Assembly (NCBI GenBank): GCA_022821725.1
Contig: JAJEDB010000043.1
Coordinates: 143,900 to 207,899 of the forward strand
DNA: 64,000 nt
Reading direction: 5' to 3'
Origin: Candidatus Poribacteria bacterium
Lineage (GTDB): Bacteria > Poribacteria > WGA-4E > WGA-3G
The number at the start of each line of letters is the position of its first letter. Position 1 is the stretch's first letter. The notes below the pieces were generated by a model. That model worked only from the letters and a program-made list of their open reading frames with translations, ran no database searches and was not told the DNA's origin. The translations under genes were made by a program, and so were the position numbers. Below, piece after piece: positions 1 through 64,000 of this stretch.

Positions 1-44
1 TTGATCGGTTTTCTGGAGGAACAATAAAAGTTTTTGAGAGGAAT

Positions 45-66
45 GGGCAGACACTCCGTTCTGCCC
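45..66 (-). terminator. Possible terminator hairpin downstream of lexA
   Basis: GGGCAGA-N8-TCTGCCC 7-bp stem about 33 nt past the lexA stop. No clean U-tract, so weak. Confidence 0.3.
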
Positions 67-98
67 ACTATATTGCGGTATCGAGATACCCGACGTTG

Positions 99-764
99 CT
101 ACATTTCTCGATGCAGACCGATGACTTTACCGAGTATCATTACGTCGTTGAAATCAAAAAAGTTCGGTTCAATCGCTGGATTTTCCGGTTGCAACCGGAC
201 TCGATCGCCATCAATAAAGAAGCGTTTCACGGTTGCTTCGTCCTCAACCAGCGCGACGACAATATCACCTGGGTCTGCGTTTGATTGTCTTCTAACAATA
301 ACAAAATCACCATTCAGAATTCCGACACCGATCATGCTCGAGCCCATGATGCGGAGTGCGAAGCACTCATAATCGTTAAGCATGCGCGTCGGCATTGGAA
401 GCGTTCCTTCAATATTCTGCGATGCCAGGAGGGGCTCGCCGGCTGCCACACGTCCAAAGACGGGGATCTCTATAACATCTCGCGATACGTCCGCCAACGC
501 CAGATTTGCGTTTTGGCCTTCCAGCCATCTGCTGGTTGCGAGTTTTGGATCCGCCTCTTTTAAAATCGAAATTGCGCGAGGTTTACCATCTTCCCGGTTA
601 ATATACTTCTTCTTCTCAAGGGCATTGAGATGGTCATGTGCCGCCTTTTCGGAAAAACCGAAGTGGCGACCTATCTCGCGAATTGTTGGTGGGTAGCCTT
701 CCTTAATACGCGACTGAATATAGCTGAAAATTTCGCGTTGTCTGCCTGTCAAGGTCTTTGCCAT
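99..764 (-). CDS. lexA: LexA repressor (S24 autopeptidase)
   Basis: 221 aa. N-terminal winged helix (LTGRQREIFSYI..GYPPTIREIG), cleavage region VAAGEP, peptidase core GSSMIG..ATVKRF. Confidence 0.95.
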   Translation of the reverse strand: MAKTLTGRQREIFSYIQSRIKEGYPPTIREIGRHFGFSEKAAHDHLNALEKKKYINREDGKPRAISILKEADPKLATSRWLEGQNANLALADVSRDVIEIPVFGRVAAGEPLLASQNIEGTLPMPTRMLNDYECFALRIMGSSMIGVGILNGDFVIVRRQSNADPGDIVVALVEDEATVKRFFIDGDRVRLQPENPAIEPNFFDFNDVMILGKVIGLHREM

Positions 765-803
765 GAGTAGTCTCCCGTAGTAAGCATTAGTTTATATTTA
801 TAT

Positions 804-832
804 ATTATCCTATATTCAGTTTTAAAATGCAA
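804..832 (-). promoter_or_regulatory. sigma70-type promoter of lexA
   Basis: Minus strand reads TTTTTTTC-TTGCAT-N17-GATAAT. GGGAGA SD lies 6 nt before the ATG. Confidence 0.6.
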
Positions 833-949
833 GAAAAAAATTAATCTTTTATTTTTTTCGTTTGAAATTGGCGGATCATTAGAGAATTGAAACCGAATAG
901 CGTTGTTAACGTCTTAATTGAAGAATTAATTAAAGGAAGAATTTGGAAA

Positions 950-1603
950 ATGCACAGTCTCAATTGTTTTGCCCGTTTTTTTACTAAGCAGAGCCTTGTT
1001 GTTTTGATAATTGTTTTGGTTATCAGCGCTATAGAGGTAGGATTCACGAAAGAGAAAGCAAAGAAGGTTGAACTCGATGCTCGCGTTAAGGACTTTACGC
1101 TCAAGGATGCCGAGGGCACCCCTCATGAACTGTATGCACTCAGTGAAGAGAAACCCGCTACAGTCGTTCTGTTCCTCGCTACGCAATGTCCGATCGCAAC
1201 GGACTATGCGGAACGAATCGTTGCGTTAGTCAAGGCTTACGATGAGAAGGGCGTGCAATTTGTCGGAATAAATTCAAATAAACAGGAGAAGGTCAAAGAG
1301 ATTCGGGAATACAGTGAGGCACACGGTTTTGAATTTCCCGTGCTAAAGGACCCGGAGAACAAAATTGCCGATTATTTCGGAGCGCGAAGAACCCCAGAAG
1401 TCTTTCTTCTCGACGCGGAACGTGTCCTGCGTTACGCAGGCGCGTTTGATAACAGTCCGAAGGCACCGACGAAACACTATCTCCGAGACGCTTTGGATTT
1501 AGTAATCACCGGGAAGGATATTCCAAAATCATCTAAGAAGACAAGAGCTGTTGGATGTACAATTAAGCGAGTTCGGAAAACGGATGTAGATAGGACGCCC
1601 TAA
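950..1603 (+). CDS. Thioredoxin-fold redoxin (AhpC/TSA-like), membrane anchored
   Basis: TM anchor LVVLIIVLVISAI, then LFLATQCPIATDY..VQFVGINSN..FEFPVLKD..RRTPEVFLLD. ATG at 950 preferred over the TTG at 887. Confidence 0.8.
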   Translation: MHSLNCFARFFTKQSLVVLIIVLVISAIEVGFTKEKAKKVELDARVKDFTLKDAEGTPHELYALSEEKPATVVLFLATQCPIATDYAERIVALVKAYDEKGVQFVGINSNKQEKVKEIREYSEAHGFEFPVLKDPENKIADYFGARRTPEVFLLDAERVLRYAGAFDNSPKAPTKHYLRDALDLVITGKDIPKSSKKTRAVGCTIKRVRKTDVDRTP

Positions 1604-1661
1604 ATTCCACCATAGCCCTTGAATCTCTTCGTCGCGCCTCACAAAGGGGGCAAATAGATAA

Positions 1662-4124
1662 ATGCTTCGATTTTTTTATCATCTTTTTCAGGCAGTGCTA
1701 ACGCTATTTTGGCTTGTAGGTATATGCGTGTTTCTGGCGATGTTTGCTGCCATCGGGTTTGCAGGTGGCATGTTGCTGGCGTGTTGGGAAGATGTCCGCG
1801 ATATTGACCTCTATCGCCTTGAATACAATGCCGATATCCAAACATGGCGGCAGCATCTGGAGGTCTACTCTTCGGTCTGTGAAGTCCAAGAAACAGATAA
1901 GATCGCGTTTCTGATCGATAAATTGGAACGTTTGGAGTACAAGAAGGTCCCGGAACTCATTCCGAGGTTGAGTGGACCGGGAGAGTATGCGATCGCAACG
2001 GACGGAACCATTCGCATCCATCTGCGGGATTTTGAGTACCCGAATCTTGATGTGAAGGCGGGATACCTTCGGATTTCAGTGGCGGACGGGAAAATTGCTG
2101 CCATCCGGAACGCGGATAATTCTGTGCGCTATAATTTCTATCTCGAACCGGAGAAAATCGGTGAGTTTGCTGACGATGAGGGTTCCACACGTCGTCTGAT
2201 TCCGCTCCTGCAAATGCCGGACAAACTCACGGGCGCGTTCACTGCTATTGAAGATCGACGATTTTCTGAACATTGGGGCATCGATCTGATACGTCTCGCT
2301 GGGGCATTCAAAAACAACCTGTTGCACGGCAGTCGCTTGGCTGGGACCAGCACATTGACCCAACAGTTGGCACGAAATATCTATCTTTTCGATCAACGCT
2401 CCGACAGGAGCGTCATTCGGAAGGCAAGAGAGATACTCCTCGCTGTGAAAATTGAGAAGGCTTTCTCGAAAGACGAGATTTTTGAACGCTACCTGAACCA
2501 CGTTGATTTAGGGAGATCAAGGTATGGCGGAAAAACGTATCACGGGGTGCAGCAAGCGGCACTCGGATATTTCGGGAAGGAGGTCTCGGAGCTTAACTAT
2601 CACGAGTGTGCATTGCTCGCCGCACTTCCGAAAGGTCCCTACGCGTTTTCACCCTTTTCCAACCCAGAAAGAGCCTTGCATCGGCGGAATATCGTACTCG
2701 ACCAGATGTTTGAACAGGGGTATATCCCGGCTGTATCCGAATGGCGGGCTAGCCGAGACGCCCCACTCCTCCCGCAAAATCTGCCCAGAAAAGGGACACG
2801 AACAGCACTGAAAGAGGCTGGACACTTCCTTGACTACGTTCATGAAGCACTCGGTCGGCTGCCTGAACTCAAAGATAATTTGTATAGTGGTGGATTGAAA
2901 GTTTACACCACGATAGATATGTCCATGCAAACCGTTGCGGAGAGAGAGATCGCAAAGCACCTCCGTGTGATGGATAAAACTTATGGGGGTCCGCGTCTCC
3001 CCGATTACGATACCAATAAGCGGAGTCCACGCCTCGATCCGATTGATGATTACTTGCAGGCGGCACTGATTGCTTACGAACCCAAGACGGGACACATTAA
3101 GGCGATGGTGGGGGGTCGGAATTACAACATTACAGGCGATAAGATTAATTTCTATAATCGAGCGATTGGCAGTGCCAGACGACAACCCGGTTCCGCATTT
3201 AAGCCGATTGTTTTTGCGGCATTGTTAGAAGATCCCGCAATTGTGACGCCTACAACGATTATTGTTGATGAGGCATGGGGCATACTTCCGTTCCCTGGAC
3301 AGCCGATATGGTATCCGCGCAATTATAGTGAGCGGTTTAAGGGTAAAGTTACCGTGCGCGATGTGATCGCGAGTTCCATTAACGTGCCGACAGCGAAAGC
3401 GATGTTGGAGACGCCGATAGCCGAAAACGGTAAATGGGTAGGTTTGAATCGTGTTGTGGATTTGAGCAAAAGAATGGGCATTAAAAGCCCATTGGTTCCA
3501 GTGCCGGCACTCTCTTTAGGTGCGTCTGGCGTAACAGTCCTTGAACTCACCTCGGCGTATGGTATCTTCGCAAACGGTGGCGTCCAGACGAAACCGGTTA
3601 ATATTCAGTACGTGTTGGACGCAGCGGGGAGAATTATTTATACTTCTGATCACTCTCAAGAGGAACGGACCCGTGTTTTAAATGAAAAGGTCGCATATCA
3701 GATTACCTCGTTTATGGAGAGTGTGATTCAGGACGGAACAGGTAGGCGAGCAAGACGGATGGGACTGACGCGACCGGCAGCGGGTAAAACCGGCACTACC
3801 AACGACAACGTAGATGCCTGGTTTGTCGGTTACACCACCGATCTTGTCGTCGGTGTTTGGGTCGGGTTCGATAAGAATCGGTTGAGTCGCCGGAACTACA
3901 ATCAGGAAGGCGCGAAAGCCGCACTGCCCATCTGGGCACAATTTATGATTGATGCCGCTCGCGGTCCAGAAAAGCCGTTCCCGGTTCCGAAAGGTATTGT
4001 TTTCCGGGAGGTGAATAAAAAGAGCGGGTTCCTTAGAAAAGCGGGTAAATGTCCTGAAGAGGACATTAGCAGAGAACCCTTTATCAAAGGACAGCAACCT
4101 GAGAAACTTTGCCCGCTCCATTAA
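1662..4124 (+). CDS. mrcA: Penicillin-binding protein 1A (bifunctional transglycosylase/transpeptidase)
   Basis: 820 aa. N-terminal TM, GT51 motif EDRRFSEHWGID, transpeptidase SAFKP (SxxK), SSIN (SxN), KTGTTND (KTG). Confidence 0.9.
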   Translation: MLRFFYHLFQAVLTLFWLVGICVFLAMFAAIGFAGGMLLACWEDVRDIDLYRLEYNADIQTWRQHLEVYSSVCEVQETDKIAFLIDKLERLEYKKVPELIPRLSGPGEYAIATDGTIRIHLRDFEYPNLDVKAGYLRISVADGKIAAIRNADNSVRYNFYLEPEKIGEFADDEGSTRRLIPLLQMPDKLTGAFTAIEDRRFSEHWGIDLIRLAGAFKNNLLHGSRLAGTSTLTQQLARNIYLFDQRSDRSVIRKAREILLAVKIEKAFSKDEIFERYLNHVDLGRSRYGGKTYHGVQQAALGYFGKEVSELNYHECALLAALPKGPYAFSPFSNPERALHRRNIVLDQMFEQGYIPAVSEWRASRDAPLLPQNLPRKGTRTALKEAGHFLDYVHEALGRLPELKDNLYSGGLKVYTTIDMSMQTVAEREIAKHLRVMDKTYGGPRLPDYDTNKRSPRLDPIDDYLQAALIAYEPKTGHIKAMVGGRNYNITGDKINFYNRAIGSARRQPGSAFKPIVFAALLEDPAIVTPTTIIVDEAWGILPFPGQPIWYPRNYSERFKGKVTVRDVIASSINVPTAKAMLETPIAENGKWVGLNRVVDLSKRMGIKSPLVPVPALSLGASGVTVLELTSAYGIFANGGVQTKPVNIQYVLDAAGRIIYTSDHSQEERTRVLNEKVAYQITSFMESVIQDGTGRRARRMGLTRPAAGKTGTTNDNVDAWFVGYTTDLVVGVWVGFDKNRLSRRNYNQEGAKAALPIWAQFMIDAARGPEKPFPVPKGIVFREVNKKSGFLRKAGKCPEEDISREPFIKGQQPEKLCPLH

Positions 4125-4212
4125 TTAGTACAAGTCGTTACCTTCCGTAAAATACTAATCCCTGCCGAAATCGGGCATCAAATTAAACTGAATGCCCATC
4201 CAAAAATCTCTC

Positions 4213-4241
4213 TACACATTCTGGCTATAGTGTGATATACT
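4213..4241 (+). promoter_or_regulatory. Candidate uvrB promoter with extended -10
   Basis: TACACA-N17-TATACT with TG at -15/-14 (GTGATATACT). The same TGATATACT block recurs at 47422. Confidence 0.4.
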
Positions 4242-4350
4242 ATATAAGGCACAAAACACAACATAAACCGTAAAAATTTCTGTAGTCTTGATGTAAAACA
4301 TCCCTGTATTGCAAGGCGCTCAAAAAGTTGACAAGGAGCCAGAAGCCACG

Positions 4351-6408
4351 ATGAGAGAGAATTGGGAATTGCTGACCAAAATCGATGATTTAGCAGATGA
4401 GATCCCCGAACCCGATAACCCGCGATTTGAACTCATCTCAGACTTTTCACCCCAAGGCGATCAACCCGAAGCTATTGATAAACTTACAGAAGGGCTCCAC
4501 CGTGGAGACAAAGCACAGACGCTCCTCGGTGTGACAGGTTCAGGCAAAACCTATACGATGGCGAATGTGATTCAGAACGTCCAATTGCCGACGCTCGTCA
4601 TCTCACCCAATAAGACACTCGCCGCGCAGCTTTACAACGAATTTCGGACATTTTTCCCAAACAACACCGTCCACTATTTCGTCAGCGATTACGAGTACTA
4701 TCAACCCGAAGCATATATTCCATCCATGGATACCTTTATTGAAAAGGATGTCCGCATTAACGAAGAGATTACACGGATGCGGCTTGCGTCAACAGCGTCC
4801 TTGATATCGCGGCGCGATGTTATCGTGGTCGCAAGTGTTTCCTGTCTTTACGGTCTCGGTTCCCCAGATGAATTTGAAAATCAGAGGGTTCAAGTCGCCG
4901 TTGGCGATGTCGTTCGGCGCGACGCACTCCTACGCGCGTTGGTCGATATTCAGTATGTCCGCAACGATATTGAGTTCTGGCAAGGTGTGTTCCGTGCCCG
5001 TGGTGATGTCGTTGAAGTTTTTCCTGCTTACAGTGAGCACGCGTATCGTATTGAACTTTTTGGGGACGAAATTGATCGCATTAACGAAATTAATACTACG
5101 ACTGGAGAGGTGTTGGCACAACGGGATTTCCTTGAAATTTATCCCGCTAAGCATTTCATGACCGACGGTGAAATCTTTGATCAGGCGTTAATCAATATTG
5201 AACTGGAACTCCAAGACCGGATTCTGACGTTTGAGAAAGAGACGAAATTGCTGGAAGCGCAACGCATTGAGCAGCGCACTCGATTTGACTTGGAGATGTT
5301 ACGGGAGGTGGGTTACTGCGCCGGTATTGAAAATTACTCACGGCATCTTTCAGGATTGCAACCCGGTGATCCGCCGTATTGCCTGATGCACTACTTTCCG
5401 GATGACTTCCTGCTTTTTATTGATGAATCTCACGTAACGATTCCGCAGCTGCGAGGTATGTATCGGGGTGACCGCTCCCGAAAGCAGACGCTTGTTGAAT
5501 ATGGTTTCCGTCTGCCCTCCGCTTTGGATAACCGTCCGCTCCGGTTCGATGAAGTGGAGGCGCGCGTCAACCAAGTTGTCTTTGTCTCCGCGACACCGGG
5601 TCCCTATGAAATGGAAAACAGCGCGCAAGTTGTTGAGCAGATTATCCGACCCACGGGACTCATTGATCCCGAAATTACGATACACTCCGTGAAAGGACAA
5701 ATAGACCATCTCATCGGCAAGATCCAAGAACGCGTCAGGAGCAAACAACGCGTCCTCGTCACGACGCTTACCAAACGGATGGCAGAGGATTTAACTGAGT
5801 ATTTGACGGAGGCGGGTATCCGTGCGGACTATATGCATTCCGAAATTGATGTGTTCGATCGTGCCCGCATTCTACGTGAACTTCGCGAAGGCGTTTTTGA
5901 TGTGCTGGTCGGTATCAACCTACTTCGCGAGGGGCTCGATCTTCCTGAAGTCTCTCTCGTGGCAATCCTTGACGCTGACCGTCCCGGTTTCCTCCGCTCT
6001 GTCAGGTCTCTCGTCCAAACTGCTGGACGCGCTGCCCGAAATGTTGATGGTGAAGTCCTCTTATATGGGGATAACATCACCGAAGCCATGGACGAAGCGA
6101 TCAAGGAAACACACCGCCGCCGCGAGATTCAACTTCAATATAACACGGATAACAATATCACCCCCGCGACAATTGAAAAGGCAATCCAGGAACTGATCGC
6201 TGAATCGACTGACGCGTATAAGACGAAAAAATCTGACAAGCCTGCGATCCTCCCAGAAAGGATTGAACCGCAGGATATTGACGCGATGATTACAGACTTA
6301 ACGCGACGGATGCGAAAAGCGGCGTTGGACCTTGACTATGAGGAAGCCGCAGCCTTACGCGACCAGATCACTGAACTGAAAGCGCACTCAACGGAACAGT
6401 CCGCTTAA
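4351..6408 (+). CDS. uvrB: Excinuclease ABC subunit B
   Basis: Walker A GVTGSGKT, YYQPEAY hairpin region, FIDESHV box, C-terminal UVR motif EEAAALRDQITELK. ATG 4351 preferred over TTG 4309 (start uncertain). Confidence 0.95.
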   Translation: MRENWELLTKIDDLADEIPEPDNPRFELISDFSPQGDQPEAIDKLTEGLHRGDKAQTLLGVTGSGKTYTMANVIQNVQLPTLVISPNKTLAAQLYNEFRTFFPNNTVHYFVSDYEYYQPEAYIPSMDTFIEKDVRINEEITRMRLASTASLISRRDVIVVASVSCLYGLGSPDEFENQRVQVAVGDVVRRDALLRALVDIQYVRNDIEFWQGVFRARGDVVEVFPAYSEHAYRIELFGDEIDRINEINTTTGEVLAQRDFLEIYPAKHFMTDGEIFDQALINIELELQDRILTFEKETKLLEAQRIEQRTRFDLEMLREVGYCAGIENYSRHLSGLQPGDPPYCLMHYFPDDFLLFIDESHVTIPQLRGMYRGDRSRKQTLVEYGFRLPSALDNRPLRFDEVEARVNQVVFVSATPGPYEMENSAQVVEQIIRPTGLIDPEITIHSVKGQIDHLIGKIQERVRSKQRVLVTTLTKRMAEDLTEYLTEAGIRADYMHSEIDVFDRARILRELREGVFDVLVGINLLREGLDLPEVSLVAILDADRPGFLRSVRSLVQTAGRAARNVDGEVLLYGDNITEAMDEAIKETHRRREIQLQYNTDNNITPATIEKAIQELIAESTDAYKTKKSDKPAILPERIEPQDIDAMITDLTRRMRKAALDLDYEEAAALRDQITELKAHSTEQSA

Positions 6409-6604
6409 TAGCATGTATAGCGTGTCCGATCTCCGAAGAAGATATAGCAATTTAACACTTGTATCTTGAAGTGTAATCTGCTAAAATGCAGTCGTTGATT
6501 GTGAATATTAAAACCTGTAATTTTGATCCCTTGAAGGTTAATGATTTTGGCATTTTGTTCACAAAAATATTAATCTTCTTGAGGAACAGAGAAAGGATTT
6601 TGCC

Positions 6605-6862
6605 ATGTTTGTTTGTATAGCTTGCGGCTATTTGTGGAAGGAAGCGGATAGCCCACCAGATGAGTGTCCTGCATGCACAGCCCCGAAAGAAAAATACATC
6701 CCTTACGATGACAGGGCAGAACGTTGGGTCAAGCGTGCTGTCGCGGCACATGTCATGTACCCAGACGAAGAAGGTGCTGACCTCCGCGCGGAGAACTCGG
6801 CACTCTCATCTCACATTAGATTTGCCCTCGTCGGGTTACTCGGTGATCTTGAGAAAGCGTAA
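6605..6862 (+). CDS. Small rubredoxin-like zinc-ribbon protein
   Basis: 85 aa. CIAC..(13)..CPAC four-Cys knuckle at the N-terminus. The rest is unrecognised. Confidence 0.55.
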   Translation: MFVCIACGYLWKEADSPPDECPACTAPKEKYIPYDDRAERWVKRAVAAHVMYPDEEGADLRAENSALSSHIRFALVGLLGDLEKA

Positions 6863-6870
6863 AACTTGAG

Positions 6871-6906
6871 GGAGTCTCGATTCTCTAATTGAGACTCCTT
6901 AATTTT
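6871..6906 (+). terminator. Rho-independent terminator
   Basis: GGAGTCTC-N12-GAGACTCC stem followed by TTAATTTTA. Confidence 0.6.
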
Positions 6907-6941
6907 ATAACCAAAAACATAGCCTGCAACAATACGCAGAA

Positions 6942-8531
6942 ATGCCCAAGCAAAAACACGCAGGCGGGTATACGGAAAGGAACGTCAATGTGAAAACCTA
7001 CTTGACCGAACCGCAAGGAATAATTAAAAGTCTGCTGGTTCTATGCTTCATTGCCTTGCAAGGGATAGCATCAGCACAGGATCTCTCAGACCGGGTGGTG
7101 GAGCACATCTTTCCGAACGGTCTGAAGTTGTTGATGATTAAACGCGATACCTCCCCGACCATCGCCCCCTACATCCTCTTTAAAGCCGGTTCAGTCGATG
7201 AATCGGATGATACACGCGGTATCGCACACATGCTCGAACACATGTTATTCAAAGGCACTGAAACCATCGGCACAAAAGACTATGAAAAGGAAAAGGTCGT
7301 GCTCGCTGAAATCGATCGAATCGGCGATGCCCTTGACATGGAACGTGCAAAAGGCACCAGAGCGGATGCGGACAAAATAGCCGAATTGGAAGAAGCACTT
7401 AAAGCGCAACAGGAGCTCGCTAAAGAGTGGATCGTTACCGGCGAATATAGCGAAATTTACACGCAACACGGGAGTACCGGATTCAACGCTGGCACTTCTG
7501 TTGACTATACGATTTACACGGTGGAATTGCCGTCTAATAAATTAGAGTTATGGGCAATCCTTGAGTCTGATCGGATTAAGAACGCTGTCTTACGCGAATT
7601 TTATGTTGAACGCGAGGCTGTCAAAGAGGAACGGCGGATGCGTGTTGACACCCAACCCGGCGGTAAACTCTATGAACAGTTTATGGCTGCCGCCTTCACT
7701 GCACATCCTTACGGGATACCGATTATCGGATGGCCCTCGGATATTGCGATGCTAAATCGACGCAAGGCAGAAGAATTTTTCCGTGTCCATTATGCCCCAA
7801 ATAACTCTGTCATGGCTATTATCGGGAATATAGACATAGATGAAACCATCACACTCATCGAAAAGCATTTCGGTGATATCCCGTCGCAACCGCTCCCGCC
7901 GGAAGTTACAACCCAAGAACTGCCGCAGGAAGGTGAACGTCGTGTAGATGTCGAATTTGATGCTGAACCGCAACTCATGATTGGGTACCATAAACCGACA
8001 CTCCCACACTTTGACGACTATGTGTTGGATTTTATCAGTGCGATCCTGTCCGATGGGCGCACCTCTCGGTTCTACAAAAACATCGTTGAGAAGGGCATCG
8101 CCGTCTCTGCCGATTCATTAAATGGATACCCGGGGGCGCGTTACAACAATCTTTTTGTTATAGATGGCGCACCGCGGTCTCCACATACAACCTCCGACCT
8201 TGAAGCAGCGATTTACGCCGAACTCGAAAGGCTTAAGACCGACCCCGTCGCAGAAAAAGAATTTAAACGCATCCTCAAACAGGTAGATGCCAGTTTCATC
8301 CGAGGACTGAGCTCGAACGCTGGAATGGCACGACAACTCACCTTCTATGAAGGGATTGCTGGCGATTGGCGTTATATCCTGGATTGGCGTGAAAACATAT
8401 ATAAAGTTACGCCGGAGGACATCATGAGAGTCGCAAAAACCTATTTCACGAAAAGCAACCGCACCGTCGGCACACTCGTTAAGAAAGCGGCAGCAGCACC
8501 CGCCGGTGAAGGGACGGAGGGCAGCGAATAA
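6942..8531 (+). CDS. M16 (pitrilysin) family zinc peptidase, active subunit
   Basis: 529 aa. Signal-like N-terminus, inverted zinc motif HMLEH in GIAHMLEHMLFKGT. Confidence 0.9.
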   Translation: MPKQKHAGGYTERNVNVKTYLTEPQGIIKSLLVLCFIALQGIASAQDLSDRVVEHIFPNGLKLLMIKRDTSPTIAPYILFKAGSVDESDDTRGIAHMLEHMLFKGTETIGTKDYEKEKVVLAEIDRIGDALDMERAKGTRADADKIAELEEALKAQQELAKEWIVTGEYSEIYTQHGSTGFNAGTSVDYTIYTVELPSNKLELWAILESDRIKNAVLREFYVEREAVKEERRMRVDTQPGGKLYEQFMAAAFTAHPYGIPIIGWPSDIAMLNRRKAEEFFRVHYAPNNSVMAIIGNIDIDETITLIEKHFGDIPSQPLPPEVTTQELPQEGERRVDVEFDAEPQLMIGYHKPTLPHFDDYVLDFISAILSDGRTSRFYKNIVEKGIAVSADSLNGYPGARYNNLFVIDGAPRSPHTTSDLEAAIYAELERLKTDPVAEKEFKRILKQVDASFIRGLSSNAGMARQLTFYEGIAGDWRYILDWRENIYKVTPEDIMRVAKTYFTKSNRTVGTLVKKAAAAPAGEGTEGSE

Positions 8532-10678
8532 TGAAGAAACGAACCTTTACTGGAATTGTCTTCGCGACACTGGTCGCCTGTCTCATTGTGTGGGGTATCC
8601 CCTCTACTTATGCCAGACCCCACGAAGAACTGACCTTTGAACCGATCGAGTTTAAACCGCCCGTTCCAGAGAAGCGAATCCTCTCAAACGGGATGACGCT
8701 CTACCTCATTGAGGACCATGAGTTGCCCTTGTTTAACATCAACGGTTTGATCAAAACAGGTGACATCTACGATCCAGCGGATAAGGTAGGCTTGTCTGCC
8801 ATATTTGCCTCCGTTATGCGAACCGGCGGCACGGTGTCGCGTGAACCGGACGCGTTGAACGAGGAATTGGAATCTATGGCGGCCTCCGTTGAAGTTGGGA
8901 TGTCGCGTGAATACGGGACAATTAACCTCTCAACGCTCGCCGAAGACATCGAAAAAGGGTTGGAAATTTTTGCCGATGTGCTCCGGAATCCTGCATTTCG
9001 CGAAGATAAATTAGAACTCCGTAAGCAGCAGTCGATCGAACGTATCCGCCGACGCAACGATAACCCCATCCAATTGGCGTGGCGTAACTTCTCCGCGCTG
9101 CTCTATGGAACCGACCATCCGTTCGGGTGGTATACCGAAATTGAGGGTATAGAAAGCATCACAGTTGACGATCTCAAAGCACTCCACGCGAAATACTATC
9201 ATCCCAACAACCTGATGCTCGCGATTACCGGCGATTTCGATACGGAAACGCTGATCGCGCAACTGGAAAAAGTGTTTGAAGGTTGGGAATCCGCAGATAT
9301 TACTTTCCCTGATGTTCCAACCGTGGATCCTACTCCCGAAGCGTCCGTTAATTATATTTTCAAGGATCTCCCGCAGTCGGTGATGTTAATCGGGCATTTC
9401 GGCATCAAGCGCACGCCAGATTTTCCCGATTTCTTCGCGCTCCGTGTGATGAACGATATTCTTGGAGAAGGCGGTTTCACCTCTCGGCTCATGAGAGAAG
9501 TGCGTGAGAAACACGGTCTCGCCTATATGGTCGGCAGCATCATGCAAACGAGTTACTATACGAATCCAGGGGAATGGTTCGCCTATTCGCAGACTCGGAC
9601 GGAAAAGACGGCAGAGGCGATCTCGCTTATCATTAATGTCGTCAAGGGTCTCCGAGATACACCTGTCCCAGAAGATGAGTTACAGCGCACCAAAGATTCA
9701 CTCATCAATTCGTTTGTCTTTGGGTTTGAGAGCAGTTCGCAAATCGCCTTCCAACAGATGATGCTGGCGTATCGCGGTTACGCCTCCGACTTCCTTGAAA
9801 CCTATACCGATAATATCGCGAAGGTCACGGCAGCGGATGTGCAGGCAGTCGCACAAAAGTATCTCCATCCCGACGCACTCACGATTGTCACTGTAGGGAA
9901 TAAAGCCAATTTCGATCGATCGCTTGATGAATTCGGTGAGGTGAACGAAATCGAGATAAAGCAACCGGCACCGCCCCCTGCGGAACCGATGCCTGAAGCG
10001 AGTGAAGGCGACATGGCGAAAGCCAAAGAGATCGTCGCGGCGGCAGTCGATGCTTATGGTGGGCTTGAGAAGCTGCAAACCGTCAAGAATATTGTCGCTG
10101 AAGGACGCGCGACCGCCAATTCACCGATGGGACCGATGAACCTGGATATAAAGGAATATCTAATCTATCCCGATAAACTTCGGCAGGATCTCAAGATGCC
10201 CCAGGGCGAAATGAGTTACGCCTTCAGTGGGACTTCTGGGTTCGCGCTGACACCTATGGGGACGCAACCTTTACCGCCAGAAATGACAGCTTTCATGAAA
10301 GATGATATCTTCAGACAACCGGTTTGGCTGCTCACGAGTCTTATGAAGGATGATGACGCAATTCAATATGCTGGGACAGAAGATGTCATGGGAACATCCG
10401 CTGCAATTGTGCTTGCTCCGCAACCTTCAGGTGAAGTCCTCAAAATTTCCATCAGTGAAGAGACACACTATATCGTGAAAATGAGCTTCCGTGAGACGGA
10501 ACAGGGCGTTGTCGTCAATAAAGAAACGCTTTTAGGTGATTATCGCGATGTGGATGGTGTCAAAGTTCCACATCATATTCAGCAGAATGTAGAGGGTGAA
10601 CTCTTTACCGAAACGCGTTTAAACAGCGTCATGTTGAACGCAGAACTCGACGATTCACTGTTTCAGGAGCCAAAGTGA
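8531..10678 (+). CDS. M16 family peptidase, non-catalytic subunit, with extra C-terminal domain
   Basis: 715 aa. ATGA overlap with the upstream M16 gene. The HxxEH position reads AIFASVMRTGGT (no His/Glu). A proline linker PAPPPAEPMPE at about aa 479 precedes an extra ~220-aa domain. Confidence 0.85.
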   Translation: MKKRTFTGIVFATLVACLIVWGIPSTYARPHEELTFEPIEFKPPVPEKRILSNGMTLYLIEDHELPLFNINGLIKTGDIYDPADKVGLSAIFASVMRTGGTVSREPDALNEELESMAASVEVGMSREYGTINLSTLAEDIEKGLEIFADVLRNPAFREDKLELRKQQSIERIRRRNDNPIQLAWRNFSALLYGTDHPFGWYTEIEGIESITVDDLKALHAKYYHPNNLMLAITGDFDTETLIAQLEKVFEGWESADITFPDVPTVDPTPEASVNYIFKDLPQSVMLIGHFGIKRTPDFPDFFALRVMNDILGEGGFTSRLMREVREKHGLAYMVGSIMQTSYYTNPGEWFAYSQTRTEKTAEAISLIINVVKGLRDTPVPEDELQRTKDSLINSFVFGFESSSQIAFQQMMLAYRGYASDFLETYTDNIAKVTAADVQAVAQKYLHPDALTIVTVGNKANFDRSLDEFGEVNEIEIKQPAPPPAEPMPEASEGDMAKAKEIVAAAVDAYGGLEKLQTVKNIVAEGRATANSPMGPMNLDIKEYLIYPDKLRQDLKMPQGEMSYAFSGTSGFALTPMGTQPLPPEMTAFMKDDIFRQPVWLLTSLMKDDDAIQYAGTEDVMGTSAAIVLAPQPSGEVLKISISEETHYIVKMSFRETEQGVVVNKETLLGDYRDVDGVKVPHHIQQNVEGELFTETRLNSVMLNAELDDSLFQEPK

Positions 10679-11454
10679 AAACGTTAAATTTACGCGTCCG
10701 CTACTTTCAAGATAGCACTCCGGCAGATGTGCCGTGCCGTGAAACCGCTTTCATCCGGCGTGAGTTTGATATGCCGTTGCCTGTCGAGGAGACCGCTTTG
10801 GTACTCGTCGACTTATGGAATGTGCATTTCATCGAAAGCTGGATAGAACGCGCGGCACAGGTAACGAAGGAGTGCGTCGTGCCTGTGATAGATGCCGCGC
10901 GGAAAGCGGGTTTGACGATTGTTCATGCCCCCTCTCCGTCTGTAGCGGCGCAATATCCACAACTCAAACGGCACAAGCCGCCCGAGCCCTCTACGCCTTC
11001 AGCGTGGCCCCCCTCCGATTTCCGAAGTCGAGAGGGGGACTACGCCGTTTATCGTGGTCCTCGGAGTCAACCCCCGAGCATCGATATCCATTGGAACAAA
11101 CTCGCGTCACAACTCTCCGTTTCTCCAGCGATTGATGTGAAACCGGAAGATTTTGTTATCGCGACGGGACAGCAGCTGCATGAACTCATGGAGGAACGAG
11201 GTATCTTGCATCTGCTCTTTGCTGGTTTTGCGACGAATTGGTGTGTATTGGGTAGGGATTACGGTATCCGCTCTATGGCGCGGTATGGTTACAATATCAT
11301 CCTGTTCCGTGATGCCACAACGGGTGTGGAATTCCCAGATACCTACGATAACCTGTTCACAACAGAGATCTCCATTCGGGAGGTGGAACAGCAGTACGGC
11401 TTCAGTGCATCAAACGTCGATTTTTTTGATGCAGTTGAGAAACTTCCAGCATAG
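10675..11454 (+). CDS. Isochorismatase-like cysteine hydrolase
   Basis: ALVLVDLWN..(D), FAGFATNWCVL (nucleophile Cys context). 4-nt overlap with the upstream gene. Confidence 0.75.
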   Translation: MKTLNLRVRYFQDSTPADVPCRETAFIRREFDMPLPVEETALVLVDLWNVHFIESWIERAAQVTKECVVPVIDAARKAGLTIVHAPSPSVAAQYPQLKRHKPPEPSTPSAWPPSDFRSREGDYAVYRGPRSQPPSIDIHWNKLASQLSVSPAIDVKPEDFVIATGQQLHELMEERGILHLLFAGFATNWCVLGRDYGIRSMARYGYNIILFRDATTGVEFPDTYDNLFTTEISIREVEQQYGFSASNVDFFDAVEKLPA

Positions 11455-11488
11455 AGTTCTACCAATGGACTTCTGTTTTTCACTGTCA

Positions 11489-11510
11489 GGCGAGGTCTCC
11501 GTGCCTCGCC
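11489..11510. terminator. REP-type hairpin in a convergent gap (bidirectional terminator candidate)
   Basis: GGCGAGG-TCTCCGTG-CCTCGCC followed by TCTTTTCTT. Lies between the converging isochorismatase and cstA genes. Confidence 0.6.
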
Positions 11511-11538
11511 TCTTTTCTTGCAAAAGTTATGTTCCTAT

Positions 11539-13431
11539 TCAATCGGCAGCAACGCTTTCCAACGGTGGAAGTTCCGGGTAGTTGCCACGTGCGTATCGCC
11601 ACGCCAAGACCCCTTCAGCGATCATCCAGACCTGTAACGCTTCCACGACAACACCGAATCCGAAGAGTAAATATTTGCCAGTGAAAAGCCATCCTGTTTC
11701 AGGATTGAACATCTGGTGGAGCATTGCCCACGCGGGCATGATGAGCATGACGATCATCGGGAGGAGGGCAAACCAGATCGGTTTGTTACGGCGCAGGAGA
11801 TAGAAAACGATGACCATGAAGGCTAATCCGGCTAAGAGCTGATTTGTCGCACCGAAGAGGGGCCAGAGCGTCAAGCCGCCACTGCCGGGACCACTCGGTC
11901 CCTGTAGCAGCGCAACCGCAGCGGCGAGCACTAATGCAAACGCAGTCGCTATATAACGGTTCGTCAAAGGTTTGAAGTTAACCGTTTGTGCCAGTTCGTG
12001 GATAACATAGCGTTGGAGTCGTGTCGCTGTGTCTAACGTTGTGGCGGCAAAACTCGCAACGAGTACCGCCATAATCGCAATGCCCATCTTGAGCGGAATA
12101 CCGAGAGAGGCGAGGAAATTCCCACCCCCGTCCACAAACGCACTCACTTTCGCCTTGAGTCCGTGGCTTGCCCAGCCGCTGACGACCGTAGTCGTCCCGT
12201 CAGTGCTTGTTTCCGTTTTGATAGCGTAGCGCGCTTTCCAAGCATCGTGATTGGTGACAGGGGTCACGCTATCTGCTTTGACAATCGGTTGGAAGGTATA
12301 GTTTGCGCCGGTACCCGTCCGATTGAAAATCCCCATACCGATGCCAGCACAGCAGGCAAGAATAACGATAACGGCAAGTCCACCCTCGAGTAGCATCGCC
12401 CCGTATCCGACGTATTGCGCGTCGCCTTCGGAGGCGACCTGCTTACTGGAAGTCCCGGAACTCACCATACAGTGGAAACCGCTGACCGCACCGCAGGCAA
12501 TCGTAATAAAGAGGAAGGGCCAGATCGGTGGGGCATCAGGTGGGATGTCCGAAGCAATAGCCGGCGCGGAGGCTGTCAGATCCGCTCTGCCTGTGAAGCC
12601 TGCAACGGCAAGTCCAAGCACTAATAGGAGGAGTGCTAATACAAGTTCATGGCTGTTGATGAAGTCACGCGGTTGCAAAAGCGTCCAGACGGGTAATACC
12701 GAGGCGATAAAACAGTAGACGAAAAGCACCAGTGTCCAGATCACCACGACGTTTAGGTAAGTTTTTCCGAGCAAGGGAATACCGAACCATTGCGATAGGT
12801 CAATCGGTAGGAGATACGCACCAACTGCCATCCCAATGTACATGATACCGAGCGCGACAATGGAAGGAATGAGAATATTGCCACCCCTACGATAGATCCA
12901 GATACCGATAGCAACAGCGAGCGGAATTTCCACCCAAACGGACAGGACAGATTCAGGGTAGTAGGAGAAAATCAGGGCAATGACCAAGCCGAAGATGGCA
13001 AGGACAATGGTCAACCCCATAAAGAGGACGAAAAGGAAGAGAAATTTCGCGCGTGGACCGATCATCCGCCCCGCAACTTCGCCGACACTTTGCCCACGGT
13101 TACGGAGGGAGACAACGAGTGCACCGAAGTCATGCACAGCACCGATGAAAACCGAGCCGAGGACAACCCAAAGCAACGCCGGCAGCCATCCCCAGAAAAC
13201 GGCAATGGCAGGTCCTACGATCGGACCTGTACCCGCGATACTCGTGAAATGGTGCCCAAAGATGACCTCTTTTTTCGTTGGAATGTAATCGACATCATCT
13301 CGCAGCTCCTGACTGGGCACTGTGGCTTGGGCATCTAATCCGAAAATCTTTCTCGCCAACCATTTGCCATAGGTATGATAGGCAACGATGAAACCGATGA
13401 AGCTTAAAATCGCAATGATAAGCGTATTCAT
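11539..13431 (-). CDS. cstA: Carbon starvation protein A (peptide/pyruvate transporter family)
   Basis: 630 aa polytopic. FGHHFTSIAGTGPIVGPAIAV signature. Confidence 0.9.
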   Translation of the reverse strand: MNTLIIAILSFIGFIVAYHTYGKWLARKIFGLDAQATVPSQELRDDVDYIPTKKEVIFGHHFTSIAGTGPIVGPAIAVFWGWLPALLWVVLGSVFIGAVHDFGALVVSLRNRGQSVGEVAGRMIGPRAKFLFLFVLFMGLTIVLAIFGLVIALIFSYYPESVLSVWVEIPLAVAIGIWIYRRGGNILIPSIVALGIMYIGMAVGAYLLPIDLSQWFGIPLLGKTYLNVVVIWTLVLFVYCFIASVLPVWTLLQPRDFINSHELVLALLLLVLGLAVAGFTGRADLTASAPAIASDIPPDAPPIWPFLFITIACGAVSGFHCMVSSGTSSKQVASEGDAQYVGYGAMLLEGGLAVIVILACCAGIGMGIFNRTGTGANYTFQPIVKADSVTPVTNHDAWKARYAIKTETSTDGTTTVVSGWASHGLKAKVSAFVDGGGNFLASLGIPLKMGIAIMAVLVASFAATTLDTATRLQRYVIHELAQTVNFKPLTNRYIATAFALVLAAAVALLQGPSGPGSGGLTLWPLFGATNQLLAGLAFMVIVFYLLRRNKPIWFALLPMIVMLIMPAWAMLHQMFNPETGWLFTGKYLLFGFGVVVEALQVWMIAEGVLAWRYARGNYPELPPLESVAAD

Positions 13432-13440
13432 TTTTTAATT

Positions 13441-14610
13441 TTATCGGATCCCCATTAACACCTCAAATGTGAGTTGATCCAATTTCTCGTATCCGAGTCC
13501 TTTTTGTGCGAGGGTATCCGGTTCAAAATCAATCTTTCTGAGTCTTCCGACGCTCTCGGCGTTGTAATGTGCCATGAGCGCTTCAAGTTCAGGATCGCGT
13601 GCTTGTATTTCAGCGAGAATCCCTTGAATTTCCGCATCTTCGTTGAAACGGCGTGCTTTCTCTTTCAGAATTAGATAACTCCGCATGCATCCTGCGGCAA
13701 AGTCCCAGACCCCTTGTTCGTCTTCAGTCCTATAGGCGTGTGCATCAAAGTGGCGAGAGCCGTCCCAGTTCACATCTTCAAGGAATTTGACGAGGAAGAA
13801 TGCACTCTTGATATTTTCAGAACCGAAGCGCAGGTCTTGGTCGAAACGACTCATCTTCTGGTCGTTGAGATCAATATGGAAGAGTTTACCCGATTCGTAT
13901 GCCTGTGCGACACCGTGAATGAAACTCAAACCTGCCATCGTTTCGTGGGCAAATTCGGGGTTCACACCGACCATCTCTGGGTGGTCAAGCGTCTCAATAA
14001 AGTGGAGCATGTGTCCCGTTGTCGGTAAGTAGATGTCGCCGCGGGGTTCATTCGGTTTCGCTTCAAGTGCGAACCGGAGGTCGTAACCTTGGTCTTTCAC
14101 GTAGTGCGTGAAGTAGTTCATCGCCTCACGATTCCACTTGACGGTATCGGGTCCATTTTTAGAGGCATCTACTTCTGCGCCTTCACGCCCACCCCAAAAT
14201 ACATAAACGGTCGCGCCGAGTTCAACACCGAGATCAATGGCGTTCAAGGTTTTCTGGATTGCGAATGCCCGCACCTTCGGATCGTTAGCGGTAAATGCCC
14301 CGTCTTTAAAGATTGGATGGTAGAAGAGATTTGTTGTTGCCATCGGCACCTTCATACCGTGATCGGAGAGTGCCTGCTTAAATTCGCTAACAATTTTATC
14401 GCGTTCGACAGCTGAAGCATCAAAGGGGACCAAGTCGTTATCATGTAAATTAACGCCGTAGGCACCGAGTTCGCTTAATTTTTGGACTGTGTATGTGGGT
14501 TTCAAGGGGGGCCTGACAACGTCACCAAATGGATCGCGTCCGGGATTACCGACCGTCCATAACCCAAAGGTAAACTTATGCTCAGGCTTAGGCTGATACA
14601 GTTCTGACAT
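13441..14610 (-). CDS. xylA: Xylose isomerase, short class I type
   Basis: 389 aa. [18 protein letters not shown] and LHDNDLVPF, as in actinobacterial-type XylA. Confidence 0.9.
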
Positions 14611-14663
14611 TCATTTACTCCTATTACTTGTAATTTTGGCGAAGCTTATAAACCAACAATCAG

Positions 14664-14693
14664 ATTATACCATATTTGGCGGATTTGTTGCAA
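14664..14693 (-). promoter_or_regulatory. sigma70 promoter of the xylA-cstA unit
   Basis: Minus strand TTGCAA-N18-TATAAT with TGG extended -10. About 50 nt upstream of the xylA ATG. Confidence 0.55.
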
Positions 14694-14797
14694 ATTTTTA
14701 TTCTCGCACGATTTCGGTTGTGTTTCCGTATAAGGCGTGTCCCATTGGAAGCAACTGCACAGGGTAGGGCGCGATTATCCGAGTTGTAGTTGCGCTT

Positions 14798-15427
14798 TCA
14801 CAGAATACGTTGACCCGTTACATTATACGCCTCGATTTTCGTGGTGGCGACGGTGCCACTCGGATACTGGTCCGCGAACATCGTCCAGATCATCGTATCC
14901 CGTGGGGCTTGACCTTCCCGAAGCAGGCGGCGAGATAGCGTCGCTTCGTGAAAGAAACCGATCTTTTCTGCGACTCTCACGCTCGCTATGTTCTCCGGAT
15001 CGCAATGGATCTCCACGCGATTGACTTTATTAATCTTAAAGGCAACCTGGGTTAGTGCAGCCGCCGTTTCTGTCGCCAATCCCTTATTCGTGTATGTATG
15101 ATGGATCCAGTAACCGATTTCTAATGCTGCTTTGCCGATTCGCGGGTGCAATCCCGTGCCGCCGAGTACCCGGGTTTCGTCCAAATTAAAAATCCCGTAA
15201 GTGAAATCCTGTCCCAAGTCAAACTTACCGCGGAACTGACGGATGGACTCGATTTTTGTCTGCAAGTCTGTCGGTTCATTCACTGCCCACGGCATCTGTG
15301 GGCGGAGATGCTCCAAATTCTCATCAACTGATGCTTTGAGTAGAGAGGCATCCTCAGGCTGCCAGCACCGGATCACCAGTCGCTGTGTATGAACACGGTA
15401 AGCGGGACCAACTGTGTTGAAAATCAA
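14798..15427 (-). CDS. GNAT family N-acetyltransferase (RimJ/RimL-like)
   Basis: 209 aa. TNKGLATE..A acetyl-CoA loop region. TTG start preceded by AAGGAG. Confidence 0.75.
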   Translation of the reverse strand: MIFNTVGPAYRVHTQRLVIRCWQPEDASLLKASVDENLEHLRPQMPWAVNEPTDLQTKIESIRQFRGKFDLGQDFTYGIFNLDETRVLGGTGLHPRIGKAALEIGYWIHHTYTNKGLATETAAALTQVAFKINKVNRVEIHCDPENIASVRVAEKIGFFHEATLSRRLLREGQAPRDTMIWTMFADQYPSGTVATTKIEAYNVTGQRIL

Positions 15428-15610
15428 TTAGATGCTCCTTTTCCACATAGAAACCAGAAATTGTTGTCCTTTTAGAGGACTTCCATTCCTACGAATCCAG
15501 AAAGTGATTTGTGTTATGAGGTGATAGAGAACTGATCTTCCGAAGATGGGTCTACACTATAAAACCCTACAGTAGCGCATTAGACGGAAGATGCTTATAT
15601 AGGCAGTGCC

Positions 15611-16939
15611 TTAGATTTCAAGGTGCATGGAAATCTGTTTCAGGACATTTTCATAGTCTGCTTCCAATTCCAGTGGCGTATTTAGATAGCGAGGCGGGGG
15701 GTCCCCAGGCGTGACATCGTGATATGCCACCTTGAAATCCGGGAATTTGAGTCCATTCGCAGTAGAGATAACGATAACCCTGTCATCTGGACGGATCTGT
15801 TTACGTTCGACCATTTTTATCAGGACAGCGAGGGCTACCCCCGTGTGTGGACAATTGAACAGTCCTGTTCGATCGGCGCGTGCAGCGGCATCCGCCAATT
15901 CCGTTTCTGTCGCTTGATCGACGATACCATCGAACCGTTTAAGGACACGGATTGCCCGATGGATTGAGACAGGATTGCCGATTTGAATCGCTGTGGCTTG
16001 TGTGGCTTGTGCGGTGATAGCATGAAACTCTGTGAATCCTGTTTGATAGCTTCGATACAGCGGATTTGCGCGTTCTGCTTGGGCACAAGCAATGCGCGGA
16101 AGTTTATCAATGATACCGAGTTCCAACATCATTAAAAAGCCGAGTCCGAGTGCGGAAACATTGCCGAGGTTCCCCCCGGGAATGATTACCCAATCCGGCA
16201 CTTCCCAGTCGAACTGCTGCACAATCTCAATGCTAATCGTTTTCTGCCCTTCAATCCGGAGGGAGTTGATGGAATTGGCGAGGTAGAAATCTTTTCGCGC
16301 AGAGAGTTTTTGGACGATCTCCATACACCCATCAAAATCTGTCTCAAGTGAAAGCGTCAAGGCACCATTCGCAATAGGTTGAATGAGTTGCGCACGTGTA
16401 ACTTTCGCTTTCGGTAACAGAATGACCGCTGGAATGCCGGCTGCAGATGCATACGCTGCCAAAGCGGCGGAGGTATCGCCAGTTGATGCGCACATGACGG
16501 CGCGAAGATTTCCCGACTCAGCCATGATCTGGTTGACCATTGAGACGAGAACGGTCATTCCGAGGTCTTTAAATGAGCCGGTATGGCTGTTACCGCACTG
16601 TTTAATCCACAGGTCGCTCACCCCGAGTTGATGACCGAGCCGTTCTGCCCAGAACAGATTGGTCCCCCCCTCATACATAGAAATGATGTTATTATCATCA
16701 ATGATTGGGCAGACGAGTTCCTTTTTCCCCCAGACACCGCTGCCATACGGATATTGCGTGCGCATGTAGCGCTGTTCAAAGAGGGTCTTCCATTCAGTAG
16801 CACGCCGCTGTTTTAACAGGTCCATATTGTGCCGGACCTCTAACAGTCCGCCACAGTTTTTGCACCGATAGATAACTTCTGTAAGCGGATAGGTCTCATC
16901 GCATCCTGCGCTGCACTGGAACCATGCGTCGTAGTTCAT
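15611..16939 (-). CDS. thrC: Threonine synthase
   Basis: 442 aa. N-terminal Cys4 ribbon (CSAGC..CKNC), PLP-lysine context TGSFKDLG. Confidence 0.9.
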   Translation of the reverse strand: MNYDAWFQCSAGCDETYPLTEVIYRCKNCGGLLEVRHNMDLLKQRRATEWKTLFEQRYMRTQYPYGSGVWGKKELVCPIIDDNNIISMYEGGTNLFWAERLGHQLGVSDLWIKQCGNSHTGSFKDLGMTVLVSMVNQIMAESGNLRAVMCASTGDTSAALAAYASAAGIPAVILLPKAKVTRAQLIQPIANGALTLSLETDFDGCMEIVQKLSARKDFYLANSINSLRIEGQKTISIEIVQQFDWEVPDWVIIPGGNLGNVSALGLGFLMMLELGIIDKLPRIACAQAERANPLYRSYQTGFTEFHAITAQATQATAIQIGNPVSIHRAIRVLKRFDGIVDQATETELADAAARADRTGLFNCPHTGVALAVLIKMVERKQIRPDDRVIVISTANGLKFPDFKVAYHDVTPGDPPPRYLNTPLELEADYENVLKQISMHLEI

Positions 16940-17577
16940 TGCTCGGCGTTCTCCTCCATAGCGGCTGGAAGGGTGTTTTGGGCAGGTTCGTTTCCGTTTG
17001 ATGTATTCAGGAGTTCATCTATTTCTTCAAGTGAGGGCAACTCAGAGGCATCTTTCAAACCGAATTGTAGGAGGAACTCGTCTGTGGTTGAAAAGAGCAA
17101 GGAGCGCCCATCTTTTCTCCCAGCGATACGCACCAGTCCTTTCTCTACCAGTGAATTGATTACACTGTCACTGTTCACACCGCGAAGCGCAGCGACATCC
17201 GTCCGCGTGATAGGTTGCTTGTAAGCAACAATTGCGAGGGTTTCAAGTGCTGATGGGGACAGTTTGACCCGCACCTGACGCGTATAAAACTTCTGAATCC
17301 ACGCTGCGTATTCTGGATCCGTGCAGATTTGGTAACCATTCGCTATTTCAACGAGCCGAAAACTCCGTCTCATCTCTTGATAGTCTTGACGCAGTTCGTC
17401 GAGTTCCGTCCGGATTGCGCGTTTGTCTAACGCCGGCAGCACGGTTTGAAACTGTTCCACCGAAATGGGTTCGCTCGCGGCGAACAGAATCGCTTCCAAA
17501 ATTAATTTAGGGTTTTGCGCGGGTATCGCGTCCGGTTCCTCTATCGAATCGACAGCGGTAACATATTCAGAATCCAT
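16936..17577 (-). CDS. scpB: Segregation and condensation protein B
   Basis: 213 aa. ILEAILFAASEPISV and ALETLAIVAYKQPITRTDV winged-helix repeats. 4-nt overlap with thrC. Confidence 0.9.
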   Translation of the reverse strand: MDSEYVTAVDSIEEPDAIPAQNPKLILEAILFAASEPISVEQFQTVLPALDKRAIRTELDELRQDYQEMRRSFRLVEIANGYQICTDPEYAAWIQKFYTRQVRVKLSPSALETLAIVAYKQPITRTDVAALRGVNSDSVINSLVEKGLVRIAGRKDGRSLLFSTTDEFLLQFGLKDASELPSLEEIDELLNTSNGNEPAQNTLPAAMEENAEQ

Positions 17578-17588
17578 AAACCAAATTC

Positions 17589-18419
17589 CTAATTGTTTCG
17601 TTCTTCTGAACGAGTGTTTTCAACGGTGGGAGGTGGCGGAATCTCTCGATCCTCTGCCGCTTGCTCCTGTTTAACGATATAAATACTCTCAAAATGGTCG
17701 GTTTGAACAGTGACGATTTTTCCTATCCGAATGAGTTCTAAAATAGCGAGGAACGTTACAATTCGATCTGTCTTGGTCGAGGGCACGGGAAACAGGTCAT
17801 CAAAGAGCAATTGGTTTTCACTTTCCAACTGCCTATCAATAAAGGTAATTTTGTCTTCAACGGTTATTGTTTCCTCTTCAACCGTTTCATAAGTTTCTTC
17901 GACCGCTATCTCTGCGGCTCGATCGTTCACCCCCTTAAAAGCGGTAAGGAGATCGAACAGCGTCGCCTTGATTTCAAACGAACGCGCCCCCTCTAAATCT
18001 TCGTGTATCTTAGGATGTCTGCTGTAGATTAATGTTTGACGTTCGGCATAAACCTCCAAAACTTCGGCAGCCTCTTTGAACTGTTTGTACTCCAAGAGCT
18101 GCTTAACGAGTTGCTCTTGATCACCGATGGTGTATTCAGCCTCCGGTGTGAGTTGTGGGAGGATACTTTGCGATTTAATGTGCAGAAGTGTTGCCGCCAT
18201 CACCAGAAATTCGGATGCCACATCTAAATCTAACTGCTCCATTAGATTCACATATTCCAAGTACCGATCGGTGATGTGCGCAATCTGAATATCGTAAATA
18301 TCCATCTCCTCCTTCTGAATCAGATGGAGGAGCAGATCGAGCGGTCCCTCGAACCCTTCTAACTTCAGGGCATATATTGGAGCTGTAGAAGCGGGCGTTG
18401 GCGTTGTTTCAGTTAGCAA
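17589..18419 (-). CDS. scpA: Segregation and condensation protein A (kleisin)
   Basis: 276 aa. FEGPLDLLLHLIQKEEMDIYDI N-terminal motif, C-terminal VTFLAILELIR. TTG start. Confidence 0.9.
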   Translation of the reverse strand: MLTETTPTPASTAPIYALKLEGFEGPLDLLLHLIQKEEMDIYDIQIAHITDRYLEYVNLMEQLDLDVASEFLVMAATLLHIKSQSILPQLTPEAEYTIGDQEQLVKQLLEYKQFKEAAEVLEVYAERQTLIYSRHPKIHEDLEGARSFEIKATLFDLLTAFKGVNDRAAEIAVEETYETVEEETITVEDKITFIDRQLESENQLLFDDLFPVPSTKTDRIVTFLAILELIRIGKIVTVQTDHFESIYIVKQEQAAEDREIPPPPTVENTRSEERNN

Positions 18420-18520
18420 TTTTAATTTTTCCTTGCGGAGGAATACTGTGCGTTTGAACTTTGACGTGCGTTGCTCATATCCGCCTGCACCGATGTTGCA
18501 GGCTACGCGTTTGGAACTAA
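18420..18520 (-). promoter_or_regulatory. Recurrent leader element, copy A (upstream of scpA)
   Basis: Minus strand: TTAGTTCCAAACGCGTAGCCTGCA-ACATCGG-TGCAGGC..GCACGTCAAAG..CCGCAAGGAAAAATTAAAA-TTG. Copies also at 24858 and 28045. Confidence 0.45.
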
Positions 18521-18571
18521 GGAATACCCCTTAACCGACTCCTCATTTAGTTGCCATCTTCTAATTTTTCT

Positions 18572-19255
18572 TTAGCGTATACCCACAATTTTCGCAATCA
18601 GATTTAGGGTTTCAATACTGATCTTGCTCAAGAACCTGAACACGTAGTTCGGTATACGGAAGATACCCGGTAGAAAGATGAGGCACATCAGAATCGGCAT
18701 TCCATAGGGACTGAGTTTCTCGAATTGGCGCGCTATCCTTGCGGGGAGCAAACCTCTCACAACACTGAAACCGTCTAACGGAAAAAGTGGGAGCATGTTA
18801 AACGCCGCGAGAAACACACTAATCAGTGCTGTCCGAATCAATTGCCTGTTAATTTCATCATGCAGTGGAGAGCGAATCGGATCGAAAGCGGTAAATTCAA
18901 GTAATAGCCGAACCACGCCCAAAATTCCAAAAGTGATGACAATATTCATGAAGGGCCCTGCAGCGGCGATAAGCATCATATCCCTTCTCGGATTTTTCAG
19001 GTTGAACGGGTTGACTGGCACCGGTTTTGCCCAACCGAAGAAACCGCCCCCAAAGAGCGTGCCGAGCAACGGAAGTATCAGCGTGCCGATAATGTCAATG
19101 TGTACGCCCGGATTCAACGACATCCGTCCAAGGTCGCGCGCCGTTGGATCCCCTAACATGTTCGCTGATTTGGCGTGTCCCCATTCATGAAAGGTTAACA
19201 GAATAATAAACTGTGTAACCACAAGGATTGCTTCATAAGGATCGAAATTAGGCAT
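18572..19255 (-). CDS. M50 family (site-2 protease-like) membrane metalloprotease
   Basis: HEWGH zinc motif and NMLPLFPLDG second motif. Multi-TM. Confidence 0.85.
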   Translation of the reverse strand: MPNFDPYEAILVVTQFIILLTFHEWGHAKSANMLGDPTARDLGRMSLNPGVHIDIIGTLILPLLGTLFGGGFFGWAKPVPVNPFNLKNPRRDMMLIAAAGPFMNIVITFGILGVVRLLLEFTAFDPIRSPLHDEINRQLIRTALISVFLAAFNMLPLFPLDGFSVVRGLLPARIARQFEKLSPYGMPILMCLIFLPGIFRIPNYVFRFLSKISIETLNLIAKIVGIR

Positions 19256-19290
19256 CGTTTATTTGCCGCCGCTTTGCAAGCCAAATCTTG

Positions 19291-20730
19291 CTATACAAAG
19301 GTCCGCAATCGGGCATACGCCTCCTCTTTCTTGGTAATCTCTCCGTCCAATTGTGCCGCAAACAATTTCCAAAGTCGGGTTTCAAAAGCTTGGCTCGGTT
19401 TTTCGCCAAACGCTATCAAGTCTTTTCCTGTGATAAACGGTTCTATCTTCCGCAGAACAAAAAGGTAGTCTTTTATTTTTTCGCGTTTCCACTTCGGCAC
19501 GGTCGTATCCACATAGCCGAGTGCTAATGCCTCAATCGGATAAGATTTCAGCAATTGATAAATCTCGCTCGGTCTCACTGTCTCTTGCAACGGCGCAAGT
19601 GTTTGTTCCAACTGTTTGCAAGCGGTGAGCGGTGTTTCTACCCGATAAAGATTTCCATCTCCACATACGTAAGTTGCCATGTTCTTTGGATCGACAATCC
19701 GCCATCTCCCACTTTGTGGGTCAACGGAGGCATCCTCCGATAATGAGATTCCGAGTTTCGCAAAGGCAGCGTGGGTCACCTTCTCAAGCGAAACTTGCTG
19801 TTGCGAGGCTTGGACCCGGCTGATAAGACGTTGAAGTTGATGTTCCAATACCAATCTGAAACTGAGTGCCTCAATCTGATATATCGGCGTGCGGGTTCCC
19901 AAAAATGCCATCCAGTGCACCCGTTGCGGCTGAAACGCTTCGCCTTTAAGGGACGTTGATACCCAGTTTGTTGCTTGTTCCGCCTTCTTAAAATCACATG
20001 CAAACCTCGCCGATAGATTCCATCCCTGAGAGATGGTTTTCCATACGTCGAGTCGTGCAAGGTGTGCAACGATCTCCGGTGCGTTCTTTTCACTCAGTAT
20101 TCTATCAATCTCATTGCGTATCCGTTCACCACTGAGTTGTGCCAAGACTGGGAGTGCTTCCCGCATTAGAACGATATCGGTTTCAGGAATAGAAAACCCG
20201 TAGCGTCCGGCATATCGAAAAGCGCGAAAGATGCGCGTCGGATCATCCGTGAAACTGTGCTTATGTAGGACGCGAATTGTCCGGTTCTTGAGGTCATCCA
20301 AACCACCGGCTTTATCAACGATCTCACCAAAAGTATGTGTGTCTAAGCACATTGCCAAGGCATTAATCGAAAAGTCGCGTCTTCGTAAATCGTCCGTGAT
20401 GGTCCCTCGTGATACTGTAGGTAACGTCCCTGCCCCTTGATAAGTTTCACGACGGGCGGTAACGAAATCCACTTTAGGAAGGTTAACATCGGCAGGCGTG
20501 ACGGTTGCGGTACCAAATTGCGGGTGTGTTTCCAGCGTGCCGTTCCACCGTTCACACATCGTGCTCGCAACTCGGATCGCATCTCCTTCTACAACGATAT
20601 CGATATCAAGACTCGGTCGTTTGAGCAGGAGATCTCGGACGAATCCACCGACGAGATAAGTTCCCTTTCCACCTACCTCACCAATTTCATGTAACAGATC
20701 CAAGATCGGTTCAGGAATGTTAGGTATCAT
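19291..20730 (-). CDS. CCA-adding enzyme / poly(A) polymerase family nucleotidyltransferase
   Basis: 479 aa. GGFVRDLLL..DIDIVV and RRDFSINALA head-domain motifs. Confidence 0.85.
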   Translation of the reverse strand: MIPNIPEPILDLLHEIGEVGGKGTYLVGGFVRDLLLKRPSLDIDIVVEGDAIRVASTMCERWNGTLETHPQFGTATVTPADVNLPKVDFVTARRETYQGAGTLPTVSRGTITDDLRRRDFSINALAMCLDTHTFGEIVDKAGGLDDLKNRTIRVLHKHSFTDDPTRIFRAFRYAGRYGFSIPETDIVLMREALPVLAQLSGERIRNEIDRILSEKNAPEIVAHLARLDVWKTISQGWNLSARFACDFKKAEQATNWVSTSLKGEAFQPQRVHWMAFLGTRTPIYQIEALSFRLVLEHQLQRLISRVQASQQQVSLEKVTHAAFAKLGISLSEDASVDPQSGRWRIVDPKNMATYVCGDGNLYRVETPLTACKQLEQTLAPLQETVRPSEIYQLLKSYPIEALALGYVDTTVPKWKREKIKDYLFVLRKIEPFITGKDLIAFGEKPSQAFETRLWKLFAAQLDGEITKKEEAYARLRTFV

Positions 20731-20768
20731 TTTTCTTCGGAAGGCGTAAACCTGTGTCTATAGGGTTC

Positions 20769-21449
20769 CTATACGAAGGCAAAGACTCGCGTGGGTGCTC
20801 CAGAACTGCGCGCCAACTTTAGCGGCGCAATCACGACATAGAAATGCGTTGGCAATTGGCTTAAATTGCACAAATCCTCAACATGCGGGATCCCCGCACC
20901 GAGGAAAACGAGATGCGCTGGCGGTAAACCGTCGTGCAAGGGTGGATGTCCTGCCACTGCGTCGATACTACATGCATCTGTCCCAATGACCTTAATGCCC
21001 TTTTCGACGAGGAATTCGGCGGCATCTTCACTGAAACCGATCCACTCTCGGTTGAAGTTATCCTGATAGACGAATCTGTCCATCCCTGTCCGCATAAAGA
21101 CGATGCTGCCTTCTGGAATATCACCATTTTCGGCTATCCACGCTTTAACATCCGCTGCGGTTACAGCGTCATTCGGTTTCTTAATCGCGGAGAAGTCCAT
21201 CAACACCGCGTGTCCCGTCAGTTTCTCTTTTGGGATTTCGGCGATAGTTGCGCCACCCGGGTACATTAAGCAGGGGGCATCCATGTGCGTAGAGTAGTGT
21301 CCGGATGTATCGACACGGCTTTCAAAGTAGCCATCCTTTTCCAGCGTCGCTTGGTCATAAATTTTGGCGGGATCGATCGGTAGCTCACATGGACTCTTTT
21401 CATCGACCACATAAGACAGATCCAGCACGTTTTGAAAATCAAGGTGCAT
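20769..21449 (-). CDS. Cyclase family protein (kynurenine formamidase-like)
   Basis: 226 aa. HYSTHMDAP (HxGTHxDxP-type) motif. Confidence 0.8.
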   Translation of the reverse strand: MHLDFQNVLDLSYVVDEKSPCELPIDPAKIYDQATLEKDGYFESRVDTSGHYSTHMDAPCLMYPGGATIAEIPKEKLTGHAVLMDFSAIKKPNDAVTAADVKAWIAENGDIPEGSIVFMRTGMDRFVYQDNFNREWIGFSEDAAEFLVEKGIKVIGTDACSIDAVAGHPPLHDGLPPAHLVFLGAGIPHVEDLCNLSQLPTHFYVVIAPLKLARSSGAPTRVFAFV

Positions 21450-21500
21450 TTATTATGTTTCTCCTTCCCACAAACATATCGCCTCTAAGGCTTAATAGGT

Positions 21501-21529
21501 AGTATAACACATCCTCTTGAATTATTCAA
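21501..21529 (-). promoter_or_regulatory. Promoter of the cyclase gene
   Basis: Minus strand TTGAAT-N17-TATACT with TGT extended -10. The 14-mer GATGTGTTATACTA is shared with 30528-30541. Confidence 0.5.
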
Positions 21530-21816
21530 ATAAATCGTGTTGACCCTCACCTTTTTTAGTTGCGAAATAACAACCTTTCTGATATGATAGGAACCTCAAC
21601 GAGACCTCAGATGAAGCACTTGGGACAGATTAAAGCATCATTCGCTATAGACGCGGTAAGTCTGAAACGTCTGTCTCACCGACAGATTTAGATGCCGATC
21701 CGTGGATCGTTATGAGCATCAGATCGGCATTTGACCCTCTTCTGTTTCTTCCACTGGCGATTGCGTTAGAAATAGAGGTTGATCGAAAAAAAGACAAAGG
21801 TTGAGAGAAAACATTT

Positions 21817-23856
21817 ATGAAAACGTGCCTCTTTTACATATTTACCGCCTTGTGTGTGATGGTCTTCACTTTCTCGCAGAACGCTTTCGCCCAAGGTTCG
21901 CCGCGGTCAATCGTGCGCGTCATTTACTTTTTGCCAAAAAACCGGCACCCGCAGCCCAACATTGACACCAAACTTGACACGCTGCTAAAGCAGGTGAAAC
22001 GGTTTTACGCCGACGAAATGCAACGCCATGGATACGGCAGAAAGACCTTCAAACTTCAAACCGATAGAAGTGGGAAGACGATCGTGCATCGGCTCAAGGG
22101 CAAATTCAATGATGCGTATTACCAGCGTCAAACATCATACAAAGTCAACAAAGAAGTCGTCGAAGCGTTCGGGTCTGAAAATATCAACTTTGTCGCGATA
22201 GAAACACGCACACGTGTTTTGGAGAGTGGTGCGGGGGATGACATCGACATCTGCGGCCAGGGCAGCGGCTATACCACCGGTGGTATGACACTGATCCCTG
22301 CCTCGGGACATTGTTTCGATTTCGAGATTGCTGCGCACGAACTTGGACACGCTTTTGGGTTGGACCACGATTTTCGTAATGATGCGTATGTGATGTCTTA
22401 CGGGGCGGCCGGAGACGAACTGTCTGTCTGTGCTGCTGAATGGTTGAGTGTCCATCGGAACTTTTTGCCACAACCTAAGCAAGGCAACTTCCCCCCAACG
22501 ATTCAAGTACTTCCGCCGCAAACATCACCGCCGGATTCGGTGCGTTTCCGTTTTACGGTCAGCGATTCGGAGGGCATCCATCAGATCCAGTTGCTGAGTG
22601 TGACAGCGGAAGATGGCTTGCACTTGGTCGGTTGCCAAAAATTCAACGCTGAACGTAGCAGTGTGAAATTTCAACCAACTGTGCGCATCGGGAAATTCGG
22701 GACGGTATTCTTAGTGAAGGTGATGGATGTGCGTGGTCATTTTACAGAACAGCACTTTGAGATTGATGCCACCCCTTATCTCCCGGCAGCCGAAAACATC
22801 TCCGTCCCCGATCCCAACCTTGCCACGGCACTACGAAAAGCCCTGGACTTGCCACCGGAGGCGAAGATCACGCACCTCGATATGCGAAAACTCAGCGTAT
22901 TTGAGGGGAGCGAAAAGCCAATCAAGGACTTAACAGGACTTGAATATGCTAAAAATCTGAAAACTTTTAGACAACTCAAGGGTCATATTTCAGACCTCAC
23001 ACCGTTAGCGGGAGCAACAGATTTGGGGGAGTTAATGCTCCTAAGTTGTCACATTGATGACATCCGACCGCTAAAAGCACTCAAAAATTTGAGTCGCTTA
23101 CACCTCGGTGAGAATCAGATCCGCGATCTGACACCGCTGGCGGCGTTGACGAATCTCCGCGTCTTATCTCTCTGGGATAATCACATCGACGACCTCACGC
23201 CACTCGCTGACAGGGTAGAGTTGGAAACCTTATGGCTTGGAGGTAATGAGATTGATAACATCACTGTGCTGAAAAATATGAAACATCTACAGCTTTTAGA
23301 CCTGGCGGGAAACCACATTCAGAACATCACACCGCTGGCGCATTTGTCAAACATCAAGAGACTCGATCTGCGTAAAAATCAAATCCGTGACATCACAGCG
23401 TTATCAAAAATGAGGCATCTCAAACAGTTATCGGTTGCGGGAAACCCGATTCAGAACCTCCAGCCGCTGAAAAAACTGATGAAGCAGAACCCGGGAATGA
23501 AGCTCGATATCGTGATACCGCAAGGTGTTGCCGCTGCGCCCGTCTTTTCTGAACGTCTTCCCGATGAAACGGCGTTGTTGGCAAACTATCCCAACCCATT
23601 TAATCCGGAGACATGGATACCGTATCAACTCGCGGAAACAGCGGATGTCACGATACATATCTCTGCGGCGAACGGTACATTGGTGAGGATGTTAGCATTA
23701 GGGTATCAGCGCGCCGGTGATTATCAAAACCGAAGCCGTGCGGCGTATTGGGATGGGCGAAACGATGTCAGTGAACCTGTCGCCAGCGGGGTCTATTTCT
23801 ATACCCTCACCGCGGGCGATTTCACCGCGACACGGAAAATGCTGATAATGAAATAG
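21817..23856 (+). CDS. Secreted metzincin-like protease with LRR array and T9SS-type C-terminal sorting domain
   Basis: 679 aa. Signal peptide; HELGHAFGLDHD (nt 22336-22371); about 9 LRRs (LxxLxLxxNxIxDLTPL); C-terminus NYPNPFNPETWIPY..GVYFYTL..RKMLIMK. Confidence 0.8.
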   Translation: MKTCLFYIFTALCVMVFTFSQNAFAQGSPRSIVRVIYFLPKNRHPQPNIDTKLDTLLKQVKRFYADEMQRHGYGRKTFKLQTDRSGKTIVHRLKGKFNDAYYQRQTSYKVNKEVVEAFGSENINFVAIETRTRVLESGAGDDIDICGQGSGYTTGGMTLIPASGHCFDFEIAAHELGHAFGLDHDFRNDAYVMSYGAAGDELSVCAAEWLSVHRNFLPQPKQGNFPPTIQVLPPQTSPPDSVRFRFTVSDSEGIHQIQLLSVTAEDGLHLVGCQKFNAERSSVKFQPTVRIGKFGTVFLVKVMDVRGHFTEQHFEIDATPYLPAAENISVPDPNLATALRKALDLPPEAKITHLDMRKLSVFEGSEKPIKDLTGLEYAKNLKTFRQLKGHISDLTPLAGATDLGELMLLSCHIDDIRPLKALKNLSRLHLGENQIRDLTPLAALTNLRVLSLWDNHIDDLTPLADRVELETLWLGGNEIDNITVLKNMKHLQLLDLAGNHIQNITPLAHLSNIKRLDLRKNQIRDITALSKMRHLKQLSVAGNPIQNLQPLKKLMKQNPGMKLDIVIPQGVAAAPVFSERLPDETALLANYPNPFNPETWIPYQLAETADVTIHISAANGTLVRMLALGYQRAGDYQNRSRAAYWDGRNDVSEPVASGVYFYTLTAGDFTATRKMLIMK

Positions 23857-23888
23857 TATCATATGACCATAGGAGTGCTGGGAGGCTG

Positions 23889-24086
23889 ATGTTTATTGGA
23901 AACCTCCCAGCGATCGTTTCTGAGTGGGTTGCGTTGGGTTCGCTGGCATCTTCTTCAAAAAATGAGGCACTGCATTTGAGAGTCAAGACTGAAATAGAGA
24001 ACTTGCTGGAAAGCATGGAGCGTCTGAGTGAAAAACGTGAGGCTTTGAAACAAGAGATGCCGGTTGCTCCCAAACCGAGCCTGTGA
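23889..24086 (+). CDS. Possible small coiled-coil protein
   Basis: 65 aa, GGGAGG 3 nt before the ATG. An antisense 90-aa ORF covers the same DNA, so coding status is unresolved. Confidence 0.25.
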   Translation: MFIGNLPAIVSEWVALGSLASSSKNEALHLRVKTEIENLLESMERLSEKREALKQEMPVAPKPSL

Positions 24087-24857
24087 TTAGGCATCTTTAA
24101 AGTAATCTAATACAGTATTATGCAGGACTCCATTCGTTGCCACCAGTGAATCCGTCTCTTTCGTAATAGCCTGCCCGCGTATATCCGTCACCTTTCCACC
24201 TGCTTCCCTCACGATAACTGTAATCGCCGCGATGTCCCAAATACTGATCGCCGCTTCAACGACGGCATCGGCTCTTCCGGACGCTACGAGATGATACATG
24301 TAGAAATCACCGAATCCTCTCGTGCGAGCGGCATCGTTGATAAAATCGTAGATGCCGGGGAAAGTGCCTTTTTCTACGAACCACTTCAGCCCACCGTGGC
24401 ATACCATCGCGTCTTCGGGTTGCGTCACGCTGGAGACGGTTATCGGTTCACCGTTCAAGAAAGCTCCACCCCCTACTTCCGCGTAGAGAAGTTCATCCAA
24501 AAGTGGGGCGTTAGAAACACCAAGGATAAGTTCTTCGCCTTTCATCAGGGCAATCTGTGTGCCAAAGATTGGGATTTTTCGGATATAATTTTTTGTGGCA
24601 TCGATTGGGTCGATGATCCAGACATAAGGGGAATCCCCTTTTTCGATCCCATATTCTTCACCTAAGAACCCGTGGTCGGGAAATGTCTGTTTGATGGTTT
24701 CTCGGATAATTTTTTCCGCCCCTCTATCGGCGAGCGTCACCGGTGTCTCATCAGCTTTCATTTCCACTTTCATGGCATCGCCGGTGTAGTAAGCGGTGAT
24801 GATTTCTTCAGCGTTTTTCGCGGCTTCCAACGCGACGGTTAAAAATTGACTCGGCAT
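24087..24857 (-). CDS. Inositol monophosphatase family protein
   Basis: 256 aa. FLGEEYG metal site, WIIDPIDATKNY, WDIAA. Confidence 0.9.
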   Translation of the reverse strand: MPSQFLTVALEAAKNAEEIITAYYTGDAMKVEMKADETPVTLADRGAEKIIRETIKQTFPDHGFLGEEYGIEKGDSPYVWIIDPIDATKNYIRKIPIFGTQIALMKGEELILGVSNAPLLDELLYAEVGGGAFLNGEPITVSSVTQPEDAMVCHGGLKWFVEKGTFPGIYDFINDAARTRGFGDFYMYHLVASGRADAVVEAAISIWDIAAITVIVREAGGKVTDIRGQAITKETDSLVATNGVLHNTVLDYFKDA

Positions 24858-24950
24858 ACTTTAATTATTCCTTGCGGTTCGGTCAGGGATGTTAGGACCT
24901 TCACGTGCCTCTGCGTATTGTCGCAGGCTACACGTTTGGACTTAACAAAC
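24858..24950 (-). promoter_or_regulatory. Recurrent leader element, copy B (upstream of the IMPase gene)
   Basis: Minus strand: TTAAGTCCAAACGTGTAGCCTGCG-ACAATA-CGCAGAGG-CACGTGAAGG..CCGCAAGGAATAATTAAAGT-ATG. Confidence 0.45.
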
Positions 24951-24995
24951 CGCTTTCTTGACGCTAACTGCTAATTGCTAATCGTCATCTGCTAT

Positions 24996-26807
24996 TTAGC
25001 GGAGTGAAATTGCGGGGCAATAAATTCTTTTCCATTCGCGGTGCCACCACGCGCCTTCCGAACGCTTTGTTGTGAGATCCGTAAAGCGATACTCGTAAAG
25101 GGTGGCACGGATATAGCGCGGAGGTTTATCAGGGAACGGATCCTCTGCCAACAATTGTAGCACCTCAGGTTTGCCTTGTAGTAATGCTCCCATGAAATTG
25201 AGGAACCACGGTGTCCTTTGATAACTGCCTTGTAAGGCAGCAAACCACATCTGCCAATCGAGGCGCGGTTGATGTGGTGCAACCCATTTTGGTGCAGTTG
25301 CCGGATCCCCGGGTTTCCATCGAAATTGGTAAGTTTTCCATTCGATACGATCGTTGCTACCTTCAACGATAATTTCTGGACGCGATTCCGTCATGTCTGC
25401 AAAGAGTCCATAGGTATTCACACTCCGAAACGGTGTGATCCAGGCGACATCTGGAAACCTTATCTCTCTGAAAAGCTGCCCTCCGAATCGGATACCGCTC
25501 AGCAGAAAAAGAAGCGTTGCGACGACTACTATGCCAGCACGTCCATATCGGTGAAGGGGCTGTTCGACGAAGCGGATAGTCGGCATCAACCCCCTTGGGA
25601 GCAGCCCTTTCCACGTCGCATCGTCAATCAGAAGGAAGCATAGCGCAATCGTCAACAGATTGAAAAAACAGTAGTTTCCAGTTAAGATGATGAGCACTTG
25701 CAAACCGACCAATCCGATACACCCAAGGGTTCGTAAACGTCGCGGCGCGAAAATTAGAAACGGGACAACCAATTCCGTCGCGAACATACCGATGACTGAC
25801 GCTTTCTGGAAGGCTTCCGGCAACTGATGCGCATACCATCCGAACCCTGTCGGCAACGGTTGCGTTTCATAATGAAAATTCAGAGCCGTAAGGTTTCGCC
25901 ATACCTCGTCACTGGCGAGTTTAACGAACCCGGAGGCAAACATCAATCGGAAGAGGAGCCAACGGAAAAGCCATAAAAACGCTGTTGAGGGTTGCAACGC
26001 ACGTGTGAACCTTTCCCGCAGTTGCAACGGCGCGAAGAAGATTGCCAGAAAGCCTGCCTCTAAGAGCAGGACATCCCACTGGAAACTCAGAAAAACTTGC
26101 CCCACTGACACAAGCGAGAGATAAAACACCCACAGACCGATTAAGGCGAATGGCGGAACAAAGCCTGCGATTAAGACGAATGACAGGAGCACACCACCAG
26201 CACACAAGAGATTGAGACAGGCATCCGAAGCATTCAGCCAGAACAGGGTTGGAACGAGGTAGTAGCCTTCTGTTCCGATTTGCTCACGGACAACTTCCAG
26301 ATACTGTTCTGCGGGCAAAATCCCATTGCCCCCAACGAGTCCGTGAATCTGAACCCACAAGGACAAGAAGGCGATGAGGTAGATACCACCGAGTCCGCGC
26401 AGGAACAGCCATCTCGAAAGACAAAACCCTATTCTCTCGGTATGTGTTCCCCACAACCATCGCGTCATCGCGGAGAAAAACGGACGATGCTGTGCAACGA
26501 AACGGTAAATTCCTTCGGACACGCCAGCGAAGCCGGGTAAACGGTAGTAACACCAGAGCAACAGACCATTGTTCAAGGCGCGTAGGACAGCCGCTGCCCC
26601 GCTTAAAACCGTTCCATCCTGAAGTATTAACTGGACTGAATTCTCAAACGCTGAAAGGGGTATCCCTGGAAATTGTGTTGCTACCTCTTGGTAGGGTGCG
26701 TAGTCAACACTGTCCGCAGTAACGTGTCGCCACTGCGCAATCCAATATCGGCAAAAGTCACAAGCGTTATCGTAAACAAGGAGCGGTTTGCTGCTTTGTG
26801 AGTGCAT
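24996..26807 (-). CDS. DCC-type thiol-disulfide oxidoreductase (DUF393) fused to a lipase-maturation-factor-like membrane domain
   Basis: ATG at 26807 (MHSQSSKPLLVYDNACDFCRYW) starts 8 nt after the upstream stop. The 27101 start in the ORF track would overlap DegT by 290 nt. A polytopic domain follows, ending ..DWQMWFAAL..YEYRFT. Confidence 0.75.
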   Translation of the reverse strand: MHSQSSKPLLVYDNACDFCRYWIAQWRHVTADSVDYAPYQEVATQFPGIPLSAFENSVQLILQDGTVLSGAAAVLRALNNGLLLWCYYRLPGFAGVSEGIYRFVAQHRPFFSAMTRWLWGTHTERIGFCLSRWLFLRGLGGIYLIAFLSLWVQIHGLVGGNGILPAEQYLEVVREQIGTEGYYLVPTLFWLNASDACLNLLCAGGVLLSFVLIAGFVPPFALIGLWVFYLSLVSVGQVFLSFQWDVLLLEAGFLAIFFAPLQLRERFTRALQPSTAFLWLFRWLLFRLMFASGFVKLASDEVWRNLTALNFHYETQPLPTGFGWYAHQLPEAFQKASVIGMFATELVVPFLIFAPRRLRTLGCIGLVGLQVLIILTGNYCFFNLLTIALCFLLIDDATWKGLLPRGLMPTIRFVEQPLHRYGRAGIVVVATLLFLLSGIRFGGQLFREIRFPDVAWITPFRSVNTYGLFADMTESRPEIIVEGSNDRIEWKTYQFRWKPGDPATAPKWVAPHQPRLDWQMWFAALQGSYQRTPWFLNFMGALLQGKPEVLQLLAEDPFPDKPPRYIRATLYEYRFTDLTTKRSEGAWWHREWKRIYCPAISLR

Positions 26808-26814
26808 CAAAGGA

Positions 26815-28044
26815 TTAACGCCATGTCTGATGAATTTTGGCAATAGCTTCCACAATCTGATCCATATCCGTTTCTGAACTGAGGAAGAGATTTTGGAAAA
26901 GCCATACGCTCTGTTCACAGACGGATGCTGCGTTTGGACACGGTAATGGTCGGACGAGGTGCGGGTATTTCTTCGCGACGTGTGCCATTCCAGGTTCTTC
27001 CGAAAGCGGAGAGCGGTAGCCAATAGAACACGGGATGCCCTCGGCAGACAGCGCGTCCACAAATTCCTGTCGCGATTTACCACCAAATCCTTGGGGATCA
27101 TATTTCAAGCAGTAGAGGTGATACCCGTGTTTGGTAACCCACGGGGCAAGTTTCGGGGGTGTGATCCCCTCAATTGCTTTTAAAGCGTTGGAAAGATAGG
27201 TTGCGTTTCGATTGCGGCGATCGGTTTGTGCCTCTAACAGTTCCAACCGGACGAGTAATATTGCAGCGAGATACTCTGAGGGACGGTAGTTCCATCCGAG
27301 TCTCGGATATTCCCAGCGTGCGCCCCCGGGTGCGCGTCCGACATTCATGAAGGCACAGACCCGATCGTGAATATCCTTGTCGTTTGTCGTAACCATACCA
27401 CCTTCACCGGAAGTCAGATTCTTTGAGGCTTGGAAACTAAACGCGCCGACATCGCTGAGGGATCCAACCTTTTTCGTCTGATACTCTGCCCCGTGTGCCT
27501 GTGCACAGTCCTCAATAATCGTGAGGTTATGGCGCTGGGCAATTTCCCGTAAAGCCCCCATATCTGCTGGGTGCCCTCCGAGATGGACAGGCAGAATCGC
27601 CCGCGTTTGCGGACCAATAGCCGCCTCCACCGCTTTCGGATCAATCGTGAAGGTCTCCGGTGAAATGTCTACGAACACCACGGTGCATCGGCGCTCCAAC
27701 ACTGCGCTTGCGGTTGCGACGAAGGTATAATTCGGCACGATAACCTCACCGCCATCGCTAAACCCATCGAGATCCAGCGCGCCTGCTAAAGCGGCACTGA
27801 TTGAATCGGTCCCATGCGGCATAAAGAGGGCGTAGTTTGTCCCAGAATACTGGGCATATTGTTCACCCAAACGCTCAATCATCGTGCCACCGGAGCCTTC
27901 ATTCGCACTCAGGTACACTTCGCGGAGCAGCGGCTCAACTTTCGACTCCCACTCCTCAGTCGTGGTAAGCGGCCATGAGGACCACGGCTCGCTTTCTATA
28001 TTTCGCACAGGGGTGCCGCCTGAAATCGCTAATGGATTGGACAT
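26815..28044 (-). CDS. DegT/DnrJ/EryC1/StrS family sugar aminotransferase
   Basis: PLP-lysine context FSFQASKNLTSGEGG. ATG 28044 carries leader copy C, so the longer 28104 start was rejected. Confidence 0.9.
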   Translation of the reverse strand: MSNPLAISGGTPVRNIESEPWSSWPLTTTEEWESKVEPLLREVYLSANEGSGGTMIERLGEQYAQYSGTNYALFMPHGTDSISAALAGALDLDGFSDGGEVIVPNYTFVATASAVLERRCTVVFVDISPETFTIDPKAVEAAIGPQTRAILPVHLGGHPADMGALREIAQRHNLTIIEDCAQAHGAEYQTKKVGSLSDVGAFSFQASKNLTSGEGGMVTTNDKDIHDRVCAFMNVGRAPGGARWEYPRLGWNYRPSEYLAAILLVRLELLEAQTDRRNRNATYLSNALKAIEGITPPKLAPWVTKHGYHLYCLKYDPQGFGGKSRQEFVDALSAEGIPCSIGYRSPLSEEPGMAHVAKKYPHLVRPLPCPNAASVCEQSVWLFQNLFLSSETDMDQIVEAIAKIHQTWR

Positions 28045-28078
28045 TTTTTTAATTTTCCTTGCGGTTAAATCACGTGTG
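28045..28078 (-). promoter_or_regulatory. Recurrent leader element, short copy C
   Basis: Minus strand CACGTGATTTAACCGCAAGGAAAATTAAAAAA-ATG, filling the whole 34-nt gap after the upstream stop. Confidence 0.4.
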
Positions 28079-28495
28079 TTAGCGGATGGGGTTTCCATTT
28101 TCATCTACATAGACGACTTCCCAACCCTTTGGGACCGCCCCGGTGTTCAAGAGGTTTAATCTCTGTCTTTCGGAAAGTTCCGATCCCTGAACCGAGAGAA
28201 TTTCTCCAGTCTCCAATTCTGTTTCGGTGCGTGTGTGCCAGATATGTGCTGTTGATTCAGTTTTTAGGACGTAAATTCTTCCCGGTATTTGGGGCAAAGC
28301 GTTTTCACCTACCATAAAATAGTTTTCTACTTGCGGGTGGACTTGATTCGCTTCAGTCGCTACCATGAGTGTCTCAAGGGTTTGGGCACTAATGTATTGC
28401 TCTGTTCTTGCCTTGGAATCCAACGTCAAGTAACACCCAATAAAGATAACTCCGAAAATAAGTAAAAATAGGAAAATTCGCACTGTATACCTCAC
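28079..28495 (-). CDS. Hypothetical membrane-anchored protein
   Basis: 138 aa, single N-terminal TM (IFLFLLIFGVIFIGCYL). First gene behind the 28.55-kb promoter. Confidence 0.5.
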   Translation of the reverse strand: MRYTVRIFLFLLIFGVIFIGCYLTLDSKARTEQYISAQTLETLMVATEANQVHPQVENYFMVGENALPQIPGRIYVLKTESTAHIWHTRTETELETGEILSVQGSELSERQRLNLLNTGAVPKGWEVVYVDENGNPIR

Positions 28496-28537
28496 GGTTT
28501 TCTCTCCCCTCCTATAACGTTTGTCGGTTTTCTACAG

Positions 28538-28566
28538 AATATACACAATTCGCGGAAAAATTGCAA
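28538..28566 (-). promoter_or_regulatory. sigma70 promoter
   Basis: Minus strand TTTTTTTC-TTGCAA-N17-TATATT. Same T-tract plus CTTGCA architecture as the lexA promoter. Confidence 0.55.
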
Positions 28567-28622
28567 GAAAAAAATGGTATATTTGACAAAGGGAATCCTA
28601 AATTGACACTTAGGATGCGTTT

Positions 28623-29723
28623 TCAACCGCATCTAAGCAATTGGCGGATTGCCACCACCGCCGTTTCTGTATCTCGGAGCGGTTTTTTCGACGCATCGGC
28701 AGTCAAAGCATGAATGATGTGCGTTTCTAAGTCCTCAAGTCTGCACCGACGCACAACGGTATGCTCTTCCATATACCGATAGACTTCATATCGCTTCGGC
28801 AGTCGCGTCTTTTCTTCTGACAGCATGAGAACGATAACTTTACGTCCGCTGCTCGCTGCCTCACACACCATTGAGAAACTATCCGCGGTGACGATCAGCA
28901 GATCGCTTAAGGCGAGAATGGCTTGGTACGGGTCTTCAAGCTCTGAAGACGTATCAGGCATAATAAAGAGTGGGCACCAGTCGGCATGTTTTACGGTTGA
29001 TACCATATACGCTGTTACATCCGGTGGTGTGCGGCGGGAGGTCGTCACCAATATTTGAGCGTTCATCTTCTCTGCGGTCACCTTGCAAATCTCGCTGAGT
29101 CGTTCGGCATCGTCTCTCGCGATCGTTTCATGCCGATCCATCCCACCGAGCAGGATACCAATGCGTGGACAGTCCGATAGGTTCAGTTCACTTTCCAATT
29201 GTTTCCGTTTGGCATCCAGCGATTCTGGTGAAATAGGGTTTGGCACGCCGATGGTTCGGCAAATATTGTCCTTGCGCGAGGCGTGGTGCCAAGAGATCAT
29301 CGGCAGGATTGCGAGATCGAAATATCGGGTGCCTACCGGTGAGGGTCTGCGACACGTAACCGTCATGGCACGAAGGATTCTACCGAGGAGTAGGTTCACT
29401 GCCGCCACAGATGAGCCTGTTGAGAGGATAATATCAGCAGTTTGGTGTTGGACCAGCGCGTTGTAAGATTCAGGGATAAGACTCCACCGCAAGAGTCTAT
29501 GGATAAGGAATATGGGAAGCGAGACACCTCCGAACAGACACATAAAAACGCGTAGGAGGTTATCACGCCATTTGCGCCGAAATTGTATCTCAAGCCATAC
29601 CGTTCGGCACTCAGGCATTTTTTCAACGATACCCAAGGATTGTTTGTAGTGCCCTGGTTTCTTGTCGCTCAAGACAACAACTTTCATTAAAATAGTAAGC
29701 CTCTCCGTGCGCCGTAACTTCAC
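28623..29723 (-). CDS. ELM1/DUF1022-like putative glycosyltransferase
   Basis: VVVLSDKKPGHYKQSLGI, GILLGG and VTTSRRTP motifs recalled from the ELM1 family. GTG start forms a GTGA overlap with the upstream stop (alternative ATG at 29687). Confidence 0.6.
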   Translation of the reverse strand: MKLRRTERLTILMKVVVLSDKKPGHYKQSLGIVEKMPECRTVWLEIQFRRKWRDNLLRVFMCLFGGVSLPIFLIHRLLRWSLIPESYNALVQHQTADIILSTGSSVAAVNLLLGRILRAMTVTCRRPSPVGTRYFDLAILPMISWHHASRKDNICRTIGVPNPISPESLDAKRKQLESELNLSDCPRIGILLGGMDRHETIARDDAERLSEICKVTAEKMNAQILVTTSRRTPPDVTAYMVSTVKHADWCPLFIMPDTSSELEDPYQAILALSDLLIVTADSFSMVCEAASSGRKVIVLMLSEEKTRLPKRYEVYRYMEEHTVVRRCRLEDLETHIIHALTADASKKPLRDTETAVVAIRQLLRCG

Positions 29724-30487
29724 TCTTGTATTGTCTGCGCTAAGGAATACTCAATTAATTCCTTTAGATCGTGTTTGTCCTCGATTTTGACAATCCCCAC
29801 ATGCGGTGTAAACCATATCGTCTGCTGCCCTTGAATTGTCTCATCTGTCGAAAAAAGAGTATGCGTGATTTCGGTCTGGTATTCTATCCGGTATGCCTTC
29901 TCAAAGTTACCAGCAGGTGTTTCCAGTGGATTTTCAGCAACGACTTCCGCTTTGACACGTATATGTGCCTCAAAAGGTATCTGGAGCAGCACAAGATTTT
30001 GCAAAATGATGTTTCCGCTGGCCTTTATGTTAAGTGCGTCCCACTGGAAATTGGGAACCAAGGGTATCTGAAAAAAAACAAGTTCAGGATGCGCGAACGG
30101 CTCTACTACAACAGTCAATTCCAAACCGGCGAATTCGTCCTGCACGGCTTTCGGTAGTTCTGTTTGAAGGTAGTCGGTTACCTGTTGACTGACCGTGAAA
30201 ATAACCGCGTTGGGTGTAACCCGATAGTATGTAGAATTCAGGAAATCAAGGTCGGTTCCCGCAAGTGGTAGTGTGTCCTTGAAGATCCGATAGTCTTTTC
30301 CCTCAATATTCGTCTCGCCACTCACTTCTCGTGTCCATTGGGATCCATCGGAATTTCTGTAAATCCATCGACTTCCAATGGCATCGGGAAAGTAGTTCGG
30401 CATCTCTTCCACCGGCACAGGCGTTTCATCTGAACCGCATCCGAACCAAATAAAAATAACACACAAAATCAAAGAAGTCGGTCGCAT
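29720..30487 (-). CDS. Hypothetical lipoprotein
   Basis: 255 aa. Lipobox-like LILCVIFIWFGCGS. AAGGAG upstream. Confidence 0.55.
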   Translation of the reverse strand: MRPTSLILCVIFIWFGCGSDETPVPVEEMPNYFPDAIGSRWIYRNSDGSQWTREVSGETNIEGKDYRIFKDTLPLAGTDLDFLNSTYYRVTPNAVIFTVSQQVTDYLQTELPKAVQDEFAGLELTVVVEPFAHPELVFFQIPLVPNFQWDALNIKASGNIILQNLVLLQIPFEAHIRVKAEVVAENPLETPAGNFEKAYRIEYQTEITHTLFSTDETIQGQQTIWFTPHVGIVKIEDKHDLKELIEYSLAQTIQE

Positions 30488-30714
30488 TTTATCCTTTCAG
30501 TATTCTCCTTCGTCTATACGCTAAAGATAGTATAACACATCGTCAAGGAAGTCTACTGTTTTTTAGTGTGAAGTTGGGTTTCACTACGTCCTTGGGTATA
30601 TATGATGGCAGGTTGGACAGGGGCGATATTTGGAATCCGTATATCTGACTTCTCAGCTGCGTTCAACCCAACCTACGGGACTCCAAATGCTCTATAAGCC
30701 TCACGTAAAACTCC

Positions 30715-30742
30715 TTGACAAATAGATTGAACGTGTTATGCT
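30715..30742 (+). promoter_or_regulatory. sigma70 promoter reading into the Mrr remnant and ATPase-nuclease gene
   Basis: TTGACA-N16-TATGCT with TGT extended -10. Confidence 0.5.
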
Positions 30743-30758
30743 ATTATCACATTTTTGA

Positions 30759-30932
30759 ATACAAACAAAAGGATATTTTACGGAAAGAAGTTCCAAAAGG
30801 GTTATTCTTATCAATGGACACCAACTTGCCCAATTTATGATTGACCACAACGTTGGCGTTTCCGTAGAGAAAACCTACGAAATCAAGCGCGTAGATTCCG
30901 ATTATTTTGCTGAAGATACCAAAAACGTCTGA
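30759..30932 (+). pseudogene. C-terminal remnant of an Mrr-type restriction endonuclease
   Basis: 58-codon open frame with no start: IQTKGYFTERSSKRVILINGHQLAQFMIDHNVGVSVEKTYEIKRVDSDYFAEDTKNV*. It matches the conserved Mrr C-terminus (..VLIDGxxLAxLMIxHxVGV..Y.IKRIDxDYF) as I recall it. The N-terminal ~250 aa are absent. Confidence 0.65.
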
Positions 30933-30957
30933 GCATGTTAGCAACAAGAGAGAAAAA

Positions 30958-32559
30958 ATGAGAACATTCGGAACCCAAGGTCCTGTAAATCCTGAAGTAA
31001 ACTACGTTGTGAGTCGCGACGAGGAACTTGCGGATTTTATCGACAGAGTGAAAAAAGGGAAATACATCGTCCTCTTCGCGCCCCGCCAAACAGGCAAGAC
31101 AACTCTCTTTCGCGCCGCCATAGACACCCTCATAACTGAGATATATTTTCCAATTCAGATGAATTTTGAGTTGTATGTAGACTATCCGGTTCCCGATTTC
31201 TATGTCTCTTTCCATAAAAGGCTTTGCGAGCAGATTGAATGGGTTTTTGAAAGACGAGGGACAACGTCTTCTAAAACACTCAACGAATTTTTGGAGAATA
31301 CAGAGGTAACAGATCAAGTTACAATGGTGGAATTCTTTAAGCAGCTTGTTCGTTTTCTACCCGATCATGGCAGTTTCCCAAAGGTTGTCCTTATCATTGA
31401 TGAGTTTGATGCTATCCCGCCTGATGCCGTTCGCGGTTTCCTTCATTCACTTCGCTACATTTACCTCGACACCTCAGGTGTCCGATGTCCCTACAGTGTC
31501 GGTATTGTTGGGGTTAAAAACATCACGCAGCTCAACTACGACCGGTCAATCTCACCTTTCAATATCCAAGATGAGTTTCACTTGCCGAATTTCACGCTCG
31601 CGCAAGTCCAAGAACTCCTGGATCAATACACCAACGAAGTAGGACAAATCTTCGTGCCTGAAATCATCACCGCTATTCACAAACAGACGGCTGGACAACC
31701 TTTTCTCGTCAATCGGTGTGCGCAAATTCTTACCGAGGAACTGGACATTCCTAAAACGGAACCGATTACGATGGTTCACTTTTCTAAAGCACACACGCAA
31801 CTTCTTGAGGAAGGGAATACCAACATCAGTCATCTACTGACCAATATCCGCAGGAATCGTCGCTTTGAAAGCCTCCTTATGCGGATATCTTCTTATGAGA
31901 GAGGTTTGCGTTTCAATCCAGACGATGAGATCATTGACGAACTCGCTATGTATGGTGTAGTTGCGAAAGGGGATGACGGCATGTGTGAGATCGTGAATCC
32001 GATCTATCAACACCGCATTCTGCAGGCATACAAACCGCCATTTAATGGACTGGAGAGCGAGTATTTCTCCGAGGAAAACGGAGATGATTTCATTGATTAT
32101 GTCAACATTGATGAAGCAATTGAGATGGGGCCGCTCCTTGATAACTTTCAGACGTTCATTGGGCGAGTCGGTTTTCGTATTCTGCAAGTACCAGATACGC
32201 CACGAGAATATGTCGGTCAACATCTCCTTTACGCCTATCTGGACCATTTCGTTCAGAGCGTCGGTGCCAATATGTTCCTTGAAGTCCAAACTGGGCGCGG
32301 ACGGATAGACCTCCTTGTTGTCCACAACCAACGCAAATACATCGTTGAGACAAAAATATGGGAAGGCGATAGATACTATCAGGCAGGCAAGAAGCAACTC
32401 GCTGCGTATCTCAAATCAGAAGGGGTACAGGAAGGATATTATGTCGTATTCGATCATCGTAACAATCCTACGCCTCGCGTCGAGACGGAAACAGTAGAAG
32501 GTTTGACAATTCGGAGTTACGTTATTCCTGTGATGCAAGAACAACCCTCATCGACTTAG
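30958..32559 (+). CDS. AAA-like (AAA_35/Arch_ATPase-like) NTPase fused to a C-terminal PD-(D/E)XK nuclease
   Basis: 533 aa. Walker A APRQTGKTT, Walker B VVLIIDEFD (nt 31399-31404), C-terminal GRIDLLV..YIVETK (D451, E464, K466; nt 32308-32355). Confidence 0.8.
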   Translation: MRTFGTQGPVNPEVNYVVSRDEELADFIDRVKKGKYIVLFAPRQTGKTTLFRAAIDTLITEIYFPIQMNFELYVDYPVPDFYVSFHKRLCEQIEWVFERRGTTSSKTLNEFLENTEVTDQVTMVEFFKQLVRFLPDHGSFPKVVLIIDEFDAIPPDAVRGFLHSLRYIYLDTSGVRCPYSVGIVGVKNITQLNYDRSISPFNIQDEFHLPNFTLAQVQELLDQYTNEVGQIFVPEIITAIHKQTAGQPFLVNRCAQILTEELDIPKTEPITMVHFSKAHTQLLEEGNTNISHLLTNIRRNRRFESLLMRISSYERGLRFNPDDEIIDELAMYGVVAKGDDGMCEIVNPIYQHRILQAYKPPFNGLESEYFSEENGDDFIDYVNIDEAIEMGPLLDNFQTFIGRVGFRILQVPDTPREYVGQHLLYAYLDHFVQSVGANMFLEVQTGRGRIDLLVVHNQRKYIVETKIWEGDRYYQAGKKQLAAYLKSEGVQEGYYVVFDHRNNPTPRVETETVEGLTIRSYVIPVMQEQPSST

Positions 32560-32590
32560 ATGCGGTGTTCTCTGATTTGTTGTCTCTCCA

Positions 32591-33772
32591 TCATACCACT
32601 TCCATCCAAACCCCCGGCACGAACCCTGGATACGCTCCCTCACTGAATGCAGGATAATAGACAGCCTCATCACGGAAATCGTGAACCGTCTCGCCATCGC
32701 TGCTGTTCGGGATACGCACTCTACAGGTATATTCACTTTCACGGAAAAGTTGCTGCGGGGTCGGCATCGCTGCATCGACGCGATACGTTGAGAGTGCCGA
32801 CTCATCTACCGTGATGCCCAATCCGGGTGCATCCGACACCTGAATCGTCCCATCAACCACTGCGAGCCGCGTTTCGAGCAGATCCGATTCCCACAACTCG
32901 TGACACGTAATCGCTGGCAATTCCGCTTGCGATAACACCGCACCGAGATGCACCGAATACGCCGTTGTGATACCCGTGCCGACCATCTGGAGCCAGTAAG
33001 GCTGCGCAAAGGACGCACAGAGGGCGTTCGTCCGCAGCAGCGAGTTCACACCACCCCCGACAACGAACCCGCCGCAACAGCGCGCATGCAAACACGATTC
33101 GTTGAAATGCTCGACGATCCGCTTCTGGACAGCCGCTTGTAACCGCGCGGCACCCGCTACGTCCGTGCCGAGATAGTAAGGACTCTCGTATATAGCGACG
33201 TTCGGGTGTTCGTCTAATCGTTGCAACACGGGGATGGCATTATCCGCAGTCCGCAGAAACCCATTGAAATCGATATCAAGCCGATAGTCTGCCGGCACGG
33301 CGTTTCCGACAGCGTCCACCTGCGCGAAGATGTCCCGCCACGGACGCGCTTTCAGTTTCGCAGATGTGTAACCCCGTTTCACCGATTCTTGGACCTCCGC
33401 AACCCAGTCCTCCGGGGGCATATCGATGTCCCACCACGAAATCGGACACCGCTCGCGAACCTTCGGTCCGATGAGTTGATAGACAGGCACATCTACGGAT
33501 TTACCGACTGCATCGAAAAGCGACATCTGGATGCCGAACCCGATGCTATCATCGTTCATACACGCAAACGCGTTCTGTCCGATCACCTGTTCAATGTTCG
33601 CCGATTCATCTGATAGATTCTCACCGTATCCGATAACGCCGTTACTGAGTTCGACGCGGTAAACGTAGACACGCTCGCCGTGTGTCAAGGCACGGTGCAT
33701 GTGTCGGCTGACCCGTTCGTGATAAAACGGCACGTTCAACGGAATCGCTTCGAGATGTTTGATACTGAGCAT
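32591..33772 (-). CDS. Enolase superfamily (mandelate racemase/muconate lactonizing enzyme-like) protein
   Basis: ATG 33772 has GAGGAGG 6 nt upstream; the 33787 start is a non-canonical ATT. KLKARPW, DFNG, and metal-ligand spacing typical of the family. Confidence 0.75.
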   Translation of the reverse strand: MLSIKHLEAIPLNVPFYHERVSRHMHRALTHGERVYVYRVELSNGVIGYGENLSDESANIEQVIGQNAFACMNDDSIGFGIQMSLFDAVGKSVDVPVYQLIGPKVRERCPISWWDIDMPPEDWVAEVQESVKRGYTSAKLKARPWRDIFAQVDAVGNAVPADYRLDIDFNGFLRTADNAIPVLQRLDEHPNVAIYESPYYLGTDVAGAARLQAAVQKRIVEHFNESCLHARCCGGFVVGGGVNSLLRTNALCASFAQPYWLQMVGTGITTAYSVHLGAVLSQAELPAITCHELWESDLLETRLAVVDGTIQVSDAPGLGITVDESALSTYRVDAAMPTPQQLFRESEYTCRVRIPNSSDGETVHDFRDEAVYYPAFSEGAYPGFVPGVWMEVV

Positions 33773-33836
33773 GAGGTGCCTCCTCAATGGATATACTTTC
33801 GCTTACGCAGTTTGCTTTTCGCTTTCTGCTATATGT

Positions 33837-33867
33837 GTTTCCGAATTGTATCACATTTCCGAAATTG
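33837..33867. promoter_or_regulatory. Direct repeat TTTCCGAA(A)TTGT x2 in a divergent promoter region
   Basis: Copies at 33837-33848 and 33855-33867. Copy 1 overlaps a minus-strand TGATACAAT extended -10. Confidence 0.3.
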
Positions 33868-34048
33868 TGGGCAAAAATATTGCTACGGTGGACTCCGTGT
33901 AGGCAGGATCTCCGAATCCCGACTGTTCCGCATATCTTTCCTTGAAGAAAAACGACACAATTCGCAACGAAAGGTGTGAAAACAGGTAATCGTAAGTACC
34001 ATTGAACGTTGGCAACTAAAAACTGATAACCGATAACTCACAACACAA

Positions 34049-34077
34049 TTGACACCTCTGCTTTTTGTTGGTATAAT
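34049..34077 (+). promoter_or_regulatory. Consensus sigma70 promoter
   Basis: TTGACA-N17-TATAAT with TGG extended -10. Confidence 0.7.
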
Positions 34078-34134
34078 ATCTTTAACATGTCCGATATTAA
34101 AAATACCACGGCGTTCGTAAGCAAGGAGCACGTT

Positions 34135-35031
34135 ATGGCAAGAATCGAACCCTTTTTTGTTTCAAATGAACTCTTAGATCACCCTGAAAAACTCCGAGAA
34201 CGCGCACAGCAGGACGGTTACCTCTTTTTTCGTGGCTTGATTGATGCCGATGCTATCTACGAAGTGCGTCAAGATTTCTTGGAGATCTGCCATCAACACG
34301 GCTGGGCGAAAGGTGGAGACGCACTGATGGAGGGTATCCGCACCGGGGGTCCCTACATGGAAGGCGATGATGGCTATTGGCCTGTCTTGGATACGTTCCA
34401 ATGCTTGGAATCCTTCCACGCGTTCGCGCACCATCCCGCGATCTTGGATGTGTGCGACAAACTCTTCGGCGAGAAGACCCTCGTGCATCCGCGGAATATT
34501 GGAAGAATTATGTTCCCGGAGAACACAAAATACACAACGCCCGCACATCAAGATTTCATCCACATCCGAGGGACAGAGGAAACCTATACCGGATGGATAC
34601 CACTTGGCCCCTGTCCAGAAGTGTTGGGCGGATTGTCAGTCCTCTCGGGTTCACATCAAGGGGGTATTTATCCCGTCAAACCCGCATTCGGCGCAGGTGG
34701 ACTCGGTATTGATACGGCACCTTTGGAAGCGAAGGGTTTCTACTGGGTCGGCGGTGATTACGAGATTGGCGATGCCCTTTTCTTTCACAGCCATGCCGTC
34801 CACAAGGGGATGCCGAATCAGACCTCGGATCGGATACGCCTCTCGGTGGATTATCGCTATCAGGGAAACTCCAAGCCTGTCACTGACGGATCGCTTTTAC
34901 CACACTTCAATCGGATGGCATGGGACGAAATTTACAAGGATTGGGCTTCCACGGAATATCAGTATTATTGGAATGCATTCGACTTGAACCGGGTGAGCGG
35001 TGATAAACGTCCTGTAGATCCTATTGCGTAG
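34135..35031 (+). CDS. Phytanoyl-CoA dioxygenase (PhyH) family Fe(II)/2-oxoglutarate oxygenase
   Basis: AAGGAG 6 nt before ATG 34135. ATG 34087 sits at the predicted TSS. HQDFIH (HxD) and distal FFHSHAVHKG. Confidence 0.85.
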   Translation: MARIEPFFVSNELLDHPEKLRERAQQDGYLFFRGLIDADAIYEVRQDFLEICHQHGWAKGGDALMEGIRTGGPYMEGDDGYWPVLDTFQCLESFHAFAHHPAILDVCDKLFGEKTLVHPRNIGRIMFPENTKYTTPAHQDFIHIRGTEETYTGWIPLGPCPEVLGGLSVLSGSHQGGIYPVKPAFGAGGLGIDTAPLEAKGFYWVGGDYEIGDALFFHSHAVHKGMPNQTSDRIRLSVDYRYQGNSKPVTDGSLLPHFNRMAWDEIYKDWASTEYQYYWNAFDLNRVSGDKRPVDPIA

Positions 35032-35101
35032 CAAGGTCGTAGGCACACTTCGTGGGTCCGCTGTTTACAAAGCATAATAGTTCCAAGGAAAACAAAATCA
35101 A

Positions 35102-36301
35102 TTGATTAAATTGCGACAACGAAAACTGAATACTACGAATATTATAGTGGATCCTAAAAATAAATGGACACTTTCCGCCCCCGGTAGGTGCGGTTTCCTA
35201 ACCGCACCGATTCCGAAGTGCCCACTTAATTGTGGGCTTTACTATATCTGTTTTGTAGGGGTGTTAATCGGATGGATAGGACTCGCTATTTTACCTGTCT
35301 CTGCCGAAAACTACACTGGAGATTTTTTGACAAATGGCGTTGGGGGCAGAGCCCTCGGATTGGGGGGTGCCTACGTGAGCATCGCCGATGATGTAACGGC
35401 TACCTACTGGAATCCCGCTGGCATCGCAGGGATCCGCGATAATTACCAATTCTGTCTCATGCACGCCGCACGACGTTCTGGATTGGGTGCGTTCAACTAT
35501 ATCAGCGGCACAACACAGGTCCTATCAAGACTCAAGCTCGGGCTGTCATGGCTTCGCGCCGGGGTAGACGACATTCCTATCTATCCACTCATTCCAGCGT
35601 TCGATCCCAATATCACGCCAGAGGCACGACAAAACCTGGCGAAAAACCGTCCCAGAGAATCCGATTTCATTCCAGCAGGTTACCTAAACGACAGTGAAAA
35701 CGCCTATATTTTGACGCTTGCGACGCGTTGGGTCGTGAGTCAGTCGTGGTGGGATAATTTCGGAAGGGATTCACTGCCACCGGAGTTTATGTGTGGTGTG
35801 AACACAAAACTGATTACGCAGCGCTTGGATGGGGGTGAACTTGATGCCTATAACTATGGGAGTTGGGGATACGGCTTTGATGCTGGATTCCTCGTCCGTT
35901 TGCCCGATTTCAACGCGCTTTTCAATTTAGAGGACTTCGGCAGTCTCGCCTTTGGATTTAATCTTCAGGACATCTCAAAAACGACTTTAACGTGGAACAC
36001 TGTGTCTGCCCCGAAAGAATCGATTCCGGCGAATTGGAATGTGGGAGTTGCCTATACGAACCATCACCTTTTCAACCGAGAGATGATCGTTTCCTATCAG
36101 TGGCAACAGCGTTACGGCGGACAATCGCATATCGGCATAGAATATCGTATCAGCGAACCGTTGGCACTCCGTGTCGGTTACCGGGACGACCGAATTACAA
36201 GTGGCATCGGCATCCAGGTCCGCCAATTTCGACTCGATTACGCCCTCCTCCTTGGTGATCTCATCAGCACACACTTCCTGAGTCTGTTATGGAATTTCTG
36301 A
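35102..36301 (+). CDS. PorV/PorQ-like outer-membrane beta-barrel protein (start uncertain)
   Basis: GGRALGLGGAYVSIADDVTATYWNPAGIAG motif, C-terminal aromatic (..LLWNF). A REP element lies inside the first 40 codons. An in-frame GTG at 35261 gives a minimal signal peptide. Confidence 0.7.
   Translation: MIKLRQRKLNTTNIIVDPKNKWTLSAPGRCGFLTAPIPKCPLNCGLYYICFVGVLIGWIGLAILPVSAENYTGDFLTNGVGGRALGLGGAYVSIADDVTATYWNPAGIAGIRDNYQFCLMHAARRSGLGAFNYISGTTQVLSRLKLGLSWLRAGVDDIPIYPLIPAFDPNITPEARQNLAKNRPRESDFIPAGYLNDSENAYILTLATRWVVSQSWWDNFGRDSLPPEFMCGVNTKLITQRLDGGELDAYNYGSWGYGFDAGFLVRLPDFNALFNLEDFGSLAFGFNLQDISKTTLTWNTVSAPKESIPANWNVGVAYTNHHLFNREMIVSYQWQQRYGGQSHIGIEYRISEPLALRVGYRDDRITSGIGIQVRQFRLDYALLLGDLISTHFLSLLWNF
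35181..35214 (+). repeat. REP-like hairpin element, family 1
   Basis: CCGGTAGGTGCGGTTTCCTAACCGCACCGATTCC. A near-identical copy in the opposite orientation lies at about 36346-36385. Confidence 0.75.
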
Positions 36302-36309
36302 TGTAAACA

Positions 36310-36398
36310 GGACTTACGCAAAATGATCAAATTTTACCTATTTTCACGGGATTCGGTGCGGTTAGAAACCGCACCTACCGGGAGAGTGCGTAAGTCAT
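36310..36398. mobile_element. MITE-like 89-bp element (TIR AGGACTTACGCA / TGCGTAAGTC) carrying a family-1 REP hairpin
   Basis: Left TIR 36310-36321, hairpin GGTGCGGTTAGAAACCGCACC 36356-36376, right TIR 36388-36397. Sits in a convergent gap. Confidence 0.5.
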
Positions 36399-36474
36399 AG
36401 TAAAGTAGCGTTAAGGATAGCGTGAATTCGACTTAAGGATTTGGATGAATCTGATACCTGAAAACCGACACCCT

Positions 36475-37704
36475 CTAAATGTTCGGTCTCGATAAGTTCG
36501 GTTGATCGCGTAGCAGAATCAGGAGCGGTGCCAAGACCACTGGAATCATCACTAACCCATCAAGCACAATAGGCAGCCCGTATTGATCCCCCAAAACACC
36601 GACGAATTTGTTCAGTATGCCGCCGACACCCCACGCCGCACCCATCATAAAACTCGAAGCAATGTTTTCATGCCCGCGCAGGATCATCTGTGCTAAGATA
36701 ATGTTAACCGTGATTGAACTTGAAAGCACGACGTTCCCTAAAAAGAGGAACACAAGGAAACTCGGTCCCTCAGAGTGTAGTGAGGCATAGAGAAGCGGTG
36801 GCGATCCGAGGAGTGAGACTAACAACAGCACATAGGTGTTCACGCGGGTGATAAGCCAACCACTCGACATGATACCCATAGAACCTGCGAAGATGAATAC
36901 GGCAATCACAAGCGAACGCACCTGGTCGGAATAGTTTTGGTCATCGAGATAGATGGATAGGAAATTTTCCAATCCGACTGCTGTGACGGTTCGGAGTGCC
37001 GCAATAATAAATAGCACATTGAGCGGTAGAAGATGTGGACGGGCGACAGTCCAAAACGGTTCTTGCGGTCTCGGTTCCGCCTCTAATCTTCCACGCGGCG
37101 TGGCGGTCAGATCCAGCGACTTCTCGAATTTCAGCACTTTCGGCACCAACACCGCTAAAAGCACACCCGGTATCATTTCCCACACCAAGTATTCTAAGCC
37201 GAAACGGTATGGAATGAACATCAGCACCAATGGACCGAGTGCCCGTCCGATGTTCCCGCCTGTCAGGAAAATGGAAGTGCCCATCCCTCTCCCCTCTGAA
37301 GCGAGCGCGCCCGCATAAGTCGTCGCTTGCGGATGGAAAGAGGCGATGCCGAGTCCACCTACTGCTAATAACAGATAGACGACACGCGGCGAAGGGGCAA
37401 CCCATAAAAGGCTCAAACCGATCGCAGTAAAACCGACACCAAAGGTCAGGAAATGCACCGACCGGACCCGATCCGATAGCCATCCGAAGAGTATCTGTCC
37501 GAGTGAACTGAAGACGCTGTAAATCGAGATGAAGTTGCCTGCTAAACTGTTCCGTGTTGCGACTGAAGTTGCTAACTTTGTCAGTAGGAGCGGTTGCAAA
37601 TGCGACAAGAGGGTCGCATAGGAGTCGAGAACGGTATGGGATAACGTCAGAAAATAGAACTGTTTCCGAGAAGACGCTTTAGAAGGATTTTGAGGGTTTT
37701 CCAT
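36475..37704 (-). CDS. MFS transporter
   Basis: 409 aa, about 12 hydrophobic segments, GxLSDRxxR-like WLSDRVRS loop motif. Confidence 0.85.
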   Translation of the reverse strand: MENPQNPSKASSRKQFYFLTLSHTVLDSYATLLSHLQPLLLTKLATSVATRNSLAGNFISIYSVFSSLGQILFGWLSDRVRSVHFLTFGVGFTAIGLSLLWVAPSPRVVYLLLAVGGLGIASFHPQATTYAGALASEGRGMGTSIFLTGGNIGRALGPLVLMFIPYRFGLEYLVWEMIPGVLLAVLVPKVLKFEKSLDLTATPRGRLEAEPRPQEPFWTVARPHLLPLNVLFIIAALRTVTAVGLENFLSIYLDDQNYSDQVRSLVIAVFIFAGSMGIMSSGWLITRVNTYVLLLVSLLGSPPLLYASLHSEGPSFLVFLFLGNVVLSSSITVNIILAQMILRGHENIASSFMMGAAWGVGGILNKFVGVLGDQYGLPIVLDGLVMIPVVLAPLLILLRDQPNLSRPNI

Positions 37705-37828
37705 GAGGCGAAATGAATACCGCTTTTCTATGAAGATTTAGGTGATGTGTATTGTAGAATACATCCATCTAAAAAGCAAATCTTTTTTCTATGTAGTGGC
37801 TTTGTAAGCCCGAGATCGCCATTTCTTC

Positions 37829-37857
37829 TTGACAATTAAATCCCTCACATATATCAT
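37829..37857 (+). promoter_or_regulatory. sigma70 promoter
   Basis: TTGACA-N17-TATCAT. Confidence 0.6.
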
Positions 37858-37909
37858 GATACGAATCCTTTAAACAGAAACATTTACAATACACACAGCG
37901 AGCGCGCCT

Positions 37910-38899
37910 TTGGATAAAAAGCAAATTCAACGGGTCACGAAAATCGGTTTACCGACGGTCTTAGCAGTCGTTATAACATACTTCCTTTTAAAAGAGATCG
38001 ACATTCAAGAGATACCCAAAACCCTGAGCCGATTGTCAATCAAGGTGCTCTGCATCGGGTTCGGATGCTATTGCGTGTTAGTCTTAGCGAAAGCCCTCCG
38101 CTTCCGGGCACTGCTCAATCTTGAGAGTGGTATCCATCAGGTCTTCCCAATTTTGGCGATGCACACCTTTTGGGGCAATATTCTCCCGATGCGGACAGGC
38201 GATGTGTCTTATGTCTATCTGATGCAACGCCGTCAGAAGGTGGAGGCAACGCAGGGAGTCGCTTCGCTGCTGGTAGCAAGCCTGATCGATTTAGTACTGT
38301 TGATGTGCCTGGTGGTCGCTACGGCGTGGCTTCTGCGGGCTGCGCTGCGAGACACGTTTTCTGGCACGGTTCTCTATCTCATACCGCTCCTGATGGGAGG
38401 TGGCTTGGTCGCTGTAGTGGTTTTTGTCTACGCTGCACCGCATGCCTGTATGAGATTCGCAGAACGGTGTGCGAAGCCTCTATTGGCACTTGAAAAGCGA
38501 TCGGTTTCGTGGACAGTCGATAAAGTTTTGGCAGTGCTTCGGGAACTCACGAGGTTCCGATCCCATCGGCGGTTCTTAGAGGTTTGGCTATATTCCGTTC
38601 TGTGTCTCGCAATCCGTTTCGGATTCCAATGCTACCTCGTGGTCGAGATGGGCGTTGACATTCCGATGACCGAGGTGCTATTCGCGCTTGCATTTACCAA
38701 TGTTTTCAATCTGTTACCCGTTCAAACCGTCGGTAATTTCGGGACAACGGAATTCCCTTTCGTCTGGTTGCTAAACCACTTCGGCACCTCTATAGAGGTT
38801 GCTACTGTTACTGGATTCAGTTTGCATATTCTAATCCTACTTTACTGTTTACCTTTAGGCGCGTCCGGGTTCTTGATGAAACCGAAGGAGCAAGAATAA
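37910..38899 (+). CDS. Polytopic membrane protein, flippase-like / LPG-synthase TM (UPF0104)-like
   Basis: 329 aa, about 8 TM. TTG start with no SD. Family assignment is from general resemblance only. Confidence 0.45.
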   Translation: MDKKQIQRVTKIGLPTVLAVVITYFLLKEIDIQEIPKTLSRLSIKVLCIGFGCYCVLVLAKALRFRALLNLESGIHQVFPILAMHTFWGNILPMRTGDVSYVYLMQRRQKVEATQGVASLLVASLIDLVLLMCLVVATAWLLRAALRDTFSGTVLYLIPLLMGGGLVAVVVFVYAAPHACMRFAERCAKPLLALEKRSVSWTVDKVLAVLRELTRFRSHRRFLEVWLYSVLCLAIRFGFQCYLVVEMGVDIPMTEVLFALAFTNVFNLLPVQTVGNFGTTEFPFVWLLNHFGTSIEVATVTGFSLHILILLYCLPLGASGFLMKPKEQE

Positions 38900-38900
38900 T

Positions 38901-39716
38901 ATGAGAATTATCGATCCACATGTTCACGTTTGGAAAAACGATCCCCAATTCCCATGGGCACCAGAGACGACAAGTCCACCTGAAGAAGATGCAACGGCAG
39001 AGATGCTCTTGGAATTGATGGCGGCGAACGGTGTAGAGAAAACCGTTCTCGTTCAAGTCATCCATTACCGCTGGGATAACAGTTATGCCGCAGACGCAAT
39101 GAAAAGGTATCCCGATAAATTCATGGGTGTCTGTCGAATCAACCCCGAAGATCCGGATGCCCCCGATCACCTCAGCCGTTGGACGGAGGCGGACGGCTTC
39201 CACGGGGTGCGACTCAGTCCTTCTGTCGGTGAAGCAGGCGACTGGTTTGCGGGCCCGTTGATGCCACCGATCTTCCGGCGTGCGGAAACCCTCGGTGTCC
39301 CGATGCTGATTCTCACAGGAGCGGAGAGATTGGCAGATCTCGTGCCACTCTTGGAACAGCACCCGGACCTTGATGTCGTCATAGACCACATGGCAGACTG
39401 CTCGCCGGACGCCCCTGACAAACTTGAATTGCTGCTGAACCTCGCACGGTTTCCTCGCGTCTACGTCAAAATTAGCCACACATGGTCGATATCGGAGACG
39501 GGATACCCGTGGGCGGACACCTTTGAACAGGTTAAGAAGGTATATCAGGCATTCGGAGGTTCACGACTGATGTGGGGAACAGATTGGCCCGTCTGTCTCA
39601 GTCGCGCCAGTTATTCAGAAACCCTGTCAGTCGTGCGTGATGAGATGGATTTCTTCACACCCGAAGACCGGGAGTGGGTGTTAGGAAAAACCGCACTCCG
39701 CCTCTGGCAATTCTGA
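38901..39716 (+). CDS. Amidohydrolase-2 family metal-dependent hydrolase (lactonase/decarboxylase-like)
   Basis: MRIIDPHVHVW (HxH), VVIDHMA, WGTDWP. Confidence 0.85.
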   Translation: MRIIDPHVHVWKNDPQFPWAPETTSPPEEDATAEMLLELMAANGVEKTVLVQVIHYRWDNSYAADAMKRYPDKFMGVCRINPEDPDAPDHLSRWTEADGFHGVRLSPSVGEAGDWFAGPLMPPIFRRAETLGVPMLILTGAERLADLVPLLEQHPDLDVVIDHMADCSPDAPDKLELLLNLARFPRVYVKISHTWSISETGYPWADTFEQVKKVYQAFGGSRLMWGTDWPVCLSRASYSETLSVVRDEMDFFTPEDREWVLGKTALRLWQF

Positions 39717-39728
39717 AAATTTTTTCTC

Positions 39729-39757
39729 TTGACAAATTTTCGCGCGTATGGTATTAT
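39729..39757 (+). promoter_or_regulatory. Near-consensus sigma70 promoter
   Basis: TTTTTTCTC-TTGACA-N17-TATTAT with TGG extended -10, 12 nt after the amidohydrolase stop. Confidence 0.7.
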
Positions 39758-39906
39758 AAGAGAATTAAGTTAAGTGTAATAACGTATCCCCGTTCCCAAC
39801 CCTCTGCAAAAAACAGCACCGTGGCAAGGCACCACGCTTTACAAACCCTTATACGCTTTTAAGGGTCAGGTTTCAACCTCACCCTATCCACACGGGAGGA
39901 AAAACG

Positions 39907-40254
39907 ATGCCGTTCTGTCCACAATGCAATGCTGAATATAAGTTAGAAGTATCGATGTGTTCGGATTGTCACGTAGTGCTTGTGCCGCAACCCATACAAA
40001 CCGAGGTTACGGAATATGGGGACTGGGACACGCTTGAATCTGTCCCGAATGAATTAGCGGGAAATATCCTCCAAGGTGTCTTGGAAGAGGACGGTATCCC
40101 TGCTCGCCTCCGCTGCCATGAAGCCCCTAATTATGGTGGCGTGAAAGGCAATATCTGGCAATCCGAATGGGGCGATCTGCTTGTGCCGGCGAATTTACTG
40201 CCACAAGCACGAGCGTGCCTTAAAACCTATTTCGATTCATTACAAGACCGTTAA
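39907..40254 (+). CDS. Zinc-ribbon plus DUF2007-like (putative signal-transducing) small protein
   Basis: 115 aa. CPQC..(14)..CSDC, then LESVPNELAGNILQGVLEEDGIPARL. GGGAGG SD. Confidence 0.55.
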   Translation: MPFCPQCNAEYKLEVSMCSDCHVVLVPQPIQTEVTEYGDWDTLESVPNELAGNILQGVLEEDGIPARLRCHEAPNYGGVKGNIWQSEWGDLLVPANLLPQARACLKTYFDSLQDR

Positions 40255-40273
40255 AATCCGCAGGCAGGTTGTC

Positions 40274-40495
40274 ATGAAAGCCGATCAACTCTACCTCTTT
40301 AAAGAAGCGAAATCCCACAAATCTCACAGTCGCATGGCGAATAAGGTGCATGTAAGAGGACATCGTCGGCGTAACGGGAGTTACGTCAGGGAGCATTGGC
40401 GGAGCCGACCCAACCGAAGGTTTGGTACTTTCAAACGGATTAATTCAACAGAGGAGCAGCTTTCCTTCGTTGTCAACAGTGATACCTCAGATTGA
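40274..40495 (+). CDS. Small highly basic protein
   Basis: 73 aa, K/R/H-rich core KVHVRGHRRRNGSYVREHWRSRPNRRF. 19 nt after the previous stop. Confidence 0.4.
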   Translation: MKADQLYLFKEAKSHKSHSRMANKVHVRGHRRRNGSYVREHWRSRPNRRFGTFKRINSTEEQLSFVVNSDTSD

Positions 40496-40538
40496 CACAC
40501 CTAACAAGCCTCTCTTCCTGATAACTGATAACTGATAC

Positions 40539-40628
40539 AGGACTTACGCAGCTCCCTTGCTGGCGAGGTTTCCGAACCTCGCCAATAGCGCAATATGTAG
40601 CACTTTATCGGAAAATTGCGTCCGTCCT
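40539..40628. mobile_element. MITE-like 90-bp element carrying a family-2 REP hairpin
   Basis: Left TIR AGGACTTACGCA 40539-40550, hairpin GGCGAGGTTTCCGAACCTCGCC 40562-40583, right TIR TGCGTCCGTCCT 40617-40628 (2 mismatches). Confidence 0.5.
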
Positions 40629-40665
40629 ATGATAGCCACAACAAGGCACTTCTCAAAAAAATGCT

Positions 40666-41835
40666 ATGATCTACTTTTTGCGACGCTTGCATGTATCCCA
40701 TTGGACGTTCCGGTGCCTGCAAGCGCACACGATTTTACTGTTTCTCATCGTGACGCCCCCCCTCTTCAGCGAGGTCTACCGTATCAAAAAAGGCGACACC
40801 CTTCTGATCGCGGTCGTCGGACAGCCTGAGTATACACACTCCGCACAGGTCCGCGAAGACGGCAGAATTAGTTACTTCGGTGGCGATCTTGACGTTGCTG
40901 GACAGACAGTCGAGACGGTCAACCAACAGATCCGCGAGTTCCTCATCTCAGAGGGACTTATCAGGAATCCCGTCGTCATGGTCTCACCGGTGCTACAAGA
41001 GAACGGCGTTTTCGTTGGCGGGGCAGTCAAACTTCCGGGACGCTACCCCATTTCCCCAGAAACCGACATCGGTTTATACCGTGCCATCACACTCGCGGGC
41101 GGTCTGGCAGAGAATGCCGATCACCAAGTCGTCCAATTAATCCGGACCGACATACCAGAGCAGGTCGACATCTACGACCTCTCACCGACCCACCCTTACC
41201 GCGATATCCGCGTCAGCGTCAACGATCTCGTGTTCGTGATGCCCCTCAGTGTCGTTGAAGTCCAAGGACAGGTCCAGACCCCCGGCAAACTTTTTATTCG
41301 AGGACAAATTGGCTTTAAGGAGGCACTCGCTCGCGCGGGCGGTCCCACCCAAGAGGCAGACCTAACCGCCATTGTCCGAGTCGAAAAGAACGGGAGTCTG
41401 TCCGAGTTCAACCTCGCCGAGCAGTTCTGGAGATCCACCCCGAACGATGCGCCGCTTCCGTCTTTGTCAGACGGTGACGTATTGTTTGTGCCGAACGTCT
41501 TCAAAGTCGATCCTATCTATGTGATCGGCTATGTTCGTGAACCCGGTGCCCAACGGGTTCGCGGACCGTTGACAATCGCGCGAGCCATCGCGCTCAGTGG
41601 TGGGTTTGATGCATCAGCGAACCGTGAGGAAATTCGCATTCACCGCCGCGATGGAACGAGTCAGGAAGTGCCATTTACATTTGATGTCGTTGAGGGTGAG
41701 GCACAACCGATTTTGCTCTATCCAGGCGACGTTTTAGAGGTAAAGAAGAAATTTGAGATTAATTGGAACCTCGTCAGTACCATCGTTTATATCCTTGCGA
41801 CCGGTGTGAGCCTTGTCGTGAACTTAACGAATTAA
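40666..41835 (+). CDS. Polysaccharide export protein (Wza-like, Poly_export plus SLBB repeats)
   Basis: YRIKKGDTLLIAV..VREDGRISYFG, repeated GxV..PG.Y modules, C-terminal TM helix. Confidence 0.85.
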   Translation: MIYFLRRLHVSHWTFRCLQAHTILLFLIVTPPLFSEVYRIKKGDTLLIAVVGQPEYTHSAQVREDGRISYFGGDLDVAGQTVETVNQQIREFLISEGLIRNPVVMVSPVLQENGVFVGGAVKLPGRYPISPETDIGLYRAITLAGGLAENADHQVVQLIRTDIPEQVDIYDLSPTHPYRDIRVSVNDLVFVMPLSVVEVQGQVQTPGKLFIRGQIGFKEALARAGGPTQEADLTAIVRVEKNGSLSEFNLAEQFWRSTPNDAPLPSLSDGDVLFVPNVFKVDPIYVIGYVREPGAQRVRGPLTIARAIALSGGFDASANREEIRIHRRDGTSQEVPFTFDVVEGEAQPILLYPGDVLEVKKKFEINWNLVSTIVYILATGVSLVVNLTN

Positions 41836-41898
41836 AATGTCCCAAGCGTATACTCAAGTTGTCACCCAGTTAAGAATAGCCAAAAGGAAAACAGGAAC

Positions 41899-42429
41899 AT
41901 GTGTGCAAATCCCTTTGAACTTGAAGCGTTAACACAAGCCTCCAAGAAACAGAGCGACAATTGGGAAATAAACCCGCTCTTCAGCGAATACTTTGAACAA
42001 CCTGTCCGTTTTATTACGTATACAGGCATAAAAGATCTATCGAAAATTAAAACGAAGCCTTATCTACTCAGGGGTGTTGATGCCGACCGTGAAAGGATTC
42101 AGATAGGCAAACTTCATATCTTATTTGCATTTCCGAAAGAGAAAATGCCGGATGTGAAACCCTACGTGAAAATCAGGACATCCGTGAAAGCCCAGAAACT
42201 TCAACCGATTGAGGACCCAAACGAACGGTTCCATGTTAATGACGAAGTTCTTCAGCAGGCGCAGCAAGACAAATCTAACGTCAACCTTGTCACACGGACA
42301 GGGCATGTTTTGAATGGATGTATCCAACATTTTGACAAATATATTCTCTATATGCAGCTTGGCGAGCAGGTCGTAGTTGTGTATCGGCACGGCTTGTTTG
42401 AGTTCACAATCCCAGAGCAAGCAGATTAA
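41899..42429 (+). CDS. Hypothetical protein with C-terminal Sm/Hfq-like motif
   Basis: 176 aa. C-terminus NVNLVTRTGHVLNGCIQHFDKYILYMQLGEQVVVVYRHGLFEF resembles the Hfq Sm1/Sm2 pattern. Confidence 0.5.
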   Translation: MCANPFELEALTQASKKQSDNWEINPLFSEYFEQPVRFITYTGIKDLSKIKTKPYLLRGVDADRERIQIGKLHILFAFPKEKMPDVKPYVKIRTSVKAQKLQPIEDPNERFHVNDEVLQQAQQDKSNVNLVTRTGHVLNGCIQHFDKYILYMQLGEQVVVVYRHGLFEFTIPEQAD

Positions 42430-42454
42430 CGCGCTGCGAACGCCTCGTAGGGTC

Positions 42455-42514
42455 GGTGCGGTTTCTGAACCGCTTGAACCCCAGGTCTGGTCGGTGCGGT
42501 TTCCCAACCGCACC
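42455..42514 (+). repeat. Two tandem family-1 REP hairpins
   Basis: TCGGTGCGGTTTCTGAACCGC (42455-42473, 3' arm truncated) and TCGGTGCGGTTTCCCAACCGCACC (42493-42514). Confidence 0.75.
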
Positions 42515-42727
42515 TTATACATCAATATTGGAAAAAATTGATACGTTTTGGTTTGGCGTTGACGGGTATTGACAATAATCAACACATGTCGGTTTCGACA
42601 TTTTTATTTACCGCCTCACAGACCCTCCTACTGGATCACAGAGGGTGTATCAATGAATTTTCTAATGTTGCGTAAGTCCTAAACATCATCATTTTAATGC
42701 GATATAATCTTTTAGAAGTGGTATTAG

Positions 42728-42979
42728 ATGGGTGATACTCAAATGAAATTGTGGCAAAAATCAAAAGCAAATATACGCCCCTGTTTCCTCTATGGACTCG
42801 TATCCGTTGTGTTGAAACTCATCATAGAAGGCAATAGCGAATTTACACCCATTTCTTGGGGCATTTCTTTCGTTATACATTCCACTGTTATCTATGGACT
42901 CACTGTCGGGATGAACGTGGCTTTTGCAATTGTCGGTGAAATCAAGCAATGGCTAACGAGAAATCTTATGGGTGAATAA
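42728..42979 (+). CDS. Small two-TM membrane protein
   Basis: 83 aa. Hydrophobic segments CFLYGLVSVVLKLII and VIYGLTVGMNVAFAIV. Confidence 0.4.
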   Translation: MGDTQMKLWQKSKANIRPCFLYGLVSVVLKLIIEGNSEFTPISWGISFVIHSTVIYGLTVGMNVAFAIVGEIKQWLTRNLMGE

Positions 42980-43039
42980 CTGATCACACAAAGGAGAAGG
43001 TATGACACAAGCACAGATGAAATCCGTTGCAGAAATGTC

Positions 43040-43576
43040 GTGGTGGTATTATACATCAAAAAAAAACTCGCCGCGGCTCACAATCTCACCGAAAAACAGA
43101 TAGATGAACTTCGCAGATCCCCTGGGTATAAAAAGTGCGTGTTCAATCTAATGCTTGGACAGCGACACACTTTAGAAGAATTCGACAAATGGGTCAAAGA
43201 TCTCAGTCCGGGAATGGGAATGCCTAAGCGGTTTGGTAGACGAATGGGGCTTGAACCCGAAGAAGTTGAGTACCTCGTTGCGCGTGTGCGTCAGGCTCAC
43301 AATGAGATAGTTTCCGGCAAAGCCAAAGCCCCGAAGCCCATCCCAGACCCTTTAAAGCGAATTGAAAACCATAAGCATGGACTCTATAGGGAACAGGGAC
43401 GGAAGTGTAACGGATGCAAGGAAATCTTCAGTTTCTCTGACATGACAATTGATCATATCATACCGCGCTCCAGAGGCGGAACAGACGCTCTTGAGAATCT
43501 GCAGTTGTTGTGTCAGTCGTGCAATTCGTCAAAAGGTGCTCACACACAAGAGGAATGGGTAAGAGGCAAACTCTGA
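43040..43576 (+). CDS. HNH endonuclease (likely 5'-extended to 43002 through an A9 frame change)
   Basis: C-terminus CNGC..DHIIPRSRGGTDALENLQLLCQSCNSSKG. The GTG at 43040 has no SD. An SD-equipped ATG at 43002 is in the +1 register until the A9 run. Confidence 0.85.
   Translation: MVVLYIKKKLAAAHNLTEKQIDELRRSPGYKKCVFNLMLGQRHTLEEFDKWVKDLSPGMGMPKRFGRRMGLEPEEVEYLVARVRQAHNEIVSGKAKAPKPIPDPLKRIENHKHGLYREQGRKCNGCKEIFSFSDMTIDHIIPRSRGGTDALENLQLLCQSCNSSKGAHTQEEWVRGKL
43058..43066 (+). other. A9 homopolymer / A_AAA_AAA slippery heptamer
   Basis: Counted directly. In the frame of ATG 43002 the codons read TCA AAA AAA AAC. Confidence 0.9.
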
Positions 43577-43672
43577 TAAACCTGATTTACTACGCCAGTT
43601 TCGATTGGCGCGCTGAAAATCCATCAATTGAAACGACTACCATAAACAACCTAATGAAAGGAGTAATGCAAA

Positions 43673-43885
43673 GTGAATATCCCCAAAGAATACGCTGTTT
43701 GCGATCCTGATTATCGGGGTGGCGGCGGTCTTGCTGAAGATGTTGGACTTTTGCGTGATTTCGTGAGAACGATAAAATCACTTGAAGCCGAACATCACAT
43801 TTGCCTAACTTCACTTGATTCCGAAGCAAAAGTGAAGTTTGAACAACTCTGTAAACCACTACTTGATTATCTCTATATGGAATAA
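43673..43885 (+). CDS. Hypothetical small protein
   Basis: 70 aa. GTG start 9 nt after AAAGGAG. No recognisable motif. Confidence 0.35.
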   Translation: MNIPKEYAVCDPDYRGGGGLAEDVGLLRDFVRTIKSLEAEHHICLTSLDSEAKVKFEQLCKPLLDYLYME

Positions 43886-44029
43886 TCAAATAATCTTAGG
43901 ACTTATGCAGTTCGCCTTAAAGCCCCCTGATAAGGGAATTTAGGGGGTTTAAAGAATGAAAATTACCACTTTTATGGATCGGGCATTCCCCTCCATGCGA
44001 AAGCATGGAGTCCCTGCCCGAAGAAATTG

Positions 44030-44347
44030 ATGGAACATCCAAATTGGACAAAAACTGATTCGCGAAAATCCAAGCAAATTTGGGCGGAATACCAAGAGCA
44101 ACACGATATCTCCGATCGAATTGGACAAACAGCCGGCATCGATCCAAAAAGCGGCAAGATTTGGTTCGGCGACTCCATCTCAGAAATCGTAGAACATCGA
44201 CGTGCTGAAGGTATGACCTCTCCGCTTTTCTTTGAACTCGTCGGCTTTAAAGCCTATTTTCGGAAGGGTGGGCATCGCTATTGTATTGGAACGGGTTCTA
44301 TGAGACAAATGTTTAAAAATCATGCTCAACATCAAACCCACGCATAA
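44030..44347 (+). CDS. Hypothetical small protein overlapping the methyltransferase start
   Basis: 105 aa (..GQTAGIDPKSGKIWFGDSISEIV..PLFFELVG..YFRKGGHR). The 3' end overlaps the downstream ATG by 26 nt. Confidence 0.45.
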   Translation: MEHPNWTKTDSRKSKQIWAEYQEQHDISDRIGQTAGIDPKSGKIWFGDSISEIVEHRRAEGMTSPLFFELVGFKAYFRKGGHRYCIGTGSMRQMFKNHAQHQTHA

Positions 44348-47300
44348 ACCCATCAAGACATACTATACCGAACTCCAGGAATATACCCATATCGGTGTAG
44401 AACACGAAGGTGCCGTCCGAACCGCATTCCAAAACCTACTCCAATATTACTGCCGACAGGCATCCTTAACCCTCGTTTGCGAAAAGCCTCACTATATTGC
44501 CGAAGGTAGACGGATCCGACCGGATGGCGAAGTCGTCGATACCTTCAAGTTACCCTACGGCTACTGGGAAGCAAAGGACACACAGGACGATCTCTACGTT
44601 GAAGCGAGCAAGAAATTTGCAGCAGGCTACCCGTCAAAAAACATCGTTATCCAGTCACCGACGCACGCGCTCCTCTATCAGCACGGGACATTACAACTGG
44701 ATTTAGACATCACCGAGCCGAGAAACCTCGTCCGTGTGCTTCAAGGTTTTTTCGCATATCAGGAAGATAACATCGCGGCATGGCAGACCGCCGTCACTGA
44801 ATTCAGAGACACAGTGCCAGCACTCGGCGCAGAGCTGGGGGTGCTCATCGAAACGGAACGCCAAAACAATACGCGATTTCAAGAGGCGTTCACCCGTTTC
44901 TACGAACAGTGCCGAGTCTCCATTAATCCGAACCTCTCCATCGCAGCAGTAGAGGAGATGCTCATCCAGCACCTATTGACCGAACGCATCTTCCGCACCG
45001 TCTTTAATAACCGTGACTTCACACGCCGCAATATCATCGCACGCGAGATTGAGAACGTCATCGACGCGCTCACCTCACAGACGTTCGATAGGAATCAATT
45101 TCTCCAAAGTTTAGACCCGTTCTACGTTGCCATCGAACAGACCGCCAACACGATCACGGATTTCTCACAGAAACAGGGATTCCTCAACACTGTTTATGAG
45201 CAGTTTTTTCAAGGCTTCTCCGTCAAGGTTGCGGACACGCACGGCATCGTCTACACCCCACAGCCGATCGTTGACTTCATGGTGAAAAGCGTTGAACATA
45301 TCTTGCAGACCGAGTTCAAACGCTCCCTTTCGGACAGCGGTGTGAACATCATCGACCCGTTCGTCGGCACCGGTAACTTCATCGTCCGTATCATGCAAGC
45401 ACTCGATCCCATCTCGTTAGAGCGAAAATATACCGCCGACCCGCCGGAACTCCAATGTAACGAGGTGATGCTCCTACCCTACTACATCGCCAGTCTCAAC
45501 ATTGAGCATCAGTTCTATACAGCAACGAACCGATACATCCCCTACGAAGGTCTCTGCCTCGTAGATACCTTTGAGTTGGCAGAGGATCGGGAGCAGCTGG
45601 AGCTGTTCACGCCCGATAACACCGCACGCGCCGAGAAACAAAAAGAGACCCCGATGTTCGTGGTTATCGGCAATCCCCCCTATAATGTCGGTCAGCTCAA
45701 TGAGAACGACAACAACAAGAACCGAGAGCATACGACGATGGATACGTCGATTAAGAATACTTATGCAAGAGATTCCAAATCGACACTCAGGCGTCAACTT
45801 TACGATCCATACATAAAGGCGATTCGATGGGCGTTGGATCGGATTGACGAGGAAGGTGTTGTCGCCTTTGTAACGAACAACAGTTTTATTGAAGGTTTAG
45901 CGTTTGACGGCATGCGGAAACACCTCGCCACTGATTGCGATGCGATCTATATTTTGGATTTAGGTGGAAATGCGAGAAAGGGATTAAAGGTTGCCGATGC
46001 GAATGTATTTGGGATTCGGGTCGGTGTAAGTATCAATTTGTTTGTGAAGAAAAAGCAGAATTCATCAGAATCAGCAAGCATTTTCTACCATCGCACGGAT
46101 GACCTGTGGAACAGAGAACAGAAGTTCAATTTTCTCAATGAATGTGAACACGTCGGTGGTATTACGTGGCAGCCGATTCAACCCGATACGCGACATACAT
46201 GGCTCACCGAGGGGATCCATGCCGAGTTTGATGCCTTTATTCCGATGGGAACCAAAGCAGCAAGAGGACAAAGAGGCACAACAGTAAACGTAATTTTTCA
46301 GGCCTACGCCACCGGTATCAGCACGGGACGTGATGCTTGGGTTTACAATTTCAACCAAAATACTCTCAGAGAGAACACGAACAGGATAATTGAAAATTAC
46401 AACGCGGAAGTTGACCGATGGGCACGACGGGCAGATCGTGATGCTGACCTTGATAATTTTGTAGCGTCTAACGACACGGAAATCAAGTGGAGCCGAGACC
46501 TAAAAGCAAAGTTACGGAGAGGAAGAACGGTGGAATATGCAGAACACAAGGTAAGGGCATCCCTTTATCGTCCATTTACGAAATCAAATCTCTATTTCGA
46601 TCAAACGATAGATGATGTGGTATCGGTATTCCCGACTATCTTCCCTACACCAGAAACAGAAAATCGAGTAATTTGTGTCGCTGGTTCTGGTAATAGAAAA
46701 GGTTTCGGTTGTCTTGCTACAAACGTAATTTCTACCTATGATTTAGCATTTGAAAAAACACGATGCTTCCCTTTCTACACCTACGACGAGGACGGCACGA
46801 ACCGCCGCGAAAACATCACTGACTGGGCATTGGAACATTTCCGAACCCACTACAAAGACGACACCCTCACCAAATGGGACATCTTCCACTACACCTACGG
46901 ACTCCTCCATCACCCGGACTATCGCGAGAAATACGAGGCGAACCTCAAACGCGATCTGCCGCATATCCCGTTTGCGAAAGACTTCTGGGGATTTGCGAAG
47001 GCTGGTGCACGACTTTCAGAAATCCACGTCAATTACGAATCCCAACCCGAATACGAATTGAAGTTCATCCAGAACCCAGACGCACCCCTCGATTGGCGTG
47101 TGGAGAAGATGAAATTCTCCAAAGACAAAACCTCGCTTGTCTACAACGATTTCCTGACGCTTGGGAACATTCCGCCAAAGGCGTTTGATTACCGACTCGG
47201 CACCCGCTCCGCGCTGGAGTGGATCGTGGATCAGTATCGCGTGAAAACAGACAAACGAAGCAGTATCGCCAACGACCCAAACCGTGTTGACGATCCGCAG

Positions 47301-47405
47301 TATATCGTCAAGTTAATCGGTCAGGTCATCACCGTCAGTTTAGAAACGGTGGGCATTGTTGAAGGGTTGCCCTCGTTGGATGTGAAGATTCCCACTCAAG
47401 GTTGA
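44322..47405 (+). CDS. Type ISP/IIG-like N6-adenine DNA methyltransferase with C-terminal specificity domain and no translocase module
   Basis: 1027 aa. GIVYTPQPIVDFMV, DPFVGTGNF (nt 45354-45380), NPPY (nt 45672-45683). C-terminal ..WDIFHYTYGLLHHPDYREKY..LKRDLPHIPF.. N-terminal RPDG..YWEAKD. Confidence 0.9.
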   Translation: MLNIKPTHKPIKTYYTELQEYTHIGVEHEGAVRTAFQNLLQYYCRQASLTLVCEKPHYIAEGRRIRPDGEVVDTFKLPYGYWEAKDTQDDLYVEASKKFAAGYPSKNIVIQSPTHALLYQHGTLQLDLDITEPRNLVRVLQGFFAYQEDNIAAWQTAVTEFRDTVPALGAELGVLIETERQNNTRFQEAFTRFYEQCRVSINPNLSIAAVEEMLIQHLLTERIFRTVFNNRDFTRRNIIAREIENVIDALTSQTFDRNQFLQSLDPFYVAIEQTANTITDFSQKQGFLNTVYEQFFQGFSVKVADTHGIVYTPQPIVDFMVKSVEHILQTEFKRSLSDSGVNIIDPFVGTGNFIVRIMQALDPISLERKYTADPPELQCNEVMLLPYYIASLNIEHQFYTATNRYIPYEGLCLVDTFELAEDREQLELFTPDNTARAEKQKETPMFVVIGNPPYNVGQLNENDNNKNREHTTMDTSIKNTYARDSKSTLRRQLYDPYIKAIRWALDRIDEEGVVAFVTNNSFIEGLAFDGMRKHLATDCDAIYILDLGGNARKGLKVADANVFGIRVGVSINLFVKKKQNSSESASIFYHRTDDLWNREQKFNFLNECEHVGGITWQPIQPDTRHTWLTEGIHAEFDAFIPMGTKAARGQRGTTVNVIFQAYATGISTGRDAWVYNFNQNTLRENTNRIIENYNAEVDRWARRADRDADLDNFVASNDTEIKWSRDLKAKLRRGRTVEYAEHKVRASLYRPFTKSNLYFDQTIDDVVSVFPTIFPTPETENRVICVAGSGNRKGFGCLATNVISTYDLAFEKTRCFPFYTYDEDGTNRRENITDWALEHFRTHYKDDTLTKWDIFHYTYGLLHHPDYREKYEANLKRDLPHIPFAKDFWGFAKAGARLSEIHVNYESQPEYELKFIQNPDAPLDWRVEKMKFSKDKTSLVYNDFLTLGNIPPKAFDYRLGTRSALEWIVDQYRVKTDKRSSIANDPNRVDDPQYIVKLIGQVITVSLETVGIVEGLPSLDVKIPTQG

Positions 47406-47430
47406 TTTTCGCGCGGCGATATGATATACT
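47402..47430 (+). promoter_or_regulatory. Promoter of the ATPase paralogue
   Basis: TTGATT-N17-TATACT with TGA extended -10 (the -35 overlaps the MTase stop). AAGGAGG SD at 47437-47443. Confidence 0.55.
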
Positions 47431-47448
47431 AAATTCAAGGAGGACATT

Positions 47449-48540
47449 ATGAGACGTTTCGGAACACAGGGTCCTGTAAATCCTGAAGAACATTATATTG
47501 TGGCGCGCGCTGCAGAAACGGCGGATTTCATCAATCGTGTCAGAGAGGGCAGGTATATTGTTTTGTTCGCGCCGCGCCAAACCGGCAAGACAACCTTTTT
47601 TCACTCGGTCCTTGAGGCACTCGTTGCACAGGATTCAATCTATTTTCCGATTCAACTGAATTTTGAGGCTTATGCGGATTACGACCGTGCCAGTTTTTAC
47701 GCTTCTCTCCATAACGAGATTTGCGAAGAAATTCGGCGAGTTTTTCAGAAACGCGGACAGGCTCCCTCTGAAACATTGACACAATTCTTGGTGAACACGC
47801 AGATAACCGATCATTTTTCGATGAGAAATTTCTTTCAGGAATTTGATAAGCATCTCGCTATACATTATAATAATTCGCAGCGGGTTATCCTTTTTATGGA
47901 TGCCTTTCACGGGATCCCCCTGGCACTTGAGAACAGTTTTTTGGCTTCGCTCCGGTCCATCTATCTTACGCATAAACCACACTGCCCTCACAGCGTCTGT
48001 TTTGTGAGTGTCAGAAGTATCATCCAACGCGACATGATCAACACTGTATCTCCGTTCAATATCCAGGATGCGTTCCATTTGCCCAACTTCACACTTGAGC
48101 AGGTGCGTGAACTCCTCACACAGTACACAGAGACAGTGGGGCAGGACTTTGAACCAGAGATTGTCGAAGCACTTCACAAACAGACGGCTGGTCACCCCTT
48201 CCTCGTCAATCGGCTCACAGAGATTCTTACCGAAGAGATGAAAATTTTGAAAACTGAACCGATTACAATGGAATATTTTTCAGAGGCATACACGCGGATA
48301 CTTCAAGAACATAACGCCAACTTCGATCATCTGCTTACCTATATCTGCCGATCCTCTCAATTTGAAGGCATTCTAACGAGAATCATGTCTCGTTCTGGTA
48401 GGGGCGTGCTCTTCGATTGGTCCGATGAACGCATTGATGAACTTGCCACAAACGGTATAATCTCTGAAGGTAATTACGGAACTTGCCAAATTGCCAATCC
48501 GATTTATTTCAATTACATCAAACGGGTGTTCAGCACATAA
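47449..48540 (+). CDS. AAA-like NTPase paralogue lacking the nuclease domain and the Walker B glutamate
   Basis: 363 aa. The first 51 aa share 38 identities with the 30958 protein. Walker A APRQTGKTT retained. Walker B position reads VILFMDAFH (nt 47899-47904). Ends where the paralogue continues into its nuclease half. Confidence 0.8.
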   Translation: MRRFGTQGPVNPEEHYIVARAAETADFINRVREGRYIVLFAPRQTGKTTFFHSVLEALVAQDSIYFPIQLNFEAYADYDRASFYASLHNEICEEIRRVFQKRGQAPSETLTQFLVNTQITDHFSMRNFFQEFDKHLAIHYNNSQRVILFMDAFHGIPLALENSFLASLRSIYLTHKPHCPHSVCFVSVRSIIQRDMINTVSPFNIQDAFHLPNFTLEQVRELLTQYTETVGQDFEPEIVEALHKQTAGHPFLVNRLTEILTEEMKILKTEPITMEYFSEAYTRILQEHNANFDHLLTYICRSSQFEGILTRIMSRSGRGVLFDWSDERIDELATNGIISEGNYGTCQIANPIYFNYIKRVFST

Positions 48541-48648
48541 TTTAAAGCACTTGGGCAGGAGTCCTCTCTTGAAAACACCAGCAGGAACTTTGTTAAAAAT
48601 CAGTAGAGAACACTTATCAATTTACAGTGTAGTGTGCGGAGAAATTTT

Positions 48649-49569
48649 ATGAAATACACGCTTCTCATAGCTCTCATCTTCGTGTGCATACCAGTAGCCG
48701 CGAATAATACGGATATCCACGAAAATGCTGGCACTCGCGCCATGACCTTCCTCAAAATCGGTGTCGGCGCAGAGGCGATGAGCATGGGGGAATCCCAAGT
48801 CGCAGCGGCCGATGACCTTTACGCCTCGTATTGGAACCCCGCAGGTCTCGCAAGACTCCGACAGCCGCAACTCGCACTGATGCATAACAGATGGTTCGCC
48901 GATATTAACCACGAATTCGTCGGGTTCGCACTTCCGCTTAAAGGGGCAGGCACGTTTGGTGCCAGCGCGAGTTTCTTGTCTTTCGGGGAATTGCAGGGCC
49001 GGGATCGGGATGGGAATGAAACCACGATTTTCCGTCCTTATGATCTGGCACTGATTCTCTCGTATGCTCGCGGTTTCGGCAGTTCACTCGCTTTTGGGGC
49101 GAATGCGAAATTCCTGCGTGAGCAGATCGCTGACGAAAGCGGAACGGGTATCGCTTTCGATCTCGGTGGACTCTATAATTTTCCTGAGATACCGCTCGCA
49201 TTGGGATTCAACGCACAGCACGTCGGTCCCCGCGTGAAGTTCATAGAGGAGGCGTTCGGGTTACCCTTTACCTTCAGGGTAGGCGTGGCTTACAGGCTCT
49301 GGAGTGACGCACTCCTCCTCACGACAGACATCATTCGTCCTTCCGACAACGATATTGCCATCGGGGTCGGTGCAGGGTACACGATCGGTAATGTTTTACA
49401 CCTCCGCACCGGCTATAAATACAAGATTGGCGGTAACGATTTGGGCGCGATTTCTGGACTCAGAGGTGGTTTTGGGTTGACGTTCCTCCGCTTCCAAATC
49501 GACTATGCGCTCATCCCGTTCGGCGTTCTTGGATTAACCCACCGTGTCTCCTTAGTCGCCAATTTTTAG
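48649..49569 (+). CDS. PorV/PorQ family outer-membrane beta-barrel protein
   Basis: Signal peptide MKYTLLIALIFVCIPVAA. GAEAMSMGESQVAAADDLYASYWNPAGLA. C-terminal ..SLVANF. Confidence 0.8.
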   Translation: MKYTLLIALIFVCIPVAANNTDIHENAGTRAMTFLKIGVGAEAMSMGESQVAAADDLYASYWNPAGLARLRQPQLALMHNRWFADINHEFVGFALPLKGAGTFGASASFLSFGELQGRDRDGNETTIFRPYDLALILSYARGFGSSLAFGANAKFLREQIADESGTGIAFDLGGLYNFPEIPLALGFNAQHVGPRVKFIEEAFGLPFTFRVGVAYRLWSDALLLTTDIIRPSDNDIAIGVGAGYTIGNVLHLRTGYKYKIGGNDLGAISGLRGGFGLTFLRFQIDYALIPFGVLGLTHRVSLVANF

Positions 49570-49591
49570 CAGACCTCTCCTATCCTTCGCT

Positions 49592-49633
49592 GGCGAGGTG
49601 TTTTTGCTGGGGGGTTTCCCTCCTAACCTCGCC
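49592..49633. repeat. Family-2 REP hairpin with expanded loop in a convergent gap
   Basis: GGCGAGG..(26 nt incl. GGGGGTTTCCCTCC)..ACCTCGCC. The left flank CGCTGGCGAGG matches the 40.56-kb copy. Confidence 0.55.
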
Positions 49634-49647
49634 TTCCTGACGGCTGA

Positions 49648-50343
49648 CTACTGTTCGGACGCAGCCGCAATAAACGCCTCAAAGAGTTTACGTCGGTGTT
49701 CCCGAAAATCGGCGGTTTCAAGCATCCGCTCCGGATGGTATTGTACACCCAGCACAAACCGCTGTGATCTGTTTTCCATCGCCTCAATAATCCCTTCCGT
49801 TGTCCGCGCTGTTACCTCAAACCCGTCGCCTTTCTCTCTTACTGCTTGATGATGGGCGGAATTGACCTCGTCTGTGCGTTTACCCGTGATTTGGTTGAGA
49901 CGACTGCCCGCGACAATCTCAATTGTGTGCCGAGAATCCACATCGTCCACCTGTGATTGACAGGATGCCTCTTGTGGGAATTCCGAGGGTATATCTTGGT
50001 ATAGACTCCCCCCCATTGCGACACCCATCACCTGAATACCGCGACAGATACCAAAAACGGGAAGGTCAGCAGCGATTGCCTCTTGACAGATCGGTATTTC
50101 CAGCGCATCGCGATCTTCGTCGATATTATATAGGGTTGGGTGCCACTCGGCATCAAAGTTGTCTGGATGAATATCGCCACCCCCTGTTAGCAAGAGTCCG
50201 TCTATGGTGTCGAGTTTAAAATCCGATATGCCTGGGTAGAGTGTGAGAGGTATACCTCCGAACTCTTTAACGGCTTTAATATAATTATTAGAAGGGTCGT
50301 CCCCAATATTTTCGCCGAATGTAATTCCGATAATAGGACGCAT
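49648..50343 (-). CDS. Class I glutamine amidotransferase (gamma-glutamyl-GABA hydrolase/peptidase C26-like)
   Basis: 231 aa. Nucleophile elbow GICRGIQVM, NSAHHQAV, YHPE. Confidence 0.85.
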   Translation of the reverse strand: MRPIIGITFGENIGDDPSNNYIKAVKEFGGIPLTLYPGISDFKLDTIDGLLLTGGGDIHPDNFDAEWHPTLYNIDEDRDALEIPICQEAIAADLPVFGICRGIQVMGVAMGGSLYQDIPSEFPQEASCQSQVDDVDSRHTIEIVAGSRLNQITGKRTDEVNSAHHQAVREKGDGFEVTARTTEGIIEAMENRSQRFVLGVQYHPERMLETADFREHRRKLFEAFIAAASEQ

Positions 50344-50468
50344 ATAAAAAGTCTCCTTTTAAGTAGTTTTTCTTTACATAAATTATACCCCATTTTAGAG
50401 CCAAATAACAAACCAACCTCACTCCTGTAGGCGGGAACTTCGATTCCCGACTGCTGACAACTATAAAC

Positions 50469-50497
50469 TTGCATTATCTGAAAACGCGTGGTATAAT
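50469..50497 (+). promoter_or_regulatory. Consensus-like sigma70 promoter
   Basis: TTGCAT-N17-TATAAT with TGG extended -10, 24 nt upstream of ATG 50521. Confidence 0.7.
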
Positions 50498-50520
50498 TTC
50501 ATAAAAGCACATAAAAGAAT

Positions 50521-51285
50521 ATGATACACGAAATTAACAAAAACGAATTATCCATTACAAAAGACAGCGCACCGATACTCACTTACTGTTACGGCGACCC
50601 TGAAACTCCTCCGTATTTTCATCCGCTCTATGCACCGGATGGACGGATAGTCACCGAAGGGGAACACACGCCAAGACACTATCCACCAGGGATCTGTTTC
50701 ACATTGGGGACTGTCAACGGCGAGCAGCTCGACCCGAACACACTGACCCGTGAAAGAGAACCCTCGAACGGAGGCGGCTCGGAAGATTTCACAATCGTCA
50801 CGACATGGAAGGCGTCGGAACCGCTGCTCGTAGAAACGTGCGCCACGGATGTCCATCCACCTCAACCTGAAGTTCAAGTGCTGGACATCGCCATTGCGTT
50901 ATACGCGCCTACGACTTCGCTTGAATTTGCGGGTAACATCGGACTTGGATGTCGGACGGTTGAGATGGAGTACCGTAAAGCCGCTGATGCAAACGGACGC
51001 CTCGGCGAATCGGAAGTGAATGGGAATCGGTCGGTATGGGGAACGCTTTCCGGCATCACGGCTGCTGAACAGAGTTCTGTAGGTGTCGCTATCTTTCCGC
51101 ATCCGACAAACGGTGAAACAACGTTTCTCGCGGAGGACGCGTCGTTCGGGTACCTCTTTGCACAAGCAGTTCCGTTCAAAGTGAACGTCGGATTGACGCG
51201 CACGCTAAAATACCGTGTTCTCGCCTATATAGGCGATCTCTTTACAGTCGATGTCTGGAAATACCATCAAGATTATATTGGGTAA
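50521..51285 (+). CDS. PmoA/DUF6807-like protein
   Basis: 254 aa. PPYFHPLYAPDGRIVTE motif recalled from DUF6807 proteins. Confidence 0.55.
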   Translation: MIHEINKNELSITKDSAPILTYCYGDPETPPYFHPLYAPDGRIVTEGEHTPRHYPPGICFTLGTVNGEQLDPNTLTREREPSNGGGSEDFTIVTTWKASEPLLVETCATDVHPPQPEVQVLDIAIALYAPTTSLEFAGNIGLGCRTVEMEYRKAADANGRLGESEVNGNRSVWGTLSGITAAEQSSVGVAIFPHPTNGETTFLAEDASFGYLFAQAVPFKVNVGLTRTLKYRVLAYIGDLFTVDVWKYHQDYIG

Positions 51286-51306
51286 GAAGGGTCCATAGTT
51301 AGAAGC

Positions 51307-52758
51307 ATGAAAAATGATACGCTTTTTCCACTCTACAATAAAAACGAAATCGCAGATGCACCGCATCCACCGCCACAGGTCCCGCGAGACACAAGTACTT
51401 CTCGTGCCATCCCGACATACGCCCGTCGCGTTTACATCGAAACCTATGGGTGCCAGATGAACGTCAGCGACAGCGAACTGATGGCAGGCATCTTAGCGCG
51501 AAGTGGACACCAGACGGTTCCACACCTTGACGCTGCGGATGTCGTCCTCATCAACACCTGCGCGATACGGGAAAACGCCGAGACGAAAGTTATTAATCGG
51601 CTGAAGCATCTGAACCATCGGAAACGTCGCGACCCAGAACTCATTATTGGGGTCTGTGGGTGTATGGCGCAACACCTCCGGGACCGCCTCTTGGAGGCTG
51701 CCCCTTATGTCGATCTTGTCATGGGACCGGATGCGTATCGGAATCTGCCGACGGCTTTGGATTCTCTGGCACGTGATGTTGAATCGCATGTCTCTTTGAC
51801 GGATCGCGATCCCTTTGTTGGGTTACGATTGGACAAAAACGAGGATTACGCCGACATCACACCCATCCGAAAAGAGGGGATTCGGGCATGGCTCACGATT
51901 CAGCGGGGCTGCGATAAGATGTGCACCTTCTGTATCGTTCCCTTCGTTCGCGGTAGAGAACGCAGCCTCCCTCTCAAACGCCTCGTTGAAGATGTCGAAA
52001 AGCTCGTTGATCAGGGGTTCAAAGAGGTCGTCCTTCTTGGGCAGACCGTCAACTCCTATCGAGATAATGGTGCCGATTTTGGGGAGCTCCTCTACACCGT
52101 CGGCGAAGTGAACGGATTGGAACGCGTGCGATTTACCTCGCCACATCCGGCAGACGCAACAGACAGCATGATTGATGCTATGGCGAAGTCACCAGCCGTC
52201 TGTAAGCATCTGCACCTCCCTCTACAGTCGGGTTCAACCGAAGTCCTTGCGCGGATGCGCCGCACCTATACAGCGGAGGAATACCGGACACTCGTCTCAA
52301 AACTCCGTGAACGCGTCCCTGATATTGCCCTCACAACCGATATTATTGTCGGTTTTTGTGGTGAAACCGATGAAGAATTCATGGAAACGTATCAGATGAT
52401 GGCAGATATCCGATACGATTCAGCGTTCATGTTCAAGTATTCCGAACGTGAGGGGACACTCGCACACAAAGCCTTACCCGATGATGTCCCTGAAACAGTA
52501 AAGGGAGAACGCCTCAAACGGATCATTGAACTCCAAGAAAACATATCTGCGGACCTCAACACTGCTGTCGTCGGGGACACCGTTGCAGTGCTCGTAGAAG
52601 GCGAATCCCGGCGCGACGCGGATAGATACCACGGAAAAACCGACGGTTTCAAGACGACTGTATTTCCCAAAGCGGACAGCCACATCGGAGACATCGTCAA
52701 CGTTCACGTTCACAGCACAACAGCACACACCTTAATTGGGAAGATACACGATGGATAA
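51307..52758 (+). CDS. miaB: tRNA-2-methylthio-N6-dimethylallyladenosine synthase
   Basis: YIETYGCQMN (UPF0004), radical-SAM CDKMCTFC, C-terminal TRAM domain. Confidence 0.9.
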   Translation: MKNDTLFPLYNKNEIADAPHPPPQVPRDTSTSRAIPTYARRVYIETYGCQMNVSDSELMAGILARSGHQTVPHLDAADVVLINTCAIRENAETKVINRLKHLNHRKRRDPELIIGVCGCMAQHLRDRLLEAAPYVDLVMGPDAYRNLPTALDSLARDVESHVSLTDRDPFVGLRLDKNEDYADITPIRKEGIRAWLTIQRGCDKMCTFCIVPFVRGRERSLPLKRLVEDVEKLVDQGFKEVVLLGQTVNSYRDNGADFGELLYTVGEVNGLERVRFTSPHPADATDSMIDAMAKSPAVCKHLHLPLQSGSTEVLARMRRTYTAEEYRTLVSKLRERVPDIALTTDIIVGFCGETDEEFMETYQMMADIRYDSAFMFKYSEREGTLAHKALPDDVPETVKGERLKRIIELQENISADLNTAVVGDTVAVLVEGESRRDADRYHGKTDGFKTTVFPKADSHIGDIVNVHVHSTTAHTLIGKIHDG

Positions 52759-53536
52759 AGTTAGAATCAAAAACAAGCTCGAAATTGAGAAGATGAAACG
52801 GAGCGGTAAGGCAGCAGCGACGGTGCTAAAGCGCATCGGAGAGGCAATCGCCCCGGGTGTATCGACTGCCGACTTGGAACGCATCTCGCGGGATACAATT
52901 GCCGAAGTCAACGCCACATCTTCCTTCTTAGGCTACCAGCTCCCCGAGCACGCGCCTTATCCCGCCACGATATGTACCTCCCTTAACGACATCGTCATTC
53001 ACGGGATTCCAGATGAAAAGGAAGTGCTGCAGGAAGGCGACATTCTCGGGATTGATACAGCCGTCAACATCGAAGGATACCACGGCGATAACGCATACAC
53101 CTTCCCTGTTGGAGACATCTCACCGCCAGCCGCACAGTTGCTTAACGTGACACGTAGTTCTCTCTACGACGCGATTGCTGAAGCGAAACCCGGAAACCGT
53201 ATCGGCGACATATCTTCTAAACTACAAGGCGGGGCAGAGTCCGCGGGATTCTCTGTCCTCCAGAATTTTGCCGGACACGGTATCGGGCGAAATCTCCATG
53301 AAGCCCCAGAGATCCCGTGTATGGGGGTCGCTGGTCGCGGTTTACGTCTGAGACCGGGGATGGTCCTCGCCATTGAAACGATGGTGAACGTTGGACTGCC
53401 CGATGTCCAGATACTGGAAGACGGTTGGAGCGTCTCAACGCTTGATGGCACGTTATCTGCGCTTTTTGAACATACGGTGGCGATCCTCTCAGACGGACCC
53501 GAAATTCTAACAGGGAGTGAACTGTGGGACGATTAA
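52751..53536 (+). CDS. map: Methionine aminopeptidase type I
   Basis: GIDTAVNIEGYHGD, AGHGIG, LAIETM, FEHT metal-ligand blocks. ATG 52751 overlaps the miaB end by 8 nt. Confidence 0.9.
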   Translation: MDKVRIKNKLEIEKMKRSGKAAATVLKRIGEAIAPGVSTADLERISRDTIAEVNATSSFLGYQLPEHAPYPATICTSLNDIVIHGIPDEKEVLQEGDILGIDTAVNIEGYHGDNAYTFPVGDISPPAAQLLNVTRSSLYDAIAEAKPGNRIGDISSKLQGGAESAGFSVLQNFAGHGIGRNLHEAPEIPCMGVAGRGLRLRPGMVLAIETMVNVGLPDVQILEDGWSVSTLDGTLSALFEHTVAILSDGPEILTGSELWDD

Positions 53537-54204
53537 GTACTAAAATTGTAGGCATTATCACTGCGATCCTCATCTTTATCTCGCTCTATCTCGTCTTCGG
53601 ATACGCCCGCATTGAAGGCACAATGCTCGAAGTTCAAAAAATCTTCTATTATCACGTCTCTGCCGCACTCACCGTTTTTGTCGCTTTCGGTGTTAACTGC
53701 GTATTCAGTATCAAATACCTCATCCAACGAAAATCCACCGACGATCTTCTTGCAGTCGCCGCGGCGGAATTGGGGATTGTTTTTTGCACGATTGCGTTGC
53801 TGTCGGGTCCGATCTGGGCGCGATACGCCTGGAATACATGGTGGAATTGGGAAGCACGTCTCACGAGTACACTCGTCCTTTGGCTTATGTACGTGGGTTA
53901 TTTTATTCTCCGCTCCGCGCTGGAAGGCGACAAACGCAGGCTTTATTCCGCCGTCCTCGGTATTATCGCCTACCTTGACGTCCCCATCGTCTATTATGCC
54001 GTAGACATCTGGCACGGAGGGTTGCATCCCGACCGTGGTACCAAATGGAATCTCGAAGCAACGATGCGGCAGACATGGATGGTGGCACTGCTTGCCTTCA
54101 CTATGCTGTTTGTTCTCTTGCTCATCGTGCGGTATCGGATGAAGAAGGCGGAAGCGCGTTACGAAATCGTTCGGCAGAAATACTTAGGGGAGGCATCTCA
54201 ATGA
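53524..54204 (+). CDS. ccmC: Heme exporter protein C (cytochrome c maturation)
   Basis: 226 aa, 6 TM, Trp-rich motif WNTWWNWEARL. GTG start. Confidence 0.85.
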   Translation: MGRLSTKIVGIITAILIFISLYLVFGYARIEGTMLEVQKIFYYHVSAALTVFVAFGVNCVFSIKYLIQRKSTDDLLAVAAAELGIVFCTIALLSGPIWARYAWNTWWNWEARLTSTLVLWLMYVGYFILRSALEGDKRRLYSAVLGIIAYLDVPIVYYAVDIWHGGLHPDRGTKWNLEATMRQTWMVALLAFTMLFVLLLIVRYRMKKAEARYEIVRQKYLGEASQ

Positions 54205-54548
54205 AAATAGCGGTTCTTGTGAGTTTTTTGGTGGTTTTAGGTGTATTCATCTTTGCGACCCAAGTCCCTGTCACCTTGACAGCAGACGAAGTCGCGAAGG
54301 CTATTGAAGAAGCAAGTTCGGAATCCGAAGGTCCTGTAGATGAAGATATCTTAGCACAAGCCATGCAACTGTCCGTTGTGAAACTCGAAAAGGCACAAAG
54401 CACACGCCTGAAGTATCTTGCCGCCGCCTATTTGGTTATCTGGTTAGTCTTTGTTCTATATATCCTAAACTTGGATCGGAAACAGCAGGAACTCGACAAA
54501 CGCCTCGCACAATTGGAACACGACTCCGATGAAGACCTTCCTTTTTAA
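54201..54548 (+). CDS. CcmD-like small membrane protein with N-terminal extension
   Basis: ATGA overlap with ccmC, GGGGAGG SD. C-terminal LKYLAAAYLVIWLVFVLYILNLDRKQQELDKRLAQLE resembles CcmD. Confidence 0.55.
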   Translation: MKIAVLVSFLVVLGVFIFATQVPVTLTADEVAKAIEEASSESEGPVDEDILAQAMQLSVVKLEKAQSTRLKYLAAAYLVIWLVFVLYILNLDRKQQELDKRLAQLEHDSDEDLPF

Positions 54549-54978
54549 ATCACAACAAACAATTAAGAAGCCACTGACAGAAGTCTTCGATTTTTTCTCT
54601 GACGCACATAACCTCGCTGTGATTACGCCGCCGTGGCTCCGTTTTGAAGTCCTAACCCCCGCGCCGATTGAAATGGTCGTCGGAACGCGTATCGACTATC
54701 GGCTGAAATTACGAGGCATTCCGATTCGTTGGCAGAGCGAGATTACCGAGTGGAACCCTCCATACACCTTCGCGGATGCGCAACGTCGGGGTCCGTATCG
54801 GCTCTGGCAGCATACACATACCTTTGATGAAACGGAGGACGGTGTTGTTGTAGGGGATACGGTCAAATATGCGGTCTGGGGAGATGGACTCGTTAATAAA
54901 TTTTTCGTGCGTCCGGATATAGAAAAAATCTTTGCTTACCGCACCGAGCAGTTAGATGAAATGTTCCATCGGACTTAG
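54529..54978 (+). CDS. SRPBCC (START/cyclase-dehydrase-like) family protein
   Basis: 149 aa. FDFFSDAHNLAVITPPWL..RGPYRLWQHTHTF. Confidence 0.8.
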   Translation: MKTFLFKSQQTIKKPLTEVFDFFSDAHNLAVITPPWLRFEVLTPAPIEMVVGTRIDYRLKLRGIPIRWQSEITEWNPPYTFADAQRRGPYRLWQHTHTFDETEDGVVVGDTVKYAVWGDGLVNKFFVRPDIEKIFAYRTEQLDEMFHRT

Positions 54979-54981
54979 TCT

Positions 54982-55653
54982 TCAGCGGAAAAACAGCAAC
55001 CCCTCATAGAAACGGATGCGTGCGTAGTAGTGCATCACGCGTTCTACATGTCCCAGCGTCTGGTTGGCACCTTCAAAATAGCCGTGGGGCGGTTTGCCAC
55101 CTTCCCAAACCCCGTCATGCATGGCGGTGTGTTGTTTCGTCAGCTGACTGAGTGTAACACTCACGGGTTCCCAGAGAAGAGGATCTCCCGTCTCATGGTA
55201 GCGGACGAGTGCTTGGGCATCGCGGACCCGTCCGAGCCCTCCGTTATAACTCGCTAATACCAACCGATGCTGATGTTCGTGCGGGCTTTCTCGGAAAGCG
55301 TTGTATAACGTCCGTAGGTGGCGCGTTGCCCCGGCAATGTTCTCATTCGCATCAAACGGGTCTTGGACACCAAGTTCCTTCGCCGTGGTCGGCATCAATT
55401 GCGTCAACCCCAGTGCACCCGCCGTGCTTTTTGCCTTTTCGTTAAACCCAGATTCCTGCACAATCAAGGCGCACACCAATCGAGCGTCCAACGCTTCTTG
55501 CGCCGCGTGTTCCTGAATTACACCCCTATACTTGAGAATTTTCGGGGTCAGCACAAGCAATCGCAGGTCCAACGGAACGCTAATGACCAAACCGAGGACG
55601 AGGATTAAAGCGAGTGTTGCAAAAATAAGAATGAATGTCCGTTTACGCAGCAT
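54982..55653 (-). CDS. Lytic transglycosylase (SLT domain)
   Basis: Catalytic QESGFN, GLTQLMPTTA, SYNGG. N-terminal TM anchor. Confidence 0.85.
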   Translation of the reverse strand: MLRKRTFILIFATLALILVLGLVISVPLDLRLLVLTPKILKYRGVIQEHAAQEALDARLVCALIVQESGFNEKAKSTAGALGLTQLMPTTAKELGVQDPFDANENIAGATRHLRTLYNAFRESPHEHQHRLVLASYNGGLGRVRDAQALVRYHETGDPLLWEPVSVTLSQLTKQHTAMHDGVWEGGKPPHGYFEGANQTLGHVERVMHYYARIRFYEGLLFFR

Positions 55654-55659
55654 TTCTAT

Positions 55660-57261
55660 TTACCAAAGATATCCCATCTGAATCGCGAGTCGGTGTGCTT
55701 GACTGGTCGCCCCTTTACGATGTTCGGCATTCTGCGTGTAGTGCCATACGTATAAGAACGAGGCATTCCAGCCATTCAGGGGACGGTAGGAGAACCGCCC
55801 ACCGATTTCCGTTGTCCGTGCAACAACACCCGTCGGAAAGGGAAGTGTCCTGAAGTCTTCCCCATAAAATCGATCTGCGATTGTGCCTTCCCCCTGTCGG
55901 GTGAACACAGCGCGAATCTCTGCATCTGCGGAGACGGTCAATTGATAGGTGGCTGAGAATCGGACCGTATCCGAATCCGTGCCAATTGGATGTCCGATTA
56001 CGTAGCCGAAGTGTGTGAACTGATTATCAGGCACCAGATGCGTATAAGCCCATCGATTGACGCGTGCGTATTCACTGTGGATTCCGAGATGCCGCCCCAG
56101 ATATTGCGGATACCATGTCGCTCCCAAGAGCCATGCCACTGCATGTGGATCGTTCGCACCGGGAACGTATTGGATGTCGTCGATGACCCATTCACCATAC
56201 AAGCGCACGCCATCAATCGGTCGGATCGCAGCATCAAAGGCGAACATAACGTTATCGTCGGCTTTGGCGTTGTATTGTAGTGCGTAATAGAAAGTAATTG
56301 GATTTGCGTATTTCCATTCAAGCGTCTGGGCATCGCCCCCGTAAAGCACCCATTCCGCGACCCCGATTTCCACGCGATCGTGGAATTGGTAATCGAGTCG
56401 GTGTCCGCTGATATAACGTTTCGCGAGATAGCGTTTTTCACCGTCATCATACCACGTTGAATCGAGTTGTGCCGTAAACGCTGTGGCTTTGAGTCGTTTT
56501 CCGAGTCTACCGGTAAGTCGGACCTGGTCAAACGGTGGCGAGTTATCGGAGATCCCAACGGTTTTGTATGGACTCGCCCCCCAGAAGAGCCAATCTCTGC
56601 CGACAAGCAGATCAAGGTGCGCGCTGTTGACCTGCAAATAACCTCTCTTAAAGTCGCCGGTGTAGTCGGCACGCCAACGTTCAAGCCGTTGCTCCGCCGT
56701 CTTCCCGTCCAAGGGGGGACTCTCAAAGTTATGTCCCTCAAATTCAGAGTAGAGGGTCAGGCGCGGTGCTTCTCGTTTTTCCAGTTGCCCAAGTGCATAG
56801 TGAAAACCCCATTCAAACGCCGGAGCCGCTTTTTCTTCAGTCATCCGAAGTTGTGGCAGGAATCGCATTCGTCGCCCATCTCGGATCGCGAGTTCCTTCG
56901 CGAACTCCCGTTTTAATTTTTCTAAGAGTTTCCTATCTATCGCTGACGGAACGACAACGCCTCCGCGAATGCGCGATTCAGCCTGCCGTATCGCCCCTGC
57001 CACGTCTGTTCTTGAAAGCGGTGCCGTGTGTCGATGGAACCCACCGGTGATACCATCGGTTTCCAACTTCGCGAGTGCCTCAGCGACCCAACCCTCCAAA
57101 TTCAACGGAACATTGGGTGCCCCGAACGCCGTGCTCAGCATAACCATGAACGCCAAGAGAAAGATTGGAAGGGGGGAACGGTGGAAAATTGGGAACCCCC
57201 TTCTTCCATCCTTCCATCCCTCCATCCCTCCCTTTCTGTTTTGTGAAGTCAGCTGCATCAC
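55660..57261 (-). CDS. Wzi-like (capsule assembly) outer-membrane protein
   Basis: [32 protein letters not shown] resembles the Wzi family core. C-terminal ..QMGYLW. The start lies among ATGs inside an 8-mer repeat (uncertain). Confidence 0.6.
57204..57227. repeat. Tandem 8-mer microsatellite (minus strand GGATGGAG GGATGGAA GGATGGAA)
   Basis: Three contiguous units counted directly. Each contains an ATG. Confidence 0.85.
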
Positions 57262-59372
57262 ACCTCCGTCTCCAATTTCTTAACATAGGCATCGATACAT
57301 CGGAATTGCCACGTCCATTGAACGTTATAGAGGAACTGCCGTAGATCGAAACGATTGTCGTCTGGCGAATAGGATTCAGCGTGATAGGAAGGCGTTAGCG
57401 TCGTCATTTTGTGTCGATTGATGGCGTAGTATCTGAAGAACCGTTTGACCTTCTCGGCAACCTCGTATGCGGACAGATGGTCCCACTCCTGGATCAATTT
57501 TTCAAACATACTGACAGGACCGCACTGTTCCATTTTTCGGAGTTGTCCGAAACGACTTAATTCGGCGTAAGTCATCCCCATATCGTCTTCATCGGTTTGC
57601 GTATAGGTTTCGGTTATCGGTTCCAGTTCGGCTGTCGGTGGCGCCTCAACGATTTCCGAGAGAGCCGTATAACCGAGATTATGTATAGCCCAATTCAGGA
57701 ATCGACGTAAGTCGTGTTTGCTAATCCCACCGATCGGGTTGATGTCGCCGCTGCTGCAATCGTATTTTGTGAGATACCCGCGTAATGCTTCGTCAACATT
57801 CCCCGTGCCCAACACAAGAAGCGTGCCGTCTCGATTCCGCACCCAGGGCATCATCTGCGCGAGCAGATAACTCAGCACCATCCGCAATCGTGCCTGTATG
57901 TTCTGGAGTGCCTGATTTTCTCTGTAACTGCCACCTTCAACCTTAAATCGCGGGGTCTTCTGCGTCATACGGGTAAAGAGCGTCTGCAACGCAGTGACGA
58001 GTCCATCCATATTGATGTTGAGGTGATCGGCACCGATCTGCTCCGCAAGCTGCTTGGCGCGTTTTTGGGTATCGCGAGAGCTATTCTCCGTCCCGATGTA
58101 GCATGTATACAGTAAACGATTGGCGAGGACACGCGGATCCGTGAAAACGTCGGGAGTTTCACCAGCGTCGAGCCACCGTTCTACATCGCGAATCACCGTG
58201 GCATCCTTGTCGCGTATGGCTTTCGACACCAACTGACACATTGAACCGACAAGCGTAGCAACGGCACCACTGTCAGCACCGCCAGAGAGTGGAATGAAAT
58301 ACCCGCCCGCACCCGATCTGCGTAGATAATCCCAGAGCCAGCAAGCCGGACCCAAAGCGATCTCCTCCTCGGGTTCATGCGTCTGCGGCTCAATTGGCAG
58401 AGAAGATTGGAAGATTGAAAGATTGGAAGATTGTCCACCCTTTCCCCGTTCCATTCCCACATCAAAATCAATATCTATCTGCGGTAACGGCTCCATTTTG
58501 CTCGCCTGGACAGCCCGACTCGCCTTCGCGCCACGATACGCCCGCACGTCGTGAAGACTCACCGTCGCAGTGACGACCTCCACATCTTTGAGGGAGAATT
58601 GGGAACCTTGCGCTAAAATCTCGCCGTTTTGGGCAATCAGGGCACACCCGTCGAAATAGAGTCTACCGCCGTCGCATCCCTGTTGGTTGGCATAGAGATA
58701 GACCCCGCCGTTTTTGGCACTTGCGTTCCTGATGAGTGCGATGCGGGTGTCCAATTTCCGTAATTCGTGGTGAGACCCTGATCCGTTCGCTATGATTTCA
58801 ACCCCCGCATTACCGAGATGTATGTGTGGACTCATGGGCACAAAGAGTTCCTCACAAGTCTCCGATGCCAAGCGTGTGTCCCCAGTGGCAATCGCCGCGA
58901 TGCCGATAGGCACTGTCCGCTGCCCCGTCAGTTCGGCGATCTCGCGCGGAAGTGTATACGGTTCGGTATTCCAACCGCGTTCCCATGCTGTAAACCAACG
59001 ATGTTCTCGATAATTACCGTCGCTCGCCAGGACCATCTTGGGACGAATCAGCAGGAGTTTGCCATCCAATACGAAAACCCGACAGTTATATCGGACGTTC
59101 TTATGCATGACAGGCATCCCAATGTCACACAGAATACCATCCGTCCGCCCGTTTTTGAGGATGCATGCCAGCGACTCCCAACTGTGCAGGAGGGTATCCA
59201 ATTCCAGAAAATGGTCTTCACAGGAGTACCCCGTAATCTCCAGTTCCGGTCCCAACCGATACCGAGCCCCGCGTTCCTTCGCAATCTCTATGGATTCAAT
59301 AATACGCTCGGTATTCCCTTCAAAATCGAGACTCCATTGATTCAGGTTGCACGTTGCGAGGACTGCTTTCAT
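57258..59372 (-). CDS. nadE: Glutamine-dependent NAD+ synthetase (long, nitrilase-fused type)
   Basis: 704 aa from ATG 59372, 12 nt after the upstream stop. N-terminal CN-hydrolase domain, C-terminal PLSGGADS P-loop. Confidence 0.9.
58405..58433. repeat. Tandem 8-mer microsatellite inside nadE (GATTGGAA GATTGAAA GATTGGAA GATTG)
   Basis: 3.6 units counted directly. Encodes [13 protein letters not shown] in the inter-domain linker. Confidence 0.85.
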
Positions 59373-59383
59373 CGAAAATACCC

Positions 59384-60388
59384 CTAATCTCGGACTTTCA
59401 CGCGTCCCCAGACCGTTGTCAACAGATGGGGTTGGGGTGAGACCGGCAGGGCAAACGCTGGATCGAACCAATCCGCACCATAATTCTCGCCTCTGTCCGT
59501 GAGTTGTTCGGCTCTCCCCCCGGCTAAGGCAACTTTGAAGAGTTGCCTTCCCTTACCGAGAGTCTCCTTGTGATAGATGAGCGTATTGCCCTGGGGTGCC
59601 AAAGCCGGAAACGATCCCGTCCCCTCCACCTTAACCTTACTCGGCTTCCCGTTCCCCTTGCGATTTACAATATAGAGTCTCCTTGCATGCCCCTGCCCAA
59701 GATCCGCTACGCTTATACCAGAAAAGACGAATTTGGTGCCATCAGGTGTCCATGTAGGGTGAAACATCAAAGGAAATCCGTCTGGCGAGATTCGATCTTC
59801 TGCCCCGGTTCGCACGTTAGCAATCTCAATTCTGGGTTTGGCGATCTGTATGCCGCCAAATCTGCCATTGATCGGTATAAGCACCTCGGCAGAGATGAAA
59901 GCGATTTCAGAACCATCCGGTGCCCAAGTAGGATGCATACCGACTGCTATCCTTTTTTCAGCACCGCCGTCAATTGCGGCTGTGTAGATAGCTATCTCAC
60001 CGCCATCGACCCGATAGTAGGCGATCTGTTCGCCGTCGGGTGACCAGGTCGGATGCCGCCGCTCCTCTTTTTTCTTAAAAACGCGCCGAACCCCCTCACC
60101 CCTCGAATCCATCACGTAGAGATCCGAAACCTTCCCGGCGCGTTCGGAGGTAAACAGAATCTGTTTGCCTGTCGGTGACCAGACTGGGGAGTAATCGTTC
60201 TCGCGATGCTGGGTTAAATTCGTTTGACCACTGCCATCAGAATTCATAATGTAAATTTCAGAATTGCCGTCCCGGTTCGATACAAACACAATTTTATCTG
60301 TGGCGGGCACCTGTGCCGAAACCGGTATAATAGGCTCAAAAACGAACAGACCGAGCCCACAAACAAGAACAAAACAGATAAATTTCAT
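59384..60388 (-). CDS. TolB-like beta-propeller (PD40 repeat) periplasmic protein
   Basis: Signal peptide. Repeated ..SPDG..IAF.S.R.G..(D/E)IY.. blades. AAGGAG 6 nt before ATG 60388. Confidence 0.8.
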
Positions 60389-60428
60389 TGCCAACTCCTT
60401 ATGTTTTATCCTCACAGCGCGTTGAAAG

Positions 60429-61760
60429 TCAGGTCTTCTGTGGTTTCTTACGCGCCGCCGGAAATAGGATATTGTTCAGGATCAACCGATACCCCGGCGA
60501 ATGTTTGTGCAAATCAAGGTTCGTCGGTATTTTTCCCTCACCGACAAGATGACGGTAATCCTCCGGATCGTGTCCACCGAGGAATGTAAACGTCCCCTTC
60601 CCCAATTTGCCGTGGATGTATTTTGCGTAGTTGCTACCTTCTACCTGCCCTAAGATGGTCACAGAGCCGCGAATCTTGTCCATATTAAACGATGTCGTCT
60701 GTCCGAGATACCCCGGCACGATGCTCACATGATTCTGCGTGAGCATCGTCGGAATGGGGTCATGTTTCGCAGCGAACTCAAAGAGTTTGAAATCCTCGAC
60801 CCCGCTCTGTGCGTCCCGGTCAGGATTCGGGTTATCAATGTCTGAGAATTCGTATCGGAATGGGTTCGTGTAAAGGCTAAAATTTTCAAACGCTAAAGTG
60901 CGCTGAAAGTCGAGGTGGATATGGGCATCCGATTCAATCGGTGTCCCATCCAATTCAGGCGCAACAATATCGAGTGCCCCCCCGCGTGCCGCCAGCGCAA
61001 TGTCAAGGGTTTCTGGCGCAGAACACATGGCAAAAACAAACCCACCATTGACGATATAGTCAGCGATCATCTGTGCCGTCTGTCCTTTATGCCGCGCCAC
61101 CCGACCGAATCCTGCCTCTGTGGCGGCTTTTTCAAACATCAGCATCCGTTGCTGATACCAGACCTGCGTGGAAAATGCGGCGTGGAACTTACCGTGCTGC
61201 CCTGTAAAATCCTCGTGGTGGAGATGAAGCCAATCGTATCCCTCTGTTTCTAACACCCCGCTTTGGACCTCTTTGTCCCAGATTTCGTCGTAGGGAATTT
61301 GGGCGTAATCTAAGGCGATTTTGACTGCATCGTCCCAAGGATCTCGGTAGGGTGATGCCTCTGAGGGGGCATACACAGCGATTTTGGGGGCTTTTTCCAA
61401 GAGAATCTCGTCCATGTTGCTACCTTCGAGAACAGATTCCTTTATACTGAGGTAATCGGCGTGGTTTATCGGTTCAAAGCGCACCCCCATCAACGCCGCG
61501 CGTATCCGAACGTCTTGCGAGTCGGGGAGGACGAACGCACCCCCGCGATAGTTCAGCCACCAGTAGCATCGGTACTCTCGCGGGACCTCTAATGCCCAGT
61601 ATGTCAGCCCGTAAGCCTTGAGGTGGTTAGTCTGTGCACCGATCTCCATCGGTATCAGGAGCCATTCCGCACCCGCCACGTTTACGGTCATCAAACACAA
61701 TATTAATATGAAAACAGAGATTTTTAAAGAATTCAATTGCGTGCCCTTTCTAATTCGCAT
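60429..61760 (-). CDS. Secreted hypothetical protein
   Basis: 443 aa from ATG 61760 ([31 protein letters not shown] signal peptide). The longer 61844 start would translate the upstream tandem repeat. Confidence 0.6.
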
Positions 61761-61852
61761 CGGGGTTACAAACCCCTCCCACAGTGAAAAATTGAGTACC
61801 CTTTCTAATTCGAAAAGAGAATCGGGGTTACAAACCCCTCCCACAGTGAAAA
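61744..61852. repeat. Tandem duplication of a ~47-55-nt unit containing a GGGGTT-NNN-AACCCC hairpin
   Basis: CCCTTTCTAATTCG-(1 or 8 nt)-ATCGGGGTTACAAACCCCTCCCACAGTGAAAA occurs twice (61744-61790, 61798-61852). Confidence 0.85.
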
Positions 61853-61867
61853 GCGGTCAAGAAACGA

Positions 61868-64000
61868 TTATTTAAAACCTAAAACCGCGGGTTCGTGTCC
61901 AAACACAATCTGCCCGTTGGACATCATTGGTGCTTCAGTTGTTTCCGGGTTCTGCGTATCAATCTGCCAGAGTTGTCCATTATTCTCATAGAGGATCCAG
62001 CGTCCCTCCGACGGCACCCATACCGGATGCGAGCCACCTTTTTGCGTTAACTGCCGCGCCGTCGGTTCCCCTGTATCTGAATAGGTCATGAGCCAGACCT
62101 GTGGATAGATGCCTTCTGTTCTTGTAAACGCCAATTGGTTCGGATTCGCAGGGGACCATGTCGGTTCCGTATCATCAGCAGGGGACACCACAATCGGCTC
62201 TATACTTTTTGTCACTTGGTCAAAAGCGTAAATGTTCCGAGCGTGTCTTTCGGCATCGGGATTTTCGATTGTTCCCGCTGTGACGTAAGCAAGCACTGTG
62301 CCGTCGCTGTTCCATGCGGGTGTAAAACTTTGTAACGCCGTTGACGGCACAATAAACTCGGCTTCCGTCGGAATATGTCGGATGATAACGCGACTCCGAT
62401 TTCCATACTCAGGACGGGCATAGGCAACATAATCCGCATCAGGCGATATTGCCACATCCCTTGCCATCTGTCGGCTGTCAAGTAGGAGCGCACCGTTGCG
62501 CTGTTCACGACTCCGGACGATAACGTTCCCTTCCCTGTCTTGAAAGATGAGTGTGCCATCGTTCGCGACGGATGGATTATGTCCGGCACCCAATGGTGCA
62601 TTGGTTCCATCCGAGGCAAGTCCCCAGATTATATCGTCATAGGAAAAGTAGATGTGCGCTGGCAATTGTCCCGTTGAAGACACCACTTTTGCGGTAATGC
62701 CATCTTTCGGCGTAAAACGCTCTTCGTTCCCGAGTTCCCAACCTACCCCGTTGGCTCTCCAGAGAAAACCGATGCCTTTTGTCCAATATTTCCATTCCTC
62801 GTTCATGCGTCCATTCCGGGTGAGCCTAAAAACATCTTCAGGTTCGCCATGCTGTTTTTTGATTGCCCACCGTCCACCGTCCTCAATTTCCGCCATGTTC
62901 CCCTTTTCGTCGATGTAACTGGCGAGGATGTCGATATCAATGTGCGGTGTCGTCTGTCCTGAAAACACACTGACCGCTGTAGGTTCACCGCGCGTCGGGC
63001 GGCGCGTGCCGTATATTCCGACCCCATCGGTGATTCCCGTTGCTCCGTCATTGTTTGCGTCCATGATTGCCATGACATAGTAGGCACCCGGCAGAACACT
63101 GACCTGATAATTACCGTCTCCCGCCAGAGAAATTGGCATGGCGATCGGTGCGCTGAAATCAGGGTTATAAGAGAGGGTCAATATACCCTGTTGAACGGAA
63201 TGCCCATCCCACGTTATGCGTCCTGCGATTCTGCCCTGTTCGATATGGGTTTCAATACCCGGGGGTGCGGCGTGGAGGTGTCCGTTCGCGTCGTAACGCG
63301 CGCTTATCACAAGTTCGATGTCTCGGTTCTCGCCCTCCATAAGGACGATCGGAGCCGGGGGTTGCGTCGTGATGTCCACTGTCCCATAACCGCCCAAGCC
63401 ATCGCCTTCACTGTATCTACCGTTTTTATCTGCATCAGAATTAACAATAACGTAGTATTCCCCCGGCGGGAGCGCGATGCGGAATATACCGCCTGCTGCG
63501 GTTTCTCCACTTGCAATCGGTGTGACGAGAGCAGGTTCGGCGTATACCTCAACACGTGCCGTTGCGTCTTCAGGTAGCGATACATGCCCTGTCAGTATAC
63601 TCGTATTTTCGGTCGCTGTTCTTCTACGGGTCTGATAGGTCGCCGTAATAGCTATTTCAATATCTTCGGTGAACTTATTCGGAGAAATGAGGACGGGTTC
63701 AGGGAATTCGCCGCGCTTCCGCATATCTTCGACACCGTAGAACCCGAAGTCGTCGCCTGCGTCCAATTTGTTCGTGTTATTGTTGTCCACAATCGCCATC
63801 AGGTAATACTTCCCCGGCAGCAGATTCAACGCCCACGCCCCTGTATCCGTGACGGGACCAATACCTGCGCGATATTTCCAAGATAGATCCGTATACGCAA
63901 GGATCAAGGCTTTCCGATTTCCAAGGCGGGCTTGAGGATTCACAGGACCTTGACCGATCTTGAGTGAGCCGCGACACCCAGATGTCGCCGTCCGCAAAGC
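61868..64000 (-). CDS. Large secreted protein: repeated PGxYY/DxNxxG modules plus C-terminal TolB-like propeller (N-terminus outside the window)
   Basis: The frame is open to the window edge. Three modules (PGKYYLMAIVDNNNTNKLDAGDDFGFYG / PGEYYVIVNSDADKNGRYSEGDGLGGYG / PGAYYVMAIMDANNDGATGITDGVGIYG), then PD40-like blades. Confidence 0.75.
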   Translation of the reverse strand, partial: ALRTATSGCRGSLKIGQGPVNPQARLGNRKALILAYTDLSWKYRAGIGPVTDTGAWALNLLPGKYYLMAIVDNNNTNKLDAGDDFGFYGVEDMRKRGEFPEPVLISPNKFTEDIEIAITATYQTRRRTATENTSILTGHVSLPEDATARVEVYAEPALVTPIASGETAAGGIFRIALPPGEYYVIVNSDADKNGRYSEGDGLGGYGTVDITTQPPAPIVLMEGENRDIELVISARYDANGHLHAAPPGIETHIEQGRIAGRITWDGHSVQQGILTLSYNPDFSAPIAMPISLAGDGNYQVSVLPGAYYVMAIMDANNDGATGITDGVGIYGTRRPTRGEPTAVSVFSGQTTPHIDIDILASYIDEKGNMAEIEDGGRWAIKKQHGEPEDVFRLTRNGRMNEEWKYWTKGIGFLWRANGVGWELGNEERFTPKDGITAKVVSSTGQLPAHIYFSYDDIIWGLASDGTNAPLGAGHNPSVANDGTLIFQDREGNVIVRSREQRNGALLLDSRQMARDVAISPDADYVAYARPEYGNRSRVIIRHIPTEAEFIVPSTALQSFTPAWNSDGTVLAYVTAGTIENPDAERHARNIYAFDQVTKSIEPIVVSPADDTEPTWSPANPNQLAFTRTEGIYPQVWLMTYSDTGEPTARQLTQKGGSHPVWVPSEGRWILYENNGQLWQIDTQNPETTEAPMMSNGQIVFGHEPAVLGFK

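Follow-up and report, generated by a model that had tools for sequence, protein, structure and literature searches.

An open reading frame in the window (the whole 64,000-nucleotide stretch of DNA that was analysed) from a Candidatus Poribacteria MAG, a sponge symbiont, raises the question of whether a restriction enzyme of new design is encoded there. The original prediction was a single polypeptide joining a nuclease of the Type IIG kind to the methyltransferase (MTase) and target recognition domain (TRD) of Type ISP enzymes. The single-chain nuclease-MTase-TRD layout is borne out by full-length homology to the enzyme DrdV. The implied novelty of a Type IIG and ISP combination is not supported, because DrdV has the same architecture and its cryo-EM structures are known. 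The original prediction allowed that a closely related characterised enzyme would make the design a described one, and DrdV, studied both biochemically and structurally, is such an enzyme. The architecture is thus real and already known, and the enzyme belongs to the DrdV type. By analogy with DrdV, the gene product is very probably a Type IIL (Type IIG) restriction-modification enzyme that works as a stand-alone protein and without ATP. Since the DrdV type is already characterised, we regard the gene as an ordinary anti-phage defence gene of a sponge-symbiont bacterium and not as a new hybrid design.

Gene and domain architecture

The ORF at 44322..47405 (+) encodes 1027 aa, starts with ATG and has its closest in-frame upstream stop at 44301. 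The ORF and all motifs quoted in the original prediction were recovered exactly at their positions. DrdV (7lo5_A) aligns over residues 7-1026 with aa 12-1018 in one collinear stretch (E 2.3e-195), and identity is ~37% (37.5% over aa 12-894). The PADLOC profile REase_MTase_IIG (PDLC03621) matches aa 11-1017 with positions 6-1013 of its 1024 (E 9e-184). Pfam domains in the protein are ISP_coupler, N6_Mtase, Eco57I and Type_ISP_C. No helicase, AAA or ATPase domain was found in the 1027-aa protein with Pfam, NCBIfam or PADLOC, which agrees with the predicted lack of a helicase motor. Four domains, namely nuclease, helical connector, MTase and TRD, fill all 1027 aa, are collinear and intact, and carry the full set of catalytic residues. 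The features are as follows.

44322..47405, + strand: whole gene, probable DrdV-type Type IIL (IIG) restriction-modification enzyme (intact ORF and full-length homology)
44322..44846, + strand: predicted PD-ExK endonuclease domain, aa 1-175 (DrdV homology, active-site residues, AF2 fold)
44406-44408, 44523-44525, 44568-44570, 44574-44576 and 44613-44615, + strand: putative active-site codons of E29, D68, E83, K85 and K98, respectively
44847..45215, + strand: all-helical connector or ISP-coupler domain, aa 176-298 (Pfam, model, Foldseek)
45216..46241, + strand: gamma-class N6-adenine DNA methyltransferase domain, aa 299-640 (Pfam N6_Mtase, Eco57I)
45243-45284, + strand: motif X GIVYTPQPIVDFMV, aa 308-321
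45354-45380, + strand: motif I DPFVGTGNF, aa 345-353
45672-45683, + strand: motif IV NPPY, aa 451-454
46242..47402, + strand: target recognition domain with Type_ISP_C fold, aa 641-1027 (Pfam, alignments)
aa 830-844, + strand: ENITDWALEHFRTHY
aa 852-884, + strand: WDIFHY...HIPF

Public records label close homologues merely 'N-6 DNA methylase'. Judged from sequence, this annotation likely understates such genes, which appear to be complete restriction-modification enzymes. None of the nine neighbouring ORFs tested encodes an MTase or specificity protein. A consensus scan for promoters and terminators across 42400-48700 returned counts at the shuffle (chance) level.

The N-terminal nuclease

No Pfam model covers aa 1-175, and the identity of this region rests on comparison with DrdV. 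With aa 1-180 as the sole query, only the DrdV nuclease domain was matched (E 2.9e-22). The segment RPDGEVVDTFKLPYGYWEAKD at aa 66-86 holds D68, E83 and K85 in the arrangement D68-X14-E83-X-K85. These three residues align with DrdV D64/E79/K81, and E29/K98 align with DrdV E25/K94, completing the published active site of DrdV (E25/D64/E79/K81/K94; bioRxiv 10.1101/2021.01.06.425610). All five residues are invariant in 44 relatives, of which the most distant share 52% identity over aa 1-300, and also across all six paralogues of the same genome. In the AF2 model of this part of the protein (aa 1-300, pLDDT 87.8), strand 69-72 starts at D68 and strand 78-84 ends at E83/K85. A Foldseek search with the model put DrdV at the top (E 8.7e-19). 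Taken alone, the nuclease chains 7lvv_C/D of DrdV superpose with TM 0.92/0.89 and rmsd 1.5/1.7 A. The PD-ExK core proposed at D68/E83/K85 is therefore, on the evidence of alignment and model, genuine, and the restriction-endonuclease fold foreseen for aa 1-300 is matched by the DrdV nuclease at TM ~0.9. The degree to which the five residues are conserved implies selection on catalysis.

The N-terminus had been described as unlike Type ISP enzymes over ~300 aa. This holds for the first ~175 aa and not for the remainder, as Pfam ISP_coupler starts at aa 180 and the alignments with LlaGI and LlaBIII start at aa 189.

Connector, methyltransferase and target recognition

The connector is recognized by Pfam as ISP_coupler (aa 180-280, E 1.5e-17). 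The AF2 model is helical across aa 149-295, and Foldseek matches to LlaGI and LlaBIII run through this domain. In DrdV, the connector region builds the central dimer interface (bioRxiv 10.1101/2021.01.06.425610). Among the aligned interface residues, DrdV D224/E230/D231 correspond to N229/R235/R236 and K251/K259 to D256/D265. The alignment is suggestive of interface charges largely reversed relative to DrdV, with changes that might be compensatory and a pattern partly consistent across the family. As the aligned charges differ, oligomers may not share the geometry of DrdV.

Pfam N6_Mtase spans aa 287-476 and the motifs follow the order X, I, IV. The gamma-class order of GIVYTPQPIVDFMV, DPFVGTGNF and NPPY had been predicted, and the coordinates agree. 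The MTase pocket is kept, with N451/Y454/F563 aligned with DrdV N448/Y451/F562, the residues that contact the flipped adenine in DrdV (bioRxiv 10.1101/2021.01.06.425610). F304, the residue of DrdV that stacks on the flipped adenine, has V310 as its aligned counterpart, and the neighbouring Y311 may substitute for this stacking.

The assignment of the C-terminal third as a Type ISP specificity domain was confirmed by Pfam Type_ISP_C at aa 658-998 (E 7.5e-106). The TRD aligns with those of DrdV, LlaGI and LlaBIII. For the final 157 aa, LlaGI is the better match (E 5e-35, against E 2.6e-17 for DrdV). We compared the four base-contacting DrdV residues named in the main text of that study. Two are changed (K486 to R490, K488 to Q492) and two are kept (D803 as D807, K807 as K812). 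Because two of the four named contacts are changed, the recognition sequence probably differs from the CATGNAC of DrdV.

A proposed mechanism by analogy with DrdV

The proposed mechanism follows that of DrdV (Shen et al., bioRxiv 10.1101/2021.01.06.425610). A short asymmetric site would be held in the MTase-TRD cleft, with one adenine flipped into the NPPY pocket. Slow SAM-dependent methylation of one strand would then protect the host. The nuclease domain would fall short of the DNA gripped by its own chain. Two site-bound enzymes might instead dimerise via their connector domains and swap nuclease domains, with additional site-bound molecules supplying the second nuclease for a double-strand cut that falls a short, constant distance downstream (10/8 nt for DrdV). 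If the second nuclease comes from further site-bound molecules, cleavage should occur only when several unmethylated sites meet, as might be the case on incoming phage DNA. What is said here of activity, of the recognition site, of the distance to the cut and of dependence on several sites follows from DrdV, which is ~37% identical.

Genomic context and alternative explanations

The genome holds six intact DrdV-type paralogues as well as canonical Type ISP genes. A reading of the paralogues C64 and C32 as pseudogenes with an internal TAA was rejected, since the TAA is the natural stop and the alignment had read through it. In related Poribacteria, the restriction-modification gene has a conserved place directly upstream of PorV-like and GATase genes, and an Hfq-like gene lies upstream in those loci where the upstream flank was covered. 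At the locus studied here, the enzyme could be a component of a multi-gene defence cluster at 42669-48540, comprising an upstream HNH nuclease, orphan ORFs and a downstream AAA_35 NTPase. The genes are close-packed on the same strand, the AAA_35 gene begins 44 nt past the stop codon of the restriction-modification gene, and the GC content of 42000-44500 is 0.43-0.44, below that of the flanks. However, HNH homologues are found near DrdV-like genes at only two of 89 other loci, at differing positions, AAA_35 at three and homologues of the orphan ORFs at none. The closest orthologous loci also carry other neighbours. L001 has SACS-like proteins plus a 150-aa ORF, and L002 has an IS3 transposase together with a 451-aa ORF and a bAvd-like gene. 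The AAA_35 gene is absent from L002 despite flanks that are 97-98% identical. Neither the HNH neighbour nor the AAA_35 neighbour is a conserved partner, and DrdV works as a single protein (bioRxiv 10.1101/2021.01.06.425610). Membership in such a cluster is extremely unlikely.

An orphan or epigenetic MTase with an inactive or repurposed N-terminal nuclease would fit the public annotation of close homologues. Morgan et al. found MmeI homologues without nuclease activity, and some of the six paralogues in this genome could be redundant. Yet those inactive homologues have no PD-ExK motif at all, whereas the five nuclease residues are invariant here in relatives and paralogues alike, and the confidently predicted fold superposes on the DrdV nuclease (rmsd 1.5-1.7 A). 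This makes an MTase-only function very unlikely. A further reading, to which we give next to no chance, is decay from a Type ISP enzyme, with motor and nuclease lost and a need for the genome's canonical Type ISP enzymes in trans. The homology of coupler, MTase and TRD to LlaGI and LlaBIII, the LlaGI-like final 157 aa and a complete 1605-aa Type ISP paralogue in the same genome (on C80; Mrr_cat_2 E 9e-34, ResIII, Helicase_C) could be read in this way, but the protein is untruncated and has its own conserved nuclease, homologous to that of DrdV and not to the ISP Mrr domain. More than 585 collinear relatives of ~1025 aa further indicate a stable architecture and no decay product.

Mosaic evolution and significance

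As expected of a group of DrdV-type genes with a working specificity module, judged from their sequences, orthologues and paralogues are mosaic, and the DNA-reading segment at aa ~400-850 has been exchanged. The TRD core is swapped between otherwise near-identical orthologues in genomes that are otherwise 97-98% identical. In the gene comparison with L002, which was performed at the DNA level on a MAFFT alignment, the gene shares 91-98% identity with the L002 orthologue over its 5' 1.2 kb and at its 3' end. An ungapped comparison with L002 is meaningless (~25% identity mid-gene) because indels shifted the register. Over the MTase core, the gene matches paralogue B of the same genome at 89-96% identity, and over the TRD core it matches L001, which comes from a more distant genome, at 97-99%. 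Exchange of specificity segments points to diversifying specificity, a familiar theme in restriction-modification. We tentatively suggest, as a possibility somewhat short of probable, that Poribacteria and the sponge symbionts living alongside them share a recombining pool of DrdV-type genes. Nuclease plus connector, MTase-core and TRD-core segments would be traded within a genome and between lineages, and the studied gene would be one such patchwork. If true, exchange within the pool would outpace point mutation in giving rise to new restriction specificities.

The enzyme type, with its architecture, structure and mechanism, has been in the literature since the 2021 work on DrdV, and the family is already recognized by libraries of defence-system profiles. 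The practical value of the gene is modest. It adds another intact Type IIL enzyme with a probably new recognition sequence. The very large and naturally mosaic set from sponge symbionts, to which the gene belongs, could serve as a natural library linking TRD sequence to DNA specificity. Such a link is a long-standing aim of restriction-enzyme engineering.

Comparison with known systems

Enzymes of the MmeI family and BpuSI (PDB 5HR4, 3S1S) are likewise single chains, in which an N-terminal PD-ExK nuclease is followed by a helical spacer, then a gamma-class MTase and finally a TRD, and they modify a single strand. The PD-ExK residues D70/E80/K82 of MmeI are at a similar position, with a spacing of D-X9-E-X-K compared to D-X14-E-X-K here. 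MmeI cuts ~20 bp away compared to 10/8 nt for DrdV, and its nuclease domain is disordered in the crystal structure. Membership in the MmeI family was rejected, as Pfam MmeI_Mtase reached 18.9 bits and so fell short of its cut-off of 27, none of the remaining MmeI_* models in Pfam matched the protein and similarity does not extend over the entire length. The Foldseek match to BpuSI reached only E 0.28. BREX PglX/BrxX was also considered and rejected. PADLOC returned profiles of the restriction-modification class only and no BREX profile, and the neighbours checked for a brx context are HNH, AAA_35, Hfq-like and PorV-like genes.

[quoted passage not shown] The protein aligns over aa 189-1021 with LlaGI (584-1404, E 2.7e-156) and with LlaBIII (E 6e-142). 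In contrast to these enzymes, it has no Mrr-family nuclease and no SF2 helicase-like ATPase, and Mrr_cat, ResIII and Helicase_C have no Pfam match in the 1027 aa. Site-bound synapsis is therefore expected rather than ATP-driven translocation and collision. In the literature on Type ISP, these enzymes are portrayed as Type IIL-like proteins into which a motor has been inserted. The DrdV authors noted that the MTase and TRD of DrdV are highly similar to those of LlaGI/LlaBIII (bioRxiv 10.1101/2021.01.06.425610).

The closest known system is DrdV, a Type IIL enzyme of Deinococcus wulumuqiensis 479 with cryo-EM structures (PDB 7LO5/7LVV; bioRxiv 10.1101/2021.01.06.425610). The protein studied here differs in overall sequence (~37% identity), in two of four base contacts, in largely reversed connector charges and in an extreme C-terminus closer to LlaGI. 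It comes from Poribacteria, where the family has expanded to six copies per genome. Both proteins are of near-equal length (1027 aa here, 1029 aa in DrdV) and consist of four collinear domains encoded by a stand-alone gene, with no ATPase. Both also share the PD-ExK D/E/K residues with accessory E and K, as well as the NPPY adenine pocket.

Domain organization and family assignment

The restriction-modification (RM) gene is a single long open reading frame of 1027 aa on the forward strand (44322..47405) with an ATG start, and the nearest in-frame stop 5' of the ATG lies seven codons away at 44301. All motifs quoted in the original prediction were found in the translation of this reading frame, at the residue and nucleotide positions it gave:

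aa 66-86, +: RPDGEVVDTFKLPYGYWEAKD, with D68, E83 and K85 within nt 44523-44576
aa 308-321, +: GIVYTPQPIVDFMV
aa 345-353, +: DPFVGTGNF
aa 451-454, +: NPPY
aa 830-844 and aa 852-884, +: two C-terminal strings

Pfam searches of the full query recovered three domain regions, left aa 1-175 without any match and found no helicase, ATPase or Mrr domain:

aa 180-280, +: ISP_coupler (E 1.5e-17)
aa 287-549, +: N6_Mtase and Eco57I
aa 658-998, +: Type_ISP_C (E 7.5e-106)

The PADLOC Type IIG profile REase_MTase_IIG spans the query (aa 11-1017 against positions 6-1013 of 1024, E 9e-184). We consider the search against solved structures decisive for the predicted family. Residues 7-1026 of 7lo5_A (also 7lvv) align with aa 12-1018 in one stretch (E 2.3e-195), while matches to the Type ISP enzymes LlaGI (5ffj, E 2.7e-156) and LlaBIII (4xqk, E 6e-142) begin only at aa 189. 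Structure 7lo5 shows DrdV from Deinococcus wulumuqiensis, a Type IIL restriction-modification enzyme of 1029 aa that has been characterized by biochemistry and cryo-EM (bioRxiv 10.1101/2021.01.06.425610). The query and DrdV share 37.5% identity over aa 12-894, with 32% in the nuclease, 30% in the connector, 42% in the methyltransferase (MTase) and 38% in the target recognition domain (TRD). Over the last 157 aa (46932-47402), LlaGI (E 5e-35) and LlaBIII (E 4e-32) are closer matches than DrdV (E 2.6e-17), which gives the TRD a LlaGI/LlaBIII-like C-terminal end though the whole protein is of DrdV type.

N-terminal nuclease domain

The tentatively proposed PD-ExK core of D68, E83 and K85 is borne out by the alignment with DrdV, by residue conservation and by the modeled fold. 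In the nuclease site of DrdV, D64 and E79 bind metal, E25 and K94 also belong to the site, and K81 is the PD-ExK lysine, mutation of which destroys catalysis (bioRxiv 10.1101/2021.01.06.425610). Query residues D68, E83, K85, E29 and K98 align with D64, E79, K81, E25 and K94, respectively. All five are invariant in an alignment of aa 1-300 comprising the query and 43 relatives, with identities down to 52%. Searched alone, aa 1-180 matched DrdV only (E 2.9e-22).

An AlphaFold2 run on the aa 1-300 alignment gave a confident model (pLDDT 87.8, pTM 0.79), in which D68 opens strand 69-72 and E83 and K85 close strand 78-84, the same canonical PD-ExK placement as in the MmeI literature. A Foldseek search of the PDB with this model ranked DrdV first (E 8.7e-19, 289 columns), and the isolated DrdV nuclease chains 7lvv_C and 7lvv_D superpose with TM scores of 0.92 and 0.89 and rmsd of 1.5 and 1.7 A. 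Matches to LlaGI and LlaBIII are confined to the helical coupler part, and further matches are weak and to restriction-endonuclease-like folds (HsdR fragment 3h1t, 3ijm and BpuSI). The portion unlike Type ISP enzymes had been placed at aa 1-300 and is narrowed here to aa 1-175, with homology to LlaGI and LlaBIII starting at aa 189.

The invariant nuclease site makes a protein acting solely as a methyltransferase unlikely. Decay from a Type ISP enzyme is excluded because the query has its own DrdV-type nuclease and very many collinear relatives of about 1025 aa. A word-indexed search returned at least 8000 matches, the best 120 at 78-94% identity. A contig scan matched at least 598 stretches, and 585 of the 598 listed encode a relative of the query.

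Predicted mechanism and DNA recognition

Nuclease, connector, MTase and TRD are all intact and in DrdV order, every catalytic residue is present, the adenine-pocket residues N451, Y454 and F563 are conserved with DrdV, and the motor is absent. By analogy, the enzyme likely works as DrdV does. An asymmetric site would be held in the MTase-TRD cleft, where one adenine would be flipped out for slow methylation. The nuclease would be unable to reach the DNA bound by its own chain. Two site-bound molecules would instead dimerize via their connectors and exchange nuclease domains. A third and fourth bound molecule would then complete the nuclease dimer to cleave the two strands at a short, constant distance downstream, and cleavage would therefore be licensed only once several unmethylated sites meet.

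Four base-contacting residues named in the main text of the DrdV paper were compared. D803 and K807 are kept as D807 and K812; K486 and K488 are altered to R490 and Q492. The recognition site is thus expected to be related to that of DrdV yet different. At the DrdV connector interface, acidic D224, E230 and D231 lie opposite basic K251, R252 and K259 (bioRxiv 10.1101/2021.01.06.425610). The corresponding query residues, N229/R235/R236 and D256/R257/D265 (aa 229-265, window 45006-45116), largely reverse these charges, with N229/R235/R236 replacing the acidic trio and D256 and D265 replacing K251 and K259. The R-R ... D pattern prevails in the subfamily, with R236 and R257 unchanged in all 44 relatives. 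This is only suggestive of a compensatory re-wiring, which could keep connector dimerization.

Mosaic gene structure and genomic neighborhood

The RM gene is a patchwork, because segment identities differ sharply depending on the homolog compared. Compared with the ortholog in a related genome (L002:6001-9084), the DNA encoding aa 1-400 is 93-98% identical and that encoding aa 851-1000 is 91-95% identical, but identity falls to 57-87% over aa 401-850 (window 45522-46871), the DNA-contacting half of the MTase and the TRD core. Against a more distant genome (L001:6001-9063), the TRD core at aa 651-800 is 97-99% identical and the flanks just 68-82%. Paralogue B of the same genome is 89-96% identical in the MTase core (aa 301-600) and 58-84% identical over most of the remaining gene, with a single stretch (aa 851-900) at 91%. 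Such a pattern fits an exchange of specificity segments by recombination.

The neighboring genes are as follows:

42572-44321: slot upstream of the RM gene, with several orphan ORFs
43040-43576: HNH endonuclease gene
47449-48540: AAA_35 NTPase gene (363 aa), beginning 44 nt past the RM stop codon

Among 89 other loci with DrdV-like genes, the HNH gene occurs at two, the AAA_35 gene at three, with a 20-aa remnant of it in L002 as well, and the orphan ORFs at none. In L001 and L002, the two nearest orthologous loci, the RM gene lies directly upstream of PorV-GATase-DUF6807-MiaB-MAP and downstream of the Hfq-like domain, and L002 also retains the polysaccharide-export gene. The slots on either side are variable: in L001, large SACS-domain (SACS-like) proteins fill the upstream slot and a 150-aa ORF the downstream one. 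In L002, the upstream slot holds an IS3-family transposase, a 451-aa ORF and a bAvd/23S_rRNA_IVP-like gene, and the downstream slot is empty; the alignment skips from window 47445 to 48476, leaving the 20-aa remnant as the 3' end of the AAA_35 gene. A multi-gene cluster with the HNH, orphan and AAA_35 genes was thus rejected. The RM enzyme is a stand-alone system, as DrdV is, because these neighbors are rare or absent at the 89 loci and other genes fill the slots in L001 and L002, even though L002 matches the window at 97-98% identity in its flanks.

The upstream slot has a GC content of 0.43-0.44 compared to about 0.51 in its flanks. Its conserved left border is marked by a 176-aa protein (41899-42429) whose C-terminal domain is Hfq-like (Pfam Hfq, E 8e-8); its conservation is 98% in L002 and roughly 50% in both L001 and a further locus, L011. 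The AAA_35 gene is a paralogue of 30907-32559, whose 550-aa product has an extra C-terminal NERD/PDDEXK_9 nuclease.

Paralogues in the host genome

Close relatives among the matches listed come nearly all from Candidatus Poribacteria MAGs, followed by Latescibacterota and Caldilineaceae MAGs, frequently with several copies per genome. The window's own genome (4.97 Mb, 151 contigs, 91% complete) carries six intact full-length DrdV-type paralogues at 100, 81, 64, 63, 62 and 61% identity, each with the five nuclease-site residues (E, D, E, K, K) and with the catalytic residues and motifs of the MTase, alongside further Type ISP-related genes:

C135:188221-191301: DrdV-type (window 44322-47402)
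C72:26308-29379: DrdV-type, paralogue B
C54:38419-41493: DrdV-type
C64:10474-13524: DrdV-type
C32:571-3633: DrdV-type
C127:24147-27206: DrdV-type
C80:1136-5953 (L091:37-4854, -): canonical Type ISP enzyme, 1605 aa, with Mrr_cat_2, ResIII, Helicase_C, coupler, MTase and Type_ISP_C
C89 (L093): second Type ISP gene, cut by the contig end
C66 (L092:53-3142): motor-less Type_ISP_C protein, 1029 aa, 28% identity

An apparent internal TAA in two paralogues does not disrupt them, being simply the natural stop codon. Sponge symbionts are already known to be enriched in RM systems (PMC5649159).

Comparison with known systems

The query agrees with DrdV-type Type IIL (Type IIG) enzymes in every sequence and structure criterion, and both the alignments and the model assign it to this known family. 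It does not belong to the MmeI family by sequence, as Pfam MmeI_Mtase stayed under threshold and the other MmeI domains had no match in the query. The nuclease-MTase-TRD design had been considered potentially novel, a claim that does not hold given DrdV as a characterized close relative. Type ISP enzymes are defined by an Mrr nuclease and an SF2 motor, and the query has neither. In DrdV, MTase and TRD closely resemble their counterparts in LlaGI and LlaBIII (bioRxiv 10.1101/2021.01.06.425610), and Type ISP enzymes have already been described as Type IIL-like enzymes with an inserted motor (PMC4872093).
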